A DNA stretch of 63,022 nt, filler included. It is 12 parts of 12 records of this genome, joined end to end, with 100 filler letters (N's around TTAATTAATTAA, not from the genome) between each part and the next. Parts side by side here need not be neighbours in the genome. Positions count along the whole stretch, not along the records: positions 25,251 to 30,295 come from SRR15195285_3714; 11 more parts are not named here. The stretch is one strand, 5' to 3'. Positions within the stretch are counted from its first letter, which is position 1, and every line of letters starts with the position of its first letter. Both the position numbers and the translations under genes were made by a program. The notes beneath the pieces were generated by a model. That model was not told where the DNA came from. It ran no database searches and saw nothing but the letters and a program-made list of their open reading frames with translations. Below, piece by piece: positions 1 through 63,022 of this stretch.

Positions 1-30
1 TAGAGAGAGAGACAGAGAGAGAGAGAGAGA
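1..30. repeat. (AG)n microsatellite inside an intron of the channel gene, at the contig edge
   Basis: tagagagagagacagagagagagagagaga seen directly. Confidence 0.9.
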
Positions 31-60
31 CCGGTGTCTCTTCTGCTCAGTTGGTCTCAC

Positions 61-3000
61 ATTGACGGAGAGAGGAGCGAGACGATCTCGGCTTCGTCGT
101 AAATGGCGTTCTCGGACCAGAGTGTGTTGAAGAAGGCGATCATACGCCGTCGCATTGGCGTCGGGACAGATTTTGTAATCATGAATTGCCGGATTTCGTC
201 CATGCGCTGATTGTACCTGTGTGCAGACTCGCGCGCGCACAGGGTGCATTTTCAGCGCACCCCAGTGCTGCTGTTTTGAGTCAATTCTTTTCTCCAGTTA
301 AAATGAATATGCCAGTTGCCGCCGGCGATGGAAAACGCACCTCTGGACAGCACCCTTTGTGGCCATGATGATGGACGAAAATGTCCCAGACAATGTCGCA
401 AACGCCATAACGCCAATCATTGTCGAAAAGAAAGCGCAGAGGTGCTCAAGGTCCCTGTTGCAGCACGTTTTGCATGAATGCACATTGAGATGTAGTGCAC
501 ACGTACCGTCGTGAGCATGCGTGTGTTGTGGAGGGGTTGACGTGACATGTCCAGGTCCTCCCGTTGATAGCAGCAGGCCAACACGACAGAGTTGAGTGCA
601 CCGCAGTGTAGGTCACGAATTAACTCACGTCCATGCCACGATGTCCCCATATCCCACGGTGGTTACAGTCTGCACGTTGCACAACGACGTCAACCGAGTA
701 GCAGATGCTGATACCGCAGCGTGTGTAATGTGCCGCTGGAAGTAACAACTGAGTGTCCAGCGCAGTTCGTTGCGGCGCACAGTGCAGATGCGCACCTGCA
801 TAGCCCAATAGAGGGACGTCAAATACCGAGTGGCAATCGTTGCGTACATCATATCATCCTCACATGCCAACTCGTCAGCATGCATAGGCCCACGTGCCGC
901 AGCAGCAGCCGTCGACATCGCCTCGGCCGAGCCACATTTCCGCCAGCCCAGCTGCCTCGCCGTCCAGCCGTGCACCACCGCCCCATCGCCGCCAACCTGT
1001 GTACCTACTCAGAGCACACTAATGTTAGTTCAAACTGGAAGTGGTCGCCGAGTTCCAGCCACGCCGCAAAACGGCTCGATTTGAATCAGAAACGGCCGGA
1101 AAATTGAACTTCGCGTGACAAGAACACAAAGTTTCGTCGATGGTTGTATAGTATTGACACTGAACGGAGTAGATACTTTTCCCCGCCATGTACCACAGGC
1201 AAGCCATCAAGTGTGAGATTAGGAAGATCGTCACCAACTGCAGTGAGACGCGCATCGCATTGATGACAGGCCGAAGTGTCTCTTGGTATCGGAGCAACAG
1301 CTTCTTGACCCGGAACACACGCAGCACTGGCAGTATAACCACCCATACACATCGTGCGTGTGCGCATGGTTCAGTTGCCGCAAGCGCATACGGTAGCATT
1401 GTCGTGGCTGTCTGTCAGTCATGACCGGATGTGACTGGAGGAACGTCTACTGCAACTCACTCTTTGCCAAGCGCAGCATCCGTAGAACCTTGAGGCCTTT
1501 CATACCGTCTGTCCCTCCCTCTATGCCCAGGCTACCGCTATCGTCGACACTGCTTGCCTCTATAATCATCTCGATGTAACCCACAGGCAAGCAGCTCACC
1601 TATACTCCATTCAGTAAACGAAAATGAAGACAAAAGATGAGGAGAGCGCATGCAAAAGCAAGCACGAGAGATGAAGAAGAGAAAGCGGCGAGGCGTGCAC
1701 CAAGTCGACGGCGAACCATCCTGTCAGATAATTCTTGGCGATGGCACGATTGTCAAGCACGAGCTCGCCCGACTTGGCATCAAAATACGCTGCACGCAAA
1801 CACACGCCCGCGATGATGACAGACAGCATCCTGGAGGTGGCACCTTGTAAACACAGCGGCGCCCAGCGCCGGCGGCTGGATTCTAGTCTCTCCTACCTGT
1901 GCGAAAATTCATGACAATGTCAACTACGAAATAAATGTCAACCATCAGCTCCACAAAGAACTCGGCCGTTGCGAATTCAACCTCCAGGTCGAATGAAGTT
2001 CTATAGGGAACCATCACGAATACGTAGAGCAGTAGCGGCACCTCTGTGGGTGCACAGAGCGTTGCAGCCAAGCAATCAGCAAGAGCAAACAGCACCAGAC
2101 AACGTGAGTGCGCGACAATAGGTGAAGACTGAAATGCATCAAAACATGGCGAGCAGCCGCTGCCACAGCCGCATAATGCTGGCTTACGGGTACCGTCCCA
2201 GGTCTGGCGATACGCTGAATTCTCCGAGAAAAAGCAAGTTCGATTCCTCGACTTCTGTTCGGCAATATCGAGCTCCTGCACCAAGCAGTGCGGCGGGACA
2301 GGTGTGTGCACACTCCATCAGCCGTAGGGTTGAGCGTATGCACTGTACCATCCAGTCGTATTAGCCCTGGCACCCACGAGTCCACTTGATTCATTTCTAT
2401 GTGATGGCAGAAGATGCGCACCGTGAGGTCCTCCTGCCACGAGGAGAAAACGCCGTCAGCATCTCTCTTGGGCGCAGTATTAGCCAAGCGCTGATTAGAA
2501 AAACCTGTCTGCTCCTCGACCTCGGCTGACTGGCCGTAGAGCTGCCTCACATCTCCCCACAACTTTTGATGTGCCGACATCAACCATAGCAGTATTCCGA
2601 GCCGCTTCCACCTGCTCTCTGCCCCCGCGGCCTTAGGCAGCTGGCAGCGCCCTGCGGCGTCGGCCCTGATAGCGAAGACCAAGCCTTCGGGCAGAACAAG
2701 CAGGTCTGTCCAGTGCCGGTTCATGGCCTGCATCCACATGCGGACTTGTGGGAAGGTCACACAATTGCCTTCGCCGTCAGGATTGATCTCGTCCATCACC
2801 TCCGCGCGGTTGTTGCGCAGGCGTTTGCGTATGTCTGGCAGCAGCTGGCGTTCACACAGCTGCGTGACGAGCTGCGCCATGCCTGCGCCGTTCAGCTTGC
2901 CAGAATTGGACGTGTCGGCCTCGTCGAACAGCCGCCGGACCTCGGCCCCCTCCTCGTCGGCCGCTGATGTGGTTATGTGTGGCACAACCTCTGGGAGGGG

Positions 3001-3651
3001 CTGTCCCGTCATCAGCAGAACGAATTCGTCGAATCCCACCTGCCCATCACCGTCAGTGTCCACCATGGCAACCATCTCCTGGGCCATCTCGTAGCTGGTC
3101 TGCTCGCCCAGGTTGCAGCTGACGTTCTTGAGCTCCTCCGCCGAGATGCCGCCATCCCCATCCTTGTCAAATAGCCTGAAGCAGCTCCTGAGTTGGTCGA
3201 GCGACTCTGCGTCCGCCCTCCACTCGCCTGCCGGCACGGCATCTGGCAGCAGCGCGTTGAATGCATCCCTTGAAAGCACGAAACACTCCACCTCGGACAC
3301 AGCGACGGCTGTAGCTGTGCGCACGCAGTCGCTCTGCAGCAGAGCGAGTTCGCCAAAAAAATCGCCCTCGCCGCGTGTACTCTGGACGGTGCCATCGTCT
3401 TGCACGGAGAACCCAACAGTGCCCATCTTGATCATGAAAAAGTCCTTGCCCTCGTCACCCTTCCGAATAATGGTCTCGCCGGCAGCATACTTGTGGATCT
3501 TCATCCTCTGCGCCGCCAGGATGATGTTCGCCTCCGGCAGGTTGGCGATCGTGGGGCACTTGCGCAGGGAGCTCAATTGACATTGCTGCTCAAAAGACAT
3601 CCCGTCCGCCAGGGCGGCCTCCGCCGGCGCCTGGGGGTCGTCCGGTTCCAT
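61..3651 (-). CDS. Cyclic-nucleotide-regulated K+ channel (KCNH/HCN-like) with N-terminal CNBD and EF-hands; multi-exon, 3' end lost at contig edge
   Basis: CNBD motif (IIRKGDEG..FF..GDFFGELALL..RTAT); EF loops DKDGDGGISAEE and DTDGDGQVGFDE; manual GT-AG splicing gives WDGTQVPLLLYV, S4 KVLRMLRLAKMLRVFR, pore TVTTVGYGDI and C-linker YNQRMDEIRQFM. ATG 3651 inferred. Confidence 0.88.
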
Positions 3652-3895
3652 CGCGCTGGACCTCGTCCTCGTTCTTCCAGTCGCAGTACCCGGCGGCACC
3701 GCGCGGCGGGCTGCCGTGCGCGTTGGCACCGCGCGCGCGCGCACACCGGATTTTGGTTATCGAACTTATACATGTAAATGATGACCCTACCCCAGCTGTA
3801 AGGTTGGATGGGTGCGGAGGTCTGAGACGACAAATTCTGAGTGGGAGTCATGAATGTGGTACGCCCGCAGAGCTCTCGAGCCGAGGAGCTCTTGG

Positions 3896-3995
3896 NNNNN
3901 NNNNNNNNNNNNNNNNNNNNNNNNNNNNNNNNNNNNNNNTTAATTAATTAANNNNNNNNNNNNNNNNNNNNNNNNNNNNNNNNNNNNNNNNNNNN
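3896..3995. other. Artificial contig linker; identical linkers at 9182-9281, 13692-13791, 18603-18702, 25151-25250, 30296-30395, 36283-36382, 43909-44008, 47945-48044, 51181-51280, 55356-55455
   Basis: Eleven 100-nt blocks of N with central TTAATTAATTAA (stops in all six frames). Confidence 0.99.
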
Positions 3996-4005
3996 CAATT
4001 TCAGA

Positions 4006-5346
4006 TTGGTGAAGCTGAGTGCAAGCCACTACATTGCGTTGATAGCTTCGGCTTGCTTGTATGCGAGCCTGAATTGCGTCTTACACGCCACAAATAGTGA
4101 CATGGGCGTCGTAGTTGCTGGTTATTTTTGCTGTTTCATTGCCACTGGCAGCATATGCGCACTGTATTACGACATTCCACGCGATATGAATCTCGGCCAG
4201 TGCTGGCAATTTCTGCTACTGTCAGGCTGTGTCCACGGCACGATGGTGTGGTGTTGGACCTCGGTGATACACACACACTCTAAGGATGCGTCTGTGGTGC
4301 ATCCCATAGCAAGAGGTCTTGGCACTGCAGGAACCGCAATGGCATCCATATTGCTGTTGGGTGGGCACATTTCGAGTGGCACTTTGTTCGGAATTGCTTG
4401 CGTAGCTACCGGTGCGTTCATGATCGGTATCGGGCGTATATCAGGACAGTTGACGCGTGGGGAAGGTGAGAGGACACAGCGATCAGAGACGCGCGGGATG
4501 CTGTCTGAAAGTCTATCGGAGACAGAGAGTGACGATGACAGTGACCGTGAAGCCTTTGTAAAAGGTTCAGCAATTGCACAAGCAAAGTCCCTGGAGCGCA
4601 AGCGAGCCAAGTATGGCGATTCATTTGCACAAGCACAACTTGACAAACTGCAGGTGATGGGCCAAGGCAAAGGTTCGAGTGATGAAGACAAACCACATCC
4701 ACTAACTTGCAGGCAGAGCGTTGTGTGGACGCTCCTTGGTGGTGCATCAGTCGCATCATACTCGTTAAGTGACTCCGTTGGAGTTAAGCTATGCCCACCT
4801 TTGCCATATCTCTTCGGCGTACTGGTGGTTCAGCTGCTCTGTTGGGTACCGTGGGCTGTCACCAACGCTAGCATTCGCGCAGATGTACTTCGATCATTGG
4901 CCGCGACAGAGCAGGGCGGCCACCGAAGTGAGTACGCTTGATTGTTGTTTGAAGCAGAGATGTGTTGGCAGTTGTGTCAGTAGTTTGTCATCATCGCACA
5001 TTCGTCATCAAGGAACGGTCACTCACAAATGTCCTGGATTTGCAGAAGAGGTGATTTTATTGGCTGCATGCGCGCCTACCAGCTACTTCGTCGTTCTCTG
5101 GGCACTCAGCCAATCGCCACAGAGCGTTGGTGCAGTAGTAGCGGTACAGCAGCCGTCCAGTCAGTCCACTGGCTTGAACCTCAGGATCAGAGTCTGATCA
5201 AAACGCGCGTGTGTGAGCAGGTGCGCGAGTTATCAGTTGCAGCAGGCACAGTGCTAGGAGCTATGATTCTGAAGGAGCCGATGAGCTGCCACACGGGTTT
5301 CGGGGTAGCATCAATGATAGTGGGCGCAGCTCTTGTATGTGTATAA
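4006..5346 (+). CDS. EamA/DMT-family transporter, 5'-truncated, two introns
   Basis: Hydrophobic helices; DASVVHPIARG and, after splicing, VVAVRELSVAAGTVLGAMILKE, typical DMT motifs. Confidence 0.8.
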
Positions 5347-5496
5347 CTACCGGAAGGTAGCACCATTGTATATCTCGGGCAATTGCCCATCTGCATTACT
5401 CAGGGCGATAGAACAGCCTTACTGACGTCGAGTGAGACTTGGTATGAACATACACTGACGTGCATTAAAGTTGGACTTGGCATCTTGGTATCTAGG

Positions 5497-8400
5497 CTAC
5501 ACTTCAACCCTGTGCGTAGATCTTCTGGTTACCAGCCTGGTCAAGATATACAGACACAACGAGGCGAATCCAAATGCATACGTAACCACCAATAGCGTGT
5601 GAGCTCGTGAAACAGAGATTCTCTCTCGCCACACGCTCTGCGCAGCAAGAGGGCTATCTGCTGTGAGCCATGGCTGAGTATACGTGAGCGGAATTTCTGC
5701 CGCTCCCTTTGCATTCTGGCCAAACAAGGGGTAGTAGTAAAGAAATGGCGCTGTGATCGTCAAGTTGAAAACCATGCGGAGGACAAACGAGATCGTTGTT
5801 TCTTCTCTGGGGTTCGATTTATGGATGTTCTTGATCGTGTCGAACTGAACAGGCACAATGATCGTGAGTAGCCCGATCCACAATTTTTCCTTCCAACTGA
5901 CCACGATCTCTTGATATTCTGGCGTGGTTTTGCCCCCGGCTGGCTTCAGTAAGATATCACCGGCCACACCCTGAACACTGAGCCAGCCTTGCGTAACTTT
6001 CACTCGCTGTAAACCACTGGGTAGCCACGCGGTGACTACGCTGTGGACTACCTGCCCGGGACTGACCTTGATGTTTGACATGCTGCCAGCATGTTTGTCG
6101 AATACCTGTACCACTGGCGATGAAAGCGCCACATTCTTGGTGACGAACTGTGCGTTCACGACCGTGTAGTCCTTACCTACTCGACTGAGGGCCATCTTGC
6201 GCTGCTGCATTATCTCCTTTTGTAGCGCTTTGGCATTGCGCTGTCTTAACAGTTCCTTTGCAATGTCCACCCGACGCGGTTTGGAAATTACCGCCTGCAG
6301 TAAGTACATTGTAACGAAGAGCACCACAAACACCCAAGACATCCCACTGATGGAGAATATCGTTGCTGCCATCATCAGAGCGGATACTCTGAAAATAACT
6401 TGGCACACGATATAGAGGCCGAAGGCAGCTCGCCACTGGGACCTCACGTGCTGCGGCAGCATGGCAATGGTCGACGAAGTTGACAGCAAACCAGATGCCA
6501 CAGAGATGGCAAGTTGCATCCAGATTGTCACAGACGACAAGCACTCTCCGTATGGTTGTACCGTACCGTCTTGAGATACAATATCGGCATAGCTCGTCAG
6601 TGGACATGCATTGCAGTGAGACTTGTGGTACGGACTCGCTATAGTGCAATTAGAAGACGACAACGACAAGGTACCGTTGGTGATATCCTGTGTCGAGTTT
6701 AAGTATTCAATCATTTGCTGGCTGTAGCCAGGTTGCTGCCACAGACTCTCTGGCAACACGCACGCGTCGGGTGCCCGCATTCCTCCATTGCCCCATCCAC
6801 CTCCGAATTCAGCCTCCTCGAACAACTGTGTCCATGTAACGAACGTATCAGCACCACAGGCAGTGCTTGCGTCCACATCCGATGTCGAGCCCGGTATCCA
6901 TGGATTTCCCACGGGCATCCCGCGGGTCCAGCTGGGATCACCGATTGCTTCACCGAGCGCAAGAGTATCTTGAGAATCATGTGTACACCGACCATTGCTG
7001 TCAAAATGGCATTTGGTTCCGTACACAGCATCATTTGGAGCTGGCGGACGAAGTGGCTCGAGCATGATTCGGTACAAGATGAAGGCTTGGAGAAGCAACT
7101 GAGGAACGGACTCAAAAAGACCTTCAGCTGCCTTGACAGCTGACAGGCCAGCCTGCGGCATCCGGCCATGCGAAATGTTGAATAGTGCTCTCCCTGCTTC
7201 ATAGAACATCCGCAACAACGAAAAGTTCAAAATCCAGTGAATGACGATGTAGCCGTTCGACTCAGTGGAACGCATCATGAAGTAATCAATGAGACACGCA
7301 GCAACTACACCCATAAGGACAAATGCCATGGATAGCGCGTAGAAGCCAGTCTCCATATATGTTGAGCATGGGCCTTCGTATTCAGCCGCGGTTTGCGAGA
7401 AGCTCTCGAAGACTGAAGGAGTGTACGTGTTGTCGCACGTGGGGTTGAATAGTACATAGTTGCATCCGCATACGGTGTTGAACGGTGGAAAGTGCACGTT
7501 CCCAAACTTGAGCGTAAGCATCAAGTCGTTGTAGATGTCAAAGTAGTGCAGAAAACACCATGCAACAACAATGAACGGTTGCAAGTGCCATTTGATCAGC
7601 GCCGACTGTTTGGCAGATTCTCCATTTGCCGCAGCTTCAGCAATCATGGCCTTTTTTGACAGCGTACTACTGATTGCCTTCGGCATTAAGCTTGCAATGT
7701 CGGTGTGCCCAAGTTTCATCGCCACTTCCTTGGCAGTATTCCCGTTCAGATCCTGAGCGTTGAAATCCACACCGTTCTCAATGACAAACTGTCTTACAGT
7801 TTTCTCATCACCTGTCCGAGCAGCCAAGAACAGCTTCTGTTCCGGGGTTGCCTGATGGTCGGCGCTAAAATACCGCTCGTGCTGTTCCAAAATGAAGTTG
7901 GCAACGTCCTTGTGATGGCAATGCTGCATCATTGTGGCAGTTGGCAAAGTTCCACAATGCATGTGCATGACTTTGCCTACATCGTCACACAACTGCAGGC
8001 ACTTCTCAATCAGCTTGATACCACGATCTTGTTCGAGCATCATACACAACGCAACGTCGGTACTTTCATTGAACGGAGTTAGCATTGCCTGCTGGAGATT
8101 TCCGGCTCTGTGATGAGCCTCAACAACTGCCATCACCAGCTCATCTGCCGACTGCGAGTTCAGGACTAGGTGCAACATCTGATCCTGTCCGTCACGCTTA
8201 TTCAGGAGGTTTGGTTGTACTTTGAAAAAAACGTCCGCTATTTCGCATAGTTGCTTCAATCGTACCGTAGTTAAACCTGTCGCTCGCCGGTCGCCCAAAA
8301 TGAACAGATTGCTCATGTTGGTTGTGCCGTCTGCCCTGTTGGTGACAATTGCCTTTGGGTGCGCCTCCGCTATGGCACGGACGGTGGCAACCGAACTCTC

Positions 8401-9180
8401 GTTTTCAATAGCCAAGTGCAACGGAAAATCCCCTTCTGCTGTCTTGATGGCTGCAGGTGACACTCCTTCCAGGTCACACTCCATTGCGTCCAATACGAAC
8501 GCTTCCAAATCGCCATATTTATTCAGGGCTGCATGCAGAGGATAATTGCCGCGGCTGTCCTTCTGTGTAAGAGCATCAGGGTATGCTTCCAAAATAATCT
8601 CAGCAACGCCTACATCTACTGCCGTTCCCACGCCTGCATTGTGCAGCAATATGTGCAGCGGTAGGTCTCCGTTGTCTGTTTTGATCGAAGCAGCATCGTT
8701 GTAGGCTTCTAACACCGCCGCGGTGGCTTTGGGCGTCGCGGCACATATCATCAGCAAGTGCAATGGCAGCATATTGTACCGATTTTTACATTGGGCGGCT
8801 TCGGGATATGCCTCAGCGAGCATTGCTATGATATCCTCATTGTTGTGGTTAACTGTTGCCCCGGATATTGCAGCATGAAGTAGGTACTCAACGTTGTCAG
8901 GATGAGTTGGGGGATTTGGTCTTACCACCAGAGGGACTCTGTTGCTGTGACGATATCGCGGCCATTCAGGCACGATGATAGCCGTGTAGCTACCTTCCCG
9001 TGTGTAGACGTGAGTCAACGAGCCAACCTCTGCTGAGATGGGGACGTAGAACACCATGTCTTCCAATCCTTTCAGCTCAAAAGGATGCCAGTAATATTCT
9101 CTGCTCGGGTGAAGGCGCATTTCCTCGAGCGGCGGAATCGTCACCTTGATTTCCTGGCCGCTGCTGAGCGCATCACTCCA
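5497..9180 (-). CDS. Ankyrin-repeat plus XK-related multi-pass membrane protein, 5'-truncated
   Basis: Repeated LPLH/YPLH/FPLH ankyrin-like units and LFLAARTGD..DFNAQDLNGNTA; XK hallmarks YFDIYND and EGLFESVPQLLLQ; frame open to contig end. Confidence 0.75.
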   Translation of the reverse strand, partial: WSDALSSGQEIKVTIPPLEEMRLHPSREYYWHPFELKGLEDMVFYVPISAEVGSLTHVYTREGSYTAIIVPEWPRYRHSNRVPLVVRPNPPTHPDNVEYLLHAAISGATVNHNNEDIIAMLAEAYPEAAQCKNRYNMLPLHLLMICAATPKATAAVLEAYNDAASIKTDNGDLPLHILLHNAGVGTAVDVGVAEIILEAYPDALTQKDSRGNYPLHAALNKYGDLEAFVLDAMECDLEGVSPAAIKTAEGDFPLHLAIENESSVATVRAIAEAHPKAIVTNRADGTTNMSNLFILGDRRATGLTTVRLKQLCEIADVFFKVQPNLLNKRDGQDQMLHLVLNSQSADELVMAVVEAHHRAGNLQQAMLTPFNESTDVALCMMLEQDRGIKLIEKCLQLCDDVGKVMHMHCGTLPTATMMQHCHHKDVANFILEQHERYFSADHQATPEQKLFLAARTGDEKTVRQFVIENGVDFNAQDLNGNTAKEVAMKLGHTDIASLMPKAISSTLSKKAMIAEAAANGESAKQSALIKWHLQPFIVVAWCFLHYFDIYNDLMLTLKFGNVHFPPFNTVCGCNYVLFNPTCDNTYTPSVFESFSQTAAEYEGPCSTYMETGFYALSMAFVLMGVVAACLIDYFMMRSTESNGYIVIHWILNFSLLRMFYEAGRALFNISHGRMPQAGLSAVKAAEGLFESVPQLLLQAFILYRIMLEPLRPPAPNDAVYGTKCHFDSNGRCTHDSQDTLALGEAIGDPSWTRGMPVGNPWIPGSTSDVDASTACGADTFVTWTQLFEEAEFGGGWGNGGMRAPDACVLPESLWQQPGYSQQMIEYLNSTQDITNGTLSLSSSNCTIASPYHKSHCNACPLTSYADIVSQDGTVQPYGECLSSVTIWMQLAISVASGLLSTSSTIAMLPQHVRSQWRAAFGLYIVCQVIFRVSALMMAATIFSISGMSWVFVVLFVTMYLLQAVISKPRRVDIAKELLRQRNAKALQKEIMQQRKMALSRVGKDYTVVNAQFVTKNVALSSPVVQVFDKHAGSMSNIKVSPGQVVHSVVTAWLPSGLQRVKVTQGWLSVQGVAGDILLKPAGGKTTPEYQEIVVSWKEKLWIGLLTIIVPVQFDTIKNIHKSNPREETTISFVLRMVFNLTITAPFLYYYPLFGQNAKGAAEIPLTYTQPWLTADSPLAAQSVWRERISVSRAHTLLVVTYAFGFASLCLYILTRLVTRRSTHRVEV

Positions 9181-9429
9181 CNNNNNNNNNNNNNNNNNNN
9201 NNNNNNNNNNNNNNNNNNNNNNNNNTTAATTAATTAANNNNNNNNNNNNNNNNNNNNNNNNNNNNNNNNNNNNNNNNNNNNGTTTCCGGAACCGGTTCCG
9301 GAAACCGTGAAACCCAGTTCCACTAAACCCCCTCCTGTCCTACGAGGATTCGCACAAAGTGTCTATACCAATGTACGTGCAGGAACAAACAAGTTGGGCG
9401 GGAAATTATGGCGAACATGCAGACGCATA

Positions 9430-9808
9430 CAGTACGGCGCGAACGGCATCAGTGTTCCGTTCGGTGCGCGCGTGGGATGCCTGAAGGCAAGCAGCGCCGA
9501 ACGCGAGTTTGTTGGCGTCAGTGTCGCCGTGACGCAAGTACGCCACCTGCACAAATTTCCGACGCGTGAACAACGCACCAGCAGTCATCGATGACGACCC
9601 ATTCGAACCCGAGGTCCTTCATCCCATTGTCAACCATGGCCTTGGCGGTCTCGCGGATCTGACGGTCGTAGCAGGCGTCGGTCCCACACTTGCCCACTGC
9701 ACACCAGCTCTGCCACCCGAGAAACGGCTTCAGCCCCACGCCGTTGCTGTACGCGTGCGTGCTCAGCACAGCACTGAGCGCGAGGAGTAGGACAGCCTGC
9801 ACGCGCAT
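9430..9808 (-). CDS. GH27 alpha-galactosidase/NAGA-like enzyme, first exons only (rest beyond contig edge)
   Basis: Signal peptide MRVQAVLLLALSAVLSTHA then NGVGLKPFLGWQSW..MVDNGMKDLGFEWVVIDDCW; intron, then HPTRAPNGTL. Confidence 0.85.
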
Positions 9809-10245
9809 CTTCCTCGTCTGCCTTGCGCCAGTGCCGCCTCGCTCGGCGCCCCGCCGCGCTCGTCGCGCCGGCGCGGGCGCGTCGCGCGCGCGCGAGCCGG
9901 CGGCGCGCGCGGCGCGCACTACATGATCATGTGCGCGTCGCGTCCGGCGCGACGTCGTCCAACGTCCATCCCGCGCGCGCCGCGCGCGCGTCCGCGGCCA
10001 TCCGCGCTAGATCTATACATGTATGCGCGCTGCGGCGGCGCCGACGGCGCGACGCCGCGCGGACGCACGCGTCCGCGCGCGCGTACCGCGGCGATCCGGA
10101 TCCCGGCGCCGGGCGACGACCGACGGCGACGCGCCCGGTCGTGCCCTCGCTCGTCCCTGCCAACGTGGCTAGCTCAAGCTTCAGCGCGTGGACGACGCGA
10201 CGCACGTGCAACTACTGGGTACACATGTACACGAAGTCCTGCAAG

Positions 10246-13191
10246 ATGCATTCTCACACCACGTCTACATGGAAATCGAACCAAGCGGTGACGGTCACTG
10301 TGTACCTTATGTCACTCCTGTACCCAACGAGCTCATCTTTAGTTGGATGGTGGGCGTTCGATGGCCCCAGCACTCGCCCAGGCTCAGTGCCAGACCGCGC
10401 TGGAGGCCCGCCCGCCACGGTCGACTCCGGTGGAGTTGTAGTGAAACTGGGTGACAGCAACGACACGCATGCGCTGAGGCTGTGGGGCAACACCAGCGCA
10501 ACGTTCACGGTGGCGCATCACCGCAAGATTGATCAGATGGACGAGTTCACCGTCACGATGTGGCTGAACTGGTGGTATGGTGGTGGCAAAGCTGACGGCG
10601 GAAAGGACACGCTGCTGTCTAAAGACAGTGGCTTCTTGCTGGAGATTTATCGCGGCTTTCTGAAGACAAATGTTGTCAACACCAACGGAACAATAGAATG
10701 GACACCCTATCCCTTAGGCTGTGGCTATATCCAGCCGGCAAAATGGATCCACCTTGCATTGTCCTATAGCAAGAACGGACGGCTGCATCTGACAGTGCAG
10801 GGGAAGGCATGCTTCAGTGAGAACCTGTTTTGGATGGGTATGGCCGAGTTGTCTGGCAAGAACGGACCAGATTACTCAACCCCCCGCGGGCCGTTCACCA
10901 ATACTTCCAAGGATTTATCAATTGGTGGGTGGAGTGGGCTGGTATCAGACGTGCGCCTCTATGACTGCGTCCTAAAACCTGCCGAGGTTGCCGCCATCCA
11001 TAAAAGCTCGCACCAAGTCTACAACCAGACACCTTTTCAACAGCCGGGTGAGGCCGAGATTCAGCAGCTCAATAGGACTTGGCGTGCCCCAGTGATTGGA
11101 CCAGCTGAGCATACAATGTACAACGCGTGGTTGAATCACAATGCTTTGGGGGCCGAAGCACCTATACCCTCCTGGCTGGATAGGGTGTTGATGATCGAAG
11201 GTAGTGGTTACGATCGCAGTCATCCAGTGTGGCGCACAGCAAAGGACGAGCTACACGCAGCATTCCCCATCATTGAGGTACACGGTGCGCCGACGCCGGC
11301 TGACGTTGATTCATTCGCGTCGCTTGTGAGTGGGTCGATAGTCATTGGTACTTGCAAACAGCTGTACCCGGCTGTGGAAGTACTCTCTCTGGGAGCTGTC
11401 CGTCAGCTGTGCCAACCAGCATCTTTGAGTGAGGACTCCTACGTGCTGGAACTATTTGATCCACAAGAAAAGGGCATCGATTCTCCGTCCAAGCGACCAG
11501 TTGTTGTAGCCGTCGGAGCGGGAATGCCCGGTGTTCTCTACGCTGCGTTTGCCCTCGTTGAGCACCTTCAGCTTCGCAGGCCCTGGACTGCCACAGCCTT
11601 AGAGCGGAAGGAGGTCCCATCCACGAGTATCCGCTGCCTCAACCACTGGTCACAGTGGCGCGGCTTGCCATGGGGACGCTGGCTTGGAGAGAGCGGCCGG
11701 GGTGATTCTATCTTCTCCTGGGCTGATCTGCGGGCAGCCGACGGGAAGCATACTGCCCCATCAATGAAACGCATTCGAGACTGGGCACGGCTACTTGCAG
11801 CAGTTGGGATCAACGCCATTGCGCCACAGGATGTGAACTGGGCCGAAGACAACAACTACCTCAGGCATTTGGACGTGCTACCTGTGCTCGGCGATGCTTT
11901 CCGAGCCTACGCCATTCGTTTGTACTTCACGCCGAATTACTTACTCGCCGCGGAACAAACGACAGCAGACGCGCTCTACCGAGCAGTCCCAGATTTTGGA
12001 GGCTATCTGCTGAAAATAGGATCTGAGAAGCAGGGCGGGCATCCAGATGTCGCAACAATCAATCCCATCGCCAAGACCTTACTGCGAAGTCCTGGCTCGG
12101 GCGAACGCAATGGATCGGTGCTCTTGCGTGGTTTCATATACGGCTCGATGGGTTGCATCTCATCGGGATTCAATTATTCTAAGCAGAGCCGCTTTGCCAT
12201 TCCTCCATCTGTGTTCGGCCCTGGCGACGGCAAGTACGAGGCGAATGTCCATATCATAGGGAAGTACTCACCACTTGACTTCGAAACTCAGGAGCCAGCA
12301 AATCCGATGGACGGTCTTCTCAAACACACGAAATATGGACCAGAGTATGTGGTTGGCAAGGACGGGTTCATGATGTCATGGGTGTCTCGTTGGGCGGACT
12401 GGTTGATTTGGGACAACTACCGTGGGGTGAATGGCGGAAGTTTGCTCAATCGGGACTGCATTGACGCAGTGCTTGGGGTGGCAATGATGGGAACGCCTGC
12501 GAGTTGGACGACAAATCCTCTCGGCATGGTCAACTACTATGGGTTCGGACGATTGGCATGGGACGCAACACTTTCACCTGACCAAATCTATGCGGAGTTC
12601 ATTGAGCGGACCTTCGGAACGCAAATGCCACCTCACGCCACTTCTGCCCTCCAACATTTGTTGACAGTATCAGAGGAGCCCGCAACACAGCTTGGGATCT
12701 ACCACGGCTACCGCGGCGTGTGGTACGAAAATGGCAAGGCTTCGGCTGGCCAGGAAGGTACATTCGAGTCTCCTACCTCAGTTAAGCAGATCATTAACCG
12801 CAGATATGTGGGCACCACGAAAGAGCTTGCGCGACAGGCGTTTGACGCCTACTCGCCAGGTGTACAAGAAATCTATAGCAACTATACGGACAGTCGAACT
12901 GAAGCTGTCTTGTTGGAGTGGGGGCTGTTTGAGTACAACTATACTCTAACGAATGGCCGCACTATTCTCGAGGATATGATGCAGCGACCAGTCGAGGGCG
13001 CCACGGGGGCACAGCGTCTGCTCAGCGATTGGACAGCACCCAACACTGCTGCTGCGGTAAAACAGGCTGTGGGCAAAGAATTCTATGACACAGTGACGAC
13101 AGAACTTGAAGGGTTTGTGCAGCTTGCGCAAACCCAGGTACACTCTGTGCATAGCAAACTGGCGAAGTTACACCCGACAGTAATGCACTAG
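10246..13191 (+). CDS. LamG-domain + GH67 alpha-glucuronidase-like hydrolase, apparently intronless (start could be 10225 or 10246)
   Basis: LamG (LVGWWAFDG..FTVTMW..WIHLALSY..DVRLYD..L); GH67 motifs RCLNHW, ARLLAAVGINAI, PDFGGYLLK..SE, PLDF..EP, YGFGRLAWD. Confidence 0.85.
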   Translation: MHSHTTSTWKSNQAVTVTVYLMSLLYPTSSSLVGWWAFDGPSTRPGSVPDRAGGPPATVDSGGVVVKLGDSNDTHALRLWGNTSATFTVAHHRKIDQMDEFTVTMWLNWWYGGGKADGGKDTLLSKDSGFLLEIYRGFLKTNVVNTNGTIEWTPYPLGCGYIQPAKWIHLALSYSKNGRLHLTVQGKACFSENLFWMGMAELSGKNGPDYSTPRGPFTNTSKDLSIGGWSGLVSDVRLYDCVLKPAEVAAIHKSSHQVYNQTPFQQPGEAEIQQLNRTWRAPVIGPAEHTMYNAWLNHNALGAEAPIPSWLDRVLMIEGSGYDRSHPVWRTAKDELHAAFPIIEVHGAPTPADVDSFASLVSGSIVIGTCKQLYPAVEVLSLGAVRQLCQPASLSEDSYVLELFDPQEKGIDSPSKRPVVVAVGAGMPGVLYAAFALVEHLQLRRPWTATALERKEVPSTSIRCLNHWSQWRGLPWGRWLGESGRGDSIFSWADLRAADGKHTAPSMKRIRDWARLLAAVGINAIAPQDVNWAEDNNYLRHLDVLPVLGDAFRAYAIRLYFTPNYLLAAEQTTADALYRAVPDFGGYLLKIGSEKQGGHPDVATINPIAKTLLRSPGSGERNGSVLLRGFIYGSMGCISSGFNYSKQSRFAIPPSVFGPGDGKYEANVHIIGKYSPLDFETQEPANPMDGLLKHTKYGPEYVVGKDGFMMSWVSRWADWLIWDNYRGVNGGSLLNRDCIDAVLGVAMMGTPASWTTNPLGMVNYYGFGRLAWDATLSPDQIYAEFIERTFGTQMPPHATSALQHLLTVSEEPATQLGIYHGYRGVWYENGKASAGQEGTFESPTSVKQIINRRYVGTTKELARQAFDAYSPGVQEIYSNYTDSRTEAVLLEWGLFEYNYTLTNGRTILEDMMQRPVEGATGAQRLLSDWTAPNTAAAVKQAVGKEFYDTVTTELEGFVQLAQTQVHSVHSKLAKLHPTVMH

Positions 13192-13934
13192 CTGACGCTT
13201 TGGCACACACGGTACGTCTCGTCGACGCATTGGCTTCCTGCGAATGCGTGTGCCAGGTAGTATCGTGAGTACACTGTAAGATCCTCCGAGACCGGGGCTT
13301 ACGACAATGTACATATTATGCCCGATGTAATTCCCTGTGGATCACCAACAGTGTCCGTCAAAACTATTCGAGAAATGGTACGCTATTGCGTGCGTGGCTC
13401 GCTCGCGACTGTTTGTCGAGTTACCTGATGCCGTGATCGTCGCTGAAGAAAATAATCACGAAGCTTCGGGTAGTCTAGTGTGGAGGCACTACTTGGTTTG
13501 GCACATGTAGACCCACCCAGGACCCGATCGATGTGCCCAGCAGCTGAGACGGCTCCCAGCCGACTCAGTCCCGCAGGTAGTGGCGGTCAGTCATTCATGA
13601 ATGGTTTCTCTGAGAGATCAGGCAGAGTCACTGTCTGTCAGCGGCCATAGCTTGAGAGGCACTGTGTTTCTGGCAAAAAAGGGCTTCGACANNNNNNNNN
13701 NNNNNNNNNNNNNNNNNNNNNNNNNNNNNNNNNNNTTAATTAATTAANNNNNNNNNNNNNNNNNNNNNNNNNNNNNNNNNNNNNNNNNNNNTTCCGTACT
13801 GTTTGACTTCACATGCGGAGTGAGCCAGAAAATGGATCATTCCGTCGCAGGGCAGGCACCAGGCAGGGCAGGCACGGTGGCACGCGCACGGTGATTTGAT
13901 CAGCGCGCGGCTTCTTGAGCTGTTGCGCCGCCCC

Positions 13935-15356
13935 ATGCCCGGCAGCGGCACGCGCAGCAGCAACTCTGGGTACGCCTCGCCGAATGCGGTCATCAAGTAC
14001 ACGTACAGCATGTCCGACCCGTCCGAGGTGACGAACCGCAATGCCTGGGGATCCGCAGGCATTAAGGGTGACGGTCTGGGCTTCGACGGCGGGTGTCCGA
14101 CGAGTCAACGGGGCGGAATACAGCGCAAGTGGGTCAAGGGTGCCAGGATCGGCGGAAGACCCCACACAGAGAAGTTCGTGCAGGCACTGGATAATTCACT
14201 CGGTGCTGACTGGGGCAACGCGACCGGCAAGTCGTCGCGTGGCGCCCTTGGGCGACAGCCCACGCGGTGCCTCACTCCGTTCGCAGTGACGCTCGACGAG
14301 AGCCGCAGCGAGTCGCACCTGTTCCCACGCGTTCCGAGGAAGAGTCTGGGCTCGGATCACCGCGTGATCCACTCGCAGCAGCGATCGCTCGAGCGCTTAT
14401 CGCCAGAGAGGGTACAGCCAGAAAGTAGCCTGACCTCCACTTTCGAGCTGCAGCATGCCGAAGAGCAGGCTGCCATATCTCGAGATCGTGCGAGCACCGC
14501 GGCAGCCGCAGTGCGCCAGGCCATCTGGCAGCGTGCGCGGCAACGCCCGTGCCAACCCACCGCCGACGAGCTCGCGGTAAACGGTCCACCGTACACGCAG
14601 TGGACTACCTCAGGCGTCGTCGTGGATCCTCTGTGGCAAGCACTGGCAAATGCAGGGACTGAGCAGGCGGCGAAGAGTGCGGCGAACAGAGAAGCGGGCA
14701 GACAGCCGACACTCCGTGCGCTGGCAGAGGAAGAGGGCGAAGGGCTGGCGAAGATTCTTGCTTGGGCGAACTGCGACAGCCGGCTTCTACAGGAGCTAGC
14801 GTTCCATGGCGTGTTGAATGCTGAGCATTTGCTGCACATGAGTGAGATGAACTTTGCGGAGGCTGGGTTTCGCCCCCAAGAGCGACGGCGCTTACAGGCG
14901 CTGCTGAAAAAGCTCAGCTACGATTCTGACAACACAGACATGGGTTCCATTGAAAGTGCAGGCTATCTTCTTCAATTACGTGGGAAACGTGATGGGAAGA
15001 ACTTAACTCGTGGCAGCCGTAAAGGGTCGCAGCAGAAAGAGGCATGGCGTCGGCCAAAGAAGACGATGGACCATGCGTACTACGAGGCCATGCAGCTGCT
15101 TGAAGGTGACTCGGAAGTACTTCGTCGTGAGCAGGTTCAAGAACTGCACACGCGACAGGCTTCGGCAGAACTGACACGAGGCATGCATCTAGCGCTTGGG
15201 GTGCGAGAAGTTGACTTGCGAAGAACAGCAGTCATCGGAGCATCGGGCAAGGCAGTGGAGCGGCTCAACGGAACAGTGCGTGGCACTGCAGCTGCCACGA
15301 GTCCGACGGCCAAGTCTCCCGCAAAACGCTTGGGTTGGGAGTCCTTGATCGCGTAA
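13935..15356 (+). CDS. Uncharacterised protein with a SAM (sterile alpha motif)-like domain
   Basis: Long ORF; LQELAFHGVLNAEHLLHMSEMNFAEAGFRPQERRRL resembles a SAM domain. Confidence 0.55.
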   Translation: MPGSGTRSSNSGYASPNAVIKYTYSMSDPSEVTNRNAWGSAGIKGDGLGFDGGCPTSQRGGIQRKWVKGARIGGRPHTEKFVQALDNSLGADWGNATGKSSRGALGRQPTRCLTPFAVTLDESRSESHLFPRVPRKSLGSDHRVIHSQQRSLERLSPERVQPESSLTSTFELQHAEEQAAISRDRASTAAAAVRQAIWQRARQRPCQPTADELAVNGPPYTQWTTSGVVVDPLWQALANAGTEQAAKSAANREAGRQPTLRALAEEEGEGLAKILAWANCDSRLLQELAFHGVLNAEHLLHMSEMNFAEAGFRPQERRRLQALLKKLSYDSDNTDMGSIESAGYLLQLRGKRDGKNLTRGSRKGSQQKEAWRRPKKTMDHAYYEAMQLLEGDSEVLRREQVQELHTRQASAELTRGMHLALGVREVDLRRTAVIGASGKAVERLNGTVRGTAAATSPTAKSPAKRLGWESLIA

Positions 15357-15492
15357 ACCTGTATTCTGATTAGAAAGTCGATATGAACGCCAACGAAGCG
15401 AGCATGGTAATCGCAGGGTTGTCGCAACATTCAGCTTCTGTCTGTCTTGCAACCACCATTCATTGCCTCGTTCGACGAGTTGGTGACCAGAA

Positions 15493-16452
15493 CTAGAGCC
15501 TAGTAGTGAGGCGGCCGACATCCACCACAGTTGTCGGATCTTCACCTATTCGTTTCACGAACTGCTTCAAATCATCGCCATTGATCCCATCTTGGCCATT
15601 GACGCCAGCCTGAATTTTCCCGTCTTCCCGCCGCAGAAACGCTCGCCCGGAGCCGTCAGGCAGCACACCAAAGTAGAGAGATGTCGGAAACTGCAAATGA
15701 GGATAGCTGCGAGACAGCGCGAATCGACCAAGCCCACCCGGCGAGTCGTACTGCTGAGCACTCCCAGCCCCCCTGCGATCGAGTCGCTCACCAGTAAACT
15801 CGCTGGCTACGTAATGCGTGGCATAGACATGACGAGAAGCACTGGGATCAGCGATCGGACCACCGCGATGGATAATGCCCCCGCTGAAGACAAGAACGTC
15901 ACCTTTCTTAGCAATGATCGGCTCCTCGCGCAGGCCTGCGCCTGCGTTCTGCTCGAATACTCGATTCACAGCTTCGTTGTAGTCTACTCCACAAAAATCT
16001 CCCCCGCTTGCAAAGTCGCTGTGCACCAGCAGCCGCCGTTTATGCGAGCCACGCTGCACCCAGACCGTACCGTTCGTTGGAGAGACGTCTTCTAGTGCTA
16101 TCCACGCAGCAAGGCACTCGGGGAGATAGTACCCGTCCTGATGGCGCTCCTGCTCGCTGCCCTGCCAGAAATACATGGCCTGAACAAGGTCTGGCTCTGC
16201 GGCGCCCCCAGGACCCCAGCCGTCCTCCTCAAGGCACCCTCGCACTGGCAGGCGCAGCTTGCTGTGCACTGCCATGCTAAGCTCCGCTCCCCGGCCTTCT
16301 GAGCGACCCCCTCGCGACGAAGACAGCTGGGCGTCTTTGCACGCTGTGACATGAGCAATGAATTGGTCGCACTCAGCCTCGGTGAAGCACTCACTCAACA
16401 GCACGAAACCGTCCTCGCGGTAAAGGCTGCGCAGCTCTGCGGAGAGCTCCAT
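15493..16452 (-). CDS. Phytanoyl-CoA dioxygenase (PhyH)-family Fe/2OG oxygenase
   Basis: YREDGFVLL, HQD, AWIALEDVSPTNG..GSH, KGDVLVF..IHRGG. Confidence 0.88.
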   Translation of the reverse strand: MELSAELRSLYREDGFVLLSECFTEAECDQFIAHVTACKDAQLSSSRGGRSEGRGAELSMAVHSKLRLPVRGCLEEDGWGPGGAAEPDLVQAMYFWQGSEQERHQDGYYLPECLAAWIALEDVSPTNGTVWVQRGSHKRRLLVHSDFASGGDFCGVDYNEAVNRVFEQNAGAGLREEPIIAKKGDVLVFSGGIIHRGGPIADPSASRHVYATHYVASEFTGERLDRRGAGSAQQYDSPGGLGRFALSRSYPHLQFPTSLYFGVLPDGSGRAFLRREDGKIQAGVNGQDGINGDDLKQFVKRIGEDPTTVVDVGRLTTRL

Positions 16453-16849
16453 GTGCCAAGCGCCCAGGGATTGCCGTTCGTGCGTCGGAATTTCACCTTC
16501 TCACACCGCTGCGGCCGGCGGATTCGACGGATACGATACACCGGGATACTCGAGACGTACTAGTACGGCGATACGGTCAGTGTACGGACCGGTGCGTGCA
16601 CGGTGTGCTCCAGGAATGGTACAGAATTCCAATACGCAATAGATCTCAGTAAATACTAGACTAGGAGGCGCCGCGCGCACCGCGGGATCCCCATCGCGTA
16701 TCGCGCGCATGCACGCCGCGCGCGCGCGGCGCGACCGTCGTCCTCGCCGAGTAGTCGATCGTCGGCGGCCGCTGGCGCTGCCGCCCGCTGTGAGCGAGAG
16801 CGGAACGACCGGCGGCAGAGTAGCTGCTTTCGGCGGTCGGGGCGATACG

Positions 16850-18228
16850 ATGGGATGTCTAGAATGCGTGCTGAAAAGTATCCACTTCGTTGATCTAGTG
16901 GTGGCGGCCCTGGTGTGCATCGGCACGGCATACTCCATCTGGCACCTGCACAACGCGAGCCCGCCGTGGGTGTACGGCCCGATCCTCGCGGCCGCCGGGC
17001 TGTTCGGGGCCTCGACGCTGCTCAGCTGGCTGACGCTGTCATGCCACCTCACCGCCTGCGCCTGGATGATAAACGTCTCTATCATCACGGACATCCTTGT
17101 GGCGGTGGGCGCAACCGTGTTCGGGACGCTGCTGCTGACGCAGTTCGACACTGTGAAAGAATGTGAGTGCCGCGACCTATCCGCCCTGTGCACATTTACG
17201 CGGGTCCCGCGACAGGCTGCGCGTGCTGAGCAGGTCGCCGGTCGTGCAATGCACAGGGCTGGAGGAAGTGGAGCTGGACCCGGCTGGATCCGGCTCCGAG
17301 ATCGGTGGTTACCCGATCCCGCCCGGCCTTTACGACCATCTATCGACTGCACGGACTCCTATTGCGATCGTCTTTTTCGTGCTGGCAGGGCTGCAGCTGT
17401 TCCGTGCTACTGTGTCTTGCGTTATCAAAGAAAGATTGCAGAAGTGCGGCTTTCTCTTTCGTTGTCTCCCGCCCGCCCGCTCCACTGAGTGCCCTGGCAC
17501 AATCGTTTTCTAAAATAATGATGGCATAATTATCGCGCTGCAGGTCCCGCCCGGTGGACACGTCAGACTATCAGGGCGACAAGTACGATTTTGCAGCTCC
17601 CGACTCATCTAGTTCCAACTACAAGCATTGGGATTTGAGCACAAACGCCCCCATCGATGAGGTGAGGCTCGATTTTGCAGTTGGTGTTGACCACACGGTC
17701 TCCGGGTTAGAGGTCTCACGTGCCTATGTCGGTTGTTGTTGTGCACATTGTTCCAGCAAATGTCGGTGCTTGACAAGCTGCACGCAGCGCTGGCTGAGGA
17801 GAAACGGATGGAAGGCTTGAAAGCCCGGGCAGAAGCTGCGGTCCGTCAATCGCACTCACTGTTTGCTGTGTTTGGCACCAACTTCTTGAACTGTGTACGT
17901 AGACTCAAACGCGCACAATCACGATTGCGTTTTGAACGATGTAGCGCCCGAAGCCACAGCCTGAAAAGATCCAATTCAAGTCCAACAACCGGAGACGAGA
18001 CTATGGGCGAGAGTCCCTGCTTGCAAGCGAAGCTTCACCTCGCAGTATCGGCGCAGATGGGTCACCAATCCTGCAGGTAGGTTACGGCGTCCCACGCTGC
18101 GTCACAGGGTCCACACAACCCTCGTTTCGCACATGTACACGATGGGGCAAAGTAACCGTTGCGTGGCCTGGCAGGAGGCAGAGCCGCCATGGCGGCGGCA
18201 ACGAGATGAAGTGCCATCCGTATGGTGA
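16850..18228 (+). CDS. Four-TM (tetraspanin-like) membrane protein, about 6 exons by manual splicing
   Basis: Three N-terminal TM helices, a loop, a fourth helix IAIVFFVLAGLQLF; GT-AG introns restore frame to ...DEVPSVW*. Confidence 0.55.
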
Positions 18229-19175
18229 CTCTGATGGCAGCATCACAACTCCATCAACAATTTTCTTCGTGTACCAATCGGTCATCGGACCTGAAACGAT
18301 TAACAAAACAATCTCTTCTTACATCTTCCTCCAGACACTACACTCCAGTTTATCACTCCCTTCGCCTACAAAAGGATCTGATATGGGGCTAGATAATGGG
18401 GGCAGACCCAGGGGAGAAAGCGAACCCCCCCATTCAACCTCCTGGGACCAACTGATCAGTACCCGTGTAAATGCACATCACTTCGGCTTCGACTTCGAGC
18501 GACGCTGCCGGTGGGCCTAGCCGCTCCTAGTCGCTTTGCACGCTTCGCACACGTTTTGTGGCACCCTGTGACCACATGTGATCCTGGAAGCTTCCAGGAT
18601 CANNNNNNNNNNNNNNNNNNNNNNNNNNNNNNNNNNNNNNNNNNNNTTAATTAATTAANNNNNNNNNNNNNNNNNNNNNNNNNNNNNNNNNNNNNNNNNN
18701 NNCGCACACGGTACTACCGCGCGCTTGTTCTTCTCGTGCCGTAACAGGGGAATTTCACGCACTCCGAGCAACCCGGCGACCGCAACACAAATTATGCAAG
18801 ACTTGAATCTGGATCGCTATGTGTGGTGGGCCTCCCTATGCCGGGTGCAGGTTGCAATTGAAACGCTCGGTGCGTGGTGAGTGGGAGTGTTCCGACCGCC
18901 GTGCTCCCGGAACCGACTGTAGATCCTGCACTACCCTCGCACATGTGCAGCGGGCGAGTGACTCCGGCTTCGGACATTGCTGCTGAAACGGCAAATCGGA
19001 GACGAGAGATGACCTCGCGCCCGCTGTCGTGCGGCCGGCGCGGCCCATGCAAGAGAATACCACAGACTCGCGTTTACGGTCAGCAAGGGATACATTGAAA
19101 TTGCGCAGCAGCTACGCGATTCAGTTTCCAATGGCTCCATCTGGACCGTCAGCGACCCGCTCGCGACATGCCAAC

Positions 19176-19881
19176 TTAAGCAGTGCTGCAAGAGATTCGA
19201 AGCGCAGCCGTTCGTTCGCACGAGACCACCCGGACCCACGAAGCACAGCACCAGCACACGCATTCGCAACCACACACAACGGCCGCCACACAGATCAGTG
19301 GATGTGTAATCGATGGCCAGAGGAGACGCGTGCGAAGCGAATGACTCACGCCTCCTTGAGGTAGGCGATGAGGTTGGCTCTGTCCTGCGGCTTCTTGAGG
19401 CCAGCAAAGACCTGCGGGGGGCACACCGCGGGGCGTCAGCTACCTCAGGCGCGCAACATAGCCACGAGCGGCTACAGTCAGGGCTTCGGCGGTGCGAACA
19501 CATGCGCGTACCATCTTGGTGCCCGGGATGTACTTCTTCGGGTTCAGGAGGTACTCGAACAGGTGCTCGTCGCCCCAGGTGATGCCTGCAGCCACGCGGC
19601 ACCCCGCCGTCTCAGCTCACGATGCCGCGCATCGCGAGCCCGCGGGGCGGGCAGTGGGAGGCGTGTGGCGCACCGGAGTTCTTGTTGGCAGCGGTGTAGG
19701 CGAAGCCCTCGGCCTGGCCGGAGGCGCGGCCGAAGAGTCCGCTGAGGTTCGGGCCCTGCTTGTGGCCCTTGGAGGCGTCGACCTCGTGGCACTGGAGGCA
19801 CTTGGTCTTGAAGATCTTAGCGCCACCCTTCGCCTTTCCGGCGGGAATGGTAACTTCCGGGACGGGCTTGCTGCGCGCCAT
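19176..19881 (-). CDS. CYC: Mitochondrial cytochrome c; exons 19881-19674, 19585-19512, 19411-19350, 19185-19176 (117 aa)
   Basis: CLQCH heme motif, [25 protein letters not shown], ends KEATA*; three GT-AG introns give an intact frame. Confidence 0.97.
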
Positions 19882-21261
19882 GCAGCGGAATGTTGGATCA
19901 GCTCACAAGGCAGGTGTGCGGCGCAGACAACGCGTGCGGAAGCCAGGTTCGGCGCGTGCAGCTGGCAATGGCCCATTCTCAGCACCACCCCTGCAACCCT
20001 CCCCCGCGCCTGCCCTCACCCCTCCCACACCACCCCTTAGCCTCCTTAGAGCTACCGCCCCACCACCCCACCGCCGCAACCCCGCCGCGCTCACCTCATT
20101 CTGTCTGCTGTAGAGGATGACGTAGAGCAGGAAGGCGGTGATGTCAATGTCGAACAACAACAGTCTTCTGAAGAGGGCCAGCGACGGCGGAATGGCAAGT
20201 GCTGAGACATCTGCTGATCAAGAGGCTGAGACTGTCGTTCGATTCACTGCCCGTCAAGGGGATACTCTCGCCGCTCATTCCTCTCTATTTTGCGGGGAGA
20301 CACGAGAGTATCCCTTTGCATACGACGGCCTCATGCTAGCTCGGCACGACGCGACGAACTCTTGGAGCTTTCTGTGATTCCGAACGCGGTTGCTCTGGAG
20401 GAATTTGTGGCATGGAATTTGGCAGTCATTCAATTTGCCCCGAACACCTAGCGTGGTCTTCACGAGAACACACAAACGTAACTCGTAAAAAATCATCCAT
20501 CTGCGTCAACTTTTCAATGATGCTGAAATGAGGCACAGAAAGATCGTTCTCAAGAGCTGAAGCACTGAAGGACAATCGACGAACCACACCTCAAGGAACT
20601 GTACCCAAGGGCGATTATCAATACATACTGTAGGAATGTTTGGGCACGGGAAATCATGCTTGTAAGAACCAATCCGGAAGGCTGCACGCAGAATTCTGAA
20701 ACAACTGCGCAATCCCCCCCGATTCACAAACAAACACGGTGGCTGCATGCTTCCGGTCAATTCCCATCGCGGATAAATAGCGGGTGCACTAGGATCCTCC
20801 ATGATTTCCCGCCGCGACTCCGAGGATAAGGTAGGTATTTTCAATACTGGGCGGTGTGCGACCGCCGGAAAACTCGGGGCTGAAGTGACACCATAAATAA
20901 GGTAGGGAATGTCAATACTTGGTCTACATTGCAATTGCTGCATCCAAACTGGGTCTATTAATTCAGGCATGCCTGATCGTGGGGATCCTCCATGATTTCC
21001 CCGTCTCCGCCACCGCCGTTCGGCCCGAACACAATCCGCTCACCGCCCAGTTTACCCGCGGACTCATCCCGCACGCCAATCCCAAACAATCAACCAATTC
21101 ACGCAGTCCACGGTGGGTGAATATATAACTAATTGTACAGAGTGGGAGCAAGCGTGTGTTTAGTGGGAAGCAAAAATTGCGCCGCCGCCGTTCGCCTTTT
21201 CGCCGCCGCCTTTTTTCCGCTGCTGCTGTTCGGCTTGAAGCAGACCTTCTGCAGGGTGACG

Positions 21262-21966
21262 ATGGCGGCGCCGACGATCCGCACGCGGAAGTTCCTGACC
21301 AACCGGCTGATGGGCCGCAAGCAGTTCGTGAGTGGCGGGTTGTGGTTGCGCGAGGGGGGGCAGGGGGAGGGGGAGGGGGGCAGTGAGGACGGAGCGCCGC
21401 CGAGCGGCTGCGCGGGGGGAGCCGCTGCGGGGGCCTGCGGGGGAGGAGGGGGGGCGGCAGTGGACGAGCGCCTCGCCCGCGCGCCTGCGCCATTCCATGC
21501 CTCTCAAGTCCGTGCCCCCTGAGTCCGAGGGTCACGCGCCAGGGAAGGTCGCAGCGGACGAGTGCCCCGCCCACCCGCCGGGCCCACCGTGTCTCTCAAG
21601 CCCCTGCCTTCCAAGCCCGGAGCTCACGCGCCGTGCTTGCTGCAGGTCATCGACGTCCTGCACCCGGGCCGCGCCAACGTGCCGCACGCTGAGATCCAGA
21701 AGGAGCTCGCGGAGAAGTACCGGGCGAAGGGCAACTGCGTGTTCACCTTCGGCATGAAGACCGCGTTCGGTGGCGGCAAGAGCACCGGGTTTGGCCTTGT
21801 GTACGACAACGAGGCGAAGGCGATGGCCATGGAGGCCAGGTATCGGTTAGTCCGCAACGGCCTGAAGGAGGCCAAGCCAGGCGGAATGAAATCGAAGAAG
21901 GAGAAGAAGAACCGGATGAAGAAGCTGCGGGGTATTGCGAAGGCAGGTGGAGCAGCGGCCAAGTAA
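21262..21966 (+). CDS. RPS24: 40S ribosomal protein S24 (eS24); intron 21328-21645
   Basis: TIRTRKFLTNRLMGRKQF|VIDVLHPGRANV..TAFGGGKSTGFGLVYD..KNRMKKLRG. Confidence 0.97.
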
Positions 21967-22293
21967 ACCGGAAAGTCCTCTCAAACTGTGCCACGGTACC
22001 GCCTCCTCCGCGTTTCGGGCGTCATCTTTACGGGGCACAGTCAGGCAGCGCCGACAGCGGGCAGGGCGCAAGCGGTCTAGCGAGGCACTGGCGTGTGGCG
22101 GGCGAGCCGAGGAACGCCGCGCCCCTGGGTGGGTTGAGCGGGGGTGCTTCCAGCAGTGGGGTCAGCCCGGGCGTGTGTGGGCGGGTTGGTATCTCTGGGC
22201 TGGGGCCTGCGTCTGGGGCTGATCTCGACAGTAGTAGAGGGGTGCCTGCAGGGAGGAAGCAGTGCTGGTGGGGCGCGTGCCGTTTTGCGGGGT

Positions 22294-24936
22294 TCACTCA
22301 CACTCACTCGCTCTAGGTAGCATCTCCAGGATTGCGTCGTTGACCATAGCAACCATACCTACCCTGGTCTGAGCCCAAGCCGCGTGCTCGTGGCCGTGCT
22401 CAGCGCTCAGCCTCCCAAGCGCAGCCTGTAGTGCTTCCAGGCGCAGCTGCAGAGGCAAAGCCACCTCCTCCCGAAGTGCACGTTGATAGTTGCTGTCCCG
22501 AACTCCTGTCCGTCCGCCTACATCGTCTGCGTTGGCCGAGTGGTCTCGAATCAGCACGAATCGCAGCAGATTTAGGCAGGAAAGTAGCACATCAGCTTGC
22601 TCGACAAGCCGAGAGCTCGTCAAGTCAGCGGCTTGGCCGCGCAAATCTTCCGCTGATGCGCTGACCGGAGCTGGTTGGTGGTATAACTCCCCGAGTCCGC
22701 CAGTAGCACAGGCCGCCTTACACAGCGCCAAGACCTCCAGCACTCGAGTTGTGCCGAATGGATTTGGCGTACTCGTATCAGATTCTGCACCTGAAGGGGC
22801 ACCGAGGGCACTCGCCGTCTCATCTTTGATGCCGTGTAGAATGAAAGATGCGACAGCAGGCGGAGGTGGCGATGACCAGAAGCGCCGCGGCTCTGCAGCA
22901 AGAAGTGACCGCAGCAACCAGAATCGAGTGCAAGGAGTGCAGAGCTGGATGATGCCACGGAGCATTCCTCCCGCTTCGTTGCGTACCTGCCAATGACAGA
23001 AAATGTCACAGTGTCAAGTCAGAACTACACTACCATCAATCGGGGCTGCATCTGAGCGTGGCCTCTGCAAGGTGGTATCTGCTGGCGACGAACCGCATCC
23101 TCTGGTGTTTGCGCCATGAACTGTAGCAGTGCCTGTCCAATGCCGAGCAGCAGGCATGCACGACCTGCTGATTCCGCAACATCCAGCGTAGCCTCACACC
23201 CATGAAGCACACTGACCGCAAGACCCAGCCGCTGGAGTGCTCGGAGAACCCACGGTCGATCAACACCGACGGCGGGCTGCCGAAGGATATGAGCAAGTAG
23301 TGGGCCTTCTAGCCAAAGTCGTCCGGTCGCCGAAAGCAGTAATGGCTGCGCAGCAGCAAGCGGCCTACACGCTGGCTCTGTATCTAAGTCGGCATCGGCA
23401 GGAGAGGGCATCGCAAAACACGCGTATGCGAGCAGCCCACGCCATGTCTCGGTCTCAGTCCAGCCTTGGTGTGCCCACTCCACCCACTCGGACGACCCCC
23501 CCAGCTCAAGCCCCCGAAGCCGGATCATCGCACGCCCCCGTACTCCTGCATCATTTTGCACTCCATTGGAACAGTCGTGGTCATTCTCATAGGTGCCGAA
23601 GTCGTGCAGCAGGTCTGAGATGGACAACTGGCAAGCTGTCGTTGCTGAAAGGATAAGCTGAGCCACAGGTGACGCTGCAGCCTCGCATGTGCCCTCGCCC
23701 TGTGCTCCTGCAACCACAAATAGCACCTTAGGATTGGCGTCAAGGGTGTGAGCACGACACGTCGACTGTAGATGTACGTTCGTACCGAGCAATCCAAGGC
23801 AGAACCGGACCAGAAGGTACCGAACCAAGTGGACTTCGTCGTCCGATGCTGACAATTCCACAGAGCTCCCACCGACCGCACCGGCTGTTTGCTGTTCGAA
23901 TTGCAGACCTACTGCATTGGCGTGCACAGCAGCCTCTTTCACAAAGTCAACTAGGGCTGTCAGCGCACTTGCTGCGTGCAGCTGCAACACATCGGCATCC
24001 AACCCGTTCGAATCGGCGGACGGCTCTGGCTCTAATTTAGCGAGGCCATCGTTGTTAGCAGCGCCTTCGTCTTGCACGATCGCTCGGTAACAAGACAAAA
24101 GGACAGGCAGACAACTAGGATATTTTCGCGAGAGGTCAGCGTTTCTGCCGCCGCGTTCAGCCATCCGATGGTGTACGATCGACAGCACCGGGGCTACCGC
24201 AATCACGCTGAGCCACCACACACGCACCGAGTTGGCGCTGCCTACTGGCATCACATACTGACACGCCTGCGCAAAACCAGAGCAGACTTACCTGCTGCGG
24301 ACAGCGGCTAGATTGCCAAGCGCTGTTGCTCGCTCAAGCACCTCCACTGCGAGGAGTGAGATCTCGCGCGCTGAGCATACCCGAGCCATTTGCGCCATGC
24401 ACTGCGCGCGGGCCCAGTGAGATCAGACACGGTCAGCGCCAATTCGCAGCAACACCGCACGCGACCATTGGTCACTAAGCGTGATGCACACCTGTGCCGC
24501 AAGTCCTGCGCCCTCCGATCCTGCTCCCACGACAGGTAGGAATCGTGCCACCGTCGGGAACAGTTCGAAAGAAAAATGGTCCGCCACCTGAGGCCGCATC
24601 CATTAGCAGAGCACACAGCGTCGGGCGGAAGCTGTCCTCGAGGGGCTCGGTACCTGGTCGGAGCCGGGTTGCTCGAGCAGGCTCGACAGCGCGCGCAAGA
24701 ACTCAGTGGCCGCATGCGGATCACCACGCTGAGGCAGCTGCGAAAGCTCATCGAGTGGCGCCACGAGCTCCGCGGGAGCCTCGGCCAGGCCCGCGTTTGC
24801 CGCCTGCCGCAATCGACGCGCAGCGGCGATGAGAGACGTGGTGCTGCACGCTCAGTGAGTAGCAAGGGCGCACCGATGCCGCGGCAACACGCCATGCGGC
24901 GCTCAGTGCCGCCACCGAGGCAGCAGTCGACCCCAT
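22294..24936 (-). CDS. Glomulin/ALF4/YBP1-family protein, multi-exon
   Basis: N-terminal CSAREISLLAVEVL and C-terminal LLSCLNLLRFVLIRD..TGV match family motifs; start 24936 inferred from splicing. Confidence 0.7.
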
Positions 24937-26087
24937 CTCTCTCGCACGAACGCTGCGATCCGACGGGGCGCGCGTCCGTCACGCAGTCCCGCAGTCTGGA
25001 GGGTCCGTCGCGTTTATCGCGAGCGCGTCCACCGTCCGAGCGTCCGTTCGGTGGCTGGGTCGTGGGCTGGGTCATGCATACTACTTACTAGTATGGGCTG
25101 GGTCAGAGGGTGTCGACTGGAAATGAATAAATTCATAACTTTGTACGAAANNNNNNNNNNNNNNNNNNNNNNNNNNNNNNNNNNNNNNNNNNNNTTAATT
25201 AATTAANNNNNNNNNNNNNNNNNNNNNNNNNNNNNNNNNNNNNNNNNNNNCGCAGCTGGGGTCGCTGTGGGCCCGTGGTGTTAGTGGGTGCCTGCCACAG
25301 TAGCGGTTTGGCTATAGTCGCGGGGGGGGGGCGGTGCTGTAGGCAGCCATCTGCGGTGGTGCGGCCGCCGACTTGTGCTGGGGCCTTAGGAGATAGGGGG
25401 GTCAGGCAGCAGGGTGGTGCCCCAGAGCCGCAGATCAAGAGCTTGCTGCCGGTTTCGGGGCTAGAGGGCTTAGTATTGAGTAGGAGGGTGTGGCCAGCTG
25501 TCTCAGCGGGTCAGCTGGGGCCTGTAGTGGCTGGTGGGTGGGGTGTGCTCGCCTGTTTACATGATCAGACATTTTAAGTCAGATCAATGACGTCTGTTGT
25601 GGCCGTGGTCATGGACGGTGGTACGTAGCCTGGACCTCTGTTGAACGTGCTTGCAGACCGGTTCTCACCACGTCTACGGGGCGTCTGTGGCACGTCAGTG
25701 GCAACAGTCCGTGGCCTTGCGGATGCCTCTGCTCGACTGAGCCGTCCCAATGCGACCTGGGAGACACCGTCCGTCACATACGGATCCTCTCGTGGCAGTG
25801 GGTCGGAGCGCAACAGATCTGGCCGGGACGCGAGCGTGTCCGCAAGCATGGCAAACTCCTCGACGCTTGGCTGTATAGTCAGTCTCTGGCAATCGCGCGC
25901 GCTTCATTTTCTATGGTCAGCCAAAAAATTAGAGATCATGTACCGGTACCGAGTACATGTACTGTACCGGTACCAGTATTTCAATTTCTGAAATCTCCGT
26001 ATTTTGTTGACTCTGAAAGGAAAGGCCTCAAGGTCCGAAAGCCCGAAGGCCCGAACGTATACCCTACTAGATACCAATACCGGTACA

Positions 26088-26594
26088 TCATAGGACTTCC
26101 ACGAAAAGATCCTGGCTCTGCTCTAACCGATCCAGCGTAATCTGTAGGTGCTGGTCCTTGATGACGAGTTCGACGCGCGAGAGAATGGTATTTTCCCGAA
26201 TTTCGAGGTAGTTGTTTGTGAAGTCCTCGACGGTGGCAACCGGCGAGCTCGGGTTGTTCTTGTTCACGCCAGCTTCAATTGCTGCGCGAGCAATGCCTTG
26301 TTGAAGCGCGTCGAGCGACGCGTAAAGACCCGGCTCGACTGTGAGAGTGAAGCCGACCTGATCCGTGCCTGGTGGTCCGGCACCCTCGTAGAATAGCTCA
26401 ATTTTGTTGTTGCTGGCCGTCACGTTGGGAAATGCGTACACGCACGATGCTGACTGAACGAAAATGCGTGTGTTTTTCGCGTTAGGAGGGATCTTGGTCG
26501 GCGGATCGAGCTTCACATCGAAGGCATGGCCAGTGACGCTACGATTGGCTCCGCGGCCACTGTTCAGGAAGAAGGGGAGCTGAACCGTCGTCAT
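26088..26594 (-). CDS. PLV/virophage-type minor capsid (penton) protein, C-terminally truncated
   Basis: FDVKLDPPTKIP..VQSASCVYAFPNVTASNNKI..TLTVEPGLYASLDALQQGI matches the Polinton/PLV penton pattern L.PP..IP..AS..Y..PN....NN..T+..G.Y..L...I; start context AATAAATG. Confidence 0.78.
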   Translation of the reverse strand: MTTVQLPFFLNSGRGANRSVTGHAFDVKLDPPTKIPPNAKNTRIFVQSASCVYAFPNVTASNNKIELFYEGAGPPGTDQVGFTLTVEPGLYASLDALQQGIARAAIEAGVNKNNPSSPVATVEDFTNNYLEIRENTILSRVELVIKDQHLQITLDRLEQSQDLFVEVL

Positions 26595-26624
26595 TTATTG
26601 GGACGACTAGAATCTTTGCACGGC

Positions 26625-27332
26625 TCACACGACCTCTTCAACTTTCACGGATGTCGGCATGAAACTCGAATCATCGTCGTAAGTGGCTTCCCACACTTGC
26701 TGCCCGAGGCAGAAAACGAGGAGCTCGGTGTTGCCGCTCGTACCGGTGCCTCCGAAAGTCAGGCGAGTGGTAAGGTTCTGGGCCACGGAATCGCGGTTGC
26801 CCATAATTCTGAATGCCAGCAACATATCGTCTTCGAATTCGGACAGGTTCTGCGCGCCGGCAGTGTTGCCGATAGAACCCTTGAGGAAGTTCTGCCATTC
26901 GCTCCATGGCCTTATGATTCTGCCCTGTTTTGCGTCGATTTGGAAGGCTGGCTGGGGCAAAACTTGGCCTGCTAGCGTGATACTGGCGCTCGTGATGCGG
27001 CCATTGCCATCGCCGTCGTGACCAAGCTTGCCGGCGGTCTGGCCAAGCAACTCTCGGTTCTGCGCGAGCGAAGGCGTGCCTCCCTCGCGAAGACCAATGA
27101 TGATTCGAGTCGTGTTGACGGGGATCGTAAACTGTTGTGTCAGATTCGTTGTGCCGTTGTCGAGCTGTTTCGTGAGCAAAGTGATATATGCTTGCCCAGT
27201 GGCGACTCTTTGCATTGATTGAAAGCCGCCGTCAACTGTTTTTGGGTCAGATTCATACCTCTGGCCAGATAGCCCCAACTCGAACGATCTGCAGGTGGCC
27301 ACACGATATGCGTTGTACAACACCGACGCCAT
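26625..27332 (-). CDS. PLV-type major capsid protein, C-terminal jelly-roll only
   Basis: QQFTIPVNTTRIIIGLR..ITLAGQVLPQP..GAQNLSEF..LLAFRI..LTTRLTF..ELLVF resembles the second jelly-roll of PLV MCPs; first ~45 aa may be non-viral. Confidence 0.65.
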   Translation of the reverse strand: MASVLYNAYRVATCRSFELGLSGQRYESDPKTVDGGFQSMQRVATGQAYITLLTKQLDNGTTNLTQQFTIPVNTTRIIIGLREGGTPSLAQNRELLGQTAGKLGHDGDGNGRITSASITLAGQVLPQPAFQIDAKQGRIIRPWSEWQNFLKGSIGNTAGAQNLSEFEDDMLLAFRIMGNRDSVAQNLTTRLTFGGTGTSGNTELLVFCLGQQVWEATYDDDSSFMPTSVKVEEVV

Positions 27333-27408
27333 TTCGGTGCAAGGTTGGTATGCGCGTGGCAGGTAATCAAACAGAGTATACCGAGGTGACTACAGCACGT
27401 TCTCAGCA

Positions 27409-30294
27409 TCATCTCCATGTTCTTTTTCTCGACCTTGTCCATATCTCGCCATCACTGTCATCATCATCGTCATCGTCGTCAATGTCAGCGTCATCCATCG
27501 TCACGGCATGAAGCATCGGATTGGCGAACGTGGCTTGTACCGTGTTGCCTTTCTTGGCCTTCTTACCCTTCTGGACCTTCTTGCCCGTCTTCCTCGCCGT
27601 CTCGCCTCCCTCGCCCTCCTCCTCATCATCAGTGCCATCGGCGGCTTGCTCCTCCGACATGCCCGTGCCTTGCGCACGCACGTCTTGCACACTCATACCC
27701 AAGACATAGATCGTCACCGGTAAGATTGCGACAGTCAGCAACACCTGGCTAGTTCCGTAGTCGTCGATTGTCAACAGCTCCGCCGCAATCTGGTCACCCT
27801 TTTGATGCGTCTGCAGGACCACGCACGTCAGCAAAATCCCATAGATTTGGAACTCGGAGCATATCTTTATTGCGTTCAGCCGCGCCGTGTTGAAAGGCTG
27901 CGCGTGGAAGCTGAGCGCGAAGAACATGAACGAGATCAGGGTAGCGAGCACTGTCTGCGAAATGGAGCCACGCTGGAAGACACTGATCAGCCCAGAGAGG
28001 ATCAGCTTGCGGAAGAGCTCAACACACTCCCAGTACCAGTGGGAGGCTTTGTAGTCACCAAGCACAAAATCAAACTTTTGCACCGTGTCGGGATCCCCGG
28101 CCTGAATGAGCTCTCGCTCCTTCCACATCATGAACAGCAATCCGGACGGTAGCCCGATTGGCCACAGCACAACCAGTACAGCGCACGAGATCCATATCAG
28201 GGTGTACGTCTCTGATTCGCACTCGACACTGTAGTCTACAGTTAGGACAGACGACGTCAGTCCGATGGAACGGCAACTGAATCCTTCGAATATCTTGTTG
28301 GTTACCGCAGGATACAACAAGAAGACTAGCAGGAACAATCGTCCTGTCGCACCGTCGCGGATGTTTGCCCTGGCTACCCGCTTGACCAGTGCCTGCAGCC
28401 CACCGTCCATCGCACTGTCGCCGTGCTGACTGACAGCGGCATGAAACTCCCCAAAGTCGATCGAGCCTCCGCCGTCCGTGTCGGCCTTGTCGAACAGACT
28501 CTGGACCTGCGCGTCGTCGGCCTCTGGATTGATCTTGCGGACGACCTCGCGCATCTCGACTATCGTGATTCCCTTGCCGTCTGCATCGAACTGGTCGAAC
28601 AGCTCCTTCAAATGTTGTCGGTGCAGACCCTCGCCGTCGTCAACACCAAAGTCCTCGTGATCCGACTGCCTGACCTCCCACAGATACACGAGCCCGACTG
28701 AAATTGAGATGAGAACGACGAGGGATATATTTATGACCAAGGAAGACACGTAGCTGCCGCTGGAGACACAGCCTAAGCTGAATAGCTCCACAATGTCGAA
28801 CCGGAACCACGACCCGACCAGGTCGATGAAATCAGTAAACACGGTGGGGAGAGTTATTGAGAGCACCGCGGCGAGGTTTCCGACGATTTGCATCGTCGAA
28901 CAGATCTGCTTCGCGATAGCCTTAAGCTCCAACTCCTGCGCGAGCGCAAATATCTCTTGAAGAATGACGAAGTAGTTGTACCACATGGACGTTTTTCTGG
29001 CGAGCACCACGATGACGAAGATGGCGAGGAATCCTATGATCATTCCACCGAATGACGACGTAGACTCATTACATGCTTCACATGCACCGTCCCGAGTTAG
29101 CGCGAATCCATCCGAGTGGCAAGAGCCGCAGAGTGGATAGGTGTAGCCAGCCGTACAAGCGGTGTCATTGCCGCTTGCCACTACACCTCCAGGACAGGAT
29201 TCCCCGTACCTGCACGCAAAGATGGAGACGCTGCTATCACGGCTCTGCACCGGCGCCCAGCCTGGCGCAACTGAGACCCAGCCCTCGTGACAATCGTCGA
29301 TGCACTCGAGGCCAGACGCACCAATCCCACATGGCATGCATTCATAAGCTGACGTGATCGTGGTGGTATCTTGACCGCTGAACTCTCCACTGAAGCAAGA
29401 TGGTTTGATGGAAGTGAATCTGTAGTGATGATCCTTGCAGACGCAGCGAGAACGATCGGCGCTGGCAATTTCGTTGTATGGGCACACAACACAGGCGGTC
29501 CTTGTCTCGTCCGGAACGCTGTCGTACTCACACACCTCGCACTCGATCTCGCCTGGTTTTCGCACCATCCCTACATCGCAGACGAAGGAGAAGGATGGAG
29601 CCACAGCAGGGTTGATGGAACCCGTTACTGCGCCTGTCCGCAGTGCACTTGTCGGGTCACTAAGTTGTCGCGTGAGTTCAAGTAGCGCTTCGGTAGTGTT
29701 CGGCGATCGAATTACGAAATCAAATTCTGCCACTACCACCTCCTGCAGGCGGCGGCGGCCGTCCAATGCCAGTCTGCGCAGACCATCGACGCTTACTTCA
29801 TTTGCAGAGAGGCCCATGGCTTCTGCGAGCTCGGCAGTGAGCTCTGCGAGCAGAGTGGCGCGTGTGCTGCTTCCTTCTACCGTAGCTTCTTCTTCTACCT
29901 GCATCTGTATCGTAATCTGTACAATGGCATTGACGCCAGACTCGACAATATCTTGCACTACCATCGGATCCGTCATTGGACTAGCACCGACATCGACACA
30001 CACAATCTTGTCGCTGTTGGCGGCAGTACCAAAGGCACACTGCTCGCATTCTCGGCCCGTAGATACACGGTTGCCGGAACATGTCTCGCACATTGATCTA
30101 TTTTCCGAAGGCATAGACCCTGGACCGCAGCTCCGGCAGAGCGATTGATCAACATTGGTAACCTCGCCTTGGCCAGAGCACATGGTGCACACAGAACCGT
30201 CAGCACTAGCGCTGCCAGTTGCGCACCTACCACAGCCTACAAGGGCGGCTGAACCAGTAGCCATGGAGGGCTCGTACCCTGGCTCACAGTCCAC
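27409..30294 (-). CDS. Cys-rich ectodomain multi-pass membrane protein with cytosolic EF-hand pair, 5'-truncated
   Basis: CxxC repeats, RRRL/SEA-like segment, CTAGYTYPLCGSC, several TM helices, EF loops DADGKGITIVE and DTDGGGSIDFGE, YWECVELFRKLIL. Confidence 0.8.
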   Translation of the reverse strand: MDCEPGYEPSMATGSAALVGCGRCATGSASADGSVCTMCSGQGEVTNVDQSLCRSCGPGSMPSENRSMCETCSGNRVSTGRECEQCAFGTAANSDKIVCVDVGASPMTDPMVVQDIVESGVNAIVQITIQMQVEEEATVEGSSTRATLLAELTAELAEAMGLSANEVSVDGLRRLALDGRRRLQEVVVAEFDFVIRSPNTTEALLELTRQLSDPTSALRTGAVTGSINPAVAPSFSFVCDVGMVRKPGEIECEVCEYDSVPDETRTACVVCPYNEIASADRSRCVCKDHHYRFTSIKPSCFSGEFSGQDTTTITSAYECMPCGIGASGLECIDDCHEGWVSVAPGWAPVQSRDSSVSIFACRYGESCPGGVVASGNDTACTAGYTYPLCGSCHSDGFALTRDGACEACNESTSSFGGMIIGFLAIFVIVVLARKTSMWYNYFVILQEIFALAQELELKAIAKQICSTMQIVGNLAAVLSITLPTVFTDFIDLVGSWFRFDIVELFSLGCVSSGSYVSSLVINISLVVLISISVGLVYLWEVRQSDHEDFGVDDGEGLHRQHLKELFDQFDADGKGITIVEMREVVRKINPEADDAQVQSLFDKADTDGGGSIDFGEFHAAVSQHGDSAMDGGLQALVKRVARANIRDGATGRLFLLVFLLYPAVTNKIFEGFSCRSIGLTSSVLTVDYSVECESETYTLIWISCAVLVVLWPIGLPSGLLFMMWKERELIQAGDPDTVQKFDFVLGDYKASHWYWECVELFRKLILSGLISVFQRGSISQTVLATLISFMFFALSFHAQPFNTARLNAIKICSEFQIYGILLTCVVLQTHQKGDQIAAELLTIDDYGTSQVLLTVAILPVTIYVLGMSVQDVRAQGTGMSEEQAADGTDDEEEGEGGETARKTGKKVQKGKKAKKGNTVQATFANPMLHAVTMDDADIDDDDDDDDSDGEIWTRSRKRTWR

Positions 30295-30476
30295 GNNNNN
30301 NNNNNNNNNNNNNNNNNNNNNNNNNNNNNNNNNNNNNNNTTAATTAATTAANNNNNNNNNNNNNNNNNNNNNNNNNNNNNNNNNNNNNNNNNNNNAGGAG
30401 GGTTTAGTGGAACTGACTTTGCGGTTTCTGGAACCGTTGAGGATATAGAGTCGTACTAGCGAGTACACACCGCGCG

Positions 30477-33400
30477 ATGTCTGCTACGCTGCCACTATGG
30501 TTCGGCGCGGCTGCTGCTGCCGTCGCGATTACTACCCCTGCTGCTGGCGCCGCTGGCGCCGCTGCTGCCAGTAGCGCGCCACTAGACGAACAGGTGCTGT
30601 CCCAGCGGGGCGATCCAGACTTCACGTCAGAAAAAGGAGACTTCTGCATTGGCTGCCACCCTGGACCTCCAATGTACTCGGCGATCACCACAGTTGTTGC
30701 TTGCGAGACGAAGTGCAAACAGCTCAACTGTGCCTGCTACGACTTCAACGGTAAGAAGAAACACGGAGCTGTTGGGACCTGTCGCATAACTAACACTAGC
30801 ACTGCAGTCAAGAAAAGCAGCGCTGGGTTCAATGCGTTCGTCCATGACGGTTGGACCCCAAGTGCACCACCTCTACCTCCCACCACCGCTGTACTTTCAG
30901 TCGATTTCAGTGCTGGCCCTGGCAAGCCACTGCACAACTTCTGGCATTCTTGTGGCTGGTGCCCACCTGATCCACACCCAGACTTTCCAAGCTACTTTGC
31001 ACGCGAAGACTTGGCTCAGAACCATCTCGTCATCGGGTCTGTCCCACACAAAGGGATCAAATATGTTCGCATCCATTATCTATTTGACCTCATCAAGCTG
31101 CTGCCCACCGATACACCGGCAGAGGCCGTCCCTAACGGCTCGGGCTACCGATTCAGCTCCGTTGCGGGCCATATGGCAGGTGTTGGACTTAACTTCACTG
31201 CCCTAGACAAGGCAATGGACCAGCTAAGCGCTGCTGGTCTCTATCCTGGGTTTGAAATTATGGGCAACCCTGGAAACAGTAAGAACCGCACAGATCGTCT
31301 CTTTACAGACTTCTCAAACCACACGCAGATTCTTGGCTGGAAGGCACTTGTCCACACAGTAGCAGCTCGATATATCGAGCGCTATGGTGCAGAAACCGTA
31401 CGGCAGTGGCGATGGTGCGATATGCCTGCGTGATGACATAGCTTCTGCTCTTAGATTGCTGCCATCTATACCATATCCGATGTTTGGACGTGTGAATCTG
31501 TCTCTCTGTAGGGAGAGTTGGAATGAGCCCGACGGCCAGTGTGGGCGCGATCTAACGGTCGGCATCAAATGCAGCATCCCTGCCTTCCTCGCTTACTACG
31601 ATGCCTGCTCAGCCGGGCTGAGTGAAGCGGACCCACACTTATTATTCGTGAGTGTCTACAAATTGTCGTTCAATTGGACTCAATGATACTCTCATTGCTA
31701 CAAGTATGAGATTTCTCATGTGTGCGTCTCTTACTTGTAGGGCGGTCCTGCATCAGACGGAGCCAAGAACTTCCTGTTCGCTTTGGTCAGTCACTGCCTC
31801 AATGGGACGAACGCGATTACCGGCCAGGTTGGGTGTGGTGCACGGCCGTCATTTTTCAACGCGCATCTAAAAGGCTCGCAGTCAAGCTACCCAATAACCG
31901 CAGCGGAGCTGCCGGTTGCTCAACGCGTTGCACAAATGACCGAGGTGCGCTGAGCTGATGGACACTGCTCTCAGAGCATATGGCTGCCCGGTGTTCTAAA
32001 GTAAAACGGTGTTCGGCTAGGGTACGCCACTGGAAGGTGTTGCCTGGGGCAATGACGAGGCGGATCCCAAAGTGCACTGGTCGAGCTCCTACGGATGGCG
32101 CGCGGACGCCCGTTATGCTGCGATGGTACCGAAGGTTGTGACACAGCACCTCGATGCGTTTGTGCCTGGGCCAACGCTCGGGGTGAACTTTCAATACGAT
32201 GTATTGTCAAACGGTGCGCAACTGTGCCGTTGTGCACCTTCCTGCCCGTTCTTTGCCTTTGAACACAATTTTGTTCTTGTTTCACAAAACTTGCATGGCT
32301 TGTTGGCTTGAATTTGCAGACAAGTAAGTCACCGCCTGCAGATACTCCGGCGCTTAGCTGTGATCTAGGTGTCATCTAGCCTGGTGCACTATTTGTCTGG
32401 CGGCAACTATAGCCAACGTGCAAATGCGTTGCTTTTGCACAGCGGCTTTTTGCCATACCCGGACAACAATCAGTCTGTCTTCGCACAGCGCACGCTGGTT
32501 GCACGCTTCGCAATGAATCATTCCAAGCCACCATCTGTTGAGACAGTCCGCAAGCCAGTACTGAACGCAATGGCGCTGATGAGCAAGCTCGGCAGCACGC
32601 GTTACCCACTAGTGGGTGGTGGCCCGTCCAGAGCAGCACGACTTGGTGGCATTGCGACACTCAACACTATGGTGGCATCATCATCGCGGCTGTCGTCTAC
32701 TGCAGACGAGCACAGTTCCCTCTCCGCTGCAGAAAATGAGGCCGCCATTGTGCTGTACAGCTCCGACGACTCTGCCCCAAGCAATCCAACAAGTTTAACT
32801 GAAGTGAATTTGACACTTTCAGGTGCCAGATTGACACTGTGTTGACATGATAACACTCAACTTGATGATGCTGAATGTGCTAGGATTTGTCCTGTTGACT
32901 CTCGTCTAGGATCTGTCGATCATTGGCTCACTCCGTGGCATTCACGTTCACCGCTGCAGGGCTCCCGGCTGCTCTTCGTCCTGGAACTGAAGCTGCAGTG
33001 GCGATCTGGCTGCTCGACGACATCAATGGTAACGCTCATGCTGTTTGGGAGAAAATGTCCAAGCCATTGTACCCCACACCAGCACAGTTTGCGGCGATGC
33101 GAAACGCTTCTGAGTTGAGTCTCGCTCCTGGGTTTCCCCGCAAGGTACACGATGCTTCGTCAACCTTCGACTGACCGTGGCAGTGACAGCTTACTTTCGT
33201 TCGCGTATGCAGATTGACAGTACAAGCATCATAGTACCAATGCGAACTCCCTCTGTTGCACTGGTCCATGTCTGTGGCTCGGTTCGCGAAGGCGCCCCTG
33301 CGACCACTCCAAGACTTCACAAGACCACAACACCTGGCACGACCATTGTGCGATGGAGTGAGTTGCTGCCAGACTCCGGCAGATGCATAGCCAAGTATAT

Positions 33401-33766
33401 TGTCGAGCAAGGCCCGAATCCAGCGGGTGGATCTCCGGCCTGCTGCAACAATGAGGGCTTGCAAGACGGGTTTAGGGCTTTGAATGATCCCGACCCAACG
33501 GGTTTCGGTGGTGGGACAATATTCAATGGATACATTCATGCCGGTGCAGGTGAGTGAAATCAGAAACACAACACGTTGCTTCTTCACCTCAGGAACACCA
33601 TCTCCGTCGCTCTAATGTGCACATCTCCTTTTGATATGTGCTGCCTGACTCTCAACTGTTCGATTGTGTAGCTAATTGCGATAGGTGTTGCTATCGCGTG
33701 AAGTCGAGAGACTATTGGGGAGCCCTATCTCCACCATCCAACGTTACCTGCACAGCTGAGTTGTGA
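30477..33766 (+). CDS. GH39 alpha-L-iduronidase-like secreted hydrolase with N-terminal PAN/apple-like and C-terminal FnIII-like domains; multi-exon
   Basis: FWHSCGWCPPDPH, GSVPHKGIKYVRIH, PGFEIMGNP, WESWNEPD (acid/base), NDEADP (nucleophile), SNDNGFL, FAQRTLVARF, YRVKSRDYWG. Confidence 0.9.
32320..32323 (+). other. 4-nt microexon ACAA of the GH39 gene
   Basis: tttgcag|ACAA|gtaagt; inclusion restores the frame and the conserved SNDNxFL motif. Confidence 0.85.
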
Positions 33767-33813
33767 GCAAGAGGAAGCTCTTCAGGATCACAAATCCTAA
33801 TGCAACATGAATT

Positions 33814-35898
33814 TCAGAGCTCTGTATCATCCTTCCTACACGCGCCATTGGCACAGTCCTTTTGCACAAAGAACTGGTACATTGCACTAAATGTCTGCGG
33901 ATAGATCTTCTCAAATTCATGCCACTTCTTTAAACTTGCTTGCTTCGAAAAGGCATCAACCCCAGAGCGTTCCTGAAACAATGCTGGCACCGCGCTGTCA
34001 AAGGTGGGCGCAAATCGCCGCCAGCGCAAGCCAACTTGTTTCAGTAGCTTGCTAAGCTGTAGTATCGAGTACGATCTTTCGTGTGGATGCAGACAGAGGT
34101 CTCGGGTGCCCGTTATAGACGCAAAGTCTTCCGTCCGAATAATGTCACTCGCCCATTCATGCCGAGGCATTCTAGAATTCGTGGTGTCTGCTGCTTGTGG
34201 TGCGCCCATGGCTATCAAGACCTGGCGAAACTCGCGAACCGAAACGTCACTGGATGCATTGTATAGCTTGCCAGTCTCACGACATGGTGTGGCCGTGTCT
34301 CGCCGAGCAAGTTTCGAGTAGAGTGCTAAATTAAGCATGGCGCCTGAGCGCAGTAGGTCCACAAGGACAGCAAGGGCCTCTGCTGGTTTCTCTAGGTGAT
34401 GTAAAACTCCGCTACTCTCCAGGAAATCAAAAGGTGCCTGGCTCGTGATTTCCGCAGGCAGATTAAGGATATCACCCTGGACAAAGCGCACATTAGTCAA
34501 ACCCAGCTCATCGACGCGTCGCGCTGCATAGCTTAAGGACGTGAGACTCAAATCCACCGCCCAGATTTCAACTAGAGATCCAAAATGACGGGCAAATATC
34601 GTTAGCATGTAGCCTGTCCCGCATCCAGCCCAAAGCACCTTCATCGGTCGGTGCGATGACATGAATGCTGGCCACCCATGAGGTGTCACAAATCCAACAG
34701 CATCGAGCCAGTCTTGCGGATGATCAGGCCATCGAATTGGCGGTGGATTTCGACTCCACCTGGGATACGGACTGTGCTCGTACATCATTCGTACAGCACA
34801 CGAAACTGTTTCTTCAGCAGAGCATTCACGATGCCGTATGTTAGATGGGTCTATTTCCTCGCGAAGCTCCTTTTCCCGAAGCGGCTCTGCGATAACCAGA
34901 CGCCACAGCTGCCAGAATGGCCACGATACTCCAATATGTTCCCGCTCTGCCATAAAAGCTCTGTCCCACCGCGGCAAAGATGTCCTTGTTTTCACAAATG
35001 GTGGTGCGCCGCGGTACGCAGCGTACGCAGATATCAGCAGCTTGTAAGACGTGTCATCTGGCAATGGATTCTGATCGTGTAGTAGCTGAGTGGTCTTTTC
35101 AATAAGCAGCATGTCCTGTCTGTCTTCGGCCCACGCATAGTCAGTGAGGAAAGCCTGGCAAGCAACTGCAGCCGTCAGACCGAGGTACTCCTCAGCTTGA
35201 TCCAGTGGCCTTCCTTTCTCGGCTGCACTTAAGATCTTAGTCACCAACCGTTGCCGCGCCGTAGTAAACTCGTATTCCCATTGGACATGCTCGTTGCCAT
35301 GGAAAATATGGGATACCAGCATCGGTATCAAACTTTTCGGCCAGTGTCGACCCGCGCCAGGCCTAGCTGACCCCGCAGCATGACCCCACAAAGACTGTTG
35401 GGCTGCTTCATTCGGATCCAAGTAGTCCAGATAGGCGGCAATTTTCTGTACTGGCAACACCAACGTGTCCATTGGCAACTCAAACCGCGCAGCTGCGCTC
35501 AAACGCGCGTCTAAGTGCGCGGCATCTGTCAGCGAGATATGCGGTAAGGTATCCGGTGAGCCGTAGCTCAACAGCTGCACAGCGACAGGGAATATTGTCA
35601 CTAGGTACTGACTGCATTCTGCGGCCGTAGGAGACTGCTTGGATGGTGGCCCGCCGAAACCAGCGTCTGCGACACCTCCCATTCCAGGTAAGTCGAACTC
35701 TTCCTGGCATGCATAGCGCAGCTGGCGGGCTAGATCTGCGAGCGAGAGAGGCTGTTCCTGGGTATGCGTCTTTTCAAAAGATTGCCTGGCCATCGCATCA
35801 GTCAGCGGCTCCTCCTCTCCATCGATTGCGATTCCACAGCAGACCGAAAACATTAGTATAGCAGTCGTAGCTGCAGTTGAGGCTCTCTGAAACGACAT
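33814..35898 (-). CDS. Class I SAM-dependent methyltransferase with signal peptide
   Basis: VRMMYEHSPYPRW, VLWAGCGTG, AVDLSLTSLSYA, SSGVLHHL, RDLCLHPHE; hydrophobic N-terminus; ends DDTEL. Confidence 0.85.
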   Translation of the reverse strand: MSFQRASTAATTAILMFSVCCGIAIDGEEEPLTDAMARQSFEKTHTQEQPLSLADLARQLRYACQEEFDLPGMGGVADAGFGGPPSKQSPTAAECSQYLVTIFPVAVQLLSYGSPDTLPHISLTDAAHLDARLSAAARFELPMDTLVLPVQKIAAYLDYLDPNEAAQQSLWGHAAGSARPGAGRHWPKSLIPMLVSHIFHGNEHVQWEYEFTTARQRLVTKILSAAEKGRPLDQAEEYLGLTAAVACQAFLTDYAWAEDRQDMLLIEKTTQLLHDQNPLPDDTSYKLLISAYAAYRGAPPFVKTRTSLPRWDRAFMAEREHIGVSWPFWQLWRLVIAEPLREKELREEIDPSNIRHRECSAEETVSCAVRMMYEHSPYPRWSRNPPPIRWPDHPQDWLDAVGFVTPHGWPAFMSSHRPMKVLWAGCGTGYMLTIFARHFGSLVEIWAVDLSLTSLSYAARRVDELGLTNVRFVQGDILNLPAEITSQAPFDFLESSGVLHHLEKPAEALAVLVDLLRSGAMLNLALYSKLARRDTATPCRETGKLYNASSDVSVREFRQVLIAMGAPQAADTTNSRMPRHEWASDIIRTEDFASITGTRDLCLHPHERSYSILQLSKLLKQVGLRWRRFAPTFDSAVPALFQERSGVDAFSKQASLKKWHEFEKIYPQTFSAMYQFFVQKDCANGACRKDDTEL

Positions 35899-36004
35899 TA
35901 TCCGTACTACCGGTACTGTAGAACGCTGACTCGCACAACAGTATTGCAGTATAAGAGGTAGCTAGAGCGCGCCTGTTCACGAGCAACGCCCAACGCGCCA
36001 CCGT

Positions 36005-36082
36005 GCACCCTGTCGGTACGTAGAGCACCCTGTCGGTACGTGGAGGGAGCGCCCTGTCCGTACGTAAAGCACCCGCTGTCCG
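36005..36082. repeat. ~20-bp tandem repeat (GCACCCTGTCGGTACGTAGA), three copies plus a partial, upstream of the methyltransferase
   Basis: Copies start at 36005, 36025, 36049, 36069. Confidence 0.85.
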
Positions 36083-36399
36083 CGGCGCCGCACGGTCGGT
36101 ACGTACGCCGGTACAGATAGTACCGACCGTCGTCCGCCTGCCACCAGTGCGCCCTGCGACGGCGGCGCGCGCGGCGCCGGCGGGCGCCACGCACGCGCGC
36201 ATGCACAGCAGCCAGAATTCCGGCCCTGACGCGTTCGAGCCACACCGCTCCAGAAGGACTGTGGAGGTCAGTGACGGACTGANNNNNNNNNNNNNNNNNN
36301 NNNNNNNNNNNNNNNNNNNNNNNNNNTTAATTAATTAANNNNNNNNNNNNNNNNNNNNNNNNNNNNNNNNNNNNNNNNNNNNATTTCTCACCGGAGCAG

Positions 36400-36957
36400 G
36401 AGTGCTTGGAGCGATGGATCAACACGCGGGGCAGCGTGCGGCAGGATGGGCAGGAGGAGCGCCACACATGCGAGGTGTGCCGGGGGCCATACAACGTCAG
36501 CGTGAAGGCGAAGCTCGGGAAGGGCAAGCTGTGCTCCATGGCGTCGTGGAGCCAGTACTTCACGTGCGTGCTCATGCTCCTCATGTTCGTGATGCTGGGC
36601 TTCGTGATCTGGGTCTACATCAATTCGGAAGAGTATAAGAGCGAGGAGAATGCTGACACGAACTGGGTGCTCTGGTCGCTCACTGCCGCCACGGGCCTGC
36701 TGTTCCTTTCCACTATGAAGAAGATCTACGAGAGATGGCGCGACGTCAACGTTACCGAGACTGTGCAGGTCAACGAGCGCACCGACCCGGATGCGGCGGT
36801 GGTGCAGCCGGTGGGGCAGTCGGCCCAGGGCGCCCTGCTCGCGGCCCCGGCGGAGACGTTCGCTCCAGACGTCTCGGCGTCGGTGCTGCTGCACGCCGCG
36901 CCGGTGGAGGTGGAGCAAACGGTCGCAGAAGCCGACTCTGTGGTGCAAAGTGTCTAG
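36400..36957 (+). CDS. RING-CH (MARCH-like) membrane E3 ligase, last exon
   Basis: ECLERWIN..CEVC..Y followed by two TM helices; acceptor cag before 36400. Confidence 0.8.
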   Translation, partial: ECLERWINTRGSVRQDGQEERHTCEVCRGPYNVSVKAKLGKGKLCSMASWSQYFTCVLMLLMFVMLGFVIWVYINSEEYKSEENADTNWVLWSLTAATGLLFLSTMKKIYERWRDVNVTETVQVNERTDPDAAVVQPVGQSAQGALLAAPAETFAPDVSASVLLHAAPVEVEQTVAEADSVVQSV

Positions 36958-37074
36958 AGAGGAGGCGTGGCGGCCGTGATTCGGCACGTCACTGTGTAAC
37001 CATAATGATTGAGCGCGGTAACTCAACACGCTGGCACCACCGCATAGGCAGAGTGTGCATTGATGCGGATGCGG

Positions 37075-38187
37075 CTACTCGACGCAGTGATGCACCGCCC
37101 TCGCAAGCTTGTGGTCACACTCTCTTCGCTTCGCGTCCAGTTGCATTGCTAGCTGCTGTTTTGCCTCGCGAGTGCTCCACCGCTCTGCCCCTGCCACCTT
37201 GTCCTGATCAAGCCCGCCGCTACCATGGTCATTGTCACCCGCAGCCGCCGTTGTCAGCCGGTGCGCGTGCGCGAGGTCCCGGGAGGCGCCGTGCCAGTCG
37301 CCCATCTCTGCTCTCATTTGACCGCGCAAAAAGAGCGCCTCCAGATGATTCGGTTCACAACATAGAACCTCCTCTGCGCAGTAGCAGCCGCCCTCGAGAG
37401 ACCCCGTGCGCATGTACACGCCCGTCAGTGCGGTGTGCAAGGCAACCCACAGATGTTCCGTCCGCGCAGCACGGCGGTCCAGCTCAAGGTCGCTCAGCGG
37501 GGCGGCACCTGCTGCCTCAGCGGCATGCTCGGGCTCTGCCTCCGGCTCGGGTTCCAAGAAGTAGGACTTGAGCTGCCACCTCCCCGCGCCGAGCGCCGCG
37601 ATTGCATCCTCCCAGCGGTCTTCGGAGCTGTGCTGTTGCCCGATGCGAAGGTAATCCGTAGCCAGTGCAACCTGGTCCTCGAGCGAAACGCCGACGGCCA
37701 CGGCACCCGTGGGAATCTTCGGAGCGGCCACCGGCACCGGCTCATCTCCCACGATGGGGGCAGGGGCTCCCATGGCGACGTCGCTTGCGTCAGCTGCGGC
37801 ATTCGGAACAGCGGCAGCGTCAGCCAACCCTGCGAAGTCGAAGCGGTTGGCACGAGACGGCTCGTCGTCCTGCTCCTCCTCGCGGCGCTGGGTCTGCACC
37901 AGCAGCTGCACCGCCGCCTCGCGCGCCCGCGCCCAGGCCGGCTCGTCCTCGTGGATACGGCGGCCCATCGCCACCTCAGCATCCAGGGCGCCCACATCGC
38001 CCCGGTGCGCGGCCTCGAACATCAGCTTCGCCGATCGGGCCGCCTCCATGCAGCTGAACTCCAGCTCCAGCGCCGGAGCCTCTGGCGGCGCGTCCACGTC
38101 GCCGTCCCGCTCCCGCTCCTCTGCGATCTGCCGCGGATCCCTGGGACGCAGCACCAGCTCGCCGGTCTCCCCAGCGGACTCAGCCAT
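37075..38187 (-). CDS. TPR-containing protein
   Basis: EVLCCEPNHLEALFLRGQMRAEMGDWHGASRDLAHAHRL is a TPR; ATG 38187 inferred. Confidence 0.7.
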   Translation of the reverse strand: MAESAGETGELVLRPRDPRQIAEERERDGDVDAPPEAPALELEFSCMEAARSAKLMFEAAHRGDVGALDAEVAMGRRIHEDEPAWARAREAAVQLLVQTQRREEEQDDEPSRANRFDFAGLADAAAVPNAAADASDVAMGAPAPIVGDEPVPVAAPKIPTGAVAVGVSLEDQVALATDYLRIGQQHSSEDRWEDAIAALGAGRWQLKSYFLEPEPEAEPEHAAEAAGAAPLSDLELDRRAARTEHLWVALHTALTGVYMRTGSLEGGCYCAEEVLCCEPNHLEALFLRGQMRAEMGDWHGASRDLAHAHRLTTAAAGDNDHGSGGLDQDKVAGAERWSTREAKQQLAMQLDAKRRECDHKLARAVHHCVE

Positions 38188-38485
38188 AGCGACGCCGCCT
38201 CTGCGTCGCTCCGCGCGCGGGCCGCAGGCCGCAGCAGCCCACCTGTCGCCAAACTGTATCTTCAAAGTTTAATTAGCGGTCGTGGTCGCGTAATTTTCCC
38301 GTGTGTACACACAATCAAGGACTTCCCTATCCGAGGGAATTTTCGCCAGGGAAGCGCAGCCTGAGACCTGTCAAAATTACAGATATATCTGGGTCTGGTA
38401 CACTGAGGGCAGGAGCCTAGAGTGGCGCAGCACTGGGGTGGGGTGGGGAGCTCTCCACGCGCGAATCCGCGGCCACTGTCGCTGT

Positions 38486-38659
38486 CAGGAGCGTTCATGC
38501 ACGGAGCGGCCGCGCGGACACGCGGTATGAGCATTCATGCATCGCTGTCAGGAGCATTCACACGATTCATGCATGATCTCATCGTGGCAGGAGCATTCAG
38601 AATCTTGATCAGTCAATCCGGCGAATGAATCATCCGGAATGGTGCCAGCAGGAGCGTTC
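38486..38659 (+). promoter_or_regulatory. Four copies of CAGGAGC(G/A)TTC in the divergent TPR/TRP intergenic region
   Basis: Copies at 38486, 38549, 38588, 38649; regulatory role is inferred from position only. Confidence 0.45.
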
Positions 38660-38855
38660 TGAATTCTGCTGCCCGACGACACATGCGCGCGCGCGCGCGT
38701 GCATGCGCTACGCTACCGTATAGCATTACCATTAACACACCGGCCGCGGCGATATTGGCGCTCTTGCGCCCCGCCTGCTGGTACGTAGTAGCCTGAGGTG
38801 CAGCGTGCGAAACACGCAAGACGCGGCGTCTTTTGCAGTACAAAACTCCGCGAAC

Positions 38856-41800
38856 ATGCCTGAGAGCGATGGGTCCAGTGACACTCTCGCAGCTGTTGTC
38901 GGCTCTGAGGCGCTCTCGACTGAGGCGTTGACGGCCGCGCTGGCACTGGAGCCAGCAGATTGGGGCGCCACGGCGCAGGGCGAGGTGTCTGTGCTGCACA
39001 GGCTCTGCGCTAATCCGGTGCTTGATGTAGACACCCTGCGGCTGGCTGCACAGACGACGAAGACGACCGATTGGACGACAGGCGACGACACGCCGCTGCA
39101 TCTACTGTGCCAAAGGTCAGAACCTGAGCTACTGCGCGTAGTTTCGGAGTTTACAGACGAGGCTGCTTGGCTCGCGCACGACTCCCGCGGCAACACGATC
39201 ATGCACTGCCTTTGCGGAACTACGTCCGCGCCAGTATATGGGCCAATTAACGCCGAGATGCTCCGAGCTGCCAGTGACGCCGCAGGCGCAGTCGGCTGGC
39301 GAGCCAAGCAGCGAGAGCTTGGCCCCGGCGCCTCAGACAGTCTCCGAGACAGCTGCAACGACACACCACTGCATCGTCTGTGCAGTGTGTTTAGCGGAGA
39401 TCTTGATCCAAGCTTGCTGCGGGACGCGAGCAGCTGTGCGGGGCCCGATGCCTGGCGCACACAGGGAGCGGGCGGCAGGACACCGTTGCATGTTCTCTGT
39501 GCCAACGATCGGTGCGGGCTCAGCGTGGATCTGTTGGAGATTCCATCATCGGCGGTTGGCAGCGACATCTGGACCCTGACAGATAGGACAAATTTTACAG
39601 ACGATAAATTGTATGGCAGGCCAGGCGGATATACTGCGCTTCACGAGTTGTGCAGGAATCCACAGGTGACAGCGCAACTACTTCAGTTTGCCAGCGAGCA
39701 AACCGGAGCTGATGGGTGGCGACTAGCTGACGCACAAGGTCGCACGCCATGTCATCACCTGGTTTGCGATCAAGACACTATACCAGCAGAGCTGATAAAT
39801 ACCGCTGCCAAGAACAGTGGCACCGCACTGCTACAAGATTTTTACATATCACCAGCGGACAACATCGCAACCGAAACTGTTCTCCTCGAATCTGTGTTCA
39901 AGAACCACCCACCGGACGACTTTAGTGGCGCACTTGAATGGCTGACGCACGAGAATCTGTGGGCACAAGCACCGGCGGCCGGGAAGCAAAATTACAACCC
40001 TCTGGCCGTTGCCACGGCCTTGAAGCATGGCCCATGGGTTAAGGCGATCGTCGACCTGCTCCTTGAACGGACACTCGATGACGAACCTGTCCTCAAGTAT
40101 GCACTCATGCATCGTACAGTTGGCATGTCGGCGAACATCGCCGCATTGTTCGATATGGACTATGGCGTCTACGCAGTGATGCTGTTAAGTGAGGCGGGGG
40201 TGCTCAATGTGCCAGGCACGTACGGCGCTCCACACATCAACCCTGAGGCCGGGCTGTTATACGCATGTTGCGAGGATCGGTTTGACTGCGAAATTCACGA
40301 CCGGCTTATCGGCGACTTTGACTCACGGTCCCACTCAAACGGAAGTACTATCGTTCAGAAGGACAATGGACAACGAGCCACAACCTCGAGCAAATGGGGC
40401 CAAGTGTTTTTGAATTGGCAGAACCTTGAGTATAGCCAGCTAGACTCCACGGTGAAAAGCATGAGCCCCAGAGACAGGGACTGGAACGGTTTCATGGTGA
40501 TTCAACCTGGCGCCCAAAACTGGACCGCGCTTGCTCAAGTGCATGAACAATTTCAGCCAGCTTGGTCGCTATTGCCGCAAAAGCGAATTGTTCGGGTTCC
40601 AAGCGAACCAGTGATGTTCGGCATCGATGGAGCGTCGCGACCAGGGCGGAAGGGACTGCTTGGCATAGTGCTGAAGCACACACAGCGCGAGAGATACAAT
40701 GAAGTATTCGCCTCTGAACTCATTTATCAGCTGATAAAGTTCAAGTGGCAGACGTACGGGCAGCAACTGTTCTTCAAAGAAACGGCTGTCCACATGGCTC
40801 TCGTCGTGAGCTGGACAATCGTTGCATGCTTTGAGTGCCGCGATGATATAAGTTTGTGGAAGTATGTCGGTACTGCTGAAGCCGTTGGTGCAGCTTCATG
40901 TTGTATTTTCACAGGCCTTTGTTTCGACACTGTGGATTCGATGCAGCAAGCGTGCTTGCTGCGTGGTCTCCTGCTGCTCTTGGTTGCGCTGCCTGCTGTC
41001 GCTGCCGGCGTGATCTTGAGCGCGGGTGGCACCAAGTGGTTTGTGGTGGCTGCAACCGTCATCTTGATCAGCGTAGCTGCCCGCAATGTTCGCAATGAGA
41101 TTCTTCAACTTCGCGATGCGACCCTGAGTGCGGCGGATTTTAACGAACAGTATCCACCGACGCAGCAATTGCCATCATCAAAAGAACATCTTGCTGAGAC
41201 CTTCAGGAGCTTGGATTCGGAAGGCATTGCAGTGACGAGAGACACTAAATCTGCCACGGCGCTTGAAAAGTACGAGTTGGTGGACAGTGCAGCCGCAGAC
41301 GATGATAGTGCTGCCAAAGCACAGGAAACGATAGAGCAGCAGCCTTTGCCAAAGCCTGCGAAATTTCTATTCGACCACTTCGACACCGATGCGACAGGAC
41401 TGCTAACTAAGCAGAATTTCAAAGCATACATTCAGGCTATCGGCCTGTGGGAGACTGGCAATGGCCTTAAACAAGGATCATGGGTGTACCGGTACACTGA
41501 CGACCCCACGGGGCCTGGACACGGTGGTGGCGATGGTTGGTCTTCCGGCAGAAATCTTTACACTGGAGAAGATACTGGACACTGTGGGTTTGATGAAGGG
41601 TGGGTCGACGACTGTGAAGAACTTGGATGCACTACTGCAGGAGTTCCCTTCTCGGTCTTCGAGAACAAGATCTACGGAGAGCTGCGCACGGGCACGATGA
41701 ACAACCTGGATGCAGACCTTCAGAAGGTCTTCGGGAAAAGCACGGCGCGACTTCAACAGGACCTGCATCGCCAATTCCAAGAGCAGGAGGCGATGCGCCA

Positions 41801-43067
41801 CCACATTGAATGGCAAGCGGAACAGCGAGACTTGACTGTGCATCGGCGCATCCAGCGTTATGCGCTCGGGCTTAATGAGTACTTGGACGATCCTTGGAAC
41901 GTCATTGACGTAGCCAGCCTGATATCCGTTTGTGTGTGCACTCTGCTGCAGCTGCTTCAGCTGACGAGCGCTGTTGCTAATGCCCAACTCTCTGCTGTTG
42001 CAACATCCTTGATATGGGTCCGGGTGATTCAGTACATGAATGGACTGGATGCTACTGCGGCCTACGTACGGATGACTCTGTCGGTGATGTCGGACATGTG
42101 GAGCTTCATGCTGATCATTGCCATTTTGATCCTTGGCAATACATTTGTATTGATGATGCTGTACCCATCCGAGCTGCTATCGGAACGTTCCAGTTTGTCT
42201 AGTGCTGGTATTGCAAATTTAACAACTGGAGTTTCCTGGAATCTAACAACGGTTGACGAACAGACGGTTCGCGATAGTTTTGGCAGCGTCGAGGCTGCCT
42301 TGTTCACATCAATCAACATGCTTTTTTTCGGCGAAGACACGCAACTTCTGGACTTCGCTCCATTTCCAGCTGTAAGTGTGCTCTTCTCTTCTCATACACA
42401 TGCTTAGTTGCCACTGGCAGCGTGAGGGTCGTCAGAATTAACGCCTTGTTGGCGCGCAGCTGGCAAGATTCCACTACATTTACTATGTGGCGCTCACACG
42501 TGCGTCTCTCGTGTGTGCCGTACTGCTTGCGATCGATCATCCGTCCCACACATAACATCTCTCACTTGTGCTCCGGCTGCTTTTACTTTTGCTGTTGTCG
42601 CAGCGCTGATCATGATGAACCTACTCATTGCTCTCATGGGTGGCTCATACGAGCGCGTTGAAGAAAATACGCAAAACGCTATGCGGCGACAGCGTGCTGA
42701 ACTACTCCTTAGCCTGGAGGTCTTAATGAGTCCCAAGGCAAAGGCAGATGCTGGCAAGTTCCCACGCTGGGTGTATTGGTACCGTCCGTCCGACTCGAGT
42801 GGAGCTGATGATGAGATAGCGAATGGCGTAATTCATGGCGTGGGCCGCCTGCTCAAGCGCCAGTCAGCAGTGCAGGAGTCATTCGTACAGAAGGTACTTG
42901 AAAACAAGGTGGGTGAATTGGGCGCCAAAATTCAGGAGCAGGATACTAAAATACAACTCGTCACGGACGTACTCAGTGCGCAGCAGCAAGCGATCGCTTC
43001 AATGGACGCAAAACTAGAGATGGTTTTGCAAGCGATAACGACCCCATCGCAAGAGAATGTGGCTTAG
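38856..43067 (+). CDS. Ankyrin-repeat TRP-family cation channel with an inserted EF-hand; two 3' introns
   Basis: TPLH ankyrin repeats; LIKFKWQTYG; YLDDPWNVID; spliced S6/TRP region YVALTPLIMMNLLIALMGGSYERV..RQRAELLL; C-terminal coiled coil. Confidence 0.88.
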
Positions 43068-43190
43068 AACAGCAAGCTTGTTTAAGTGTGTAGGTGTTGT
43101 CCGCAGCGCAAGCGAGTAGTTGAGAAGTCACATCGGAGCTGTGTATGAGACGAAACACCAACAGTGGTGCATTGCTAACTGTACATGCCC

Positions 43191-43796
43191 TTACCATTGC
43201 GACAGTTTAACGTAGCACGGCCACTGGCACTTGTTTGGTTTTCCTATAGCCTCCATCGCCTCCACCTGCCGCTCGGCCTGTGTTCGGTCGTTTGCTTCGT
43301 CGTGAATTACCTCGCTTCCATCAACGTATTCAACCAAACGAACCTCATGTCTGCCATCGTCCCAGCTTTCCACAGTGGTGGCTGTATTTTAGGTGGCTTG
43401 CGCCAGCTCTAATGTGTCGTAGTACGTAACTTCTGACCCAGAAGCGTAGACAAAACCAAAAATGCGGACCGCAAAACCTGTGGCTTCTGGGTCACCGTCT
43501 CGTCCACATGGGCGGCAATAGGTACGAAAGCCATCGTTTTCATTGCCAAATACGTGCACTTCACCTCTAATTGGCCTGTCGCATCCGTTGCAAATAATCG
43601 GCTCTGCGTCTTGTTGCTCAGGCTCCGCTTCTGCTGTGGCGTTTGCCAAGGATGCCAGGGTTGCCGCGACCTCCGGCTCGATCTCATTGTAGATGAAGGG
43701 TTCTGTCAGCCGCGGGTCAGGTCCAGGCGAGTCTTCTGCTGTGTTGATGGCAAACTCATTCCGTTGGTTTTGTGCTGCTGCTGGCAGCTGCGGCAT
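43191..43796 (-). pseudogene. Orphan reading frame with CxxC..CxxC, interrupted by one in-frame TAA at 43389-43391
   Basis: ORFs 43389-43796 and 43191-43373 share a frame; CNGC..CRPC. Confidence 0.35.
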
Positions 43797-44008
43797 CTGC
43801 TGTCCTGTTCGCTGGAACCGAAGGTTGCAATTAGGGGTGGGGTCAACTGTCGTGTACTGTCAGACCTTGCAACGTTGCAAGGGTTAGACTTACTAACTTT
43901 CTAAAATTNNNNNNNNNNNNNNNNNNNNNNNNNNNNNNNNNNNNNNNNNNNNTTAATTAATTAANNNNNNNNNNNNNNNNNNNNNNNNNNNNNNNNNNNN
44001 NNNNNNNN

Positions 44009-47000
44009 GCTGTGCATCGCTGAGGCGAGCGCCCTGTTTGTAATTTTACGCAGTGACCGATGAACTCGAGCCATGTTTTCTTTCTGTTCTTGCACCATAT
44101 TCGACCACGACACAAATGCACGGGCCATATTTCGATTCAGAAGATACCGCAGAGACTGATCTCCGCGCAAGCTTTCAGTCCATAAATTGAAGTACGCCCG
44201 GAGCTGGAAGCTTTGCATCGCACAAATTGTCCGTGCTAAGAGAGCACGCATTTCGGCACGTTCCGACGTGACCTCAACCCATCTACCAACAGCAGCAGCC
44301 AGACCCTTACGTGTAAAAGTTCGAATGACAGCCATCATTGTGTTTTTGCTTTTCACCATTTGTCGTGCGTTCTCCATCCAGCCGTTGAAAGCACAGGCCA
44401 AGGCGCGTTGCAGAATGTGCTGCACTGCCCGACCTACCTTGCCCCGCTGTTCAATCCGCTCTGTGCATCTCGCACACCATCCCTTAAAGGCTGCGGCCGT
44501 GCGGTAGTTTGCAATTAGGCTAGCTGCTTTGAACATGATTTCACGTTGCCCAATTCGCTCGGTCGTGAGGTGTGACCACGTATGCAGAGCAGACTTCATC
44601 TTGCGATTGGACAGAGCCATGACCACAGCTGCCATCACCCTTCTCACATCCAATATGCTCTGTACGGTTTCGTGCCAGCTGATGAAAGCGGATGCAACTG
44701 TCTGCGATTGAATCATCTTCACCACCCGCATCATCTTCTCGCGATTTGTTGCCTTCTCCAGTGCGTTGGATTTCCATCCGTTGAATGCTGACCGAAGAGA
44801 GCGATTGAACAGGATCGACAGGAACCTTTCGAGCTTGTCTCGGTTATGCATGATCTCAGACAGCGCGAAAACCCATTGGGAGAACGCCGACGATATGGTC
44901 CTATGCATGTAAAAGTTGATGCACTTGGTCTGGACTGCTCTAGTTCGAACCACGTCAGTGACATACGCGACCCACGTGGTGAACTGTCTCCTTTTCACAG
45001 CGCCACGCATGTGCCCCAAAACTTTGCGGTAAATGACGTACTTCACCCTTTCATGCTCTCGCTTGCGCCTGCGCCTCGCTAGCCTCCGGGTGGCTCGAAG
45101 CCACTCGGCGACAACACGTGTCACACACACACATTTGTCACATCGAAGTACTGCGTTATGAAGCTGCTCTCGCGCCTCGAACACGGCATCTGTGTATGTG
45201 GCCCACCTTTCGAAAGCCTTCCCAATCAGCGAGTTGTGGATTCGGCCCAGAACTCTATTTACCTTACCGCGATTGCTTGTTCGAACGTCGACGTACTCGC
45301 ACCATCCACCCCAAGCTGACGAGAGGGCAAAGTTTCCCATTACCGCGATGACCTTGGTTAACTTCGCGCGATTCTCAAGTTTCACTGTTGCGTTCGTGTG
45401 CCAGCCCTTGAATGCAGACAACACAAGAGCGTTGGTCATGACGAGGACTGCCTTCCTCAACATTGCTTGGTTCGCAACTTTGGCGCTAATCTTATCGTAC
45501 CAACCAGCAAAAGCTGAGTGAAGCAAGCTATTCAGCATCAGATGAACAGCCCGTGCGACCTTCTTGCGGCTATGTACTTTAAACTCAGCTCTAGCCCTCC
45601 AAGCATTGAAAGCACTGATGACGCGGGAATTCTGCAATACTTTGATGGCCCGGGTAAGCTTTTCGCGATTTGTGATTTTTGTGTGCGCGCGCGTATACCA
45701 GCCTTGAAAAGCGCCCCCTAGACACACATTTTGAAACATTTTCACCACACGTAGCATCGTCTCTCGATTCGAGCGCTTCTCCACTGCGCTTGCTTCCCAC
45801 CCACGGAATGCAGCGTGCAGGACACGATTCATGAATAGAGAAATCACCCGCTCTAGTCTGTTGCGCTGGTCTGTGATTTTCTTTGTAGAGTCGGCCCATG
45901 CGGCGAACGCGGAGCCCACCGTCGAGTTTAGTAGCCTCGCGACAGCAATCTTCAGTTTGTGGTCTACCAATTGATATTTTGCCACATTATCGCGCCAAAC
46001 GCAGAAAGCAGAGCGCGCACCAATCATGCGGCTGTGATTCCCGGCAAGGGCAGAAATAAGATCCATCTGCTTCCACCACCGAGCTCGTTCAACCCACACA
46101 TCCCAAGCCCACAGCACCACACGGTGGCTGAATCGTAGCGCAGCGTGTCTGAGCTTCCGTGCGAGTTCAGTGGTCAACCTCCATCGAGACATCGCGGTCC
46201 CAAGAATTCGACTTGACAAGACGATCAACACTTGGGCTACACGTCGCAACTTATGCTTTCGGATCTGCAAGTATCGAAACCATTTTTGACAGCAAGTCTT
46301 CAGCGTAACTCGTCTAAAGTGCTGCACAGCCGTGGCACGACGAATTCTTGCAGAAGCTGTTTCGCTGGCATACGAAGCCCATCGATAGAGCCAACGCGAA
46401 AGATGTCTCTGTAGCCAGCGCACCACCTGTGCTTCTGCCAGAATTGTGGCTTGCCGTTTTCTGCAAGACATCCTCGTGAAGTCTACCCATCGTCGCCAGC
46501 GCTCATTGAGTCCATGCTGTCTCCAGTAAGCACAGGCTAATCGTTTCTGTTGCCCTTGCGCCGCAGCGAGACTGAGACGCATCAGAGTAGCTCTTGCCTG
46601 GTAGCGCCGCTCGTGTGCGATCGCAACGCAGACCCGACGGAATGCGGTCAGGCATGCACACAGCAGTACATCCTCGCGGTGGAGCTCCGCCAGGGTGATT
46701 CGCACCAGCAGTGTCCATCGGCGCCAGCAGTATCTGTACACTGTTTCGGCCGCGTACGCGGCAGCAATTTGCATCCGTATGCTGAGACGCCATAAACGGA
46801 AAGCGCGCCTGAGGACATATTCACGCCAGCGGTCCGCCTCCTCTTCGAATTGCGCAACGGCGTGTGAAAACTCGAGCTGCATTCGTCGGCTCTCGTCTGT
46901 CTGGATTGCCCACTTGCGGAAGCAACCGCACAGAAGAGCAGCGTCCCAGTCAGGGCGCGGGGGCGAGAGCGCCAGCTCGCCGCGCACAGGCTGTGGAGAC

Positions 47001-47614
47001 TCGCCGGCTCGGCTTTCCCTGTCCTGAGCAGGCACTCGGCTCGGCGGGGATTCCGTGGTGAGGCTGCTGCTGTGTGTCCGCGCCAGTTGGTCATCAGCTT
47101 CGGTCAAGCTCCACCGAGGCTCTGGCTTGTCCCACAGCCCGTGTATCGGCGCTGGGTGCGAAATCCTTGAGACGTCCGGTTCGGCCAGCCCCGGGGTCTC
47201 TACGGTGGGGCTGGCACCGGCCATGCTCGCGCTCCACACCGGGCTCGCGCTGCGCGCCGCGCGCCTCCAGCCAGCCAGGGCAAGCCCGGCGAGGTAGCGT
47301 CGCCTCTGCGCACTGGCCGCCTGCCTGCGCAGGTGCCGAGCATTCACGGCCTGCAGGCGCTCGCGCCAGCTCCCGGCGAGGCAGCCGTGGAAGCCAACGC
47401 GAGGGGTGGGCTCCGCCGCCAGCCGCACGCAGAACTTGTAGTACGCCGCGTCCGCCTCGGGGGCGAGCTTCCTCTCGCTGCCCAGCTCGCGCAGGGCCTG
47501 CAGCACATGCGGCAGCTCCGCCGATTCCCCGCTGTCCGCCGCCATGAGCTCGGCGCGCGCCAGCAGCTCCTCCATCGTCGCCACGTGCACCAGCCCCTCC
47601 TCCTCCTCCATCAT
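44009..47614 (-). CDS. Sfi1-like centrin-binding repeat protein, 3'-truncated
   Basis: Many AFxxW/FxxW motifs at about 33-aa spacing (e.g. SAFAAW, AAFRGW, GAFQGW, SAFNAW). Confidence 0.85.
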
Positions 47615-47634
47615 ATCGTCCGCCGTGTCGCCAT

Positions 47635-47905
47635 GTTCATACAAAATCAAGCGCCGGGGTAATTTTGATTTTCAATTTGTCCACTTTGTACTGGAAAATA
47701 CTACCATTTCTGTGTAGCTCTCCTACTAGTACAGTACTATTATAAGAAGAGGGATCAACTCAGGGTGTCGCCAGGGCGTCCGGCGACGGCTCCGCAGTTG
47801 AGCGGGATAGGAGGGCCGGTTGCGTATTTGTCCACAGTACGTTCATACAAATCAAGCGCCGGGGTAATTTGTTTTTAAATTTGTGCGCACTTTGGACTGG
47901 AAAAT
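47635..47905. repeat. Imperfect ~65-bp direct repeat (47635-47699 and 47841-47905) upstream of the Sfi1-like gene
   Basis: gttcatacaaa(a)tcaagcgccggggtaattt..tttgt..cactttg.actggaaaat occurs twice. Confidence 0.9.
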
Positions 47906-48287
47906 GGTAGGAATCTCGAGGAATATTAGAATCGAAGATTCTAGNNNNNNNNNNNNNNNNNNNNNNNNNNNNNNNNNNNNNNNNNNNNTTAATTAATTAA
48001 NNNNNNNNNNNNNNNNNNNNNNNNNNNNNNNNNNNNNNNNNNNNTCAAATCACATTGTACTTAAACGCTACATGGATGTGGATTCGCGCGTGGATGCGTG
48101 CATACCCAGGTACGCAGGACGGCGCGCGGCCGCGGAGGTATACGTGGTACCGACGACACCTGGACCGTTAGGCTGCGGTTGTACCCGCGCGCACGAAGCA
48201 AGGTTCGTTCATATATACAGTACGCGTACGCGAAGAGAAGAGTTGGCCACGCAGGAGGTATACGTAGGGAGAGAGTTGGCCACGCAC

Positions 48288-50150
48288 ATGGTCGGGTGCG
48301 TGCTGAAGCTAGGGCTGCTGCTGCTGCTAGTGCTGCTGCTGCAGCCGCCCCCCGCAGCGCACGGATCGGTCCCATTCGACACGCGCCATCGCAACTTCGG
48401 TAGTGTGATTCGTGGCGGCCACCTGCCGCCCACCGGCGCGACGGCCTTCGAGCACAAGTGCTCTGCTGCGCCGTGCGCCGTGACACAGATTCTCTTTGCC
48501 TCCGTCTACCCGGGTGCCGGGCGGGGCGCGGCCTTCGACTGGCAGCACGCCACCATCTCGCTCTTTATCGATGGTGAGACCGATGCGTCTGTTGCGGTGT
48601 CGGCGCTGGAACTGGGCTGGACGAGCGAGTTCGCCTCGCGCCCATCGGTTTTCCCATCGGGTGCGATGTACGACAACTCGGGGCGGGGTTGGGGCAACGA
48701 GTACTTCGGACACACCGCAGTTTCGGGAGGCACCTACTCGACCCTGCGCATACCTTTTTCGCGCTCTCTCAGCGTGGTCATTCAGCCGGCGCCTGGCACC
48801 ACCACGGAGTCTCGCTACTGGTTCGATGTGCGTGGCGTGGAGGCACTGCCAATCATCCTGGGCGAGCTGGAGCTCCCACCTGCCGCGCGGCTGAAGATCC
48901 ACCGCGTGAGCAACCGCAGCCTGGCGCATCTCGAAATGCTCACCATTGCATCTGCTCCGACGGGAACCTCGGGCGCAATCTTGGGTACTAAGTTCGACGC
49001 CACTTCAAGCGACTTCACCTACCTCGAGGCCTGCCCACGATTCTACCGAACGGCAGCAACCGACGAGCCCCCGATGTATCTGTCTTCTGGCGCCGAAGAC
49101 TACTTCTTATCAGCTAACTACTTCGACGCGGGCACGTTCGTCACACCTGAGTCGGGTTTGACATTCAAAGACACGACCGGGGGCATCGGCGCTTTCAAGA
49201 TGCACACCCGTGATCTGCTGTTGTTCCACGACGGCATGCGGTTGGTGTGGCGCAATGGCGATACTGGCTGCGCGGGTTGCCAACCTGGGAACAGTACATG
49301 GGCACCTTGTGCTTACTGCCCCGGTTCTTCACCACGAGTGCCATCGCTGGTGAGCAATCTTGATGCCGCTCCTGAACCTGTGATCGATCTTGTGCAAAAA
49401 ACAAACAAGAGCTGCTACGCGATGGGCCCGATCGCCTACGGTTTTGATCGGCCTGGTGGAGACGGGTCAATCGTGGGGATGACGCTGGCTAATTACAGCG
49501 GCGGCAGAGACGGGCGCTGCACTGCTGCAACGATTGGTTTGCCAGGATGCAGACCAGATGACTGCGCTCGCGCATGCTGCGATGACGCGTCCTGCAACGC
49601 GTGGGTTCACGCAGCAGCGCCGGGGTGTGCACACGGGACAGGCACCGGCGATGGTGCTGACGTATGCTGTTGGCATAAGCTGCGAGAGACTCAACTGCAG
49701 AATATGACCAAGGAGCGCTATCCACAGCGCTACAATCCAACTATCAGCACCGGTGTTGTCTCTGGTCACACTAGTGGGGCGTCGTCGCCGCCGCCGCCGC
49801 CAGCACCGTGTTCTGCGCCGAATCCACAAGGGACTGCCTGCCGCTGTGGGCCGGATGGCGCGTGTCCTCGAGCTCCACCGCGCGTCGAAGCTGGCTACGC
49901 GTTGTACTCGACTTTGGTATACTACTACGTATGGCCAACCGCTCTGACGGGCTCGTCAGTGGCTGACGAGGCTGGTGATGAAATGATGGATAGTGAGGAT
50001 GATAGGGGTGGATTTACTGGCGGGCAGGGCGAGGATGGTGGCAGCACGCGTCTGGTGGATGCGCTCGAGCGACTATCGGTGCTGCTAGCACGAGGATTGC
50101 TGACCCCCGCGGAGTTCAAGCAGGCCAAACAGCGTGTATTGGAACACTAA
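48288..50150 (+). CDS. Secreted DUF2961 (GH172-like) protein with PAN/apple-like domain and C-terminal SHOCT
   Basis: Signal peptide; ISLFIDGE, LRIPF, YLEAC, SSGAEDYF..YF; CARACCDDASCNAW..CCWHK; LERLSVLLARGLLTPAEFKQAKQRVL. Confidence 0.7.
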   Translation: MVGCVLKLGLLLLLVLLLQPPPAAHGSVPFDTRHRNFGSVIRGGHLPPTGATAFEHKCSAAPCAVTQILFASVYPGAGRGAAFDWQHATISLFIDGETDASVAVSALELGWTSEFASRPSVFPSGAMYDNSGRGWGNEYFGHTAVSGGTYSTLRIPFSRSLSVVIQPAPGTTTESRYWFDVRGVEALPIILGELELPPAARLKIHRVSNRSLAHLEMLTIASAPTGTSGAILGTKFDATSSDFTYLEACPRFYRTAATDEPPMYLSSGAEDYFLSANYFDAGTFVTPESGLTFKDTTGGIGAFKMHTRDLLLFHDGMRLVWRNGDTGCAGCQPGNSTWAPCAYCPGSSPRVPSLVSNLDAAPEPVIDLVQKTNKSCYAMGPIAYGFDRPGGDGSIVGMTLANYSGGRDGRCTAATIGLPGCRPDDCARACCDDASCNAWVHAAAPGCAHGTGTGDGADVCCWHKLRETQLQNMTKERYPQRYNPTISTGVVSGHTSGASSPPPPPAPCSAPNPQGTACRCGPDGACPRAPPRVEAGYALYSTLVYYYVWPTALTGSSVADEAGDEMMDSEDDRGGFTGGQGEDGGSTRLVDALERLSVLLARGLLTPAEFKQAKQRVLEH

Positions 50151-51400
50151 CTTACTGGGTTGCTATTCGAATACCATGATGTCCTACTCTGCCGTATACT
50201 ATATGAGTCTTGACACAATCATCTGACGTGTTCGCGGCTGTCCCGCCTCAAATCTATGCAGACGGAATGGCAAAAATAAATGCACCCGCCGTTTGCTATA
50301 CACAGCTGTACGTGTACGCGACCACAGCGCCTTTGTTCCCACAATGCTCGGCAGGCCGTCCATTGGACTTTCCCAACACACAGACACACAGGGCATACGG
50401 CTGTATGCCCTAGGTGTAAGACCTGACAACCTTTCGGATGTTGCTAAACTAGCTAGGTGCCCCTGTCTCATGCCTTCTACTAGCACTGCCAACATGAATA
50501 AAACGGCTTTAAACTTCAATGCATTCATGTTCATACCACGTTCCAAGCACACAAGCATCGTGTCCGCCCCAACGCATTCGCAGCGTGTCCACAAGATACC
50601 TGGCAGTTGTCGATTGATTGCAGCCGACGAGAAGCAGTCACGGATGGGCACACGTCTGGTTTGTGGTTTCAACCGGAGAAATCAGACCCACTTCTAAGCC
50701 ATCAGCCGTCCGCCCTGAGTTCTTTTTACAGAAAGGACGTTGCAAGAACTGATGTTTAGGGCATACGTGGGCCTTATGCCCGGTGTCACCATGTGCTAAA
50801 AGGCCGACCGTTGACTTCGACTGGGCTGTGTCTTGTATAGTGGTCGCGCAGTCCCTCTGCACTAGCCACCTTATGCTCGCCCACACATTCAAGTTTCAAG
50901 AAATCGGCTCTTCTAGCTACAGAATGGTCTACATGGCACTCTCACGCCCCACCCACACGCATTCGTGCAGCTTCTCGCCACGCATATTGCCACATATTAG
51001 ACACTTCTCCCACAGCTTGGAATGACGTGTGAGCGGTGGCGGCGGAAGAGGTGTAGCATAACAAGGGTTGTATTTCCCACATGTGGTGCTCAACCTTTCG
51101 CATTTGTTCGGTGCTTAATTGCCTGCTAGTCGACTGCCCGCAGCGATCGACTGCACCAAGATGTTAAACTTGCCAGCAACNNNNNNNNNNNNNNNNNNNN
51201 NNNNNNNNNNNNNNNNNNNNNNNNTTAATTAATTAANNNNNNNNNNNNNNNNNNNNNNNNNNNNNNNNNNNNNNNNNNNNTGCTGCTGCTGCTGCTGCCG
51301 CCGCCGCCGCGTGTCAGCTGCGAGGGCCCTCTGCTCGTTGCTGCTGGGCCAGTGGTGCCGGGGGGAGAGCTCGTCGGCTGCGGGCCCAGAGGTTGAGCAT

Positions 51401-53083
51401 ATGGCCGACGGTGGGCCGGCAGCCAAGCGGCACCGCTCCGGAGTGCCGTCGTCTCCGGCAGCTGGTGGACTTGCGCGCAGCAACTCGGACGCCCTGGACT
51501 CCGCCGTGCCGCTGCGTAGCGTGCGGCATCGAAGCAAGCTGCCGCTCTCGAGCGTCGTGCAGGTGTTCACGACGGCAGCCCTGCCGGATTACAGTCTCCC
51601 GTGGCAGGTCTGTCCGCAGCAAACCTCCACAGGCAGTGGATTTGCGTTCACCGAGAGGCGCACGGGCCGCCGGCTCATCGTCACCAACGCACACGTCGCC
51701 GCAGCAAAGAACGCAGTTCTCCGCGTGCAGCTGCATGGTTCACCAGACAAGCTGCGCGCAAAGGTGCTGGCGATCGGCAACGACTGTGACCTCGCGATCC
51801 TGGAGCTGGCCTCGGGCGACGACCCAGAGTCCGCAGAGGCGTTCTGGAACGCCGTTCAGCCCGTCCAGATCTCCGAGGAGATGCCTCAGCTGTACGAAGA
51901 GGTGCACGTGGTCGGCTTCCCTGGCCAATTCTCGAGTATCTGCGTCACTGCAGGCATCGTTTCGCGCATCTGCGTGCAGAGCTACAACCAGCCATCTCCA
52001 TGCCCACTTCTTACGATCCAGATAGACGCAGCCATCAACCCTGGCAATTCTGGTGGACCAGCCTTCGACGAGGATGGCCAGCTAATCGGCGTCGCCTTTC
52101 TCAAGCATGTCGGACACGACGTAGACAACTGCGGATACCTCATTCCTGTGCCGGTCGTCGAGAATTTCTTAGACCGGGCGCTGAGCGCTGAAGGCTACCA
52201 CGGCATGCCTTGCGTGCCCTTCCGGTTCCAGTCGCTCGAGAACGCCGCGTTTCGGAAGTCGCTGGAGATGGTTCCACGAAAGCACTCAGGGGTGTACATC
52301 AAAGAGGTAGCAAAGCTCGGTGCTCTAGCTGGCAAGCTGAAGCAAGGCGATGTGGTGTTGCAGATCGACGGTCAGCGGATCGGCAACGACATGACTGTGC
52401 ACTTTCGAGACACAGAAAGCGTGGATTTTCGGCATCGCATAACGGGAGCGAAGAAGGGCTCGACGACCGAGCTGCGGGTGCTGCGAAAAGGCAAAGAGAT
52501 CACGGTCTCAGCCGTGCTTCCGGGCAACACCCATCACCTGCTGTGCCCCCGCTACCATGAGCTCGACTGCGTCCCCACGTTCCTGATCGTGGGCGGCCTC
52601 GTTTTCGTGCCTCTGACAGGCAGTCTGTACGAGGCTTTATCTGGTGGTGATGATGGTCTTGGGCCTGCAAGCGACGTTTATCTGCCTGGAGTTCTCGCAG
52701 ACAAGCTTTGGGCATTCAAACAGAAGGAAGGTCAACAAGTCATTGTCCTGCTACGCGTGCTGACCGCTGACTGCAACCTCGGCTACTACCCGTCTGGAGC
52801 AGTGCGTACGCTCAGCGCGCTCAATGGCACCAAGATCAACAGCATGGAGCAGCTGGTCACAGAGGTCTACGAAACTAGTGTCGCAAGCAAGTATTTGAAG
52901 TTTAAGTTTGGCAGTTTCAGCGCCACCGGGGATTCAGACGCGGAGGAAGACGAGAAGGAGTCTGGTGATATCATCGTGCTTGACAGAGAGGAGGCGATGT
53001 CGAGCGAGAAGGAAGTGCTTTCAACGCACAGGATAGACACGGCCCTCTCTGAAGATCTTCGGTCCCTGCGCCCGTCCAAGTAG
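51401..53083 (+). CDS. Deg/HtrA serine protease (DEG2/9/10-like) with PDZ domains; start uncertain
   Basis: PDYSLPWQ, TNAHV, DCDLAIL, IQIDAAINPGNSGGP, PDZ (GDVVLQIDG), FLIVGGLVFVPLT. Confidence 0.93.
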   Translation: MADGGPAAKRHRSGVPSSPAAGGLARSNSDALDSAVPLRSVRHRSKLPLSSVVQVFTTAALPDYSLPWQVCPQQTSTGSGFAFTERRTGRRLIVTNAHVAAAKNAVLRVQLHGSPDKLRAKVLAIGNDCDLAILELASGDDPESAEAFWNAVQPVQISEEMPQLYEEVHVVGFPGQFSSICVTAGIVSRICVQSYNQPSPCPLLTIQIDAAINPGNSGGPAFDEDGQLIGVAFLKHVGHDVDNCGYLIPVPVVENFLDRALSAEGYHGMPCVPFRFQSLENAAFRKSLEMVPRKHSGVYIKEVAKLGALAGKLKQGDVVLQIDGQRIGNDMTVHFRDTESVDFRHRITGAKKGSTTELRVLRKGKEITVSAVLPGNTHHLLCPRYHELDCVPTFLIVGGLVFVPLTGSLYEALSGGDDGLGPASDVYLPGVLADKLWAFKQKEGQQVIVLLRVLTADCNLGYYPSGAVRTLSALNGTKINSMEQLVTEVYETSVASKYLKFKFGSFSATGDSDAEEDEKESGDIIVLDREEAMSSEKEVLSTHRIDTALSEDLRSLRPSK

Positions 53084-53240
53084 CTGCGACATCGAGCAGC
53101 TCCAATCTCGAGTGTAGACAGCTCTAAAGCTTCAGACGTTCAATTGCGTAGTTCGCACTGTGCTGCACAATAAATCTACGTCCAGCTGCCTGCGATAAGA
53201 GTCCTTAGCTGGTTGCCAACGGACTTGGACTTGACCTGGT

Positions 53241-55355
53241 TCATCCATCCTTGAACTTCGTCATATCACTCGCGGACAAATAGATCGTCTTGAAGTATTG
53301 GAAAAACTCCGAGTCTGACACCCAAAAGACTCCATCGTCCACTCCAAGTGCTGGCTTCAAGGCATCTTTCACCTCAGGGTAGTGATCCCATCCTGGTCCA
53401 TCATCGTCCCACTGGCCCGATTCGAATTCTCCCTGACCCCAAGGGTTACGCACCTTCGCTAAGCTAAAGCTGGTACCGGCAACATTTTTGACGCAAGTGA
53501 GAACGGTATAGGCATGACCGTCGACTATCCCGTCTGTCGTCTCGGTGTCTGAGCCTGCCTTTGTCCCACACCCGATGATGTAGTTCTGCTCGTCCCACGC
53601 ACACATGCGATCAAACAGATCGTCTGCGCTGAGGGTTAGATCCATGTCGCCTCCTCCACCAACCATTGGCCACTTCATCGGCCACAACCCCGCCTTACTG
53701 TCATGTGGAGAATTTGCCAGCGTTTCCCACTTTTCGTTGTTAGGGTTGAACGCTCCAAAGCACTGGTAGCTCTGGCCATCATCACTGCTTTGAATCGTGT
53801 ACTGTTCCTTGCAGCCAGTCAGCATTGCCCAAGCATGAGTGCACTGCCCACCATCGATCTTGTCCCAGCCACCACAGTGCGCTGCAGCAGCCTTCTCAAG
53901 GTAGCATGGCCACAGTTCACCGTCTGTAGATGGCTTGCAGCCAAGTAAACCACTACCGTCCGCTCTCGCCGCAAGCCGTTCATCGACAACCACGTCCACT
54001 GGCTCAAAAGTTGAGAGCTCGTAGAGAGTGATGGTGTAGACGTTCGGCTCCTCCCTTGGCATCTGCTCAATGCCTGCCGTCTTCGCAAAGAGCCGCTTGA
54101 CTGCACCGTCGAATTCAGCCAATGCTGATATGGCACTCAGCAACCAGCAGTCGCCGACAGAACCTTGGCAAACGTCATTTGGATCAATATCTCCGATCAG
54201 CTTGAGGGCAGGCAGATCGCATATGCCGTGGCCACGCCCAGGCGCCAGGGGCTTGTTTTCCGCGTGGTGCAGTGTGATACCCTGGTAAGTCATGCTGTCG
54301 GTGAAGGCATCGATGGCATCAGCTGAATATACGTCGATGGGTGGCAGGCGCTCATATTCGGCGATGATAATTGTCATCCACCCGTCAGGTGCGACACCTG
54401 TTGGTTCGAAACCTTCCGTGCCTTTCCGTGAGATGAGCGTATACTTCTGCTGGTCCTCAGGCCAGCTCAGCATATCGGTTTGATAATAGACTGCAAGGAA
54501 CTTATCAGGGCGAGCCTTTAGAGCCTCCACACCTTCTGCCACTGGCTTGACCTCTTCTATTTTGTCGCCAAGACAAATGCTGCGAGTTCCACCCGAAAAC
54601 AAATGTTCCCTGAAGCGCCACTTGTCGGTATCCCAGCCTGAATCCGAGAGCTCTTGTTGGCTGCCATCGCCTGCCTCTGGTTCTGGATCAATGACAGGCT
54701 CTGGCAAAGGTATTTCCGGTTCTTCGGCCTCCAGCTCTTCTGCTGGTGGGTCCCGCGGAGTCGGAGGTGGCATAGCAGGTGGCGGCCCAAGCTCTACCTT
54801 TTTCACCTCAACGCCCTCTACGAAACAGTCTGCGATGATACAGTCTTCACTTAGCATCGTGTTCTTGACGTCGTCCTCAGGACTGCCGTGCGTCACGGAA
54901 TAGCGATGCAGAATACACTCAATGATCACACTTCCAGCGCGAATGGCCTTGATGTCAACCTGTTCGGTATCTATGCCAAGAACGTACGCTATATCTGACT
55001 TCGCATTATCCTCAAAGTCCGCGCGTTCCTTCGATTCCTCAGGAATCGTGTTGATATCCTTGTCGAGCCGCAGAGTCATTTCCAACTCATCAACACCAGA
55101 TAGACCAAACCTTTTCTGCTGATCGGCATACGCCTTTTGTGCTTGCACCCATCGTTCCTGTAGATCTGCGCACACCTCAAGTGCCTCTGGCAGTTGCATA
55201 GCCTCAGCGTAACGTTCGGCAGCGCGATCGTACTGCTTTATCCCCATAAGCCGATCGGCCTCTGCTACCGTTGCTTGCACAGCATCGCGCCGGTCTGCCG
55301 CCTCCGCCGCCGCATCTACGGCGGCAACCTCAGCAGCCGCCGCCTCTGCAGCAGC
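53241..55355 (-). CDS. Calpain-family cysteine protease (CysPc at C-terminus), 5'-truncated
   Basis: Catalytic triad QGSVGDCWLLSAI, GHAYTV, RNPWG; frame open to contig end. Confidence 0.92.
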   Translation of the reverse strand, partial: AAAEAAAAEVAAVDAAAEAADRRDAVQATVAEADRLMGIKQYDRAAERYAEAMQLPEALEVCADLQERWVQAQKAYADQQKRFGLSGVDELEMTLRLDKDINTIPEESKERADFEDNAKSDIAYVLGIDTEQVDIKAIRAGSVIIECILHRYSVTHGSPEDDVKNTMLSEDCIIADCFVEGVEVKKVELGPPPAMPPPTPRDPPAEELEAEEPEIPLPEPVIDPEPEAGDGSQQELSDSGWDTDKWRFREHLFSGGTRSICLGDKIEEVKPVAEGVEALKARPDKFLAVYYQTDMLSWPEDQQKYTLISRKGTEGFEPTGVAPDGWMTIIIAEYERLPPIDVYSADAIDAFTDSMTYQGITLHHAENKPLAPGRGHGICDLPALKLIGDIDPNDVCQGSVGDCWLLSAISALAEFDGAVKRLFAKTAGIEQMPREEPNVYTITLYELSTFEPVDVVVDERLAARADGSGLLGCKPSTDGELWPCYLEKAAAAHCGGWDKIDGGQCTHAWAMLTGCKEQYTIQSSDDGQSYQCFGAFNPNNEKWETLANSPHDSKAGLWPMKWPMVGGGGDMDLTLSADDLFDRMCAWDEQNYIIGCGTKAGSDTETTDGIVDGHAYTVLTCVKNVAGTSFSLAKVRNPWGQGEFESGQWDDDGPGWDHYPEVKDALKPALGVDDGVFWVSDSEFFQYFKTIYLSASDMTKFKDG

Positions 55356-55455
55356 NNNNNNNNNNNNNNNNNNNNNNNNNNNNNNNNNNNNNNNNNNNNT
55401 TAATTAATTAANNNNNNNNNNNNNNNNNNNNNNNNNNNNNNNNNNNNNNNNNNNN

Positions 55456-55516
55456 AGGGCAAGAAGGGCAAGAAGGGCAAGAAAGGAAAAAAGGGCAAGA
55501 AAGGCAAGAAGGGCAA
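55456..55516 (+). repeat. Coding 9-bp minisatellite encoding (GKK)n
   Basis: (ggcaagaag)-type units encoding GKKGKKGKK. Confidence 0.85.
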
Positions 55517-58500
55517 AGATAAGGGCAAGAAAGACAAGGAAGTTGCAGAGGATCCTGAACCAGAGGCCGAACCCGAGCCCGAGCTGAGTCCAGAGGAACA
55601 GGAAGAATTGGATCGTCAGAAGGAAGAGGCTGAGAAGCGTGAAAAGATGCGGGAGGTTTTTGACGAGATTGACATCGACAAAGGCGGGACGCTTGACCAG
55701 GAGGAAATCGGACGCATGTCGACACTGCTCGGCATTCCAATGAGCAAGGGCGAGCTAGAACAAGCTATGATTGAGATGGATGAAGATGGTAGTGGAGAAG
55801 TGGACTTTGAAGAATTTGCGGCGTGGTGGCCAAAGCTAGAAGGCAAGAATGAAGCGCTCATGAATGCCCTGCAGAACCAGCTGGAAGGCATCGACGTTCC
55901 AGTGAAGTTCGAAGATGCTACTATGACTCTTACGATCGTGCCGCAGGACATGATCAGAGGTCCTGGGCCGCGGCCTTCACGAGGATCGGCAACTGGGTCC
56001 TCCACAGCCTCTAGTGCCGGGAGCAGAACAACAGGCGGCTCGAGGGACTTCGTCTTTGCTTGGGATCCGCCTGATGTCGACGCCTCGCTGCGAACCGGAG
56101 ACAAGCAGGGCATATATCAAAGTCAAGAGGAACGGATTGCAGCTAGGCGGGTGATGCTGGAGTGGGCGATGCTCGCCAACACCGACACTGGCAGCGGCGG
56201 GGGAACATTTGCGCATGCTAGCAGGTTTGTCGAGGAGATCATGCCACACAAAATCGCATTTGACACAGCGGATGAAGTTGCCAAAGCTGCTCGTAAAGTG
56301 GCAGAAAAGGCCGTGCGAATATTGGAGAAGCATTGCTCGGAAGCAGCCGCGCTGAAGCAGCGATCAACTCAGCGCATGCTCATTGACCGAGAATCGATCC
56401 GGCTAACGATCGAGCGCAGCCGTGCGGTCAGCAGCATGAATGCTTTGCAGCATGCTCGAGCTGCACAGGCGGTAGCACAGCGCACCTGCATTGCTCTAGA
56501 ACGTTGCATTTCTGAGTTCGTGGATACAATTGGTCGCGCGGCACCAGGAGAGGACCTGGCCGATCTGCGTGGCGACGTGCGTGCGGACGAAGCTGGTCCG
56601 TTGCATGCCCTACAGAGTGCCGACTACAACTACTCCGCAATTAAATCTAGCGCTATCCGCCACTCTGGCGCGGCAGCATATGCGCAGGATCCTGACACTG
56701 GTTTGGTCGTCCCGGGTATGATCGCGCGTAAGTTGGACGACGCTAAACGGGAGGCAGATAACATGTTTGATAATGCACGGTCTGCCCGCGCGGCGGTACA
56801 GAATGCCAAGGTCGAATTGGCAGTGGTGCACGAGAAATTGCGCATCCTTGACAGAATTGGCACTACCCGCCCGCGAACTCCAGATGAAATGCTGGTCTTG
56901 AAACACTCTATCGAGCGTGATCTCGTGCTGGCACAGAATGCTACATCTGGTAATCTGCGTGAGCTCGCAGAGCGCTGCGAAAAGGCCAAAGATGACGCCG
57001 AGACAGCCGGTGGTCAACTTGCCGTCCTGAGAAAGCTTGCTCGTGGAGTAGTGGACGACCCGGATCCAGACGGGCTTGGCCTGGCGAGACTAGACTTTCT
57101 AAAAGAAATGGCAGAGGCTGCGCTACTTGTGGCGTCACAACAAGGTGCGACGTGGAAGAAGACAAAACTGTGCCGAGAGATATACCGCCATGCAGGGCGG
57201 TTAGACTCTGTATGGCAGCTACAAGCGGCGCTACGTGCAATGTCAAACGCTGATCGCGATCGTGTCAAAGAAGAGATTATGAAGCTTTTAGACATCGCGA
57301 AGGACGAGGAGATCAGGGCTCGAAATGTGCGTGGCAGTGACCATCGTGTAGCTGCAGCTGTTGCTGCGATCACCAAGCTGTACAACGATAGTCACGAAAT
57401 GATCGGTGGACTCGAGGCACTGCAAACAATTTCACTAGAACGCGAAACTTTGCCGAAGCAGCTCGCGGAACGCGGAATTGATGCAGCAGCTGTCATCATG
57501 CCTGGTCTGGAGGCACCACGACAGGCGATTCTGCAGCTCGAGATCCAGCAAAAGCTTCAGCTCAGGCGCATGCACTCAGAGGTTGCAGTTGCAAAGATGA
57601 AGTTTGAGATATTCTCGGCTGCCGTGAAGCAGCTAACAAAGCAGAAAAAGGATGCTGACCAAGCGCTGAAGGACTGTGTTGCGAAATGCAAGAAGAAAGG
57701 CTCTCTGCACCTGGAGTTGTGGGATCCCAACTTGCACGAGCTGGAGGAGCATTTTGTGCAGGTCTGGGCTACTATGGAAGCTGGTAAAATCGCTTGGTAC
57801 AGGGATGCCAAGCTAAGCGAGATCGATTACACCGCAAATTTGACTGGATGCCGGGTAGTTTGCGCGTACGATGCCGAGATGGAAGGTCCAGGTGGTGGAC
57901 GGTTACCGCCACCACCACCTGCGCCTGACAGCGACGAACAAGCGGAAGAGGAGCAAGACGACACCCCGAAGCTCAACCTTCGATTTACTTTTCATGTCGA
58001 GCTGGACCGCGATCTCAATCCTCCTGTGCCATTGCTGCTTAACCCTCGCCAATCGATCAAGGGACTCACGTTGGAAGCACCAGGAAGTCGGCCAAGCTCG
58101 AGAGCATCCACTCGGTCCCGCCCATCGACAGCTTTGACAGGTTCTCGTCCGAATACCTCAGCCGCGGAAGGCACTCGCCCTGATTCAAACAACGGATCTC
58201 GTCCTGGCTCAAAGGCCAGATCAGGTAAGAAAGACGGTGATGCAGAGGATGAGGACGAGGAGCCGCCACCGTTTTTTGATCGAATTGGCGAGCCACCACC
58301 TACCGGACAGTACAACATGGCGATTACCATTTCGGACGACAATCAGAAGCAGTGGAACAAAGCTCAGCAGGAGATGAATGCGTGGGTAGAGGCGTTTGAA
58401 TACAATGGACGGTACGAACTAGATCTTGTCCCGCTGCAAGCGGAGCACGTCAAAGCAAAAGAACGTTTGAAAGGCCCTGCCATGGATTTCCTTGGCATGG

Positions 58501-61500
58501 AGCAGGAAGTAGAAATTGCCATGAGAATGGAAGATCTCGAACAAAGACACGCTGAGGAAGAGATGCAAGCTGCGGTTGACACCCACAATGAAGCTCAGAT
58601 TGAGCTGTACGTGCCGGTACAGGAGGAGCGGGACCACGCGCTTGGTGAAGCACAGGAACACACAGCACATAATGAGACCATGTTTGGCAAGTCGATTTGG
58701 GAATTGATTGTCGCAGGGGGTGACCCAGTACCAGAGGGCGCCGTTGAAACGGAAAAGGCTCGTGCTGAAAAACAGCTTCAGCAAGCACAGAATGAGTTTG
58801 CTACAGACCGAATGGCAGATTGGCAGGCATTCGCCTCACTAGGACGGCAAGACATACTACAGAAGTTGTTGCCGCTGCTCGACGACTATGAGCTTGACCT
58901 CTATGTTTCTGACAAGGATGGAGTGGCTGACGTGGTCGATTCGTTTTTGAGTTTGCTTGCGCGTAGCGACGGTCTGGTTGTGTGCTGTGCCATTGAAGGT
59001 CTTGGCCGTCTTGCAGTACATGAGCATTGGCGTCAGCACCTCGCTCCTATCGTTGAGATGCTCCTGCATATCCTTGCTGCAGATTTTCAAGCGTGCACCC
59101 GAGAGTGTGCTGGTGTTTTACGACTGCTGTCCAGTGACCGTTGCTGCCGCGATGCTATCAAACGAGGACATTTTACGGTCAAGCAATGGTGGACAAGACC
59201 TCTGGACGTAGGGAGTGACGCAGTTGTTCGGGCGTGCGTCGCCTGCGCACTGGTGCGTGTCGCAGCAGATTCTAGGATGGACAAGTCTGCGAGCAACGCC
59301 CAGAGTGAGCACGGTGGTGCGGACAGCTCGGGCAAAGGCATATCGTCTGAATATGTTGTTGAGCCCTTACCAGAGTGGGCCGAGCTTGCAGTCCACACCC
59401 TCACGCAGGTCCATTCCGACATTGGGTCCAAGCCGGGTGATGTTACAGCACTGATGCATCTGCTGCATGGAAAGTTGGGCAATCCTAGTACTGATCGTGT
59501 GCTCTCGATCCTTTTTGCGGTTTCCCATGAGTACCCATCGGCGTGCTACGTGGAGGCAGTCAAGGCAACACCTGGCGTCAAGGCACTGGCTGGAATTCTT
59601 GCCGACAGGCTTCCGGTTGACGTGAGGCAGACCAAGGTCAACGACGTGATCCGCACCCGCGGTGCACTCCAGCACGCCGAAGCTGAACTTGCACTCGCAC
59701 GGCGTTGCGCCCAGGAAGCGCATGAAGAGCGTGACAGGATGGATGCGCTGCCACGACGAGCAGGCTGGGTCATGTTACGCAGGATTGATGATCCCGCTGC
59801 ACTCGAGAAGCTATCTGAGGAGGTGACCTATATGGCCACACGGCTTGCAGCAGGCAAAAAAGGCCAGGCGGCGGAGGAGCTCGAGACAGAGTTTAAGAAG
59901 AAAAAGAAGAAGCTGCAGAAGATGAATGCTACGATGTGGAAGCGCGTCTGGGCTGTTCTTGAAGAGGGCCGCGCCATGCTCTGGGAGCGAGTCGATCCTA
60001 CCAATGGTGTCGGTAGTGGCCAGGTCGAGATTGTGGAACTCGGCGGCAGTGCTGTAGACTTTGCTACACCCATACCACTGCTGCAGCCGTTGCCACCTGC
60101 AGCCGTGGGCGCCCCTGGGCCTACATGTAGCTCTGCAGGCAGCGACGTAAGTGAGGCGTGGTCGCCCGGCAGCCGTCCTGGAACAGTATCAGATGTGGAC
60201 GATGACTCGCGGCCAGGAACGGCACTGTCGATGATTTCTGTCGATAGCCATCTGGATGCGACTGGCGACTCCTTCACAAGTGAATTGGATACGCAGCTTG
60301 GGCAGTCGATGGGCCGAAATCCTAATCGACTACGCATAGCTATTGGGGCGGTCCGTGCTGTGACCCGCATGAATGTTGCTGCCTCTCGGGCTGCCGCAGC
60401 TGCTGCCGTCGATGCCGTGCTGGAAGCTGCGGAGGAGGCTGCTGCGTCTGAGGAGGCCGACGCGCTGCAGGGTGTGCGAGGCCCAGAGCCAGAGGAGAGT
60501 GTCAAGCGTAAGGGCAAGTCACGCGAGCTCAAACCCAATGAGCAGAAACGACTGGACGAGATGCTGGAGCTTGAGCCACGGGGCTCCCCGTTCCTCTTTG
60601 ATCTAAACCTAGAAGCCGTCAGCAGCAGCGGCGACCTGTGTTACAACCTAGCGAGCGACGGTGCAGCCATCAATGACCATGAGCAGGCAATCAAGAAACT
60701 GCAGATGCGGATGGAACGCCGCAACAAAACAGGCTCAAAAGCTGGGAGCTCGAAAGCTGGGTCGCGGGCTGGGCGTTCACAGCGTGCTGCCTCGCCTGTC
60801 TCGAGTGCAGGGGGCCGTAGCAGCAATGCTGGCAGCAAAAGCACTCGACTGAGTCAGTTCTCAGATGTGACCCAGGAGGGTGAAGATGACGTCGGGGATC
60901 GGGCTGACCTGTCTGCCTTGCAGCAAGAAGTGGAGGCGGCGCTTGAATCTGCACTGGTGACTGCGGAACAGGAGCGTATTGAGTGGATGCGTGTGCTGCA
61001 GCGAGCCAGTAAGTGGAATCCTCGCGCAATGCGACGCCTAGAGGAAGCTGCTGAGATTGCTGACCGACAGCTGGCTGAGGCCGAGTCAGTGCACGCCACC
61101 GCCGTGGAGGCAGCAGAGCGGGCGAGTCAAGCCTACGAGACGCTGGAAAACGGCTGGCGTGGCTGCAAGCAATTGATCTATGGTATCAGTACGGTGACAA
61201 GACCGAGTGGCAAAACTGCTTTGGTTGACGCTGGGATAATCCGCACGCTCTTACAGATGTGGCAAGAAGAGGAGAAGACGACTGCTGGGGCCGAACAGGG
61301 CGCGGAGGGCGGAGACGAAAAGGCAGCAAGAGGGGAAGAGCTGCTCTGGGCGGTTAGCATGCTGGATGAACTCATTCGCACCTCTTCTGGACGCTGCGAT
61401 GCGTACGTCAGAACAGGTGGAGTGGAGGTGCTAACTGCCGCCATCTCAGGGCAGCAGCAGAAGGCAGCAGCTGCAGCGCGGGAACAACTGGCCAGGGAGG

Positions 61501-62423
61501 AAGCGGAGGCCGAGGAGGCTGAGAGGGCTGCGGCAAAAGAGTTTGCGGAAGCAGAAGAAGCACAAAGGCAGGCGGAGGCCGAATGGGAGGACGTTGTGCG
61601 TGCGAAGGAGGAGCTGGCTGCGGCTGAGGCCGAGGCCGAGCAGGCCAACGCTTCGGGCAGCAAAGCAGACAAGAAAGCTGCTGCGCTCAAAGTGGTGGCA
61701 GCGAAGGAAGCTGTTGAGCGCGAGGTCGCCGAGGCGGAGCAGGCTGCTGAGGATGCGCGCCGAGAGAAAGAGGAAGCAGAAGAGGCCGCAGCCGCGGCTG
61801 CGCAAGAAAAGGCTGAGGCAGCTGCGGCAAGGGAGCAGTTGGAGCAAGTGGAGGCCGACGAGGACGCTGACGACGAGTGGCTCGCCGCAGATGTGGAGCG
61901 ACAGCGTGCCGACCGCGAGATTGCGGAGGCCGAAGAGGCCGCGCAGCGCGCCAAGCTGGAAGCGAAGGACGTCGAGGTGGCGCGCCAGGACTTGGCGGAA
62001 GCTGAGGCTTGGCTGGCATCTGCTACGAACGAGAAGGTCCTCGTCCAGGCGCAAGCAGCTGTGGATGAAGCCCGCGGCCGCCTGGCGAGGGAGGAACAGG
62101 AAGCACGGGGGGCAATGCTTGCGGCCGAGCAGGAACAGGCGGAAGCCGAGGAGGAGCGTCTGCGGATTGACCGACTGGCCGAGGACATTGAGGAGCAGAG
62201 AGCCGCGAAACTCGCGCGCGAGGCTGAAGATGCTGCGTCTGCGGAAGAGCTCGCAGCGGAGGCTGTGGAGACATCCGCTGCTTACCTGACGGCTCTGGAA
62301 GATGCGAAAGCGCTGGAAGCTCAAGCAAGCGATCGCTTGGCTGCAGCGAGGGCAAAACTTGCCCAAGCAGAGATGAAGGAGCGAGAGCGGAAACGGCGCA
62401 AGCTACCCTTGCCAACCACGTAA
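55458..62423 (+). CDS. Giant EF-hand / PH-like / ARM-like / coiled-coil protein, 5'-truncated
   Basis: >2300-codon open frame; EF loops DIDKGGTLDQEE and DEDGSGEVDFEE; PH-like KKGSL..W and RAGWV..WKRVWAVL; ARM-like helices; Ala/Glu coiled coil. Confidence 0.75.
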   Translation, partial: GKKGKKGKKGKKGKKGKKGKDKGKKDKEVAEDPEPEAEPEPELSPEEQEELDRQKEEAEKREKMREVFDEIDIDKGGTLDQEEIGRMSTLLGIPMSKGELEQAMIEMDEDGSGEVDFEEFAAWWPKLEGKNEALMNALQNQLEGIDVPVKFEDATMTLTIVPQDMIRGPGPRPSRGSATGSSTASSAGSRTTGGSRDFVFAWDPPDVDASLRTGDKQGIYQSQEERIAARRVMLEWAMLANTDTGSGGGTFAHASRFVEEIMPHKIAFDTADEVAKAARKVAEKAVRILEKHCSEAAALKQRSTQRMLIDRESIRLTIERSRAVSSMNALQHARAAQAVAQRTCIALERCISEFVDTIGRAAPGEDLADLRGDVRADEAGPLHALQSADYNYSAIKSSAIRHSGAAAYAQDPDTGLVVPGMIARKLDDAKREADNMFDNARSARAAVQNAKVELAVVHEKLRILDRIGTTRPRTPDEMLVLKHSIERDLVLAQNATSGNLRELAERCEKAKDDAETAGGQLAVLRKLARGVVDDPDPDGLGLARLDFLKEMAEAALLVASQQGATWKKTKLCREIYRHAGRLDSVWQLQAALRAMSNADRDRVKEEIMKLLDIAKDEEIRARNVRGSDHRVAAAVAAITKLYNDSHEMIGGLEALQTISLERETLPKQLAERGIDAAAVIMPGLEAPRQAILQLEIQQKLQLRRMHSEVAVAKMKFEIFSAAVKQLTKQKKDADQALKDCVAKCKKKGSLHLELWDPNLHELEEHFVQVWATMEAGKIAWYRDAKLSEIDYTANLTGCRVVCAYDAEMEGPGGGRLPPPPPAPDSDEQAEEEQDDTPKLNLRFTFHVELDRDLNPPVPLLLNPRQSIKGLTLEAPGSRPSSRASTRSRPSTALTGSRPNTSAAEGTRPDSNNGSRPGSKARSGKKDGDAEDEDEEPPPFFDRIGEPPPTGQYNMAITISDDNQKQWNKAQQEMNAWVEAFEYNGRYELDLVPLQAEHVKAKERLKGPAMDFLGMEQEVEIAMRMEDLEQRHAEEEMQAAVDTHNEAQIELYVPVQEERDHALGEAQEHTAHNETMFGKSIWELIVAGGDPVPEGAVETEKARAEKQLQQAQNEFATDRMADWQAFASLGRQDILQKLLPLLDDYELDLYVSDKDGVADVVDSFLSLLARSDGLVVCCAIEGLGRLAVHEHWRQHLAPIVEMLLHILAADFQACTRECAGVLRLLSSDRCCRDAIKRGHFTVKQWWTRPLDVGSDAVVRACVACALVRVAADSRMDKSASNAQSEHGGADSSGKGISSEYVVEPLPEWAELAVHTLTQVHSDIGSKPGDVTALMHLLHGKLGNPSTDRVLSILFAVSHEYPSACYVEAVKATPGVKALAGILADRLPVDVRQTKVNDVIRTRGALQHAEAELALARRCAQEAHEERDRMDALPRRAGWVMLRRIDDPAALEKLSEEVTYMATRLAAGKKGQAAEELETEFKKKKKKLQKMNATMWKRVWAVLEEGRAMLWERVDPTNGVGSGQVEIVELGGSAVDFATPIPLLQPLPPAAVGAPGPTCSSAGSDVSEAWSPGSRPGTVSDVDDDSRPGTALSMISVDSHLDATGDSFTSELDTQLGQSMGRNPNRLRIAIGAVRAVTRMNVAASRAAAAAAVDAVLEAAEEAAASEEADALQGVRGPEPEESVKRKGKSRELKPNEQKRLDEMLELEPRGSPFLFDLNLEAVSSSGDLCYNLASDGAAINDHEQAIKKLQMRMERRNKTGSKAGSSKAGSRAGRSQRAASPVSSAGGRSSNAGSKSTRLSQFSDVTQEGEDDVGDRADLSALQQEVEAALESALVTAEQERIEWMRVLQRASKWNPRAMRRLEEAAEIADRQLAEAESVHATAVEAAERASQAYETLENGWRGCKQLIYGISTVTRPSGKTALVDAGIIRTLLQMWQEEEKTTAGAEQGAEGGDEKAARGEELLWAVSMLDELIRTSSGRCDAYVRTGGVEVLTAAISGQQQKAAAAAREQLAREEAEAEEAERAAAKEFAEAEEAQRQAEAEWEDVVRAKEELAAAEAEAEQANASGSKADKKAAALKVVAAKEAVEREVAEAEQAAEDARREKEEAEEAAAAAAQEKAEAAAAREQLEQVEADEDADDEWLAADVERQRADREIAEAEEAAQRAKLEAKDVEVARQDLAEAEAWLASATNEKVLVQAQAAVDEARGRLAREEQEARGAMLAAEQEQAEAEEERLRIDRLAEDIEEQRAAKLAREAEDAASAEELAAEAVETSAAYLTALEDAKALEAQASDRLAAARAKLAQAEMKERERKRRKLPLPTT

Positions 62424-62659
62424 GCGAGTGAGTCTGGTGCAACGCGTAGAACTCGAAGTTGAACAATGGAGCCACCAGCGACGTTCCGTGTCAGCCCCGA
62501 GGTGGCGAAGGTGACTCCCACATTCATCTTCTCGAGACCGCATCTTTGTGCCAACAATATAAGCATCGGCCAACGCGTGCGCACACGACTAGAACTATTG
62601 CTCATGCTAGCCAAGCGACGACTGCGTCAAACGCCAGCACGACACCGTGGGCACACTTA

Positions 62660-63022
62660 CTAGAGTTCGGCGGCTCTTCTTGCATCGACTCCCGTTCTCC
62701 CATTCACAATCTCGCCCACCCCACGGTCCACCAATCCAATTCGAATAGTAGGGAACAGCGGATACCAATCCAGGCCATCTGATTTTTTGATCGTGCCATC
62801 CGGGCATCGCGACCCACCGGTACGGCCCGGCGTACTGAGTCGCGCTGACGAGAAGAGTGATCCCGACCCGAAGCGCCGGGATATTTCGGAAGGGCTGAAT
62901 GCTCGTGCCTCTTCCTCCTTCGACTCCTGCAGCCTGCTTCTCAGCTGCTCCAACGACGTGCTCAGAGGGCGGGTTGGACCCGTTGGGAGTACGAAAAACT
63001 CACTGAGAACTGCAGTGCACCC
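62660..63022 (-). CDS. 3' end of an unidentified coiled-coil gene
   Basis: LEQLRSRLQESKEEEAR; convergent with the giant ORF; truncated by window end. Confidence 0.35.
   Translation of the reverse strand, partial: GCTAVLSEFFVLPTGPTRPLSTSLEQLRSRLQESKEEEARAFSPSEISRRFGSGSLFSSARLSTPGRTGGSRCPDGTIKKSDGLDWYPLFPTIRIGLVDRGVGEIVNGRTGVDARRAAEL

What the first reader, a model, noticed from the sequence alone, without database searches (positions are those of the whole stretch)
26088..27332. Endogenous Polinton-like-virus capsid module (MCP + penton) stranded in host DNA
Seen: two intronless beta-strand-rich ORFs in tandem, 30 bp apart, the second with an AATAAATG start, beginning 76 bp after the stop of a host membrane-protein gene. 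Knowledge: PLVs, virophages and Polintons encode an adjacent double-jelly-roll MCP and single-jelly-roll penton, and the PN....NN / G.Y..L pattern is characteristic of the penton. Inference: this is a fragment of a possibly undescribed PLV lineage infecting this protist. Both genes look cut (MCP lacks its N-half, penton its C-part), and no ATPase, pPolB, integrase or terminal repeats are visible, so it is a captured piece and not a complete provirus.
Basis: partly seen in the sequence, partly recalled or inferred. Interest (0 to 1): 0.85.

Follow-up and report, generated by a model that had tools for sequence, protein, structure and literature searches.

The report
Broken virus capsid genes in protist
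A 1.35-kb scrap of a small DNA virus (pieces of its DNA-packaging enzyme, its major capsid protein and its vertex protein) sits at the very end of a cellular ion-channel-like gene of a marine protist; this is an ordinary kind of viral fossil, but it ties an apparently undescribed virus lineage to a possible host.

Summary
The two ORFs exist as described, and both are truncated capsid genes. ORF1 (26625-27332, minus strand) carries the last 187 residues of a ~547-aa protein. The AlphaFold model of a full-length relative matches only double-jelly-roll major capsid proteins (VIA-align Z 19.4 to 8.3, then 6.7). ORF2 (26088-26594) is the first 168 residues of a 405-458-aa protein whose model matches mavirus, PBCV-1, Sputnik and adenovirus pentons. 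Window 27188-27442 encodes residues ~124-208 of the 238-aa A32-like packaging ATPase that precedes the capsid gene in relatives, and ORF1's first 48 codons are this remnant read out of frame. The viral block (27442 to 26091) therefore starts inside the last codons of a TRP/EF-hand channel-like host gene. Metagenome alleles of that gene continue with their own tail at exactly that point. A weak match (6 of 2000 shuffles) suggests the host tail resumes at 25876. The window is 12 short contigs joined by spacers, and relatives come from amplified single-cell assemblies named Picozoa. No read piece shown to me bridges a junction, so a chimeric contig is not excluded (~0.2). Verdict: a degraded endogenous fragment of a Polinton-like-virus morphogenesis module, a new member of a known kind.

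The parts
27409..30294 (-). Cellular TRP / EF-hand channel-like gene, cut by the contig end at 30295. Its homology to close alleles ends at 27442. Its last 10 codons and its stop (27441-27409) lie in virus-derived DNA.
   Evidence: Pfam TRP PF06011 and EF-hand. P0201 residues 1-375 match 28563-27442 at 93.6% identity, then diverge. Alleles P0201 and P0202 continue after '...DGEI' with 'SPSFNSLSVAADTSARS...'.
27188..27442 (-). Fragment (residues ~124-208 of 238) of the A32-like packaging ATPase gene. It lacks the Walker A and Walker B parts and the last ~30 residues.
   Evidence: tblastn of the L004 ATPase, residues 126-208, matches 27436-27188 at 72%, E 3.5e-41; the L002 ATPase, residues 138-222, matches 27442-27188 at 69%, E 3.7e-38. 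The gene lies directly upstream of the capsid gene in L001, L002 and L004. Atlas features place it in Pox_A32 clusters at 0.98.
26625..27188 (-). C-terminal 187 codons plus stop of the major capsid gene. This is the second jelly roll only, joined out of frame to the ATPase fragment at about 27188.
   Evidence: P0016 residues 361-540 match 27188-26649 at 93.9%, E 8e-109. Alignment A1. Fold of the full-length relative.
26595..26624 (-). Native intergenic spacer between the capsid and penton genes, carrying AATAAA just before the ATG.
   Evidence: A similar (A/G)TAAA(C/G) word lies upstream of capsid-module start codons in most related loci.
26091..26594 (-). First 168 codons of the penton (vertex) gene. 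Homology stops at 26091, and a TGA (26088-26090) follows at the break.
   Evidence: P0034 residues 1-168 match 26594-26091 at 90.5%, and P0033 at 94.6%. Relatives continue 'GFD/EQTQTLHSP...' up to 405-458 aa. Fold of P0042.
25877..26090 (.). Unassigned filler between the penton break and the possible resumption of host sequence. It holds a 157-bp stretch (25935-26091) bounded by 14-nt inverted repeats, with GTACCGGTAC palindromes.
   Evidence: Inverted repeats I7 and I10. The motif count in the window is 4 against 0.02 expected, but one palindromic site (counted on both strands) lies in an unrelated coding ORF. There is no similarity to the loci or to the rest of the window. The hairpin fold is not unusual: z -1.63.
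25814..25876 (-). Possible displaced 3' tail of the host gene ('IQPSVEEFAMLADTLASRPDL'). This is tentative.
   Evidence: The tail of allele P0202 aligns here with 9 of 21 identities. 6 of 2000 shuffled tails score as well within the 840-bp flank. The P0201 tail gives 133 of 2000 and the P0147 tail 570 of 2000.

Best explanation
Window 27442 to 26091 (minus strand) is a dead, rearranged remnant of the particle-building module of a small double-stranded DNA virus of the Polinton-like-virus/virophage kind. In intact relatives the gene order is packaging ATPase (238 aa), double-jelly-roll major capsid protein (~547 aa), then penton protein (405-458 aa), with 23-62 bp spacers. The window holds ATPase residues ~124-208, joined out of frame to capsid residues 361-547. 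The native spacer and penton residues 1-168 follow. About 1.2 kb has been deleted between the first two pieces, and the penton is cut after codon 168. The block lies inside the last codons of a cellular TRP/EF-hand channel-like gene, whose reading frame now ends 10 codons into viral DNA. What is shown: the identity of the three gene pieces, their order and orientation, the exact break points, and the existence of uninterrupted alleles of the host gene. What is inferred: viral DNA entered the chromosome, either by integration followed by deletions or by capture of viral DNA pieces at a break. The remnant is no longer functional as a virus, because no piece can fold into a whole protein. It probably has little effect beyond replacing the channel protein's variable acidic C-terminal tail.
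For: Capsid identity comes from a full-length relative, P0016, modelled with a 16-sequence alignment (pLDDT 54, pTM 0.58). Foldseek on BFVD gave 88 hits at E<=0.001, led by virophage, giant-virus, adomavirus, adintovirus and mavirus major capsid proteins. VIA-align against 48,161 PDB chains put 15 double-jelly-roll capsid or scaffold proteins in the first 15 ranks (Z 19.4 to 8.3), and the next row scored 6.7. Penton identity comes from the P0042 model (pLDDT 72.6). It matches a PBCV-1 capsid chain (8h2i_bG; I could not confirm it is the penton), the mavirus penton, adenovirus penton base and Sputnik chain N, with 38 hits at E<=0.001 in PDB and 49 in BFVD. The ATPase fragment rests, and its family: all ten best family-bearing Atlas clusters carry Pox_A32, score 0.98, Viruses 89-100%. 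Synteny: the capsid gene is followed by the penton gene in 9 of 9 testable loci, and preceded by the ATPase gene in 3 of 3. The host side is cellular: TRP and EF-hand domains, and 93.6% identity to metagenome protein P0201 up to residue 375, which corresponds to window 27442. P0201 and P0202 then continue with their own tail, which amounts to an empty-site allele. The host tail may resume at 25876 (6 of 2000). Other deletion derivatives and capsid scraps fused to unrelated sequence occur in related assemblies and in metagenome assemblies: P0002, P0011, P0013, P0014, P0015 and P0139. GC is alike in the viral and host parts, 0.51-0.56 against 0.555.
Against: The contig is only 5 kb, and the window is a string of such contigs. 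Its closest relatives come from records that the tool names Picozoa sp. COSAG02/06 and SAG25 and Picomonas judraskeda (COSAG03). A preprint on Picozoa CO-SAGs (passages read) says such assemblies were made from multiple-displacement-amplified single cells. From general knowledge, that method creates chimeric joints. Of the contig pieces of four seawater metagenomes laid on the contig, none of the 32 listed (105 not shown) bridges 27442, 27188 or 26090. The three pieces have no stop codon or frameshift in 438 codons and keep every invariant family residue. They are therefore no older than a contemporary virus would be. The resumption of the host tail rests on one of three queries and 9 of 21 identities. 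Picozoa cells are reported to carry DNA of ingested viruses (passages), so viral DNA in such a cell need not be chromosomal.
Confidence: 0.68

Rival explanations
1. Chimeric contig. The cell contained DNA of this virus, either infecting or eaten and possibly already a defective deletion genome. Whole-genome amplification or assembly then joined it to the end of a host gene, so nothing is integrated.
For: The assembly is short-contig. The named relatives come from amplified single-cell co-assemblies. Intact capsid and penton genes in one such record carry coverage labels of 530 and 570 in their names, against 1-25 for most other named contigs, so abundant free viral DNA was probably present. 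No junction-bridging piece was shown. The viral pieces are undecayed. The host-virus joint lies beside a low-complexity Asp-codon run, 27449-27493.
Against: This needs three separate joints within 1.4 kb, all keeping the same strand and the native gene order. Both flanks appear non-viral, and the left flank may be the same host gene's tail. Capsid scraps next to cellular-looking sequence also occur in metagenome assemblies, for example P0015 with a kinase motif.
Confidence: 0.22
2. The fragment is real and kept for a function. The open frames (second jelly roll of the capsid protein, N-terminal part of the penton) would be expressed from the host gene's 3' region and would interfere with assembly of incoming relatives of the virus, a dominant-negative defence.
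For: Both frames are open, the penton piece keeps its native start and upstream AATAAA word, and there are no disabling mutations within the pieces.
Against: The capsid piece has no native start: its ATG lies in out-of-frame ATPase DNA. Neither piece contains a whole jelly-roll domain set. I saw no second copy or orthologous copy with the same break points: cluster members of ORF1 do not cover the joint. Openness is equally explained by youth. No RNA data were examined.
Confidence: 0.04
3. The classification is wrong. The module belongs to a virophage, to a small giant-virus-like lineage, or to a giant virus, and not to a Polinton-like virus.
For: Structural matches are tied between virophage, giant-virus, adomavirus and adintovirus capsid proteins at 7-13% identity. 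The nearest Atlas clusters for the ATPase are labelled Nucleocytoviricota as often as Preplasmiviricota. A 2026 preprint (passages read) describes 20-30 kb viruses whose ATPases resemble those of giant viruses.
Against: The three morphogenesis genes are packed head to tail with 23-62 bp spacers. From my recall, this is the layout of small Polinton-like and virophage genomes, whereas giant viruses scatter these genes. The longest named contig holding the capsid gene is 14.9 kb, with the gene numbered 14. A distant penton relative lies in a 32-kb viral contig with primase-helicase, methylase and lipase-like genes.
Confidence: 0.25

Closest known systems
Endogenous Polinton-like viruses and virophage-like elements of protist genomes (Bellas et al. 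2023, PMC10120064, passages read; Cafeteria endogenous mavirus-like elements, PMC8547959, search listing only)
   Same: Capsid-module genes of a small DNA virus lie in a unicellular eukaryote's assembly, on a short contig. The genes are recognisable only by fold or profile. The paper notes that such genes often sit on short contigs and look fragmented.
   Different: Here the piece is demonstrably cut: three gene fragments with exact break points against 90-95% identical full-length relatives. It sits inside a host coding region. The paper's main text does not mention Picozoa (0 occurrences). Its supplements were not available to me and may list more hosts.
Mavirus and Sputnik capsids (PDB 6g45, 6g42, 3j26)
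   Same: The major capsid protein has a double-jelly-roll fold (Z 15.2 and 15.9). The penton has a single jelly roll with an insertion domain (E 3.9e-7 and 7.1e-5). The capsid genes are adjacent.
   Different: Sequence identity is 7-13%. There is no profile match by sequence. I saw no cysteine protease, integrase or polymerase for this lineage.
Tetraselmis viridis virus S1 and similar Polinton-like viruses; IMG/VR contigs L012/L013
   Same: The penton model matches a Tetraselmis viridis virus S1 protein (E 9e-13). The L012 293-aa protein matches the penton profile (hhalign probability 96.9%, E 1.7e-10), in a contig with primase-helicase, DNA methylase, lipase-like and glycosyltransferase genes.
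   Different: In L012 the neighbouring 460-aa protein is not detectably related to this capsid family (hhalign probability 0.7%). The gene order there is penton-like gene first, and no close relative of this capsid or ATPase was found in IMG/VR by the pattern scans.

Membership tests
Double-jelly-roll major capsid proteins (PRD1-adenovirus lineage) | Two eight-stranded jelly rolls in one chain, matching solved capsid proteins over most of the length | tested here: met
   Tested on the full-length relative P0016. The first 15 PDB rows are double-jelly-roll capsid or scaffold proteins, Z 19.4-8.3, with 236-390 aligned residues. BFVD gave 88 hits at E<=0.001. The model is of low confidence (pLDDT 54). 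The window copy keeps only residues 361-547, the second roll.
Double-jelly-roll major capsid proteins (PRD1-adenovirus lineage) | Sequence-profile membership (Pfam Capsid_NCLDV, Capsid_N or similar) | tested here: not met
   There is no Pfam hit for P0016, P0021 or P0030 and no hit to PDB sequences with profile A1. Atlas neighbours carry Capsid_N or Capsid_NCLDV in only 11-24% of members.
Penton (vertex) proteins of adenovirus/virophage/giant-virus type | Single jelly roll with an inserted domain, matching solved pentons | tested here: met
   The P0042 model (pLDDT 72.6; jelly-roll parts above 90) matches a PBCV-1 capsid chain (8h2i_bG), the mavirus penton 6g42, adenovirus penton base and Sputnik 3j26_N. 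The window copy has only residues 1-168 of 405-458.
Penton (vertex) proteins of adenovirus/virophage/giant-virus type | Gene adjacent to the major capsid gene | tested here: met
   Met in 9 of 9 loci with sequence downstream of the capsid gene, and in the window.
A32-like (FtsK-HerA) packaging ATPase | P-loop ATPase of about 240 aa with Walker A and B motifs, next to the capsid genes | tested here: met
   The L004 and L002 proteins of 238 and 237 aa contain APPNKGKSS and V/IIDDY (I named the motifs from recall). The gene lies upstream of the capsid gene in 3 of 3 loci. The window fragment starts after both motifs.
A32-like (FtsK-HerA) packaging ATPase | Match to Pfam PF04665 Pox_A32 | tested here: inconclusive
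   hmmscan gives no hit at E<=1 apart from weak AAA_25 and nSTAND3. PDB sequences match only around the P-loop. The Atlas feature search gives Pox_A32-bearing clusters at 0.98 for all ten best family-bearing hits.
Polinton-like virus (as a genome type) | 15-40 kb genome with the capsid module plus a replication module; often terminal repeats | not testable with these tools
   All related loci are 2.9 kb or shorter. The longer named contigs (14.9, 8.2, 6.4 kb) could not be fetched.
Endogenous viral element | Host sequence on both sides in one molecule | tested here: inconclusive
   The right side is clear. The left side is suggestive only (6 of 2000 for one of three queries). No bridging read piece was shown.

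The most novel reading that the evidence does not exclude
The fragment is a genuine chromosomal fossil of an undescribed marine lineage of small DNA viruses whose natural hosts are Picozoa. Picozoa is an uncultured phylum for which viral DNA in cells has so far been read mainly as food. The same lineage would be present both as intact, very high-copy genomes and as many independently decayed deletion fragments in these cells. That would give the first infection-type virus-host link for the phylum.
Probability: 0.45. Interest if true: 0.6.

Novelty: new member of a known kind. Interest (0 to 1): 0.4.

Why it matters
Endogenous copies are the main way hosts are assigned to the very abundant Polinton-like viruses (passages). 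A real host-virus junction in this protist would assign a host to a capsid/ATPase/penton family that is common in seawater metagenomes: clusters of 28, 159 and 11 members. That family is absent from Pfam, PHROGs and, by my scans, IMG/VR. It would also qualify the published view that viral DNA in Picozoa cells comes from grazing. By itself the fragment is a non-functional relic, and viral fossils of this kind are now known in many protists.

Tried and rejected
Sequence libraries gave nothing for the window ORFs or their full-length relatives:
- Pfam: best E 0.1-0.39.
- PHROGs: E 0.14.
- PDB sequences, by single protein and by profile.
- Rfam on 25251-26700: 0 matches.

No whole genome is held for the window.

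IMG/VR scans:
- Capsid profile: 50 pattern matches, 0 relatives.
- ATPase profile: 94 pattern matches, 0 relatives.
- The full penton alignment was too diverse to make a pattern. A 4-sequence alignment found 2 distant loci.

Sequencing runs: 19 runs hold only 0.07-0.14 of the sampled words. Four were laid.
- No listed piece bridges 27442, 27188 or 26090.
- Bins 25589-25757 had no cover in any run.
- Identical short pieces of the viral part occur in X1 (26885-27150) and X3 (26304-26454, 26476-26626). An identical piece of the host gene occurs in X3 (29652-29802). These do not show linkage.
- A 575-nt contig of X4 fits 26965-27178 with 214 of its letters and goes on unlike the window. This is what an intact relative would do, but I cannot see its other part.

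Exact look-ups of the host frame and of the ATPase-frame ORF found nothing. The members of ORF1's 90% cluster cover only the capsid C-terminus, not the joint.

The 840-bp left flank has no similarity to the rest of the window or to any locus by blastn or tblastx. The 157-bp inverted-repeat stretch does not fold unusually well: z -1.63, with 9 of 200 shuffles as good. Its palindrome also occurs inside an unrelated coding ORF, so I do not call it a transposon. Earlier findings of this scan returned nothing in 3 look-ups.

Full report
**The observation.** The region holds two minus-strand ORFs, 26625..27332 (235 aa) and 26088..26594 (168 aa). They are separated by 30 bp, and the second starts in CCCAATAAATG. 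Upstream, 76 bp away, a long frame (27409..30294) ends. It carries TRP-channel and EF-hand Pfam domains. One fact about the window changes how everything must be read. It is not continuous DNA. It is 12 contigs joined by 11 identical 100-bp spacers (N44, TTAATTAATTAA, N44), and the finding lies in a contig of only 5,045 bp, 25251-30295. The other contigs carry ordinary cellular eukaryote genes in long uninterrupted frames: cyclic-nucleotide-binding/EF-hand, ankyrin, GH67, calpain, ion-transport and HtrA-like protease.

**What the two ORFs are.** No library recognises either ORF by sequence (Pfam, PHROGs, PDB sequences). Both nevertheless have many relatives in metagenomes.

- ORF1 found 15 proteins of similar length and 17 longer ones of 453-565 aa. 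The best, P0016 (547 aa), is 94% identical.
- Only ORF1 residues ~49-235 align, to residues 361-547 of the full-length proteins.
- ORF2 found 91 representatives at E<=0.001. It equals residues 1-168 of proteins of 405 aa (P0034, itself cut by a contig end), 458 aa (P0169) and 410-437 aa.
- No other piece of either gene lies anywhere in the window.

**Folds.**

- *Capsid protein.* P0016 was modelled with 16 sequences. Confidence is low (pLDDT 54, pTM 0.58), but the model is clearly two beta sandwiches.
  - Foldseek against BFVD gave 88 matches at E<=0.001. They were led by the Qinghai Lake virophage capsid protein (1.7e-14), giant-virus capsid proteins, adomavirus LO7, an adintovirus protein and the mavirus capsid protein.
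  - VIA-align against 48,161 PDB representatives put 15 double-jelly-roll proteins in the first 15 ranks. These were PBCV-1, Faustovirus, ASFV p72, an Orf virus scaffold protein, Sputnik, mavirus, EhV-201, Melbournevirus, SGIV, PRD1, STIV, PM2, adenovirus hexon and FLiP. Z ran from 19.4 to 8.3, and the next row scored 6.7.
- *Penton protein.* P0042 was modelled with 32 sequences (pLDDT 72.6, above 90 in the jelly-roll parts).
  - In PDB it matched a PBCV-1 capsid chain (9.6e-8), the mavirus penton (3.9e-7), adenovirus penton base and Sputnik chain N.
  - In BFVD it matched proteins of CeV, Tetraselmis viridis virus S1 and CroV, adomavirus LO5, and virophage minor capsid proteins.

The capsid and penton calls are therefore right.

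**The missed third gene.** In the three metagenome loci that include DNA upstream of the capsid gene (L001, L002, L004), a 237-238-aa P-loop protein ends 34-70 bp before the capsid ATG. Pfam does not recognise it. In the ESM Atlas, all ten best family-bearing neighbour clusters carry Pox_A32, at score 0.98 and with Viruses 89-100%. This points to the packaging ATPase.

tblastn of this protein against the window hits 27436/27442 to 27188 (69-72% identity, E 1e-38 to 1e-41), covering residues ~124-208. That stretch is the 100-codon ORF 27140..27442, and it overlaps ORF1 in another frame. ORF1's ATG and first 48 codons are therefore ATPase DNA read out of frame. The ATPase piece ends, and the capsid piece begins, at the same base (about 27188). 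Roughly 1.2 kb is missing between them: the ATPase tail, the spacer and 360 capsid codons.

The native order ATPase, capsid, penton and the orientation are preserved. Synteny is conserved: the penton gene follows the capsid gene in 9 of the 9 loci that have downstream sequence (11 loci fetched).

**The junctions.**

- *Right side.* Close alleles of the host gene from metagenome assemblies (P0201, P0202; 93.6% identity) match the window up to '...DDDDSDGEI', which corresponds to window 27442. They then continue with 'SPSFNSLSVAADTSARS...'. The window instead continues with WTRSRKRTWR and a stop, read from ATPase DNA. The viral block thus begins within 27437-27442, inside the host coding region, and uninterrupted alleles exist.
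- *Left side.* Penton homology stops at 26091, where a TGA follows. The next 214 bp are unassigned and hold a 157-bp stretch bounded by 14-nt inverted repeats. From 25876 the minus strand reads 'IQPSVEEFAMLADTLASRPDL', which aligns with the P0202 tail at 9 of 21 identities.
- *Permutation test.* Within the 840-bp flank, 6 of 2000 shuffled P0202 tails scored as well. The figures were 133 of 2000 for the P0201 tail and 570 of 2000 for the unrelated P0147 tail.

The left-side match is suggestive of a simple insertion with host sequence on both sides, but it is not proof.

**Is it really in the chromosome?**

*Evidence for:*
- There are three joints in 1.4 kb, all collinear and on one strand.
- Both flanks are non-viral.
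- An empty-site allele exists.
- The host tail possibly resumes beyond the insert.
- A family of other deletion derivatives and scraps occurs in relatives. P0013 is the ATPase N-terminus joined to an internal capsid piece. P0139 is the capsid N-terminus joined to the penton's last residues. P0002, P0011 and P0014 are further scraps. P0015, from a metagenome assembly, holds a kinase motif close to a capsid scrap.

*Evidence against:*
- The tool names the relatives' records Picozoa sp. COSAG02/06 and SAG25 and Picomonas judraskeda (COSAG03). A preprint on Picozoa co-assemblies says these came from multiple-displacement amplification of single cells (passages). From general knowledge, that method makes chimeric joints.
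- Intact capsid and penton genes in one of those records sit on contigs labelled with coverage 530 and 570, so free viral DNA was probably abundant.
- A study of protist single cells found viral DNA in 9 of 9 Picozoa cells and read it as grazing (passages).
- The three pieces show no decay at all.
- The read test did not settle it. The runs hold small shares, and no listed contig piece bridges a junction.

I put the chromosomal reading at about 0.7 and the chimera at about 0.2.

**Comparison with what is known, and novelty.** The layout is that of the morphogenesis module of Polinton-like viruses and virophages: a small A32-like ATPase, a double-jelly-roll capsid protein and a penton, packed head to tail. 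The layout statement is from recall. The 2026 framework preprint uses exactly these genes (passages).

Membership of a named group could not be tested. Related loci are 2.9 kb or shorter, identity to any known capsid protein is 7-13%, and the capsid profile does not match the putative capsid protein of the one distant IMG/VR relative found through the penton.

Endogenous elements of this kind are known in many protists (PMC10120064, passages). Four literature searches found no report of such an element in this phylum: Picozoa with 'polinton-like', with 'major capsid protein' and 'single-cell', with 'virophage', and with 'SAGs' and 'viral'.

I rate the finding a new member of a known kind, with moderate interest for host assignment and low interest as a mechanism.

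Noticed in passing
window 3896-3995, 9182-9281, 13692-13791, 18603-18702, 25151-25250, 30296-30395, 36283-36382, 43909-44008, 47945-48044, 51181-51280, 55356-55455: Eleven identical spacers (N44 + TTAATTAATTAA + N44) show that the window is 12 unrelated short contigs strung together. Neighbourhood across a spacer means nothing.
   Followed up: yes
window 26595-26624; L001, L002, L005, L007-L011 upstream of capsid-module start codons: A short (A/G)TAAA(C/G) word lies about 5-30 nt upstream of the start codons of the capsid and penton genes in most related loci. It is a possible late-promoter or TATA-like signal of this virus lineage. L004 and L006 are less clear.
   Followed up: partly
proteins P0033/P0132, P0139, P0013 (relatives, not in the window): Other deletion forms of the same module exist. 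One is a 216-aa penton lacking its middle, in two metagenome contigs. One is the capsid N-terminus fused to the last residues of the penton. One is the ATPase N-terminus fused to an internal capsid piece. They could be defective genomes, decayed insertions or amplification artefacts.
   Followed up: no
records named: Contigs with intact capsid (6.4 kb) and penton (1.3 kb) genes in one named Picozoa co-assembly carry coverage labels of 530 and 570, far above most other named contigs (1-25). This suggests a high-copy free or replicating virus in those cells.
   Followed up: no
window 25251-25588: The contig's left end is matched, with indels and 5-12% differences, by short contigs of all four seawater metagenomes laid. 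It may be a repeated or conserved non-coding element and could explain why the assembly broke here. No Rfam family matches.
   Followed up: partly
L012 12465-16493 (-) and neighbours: A 32-kb IMG/VR contig with a distant penton relative also encodes a 1,342-aa protein with a C1q domain, a PriCT_2/D5-like primase-helicase, an N6/N4 DNA methylase, a lipase-like protein and a family-2 glycosyltransferase.
   Followed up: no
window 27449-27493 and 27601-27655: Low-complexity Asp/Glu-codon repeats lie at the 3' end of the host gene, right beside the host-virus joint. The read tool also flagged 27449-27493 as a repeat where reads seem cut.
   Followed up: no
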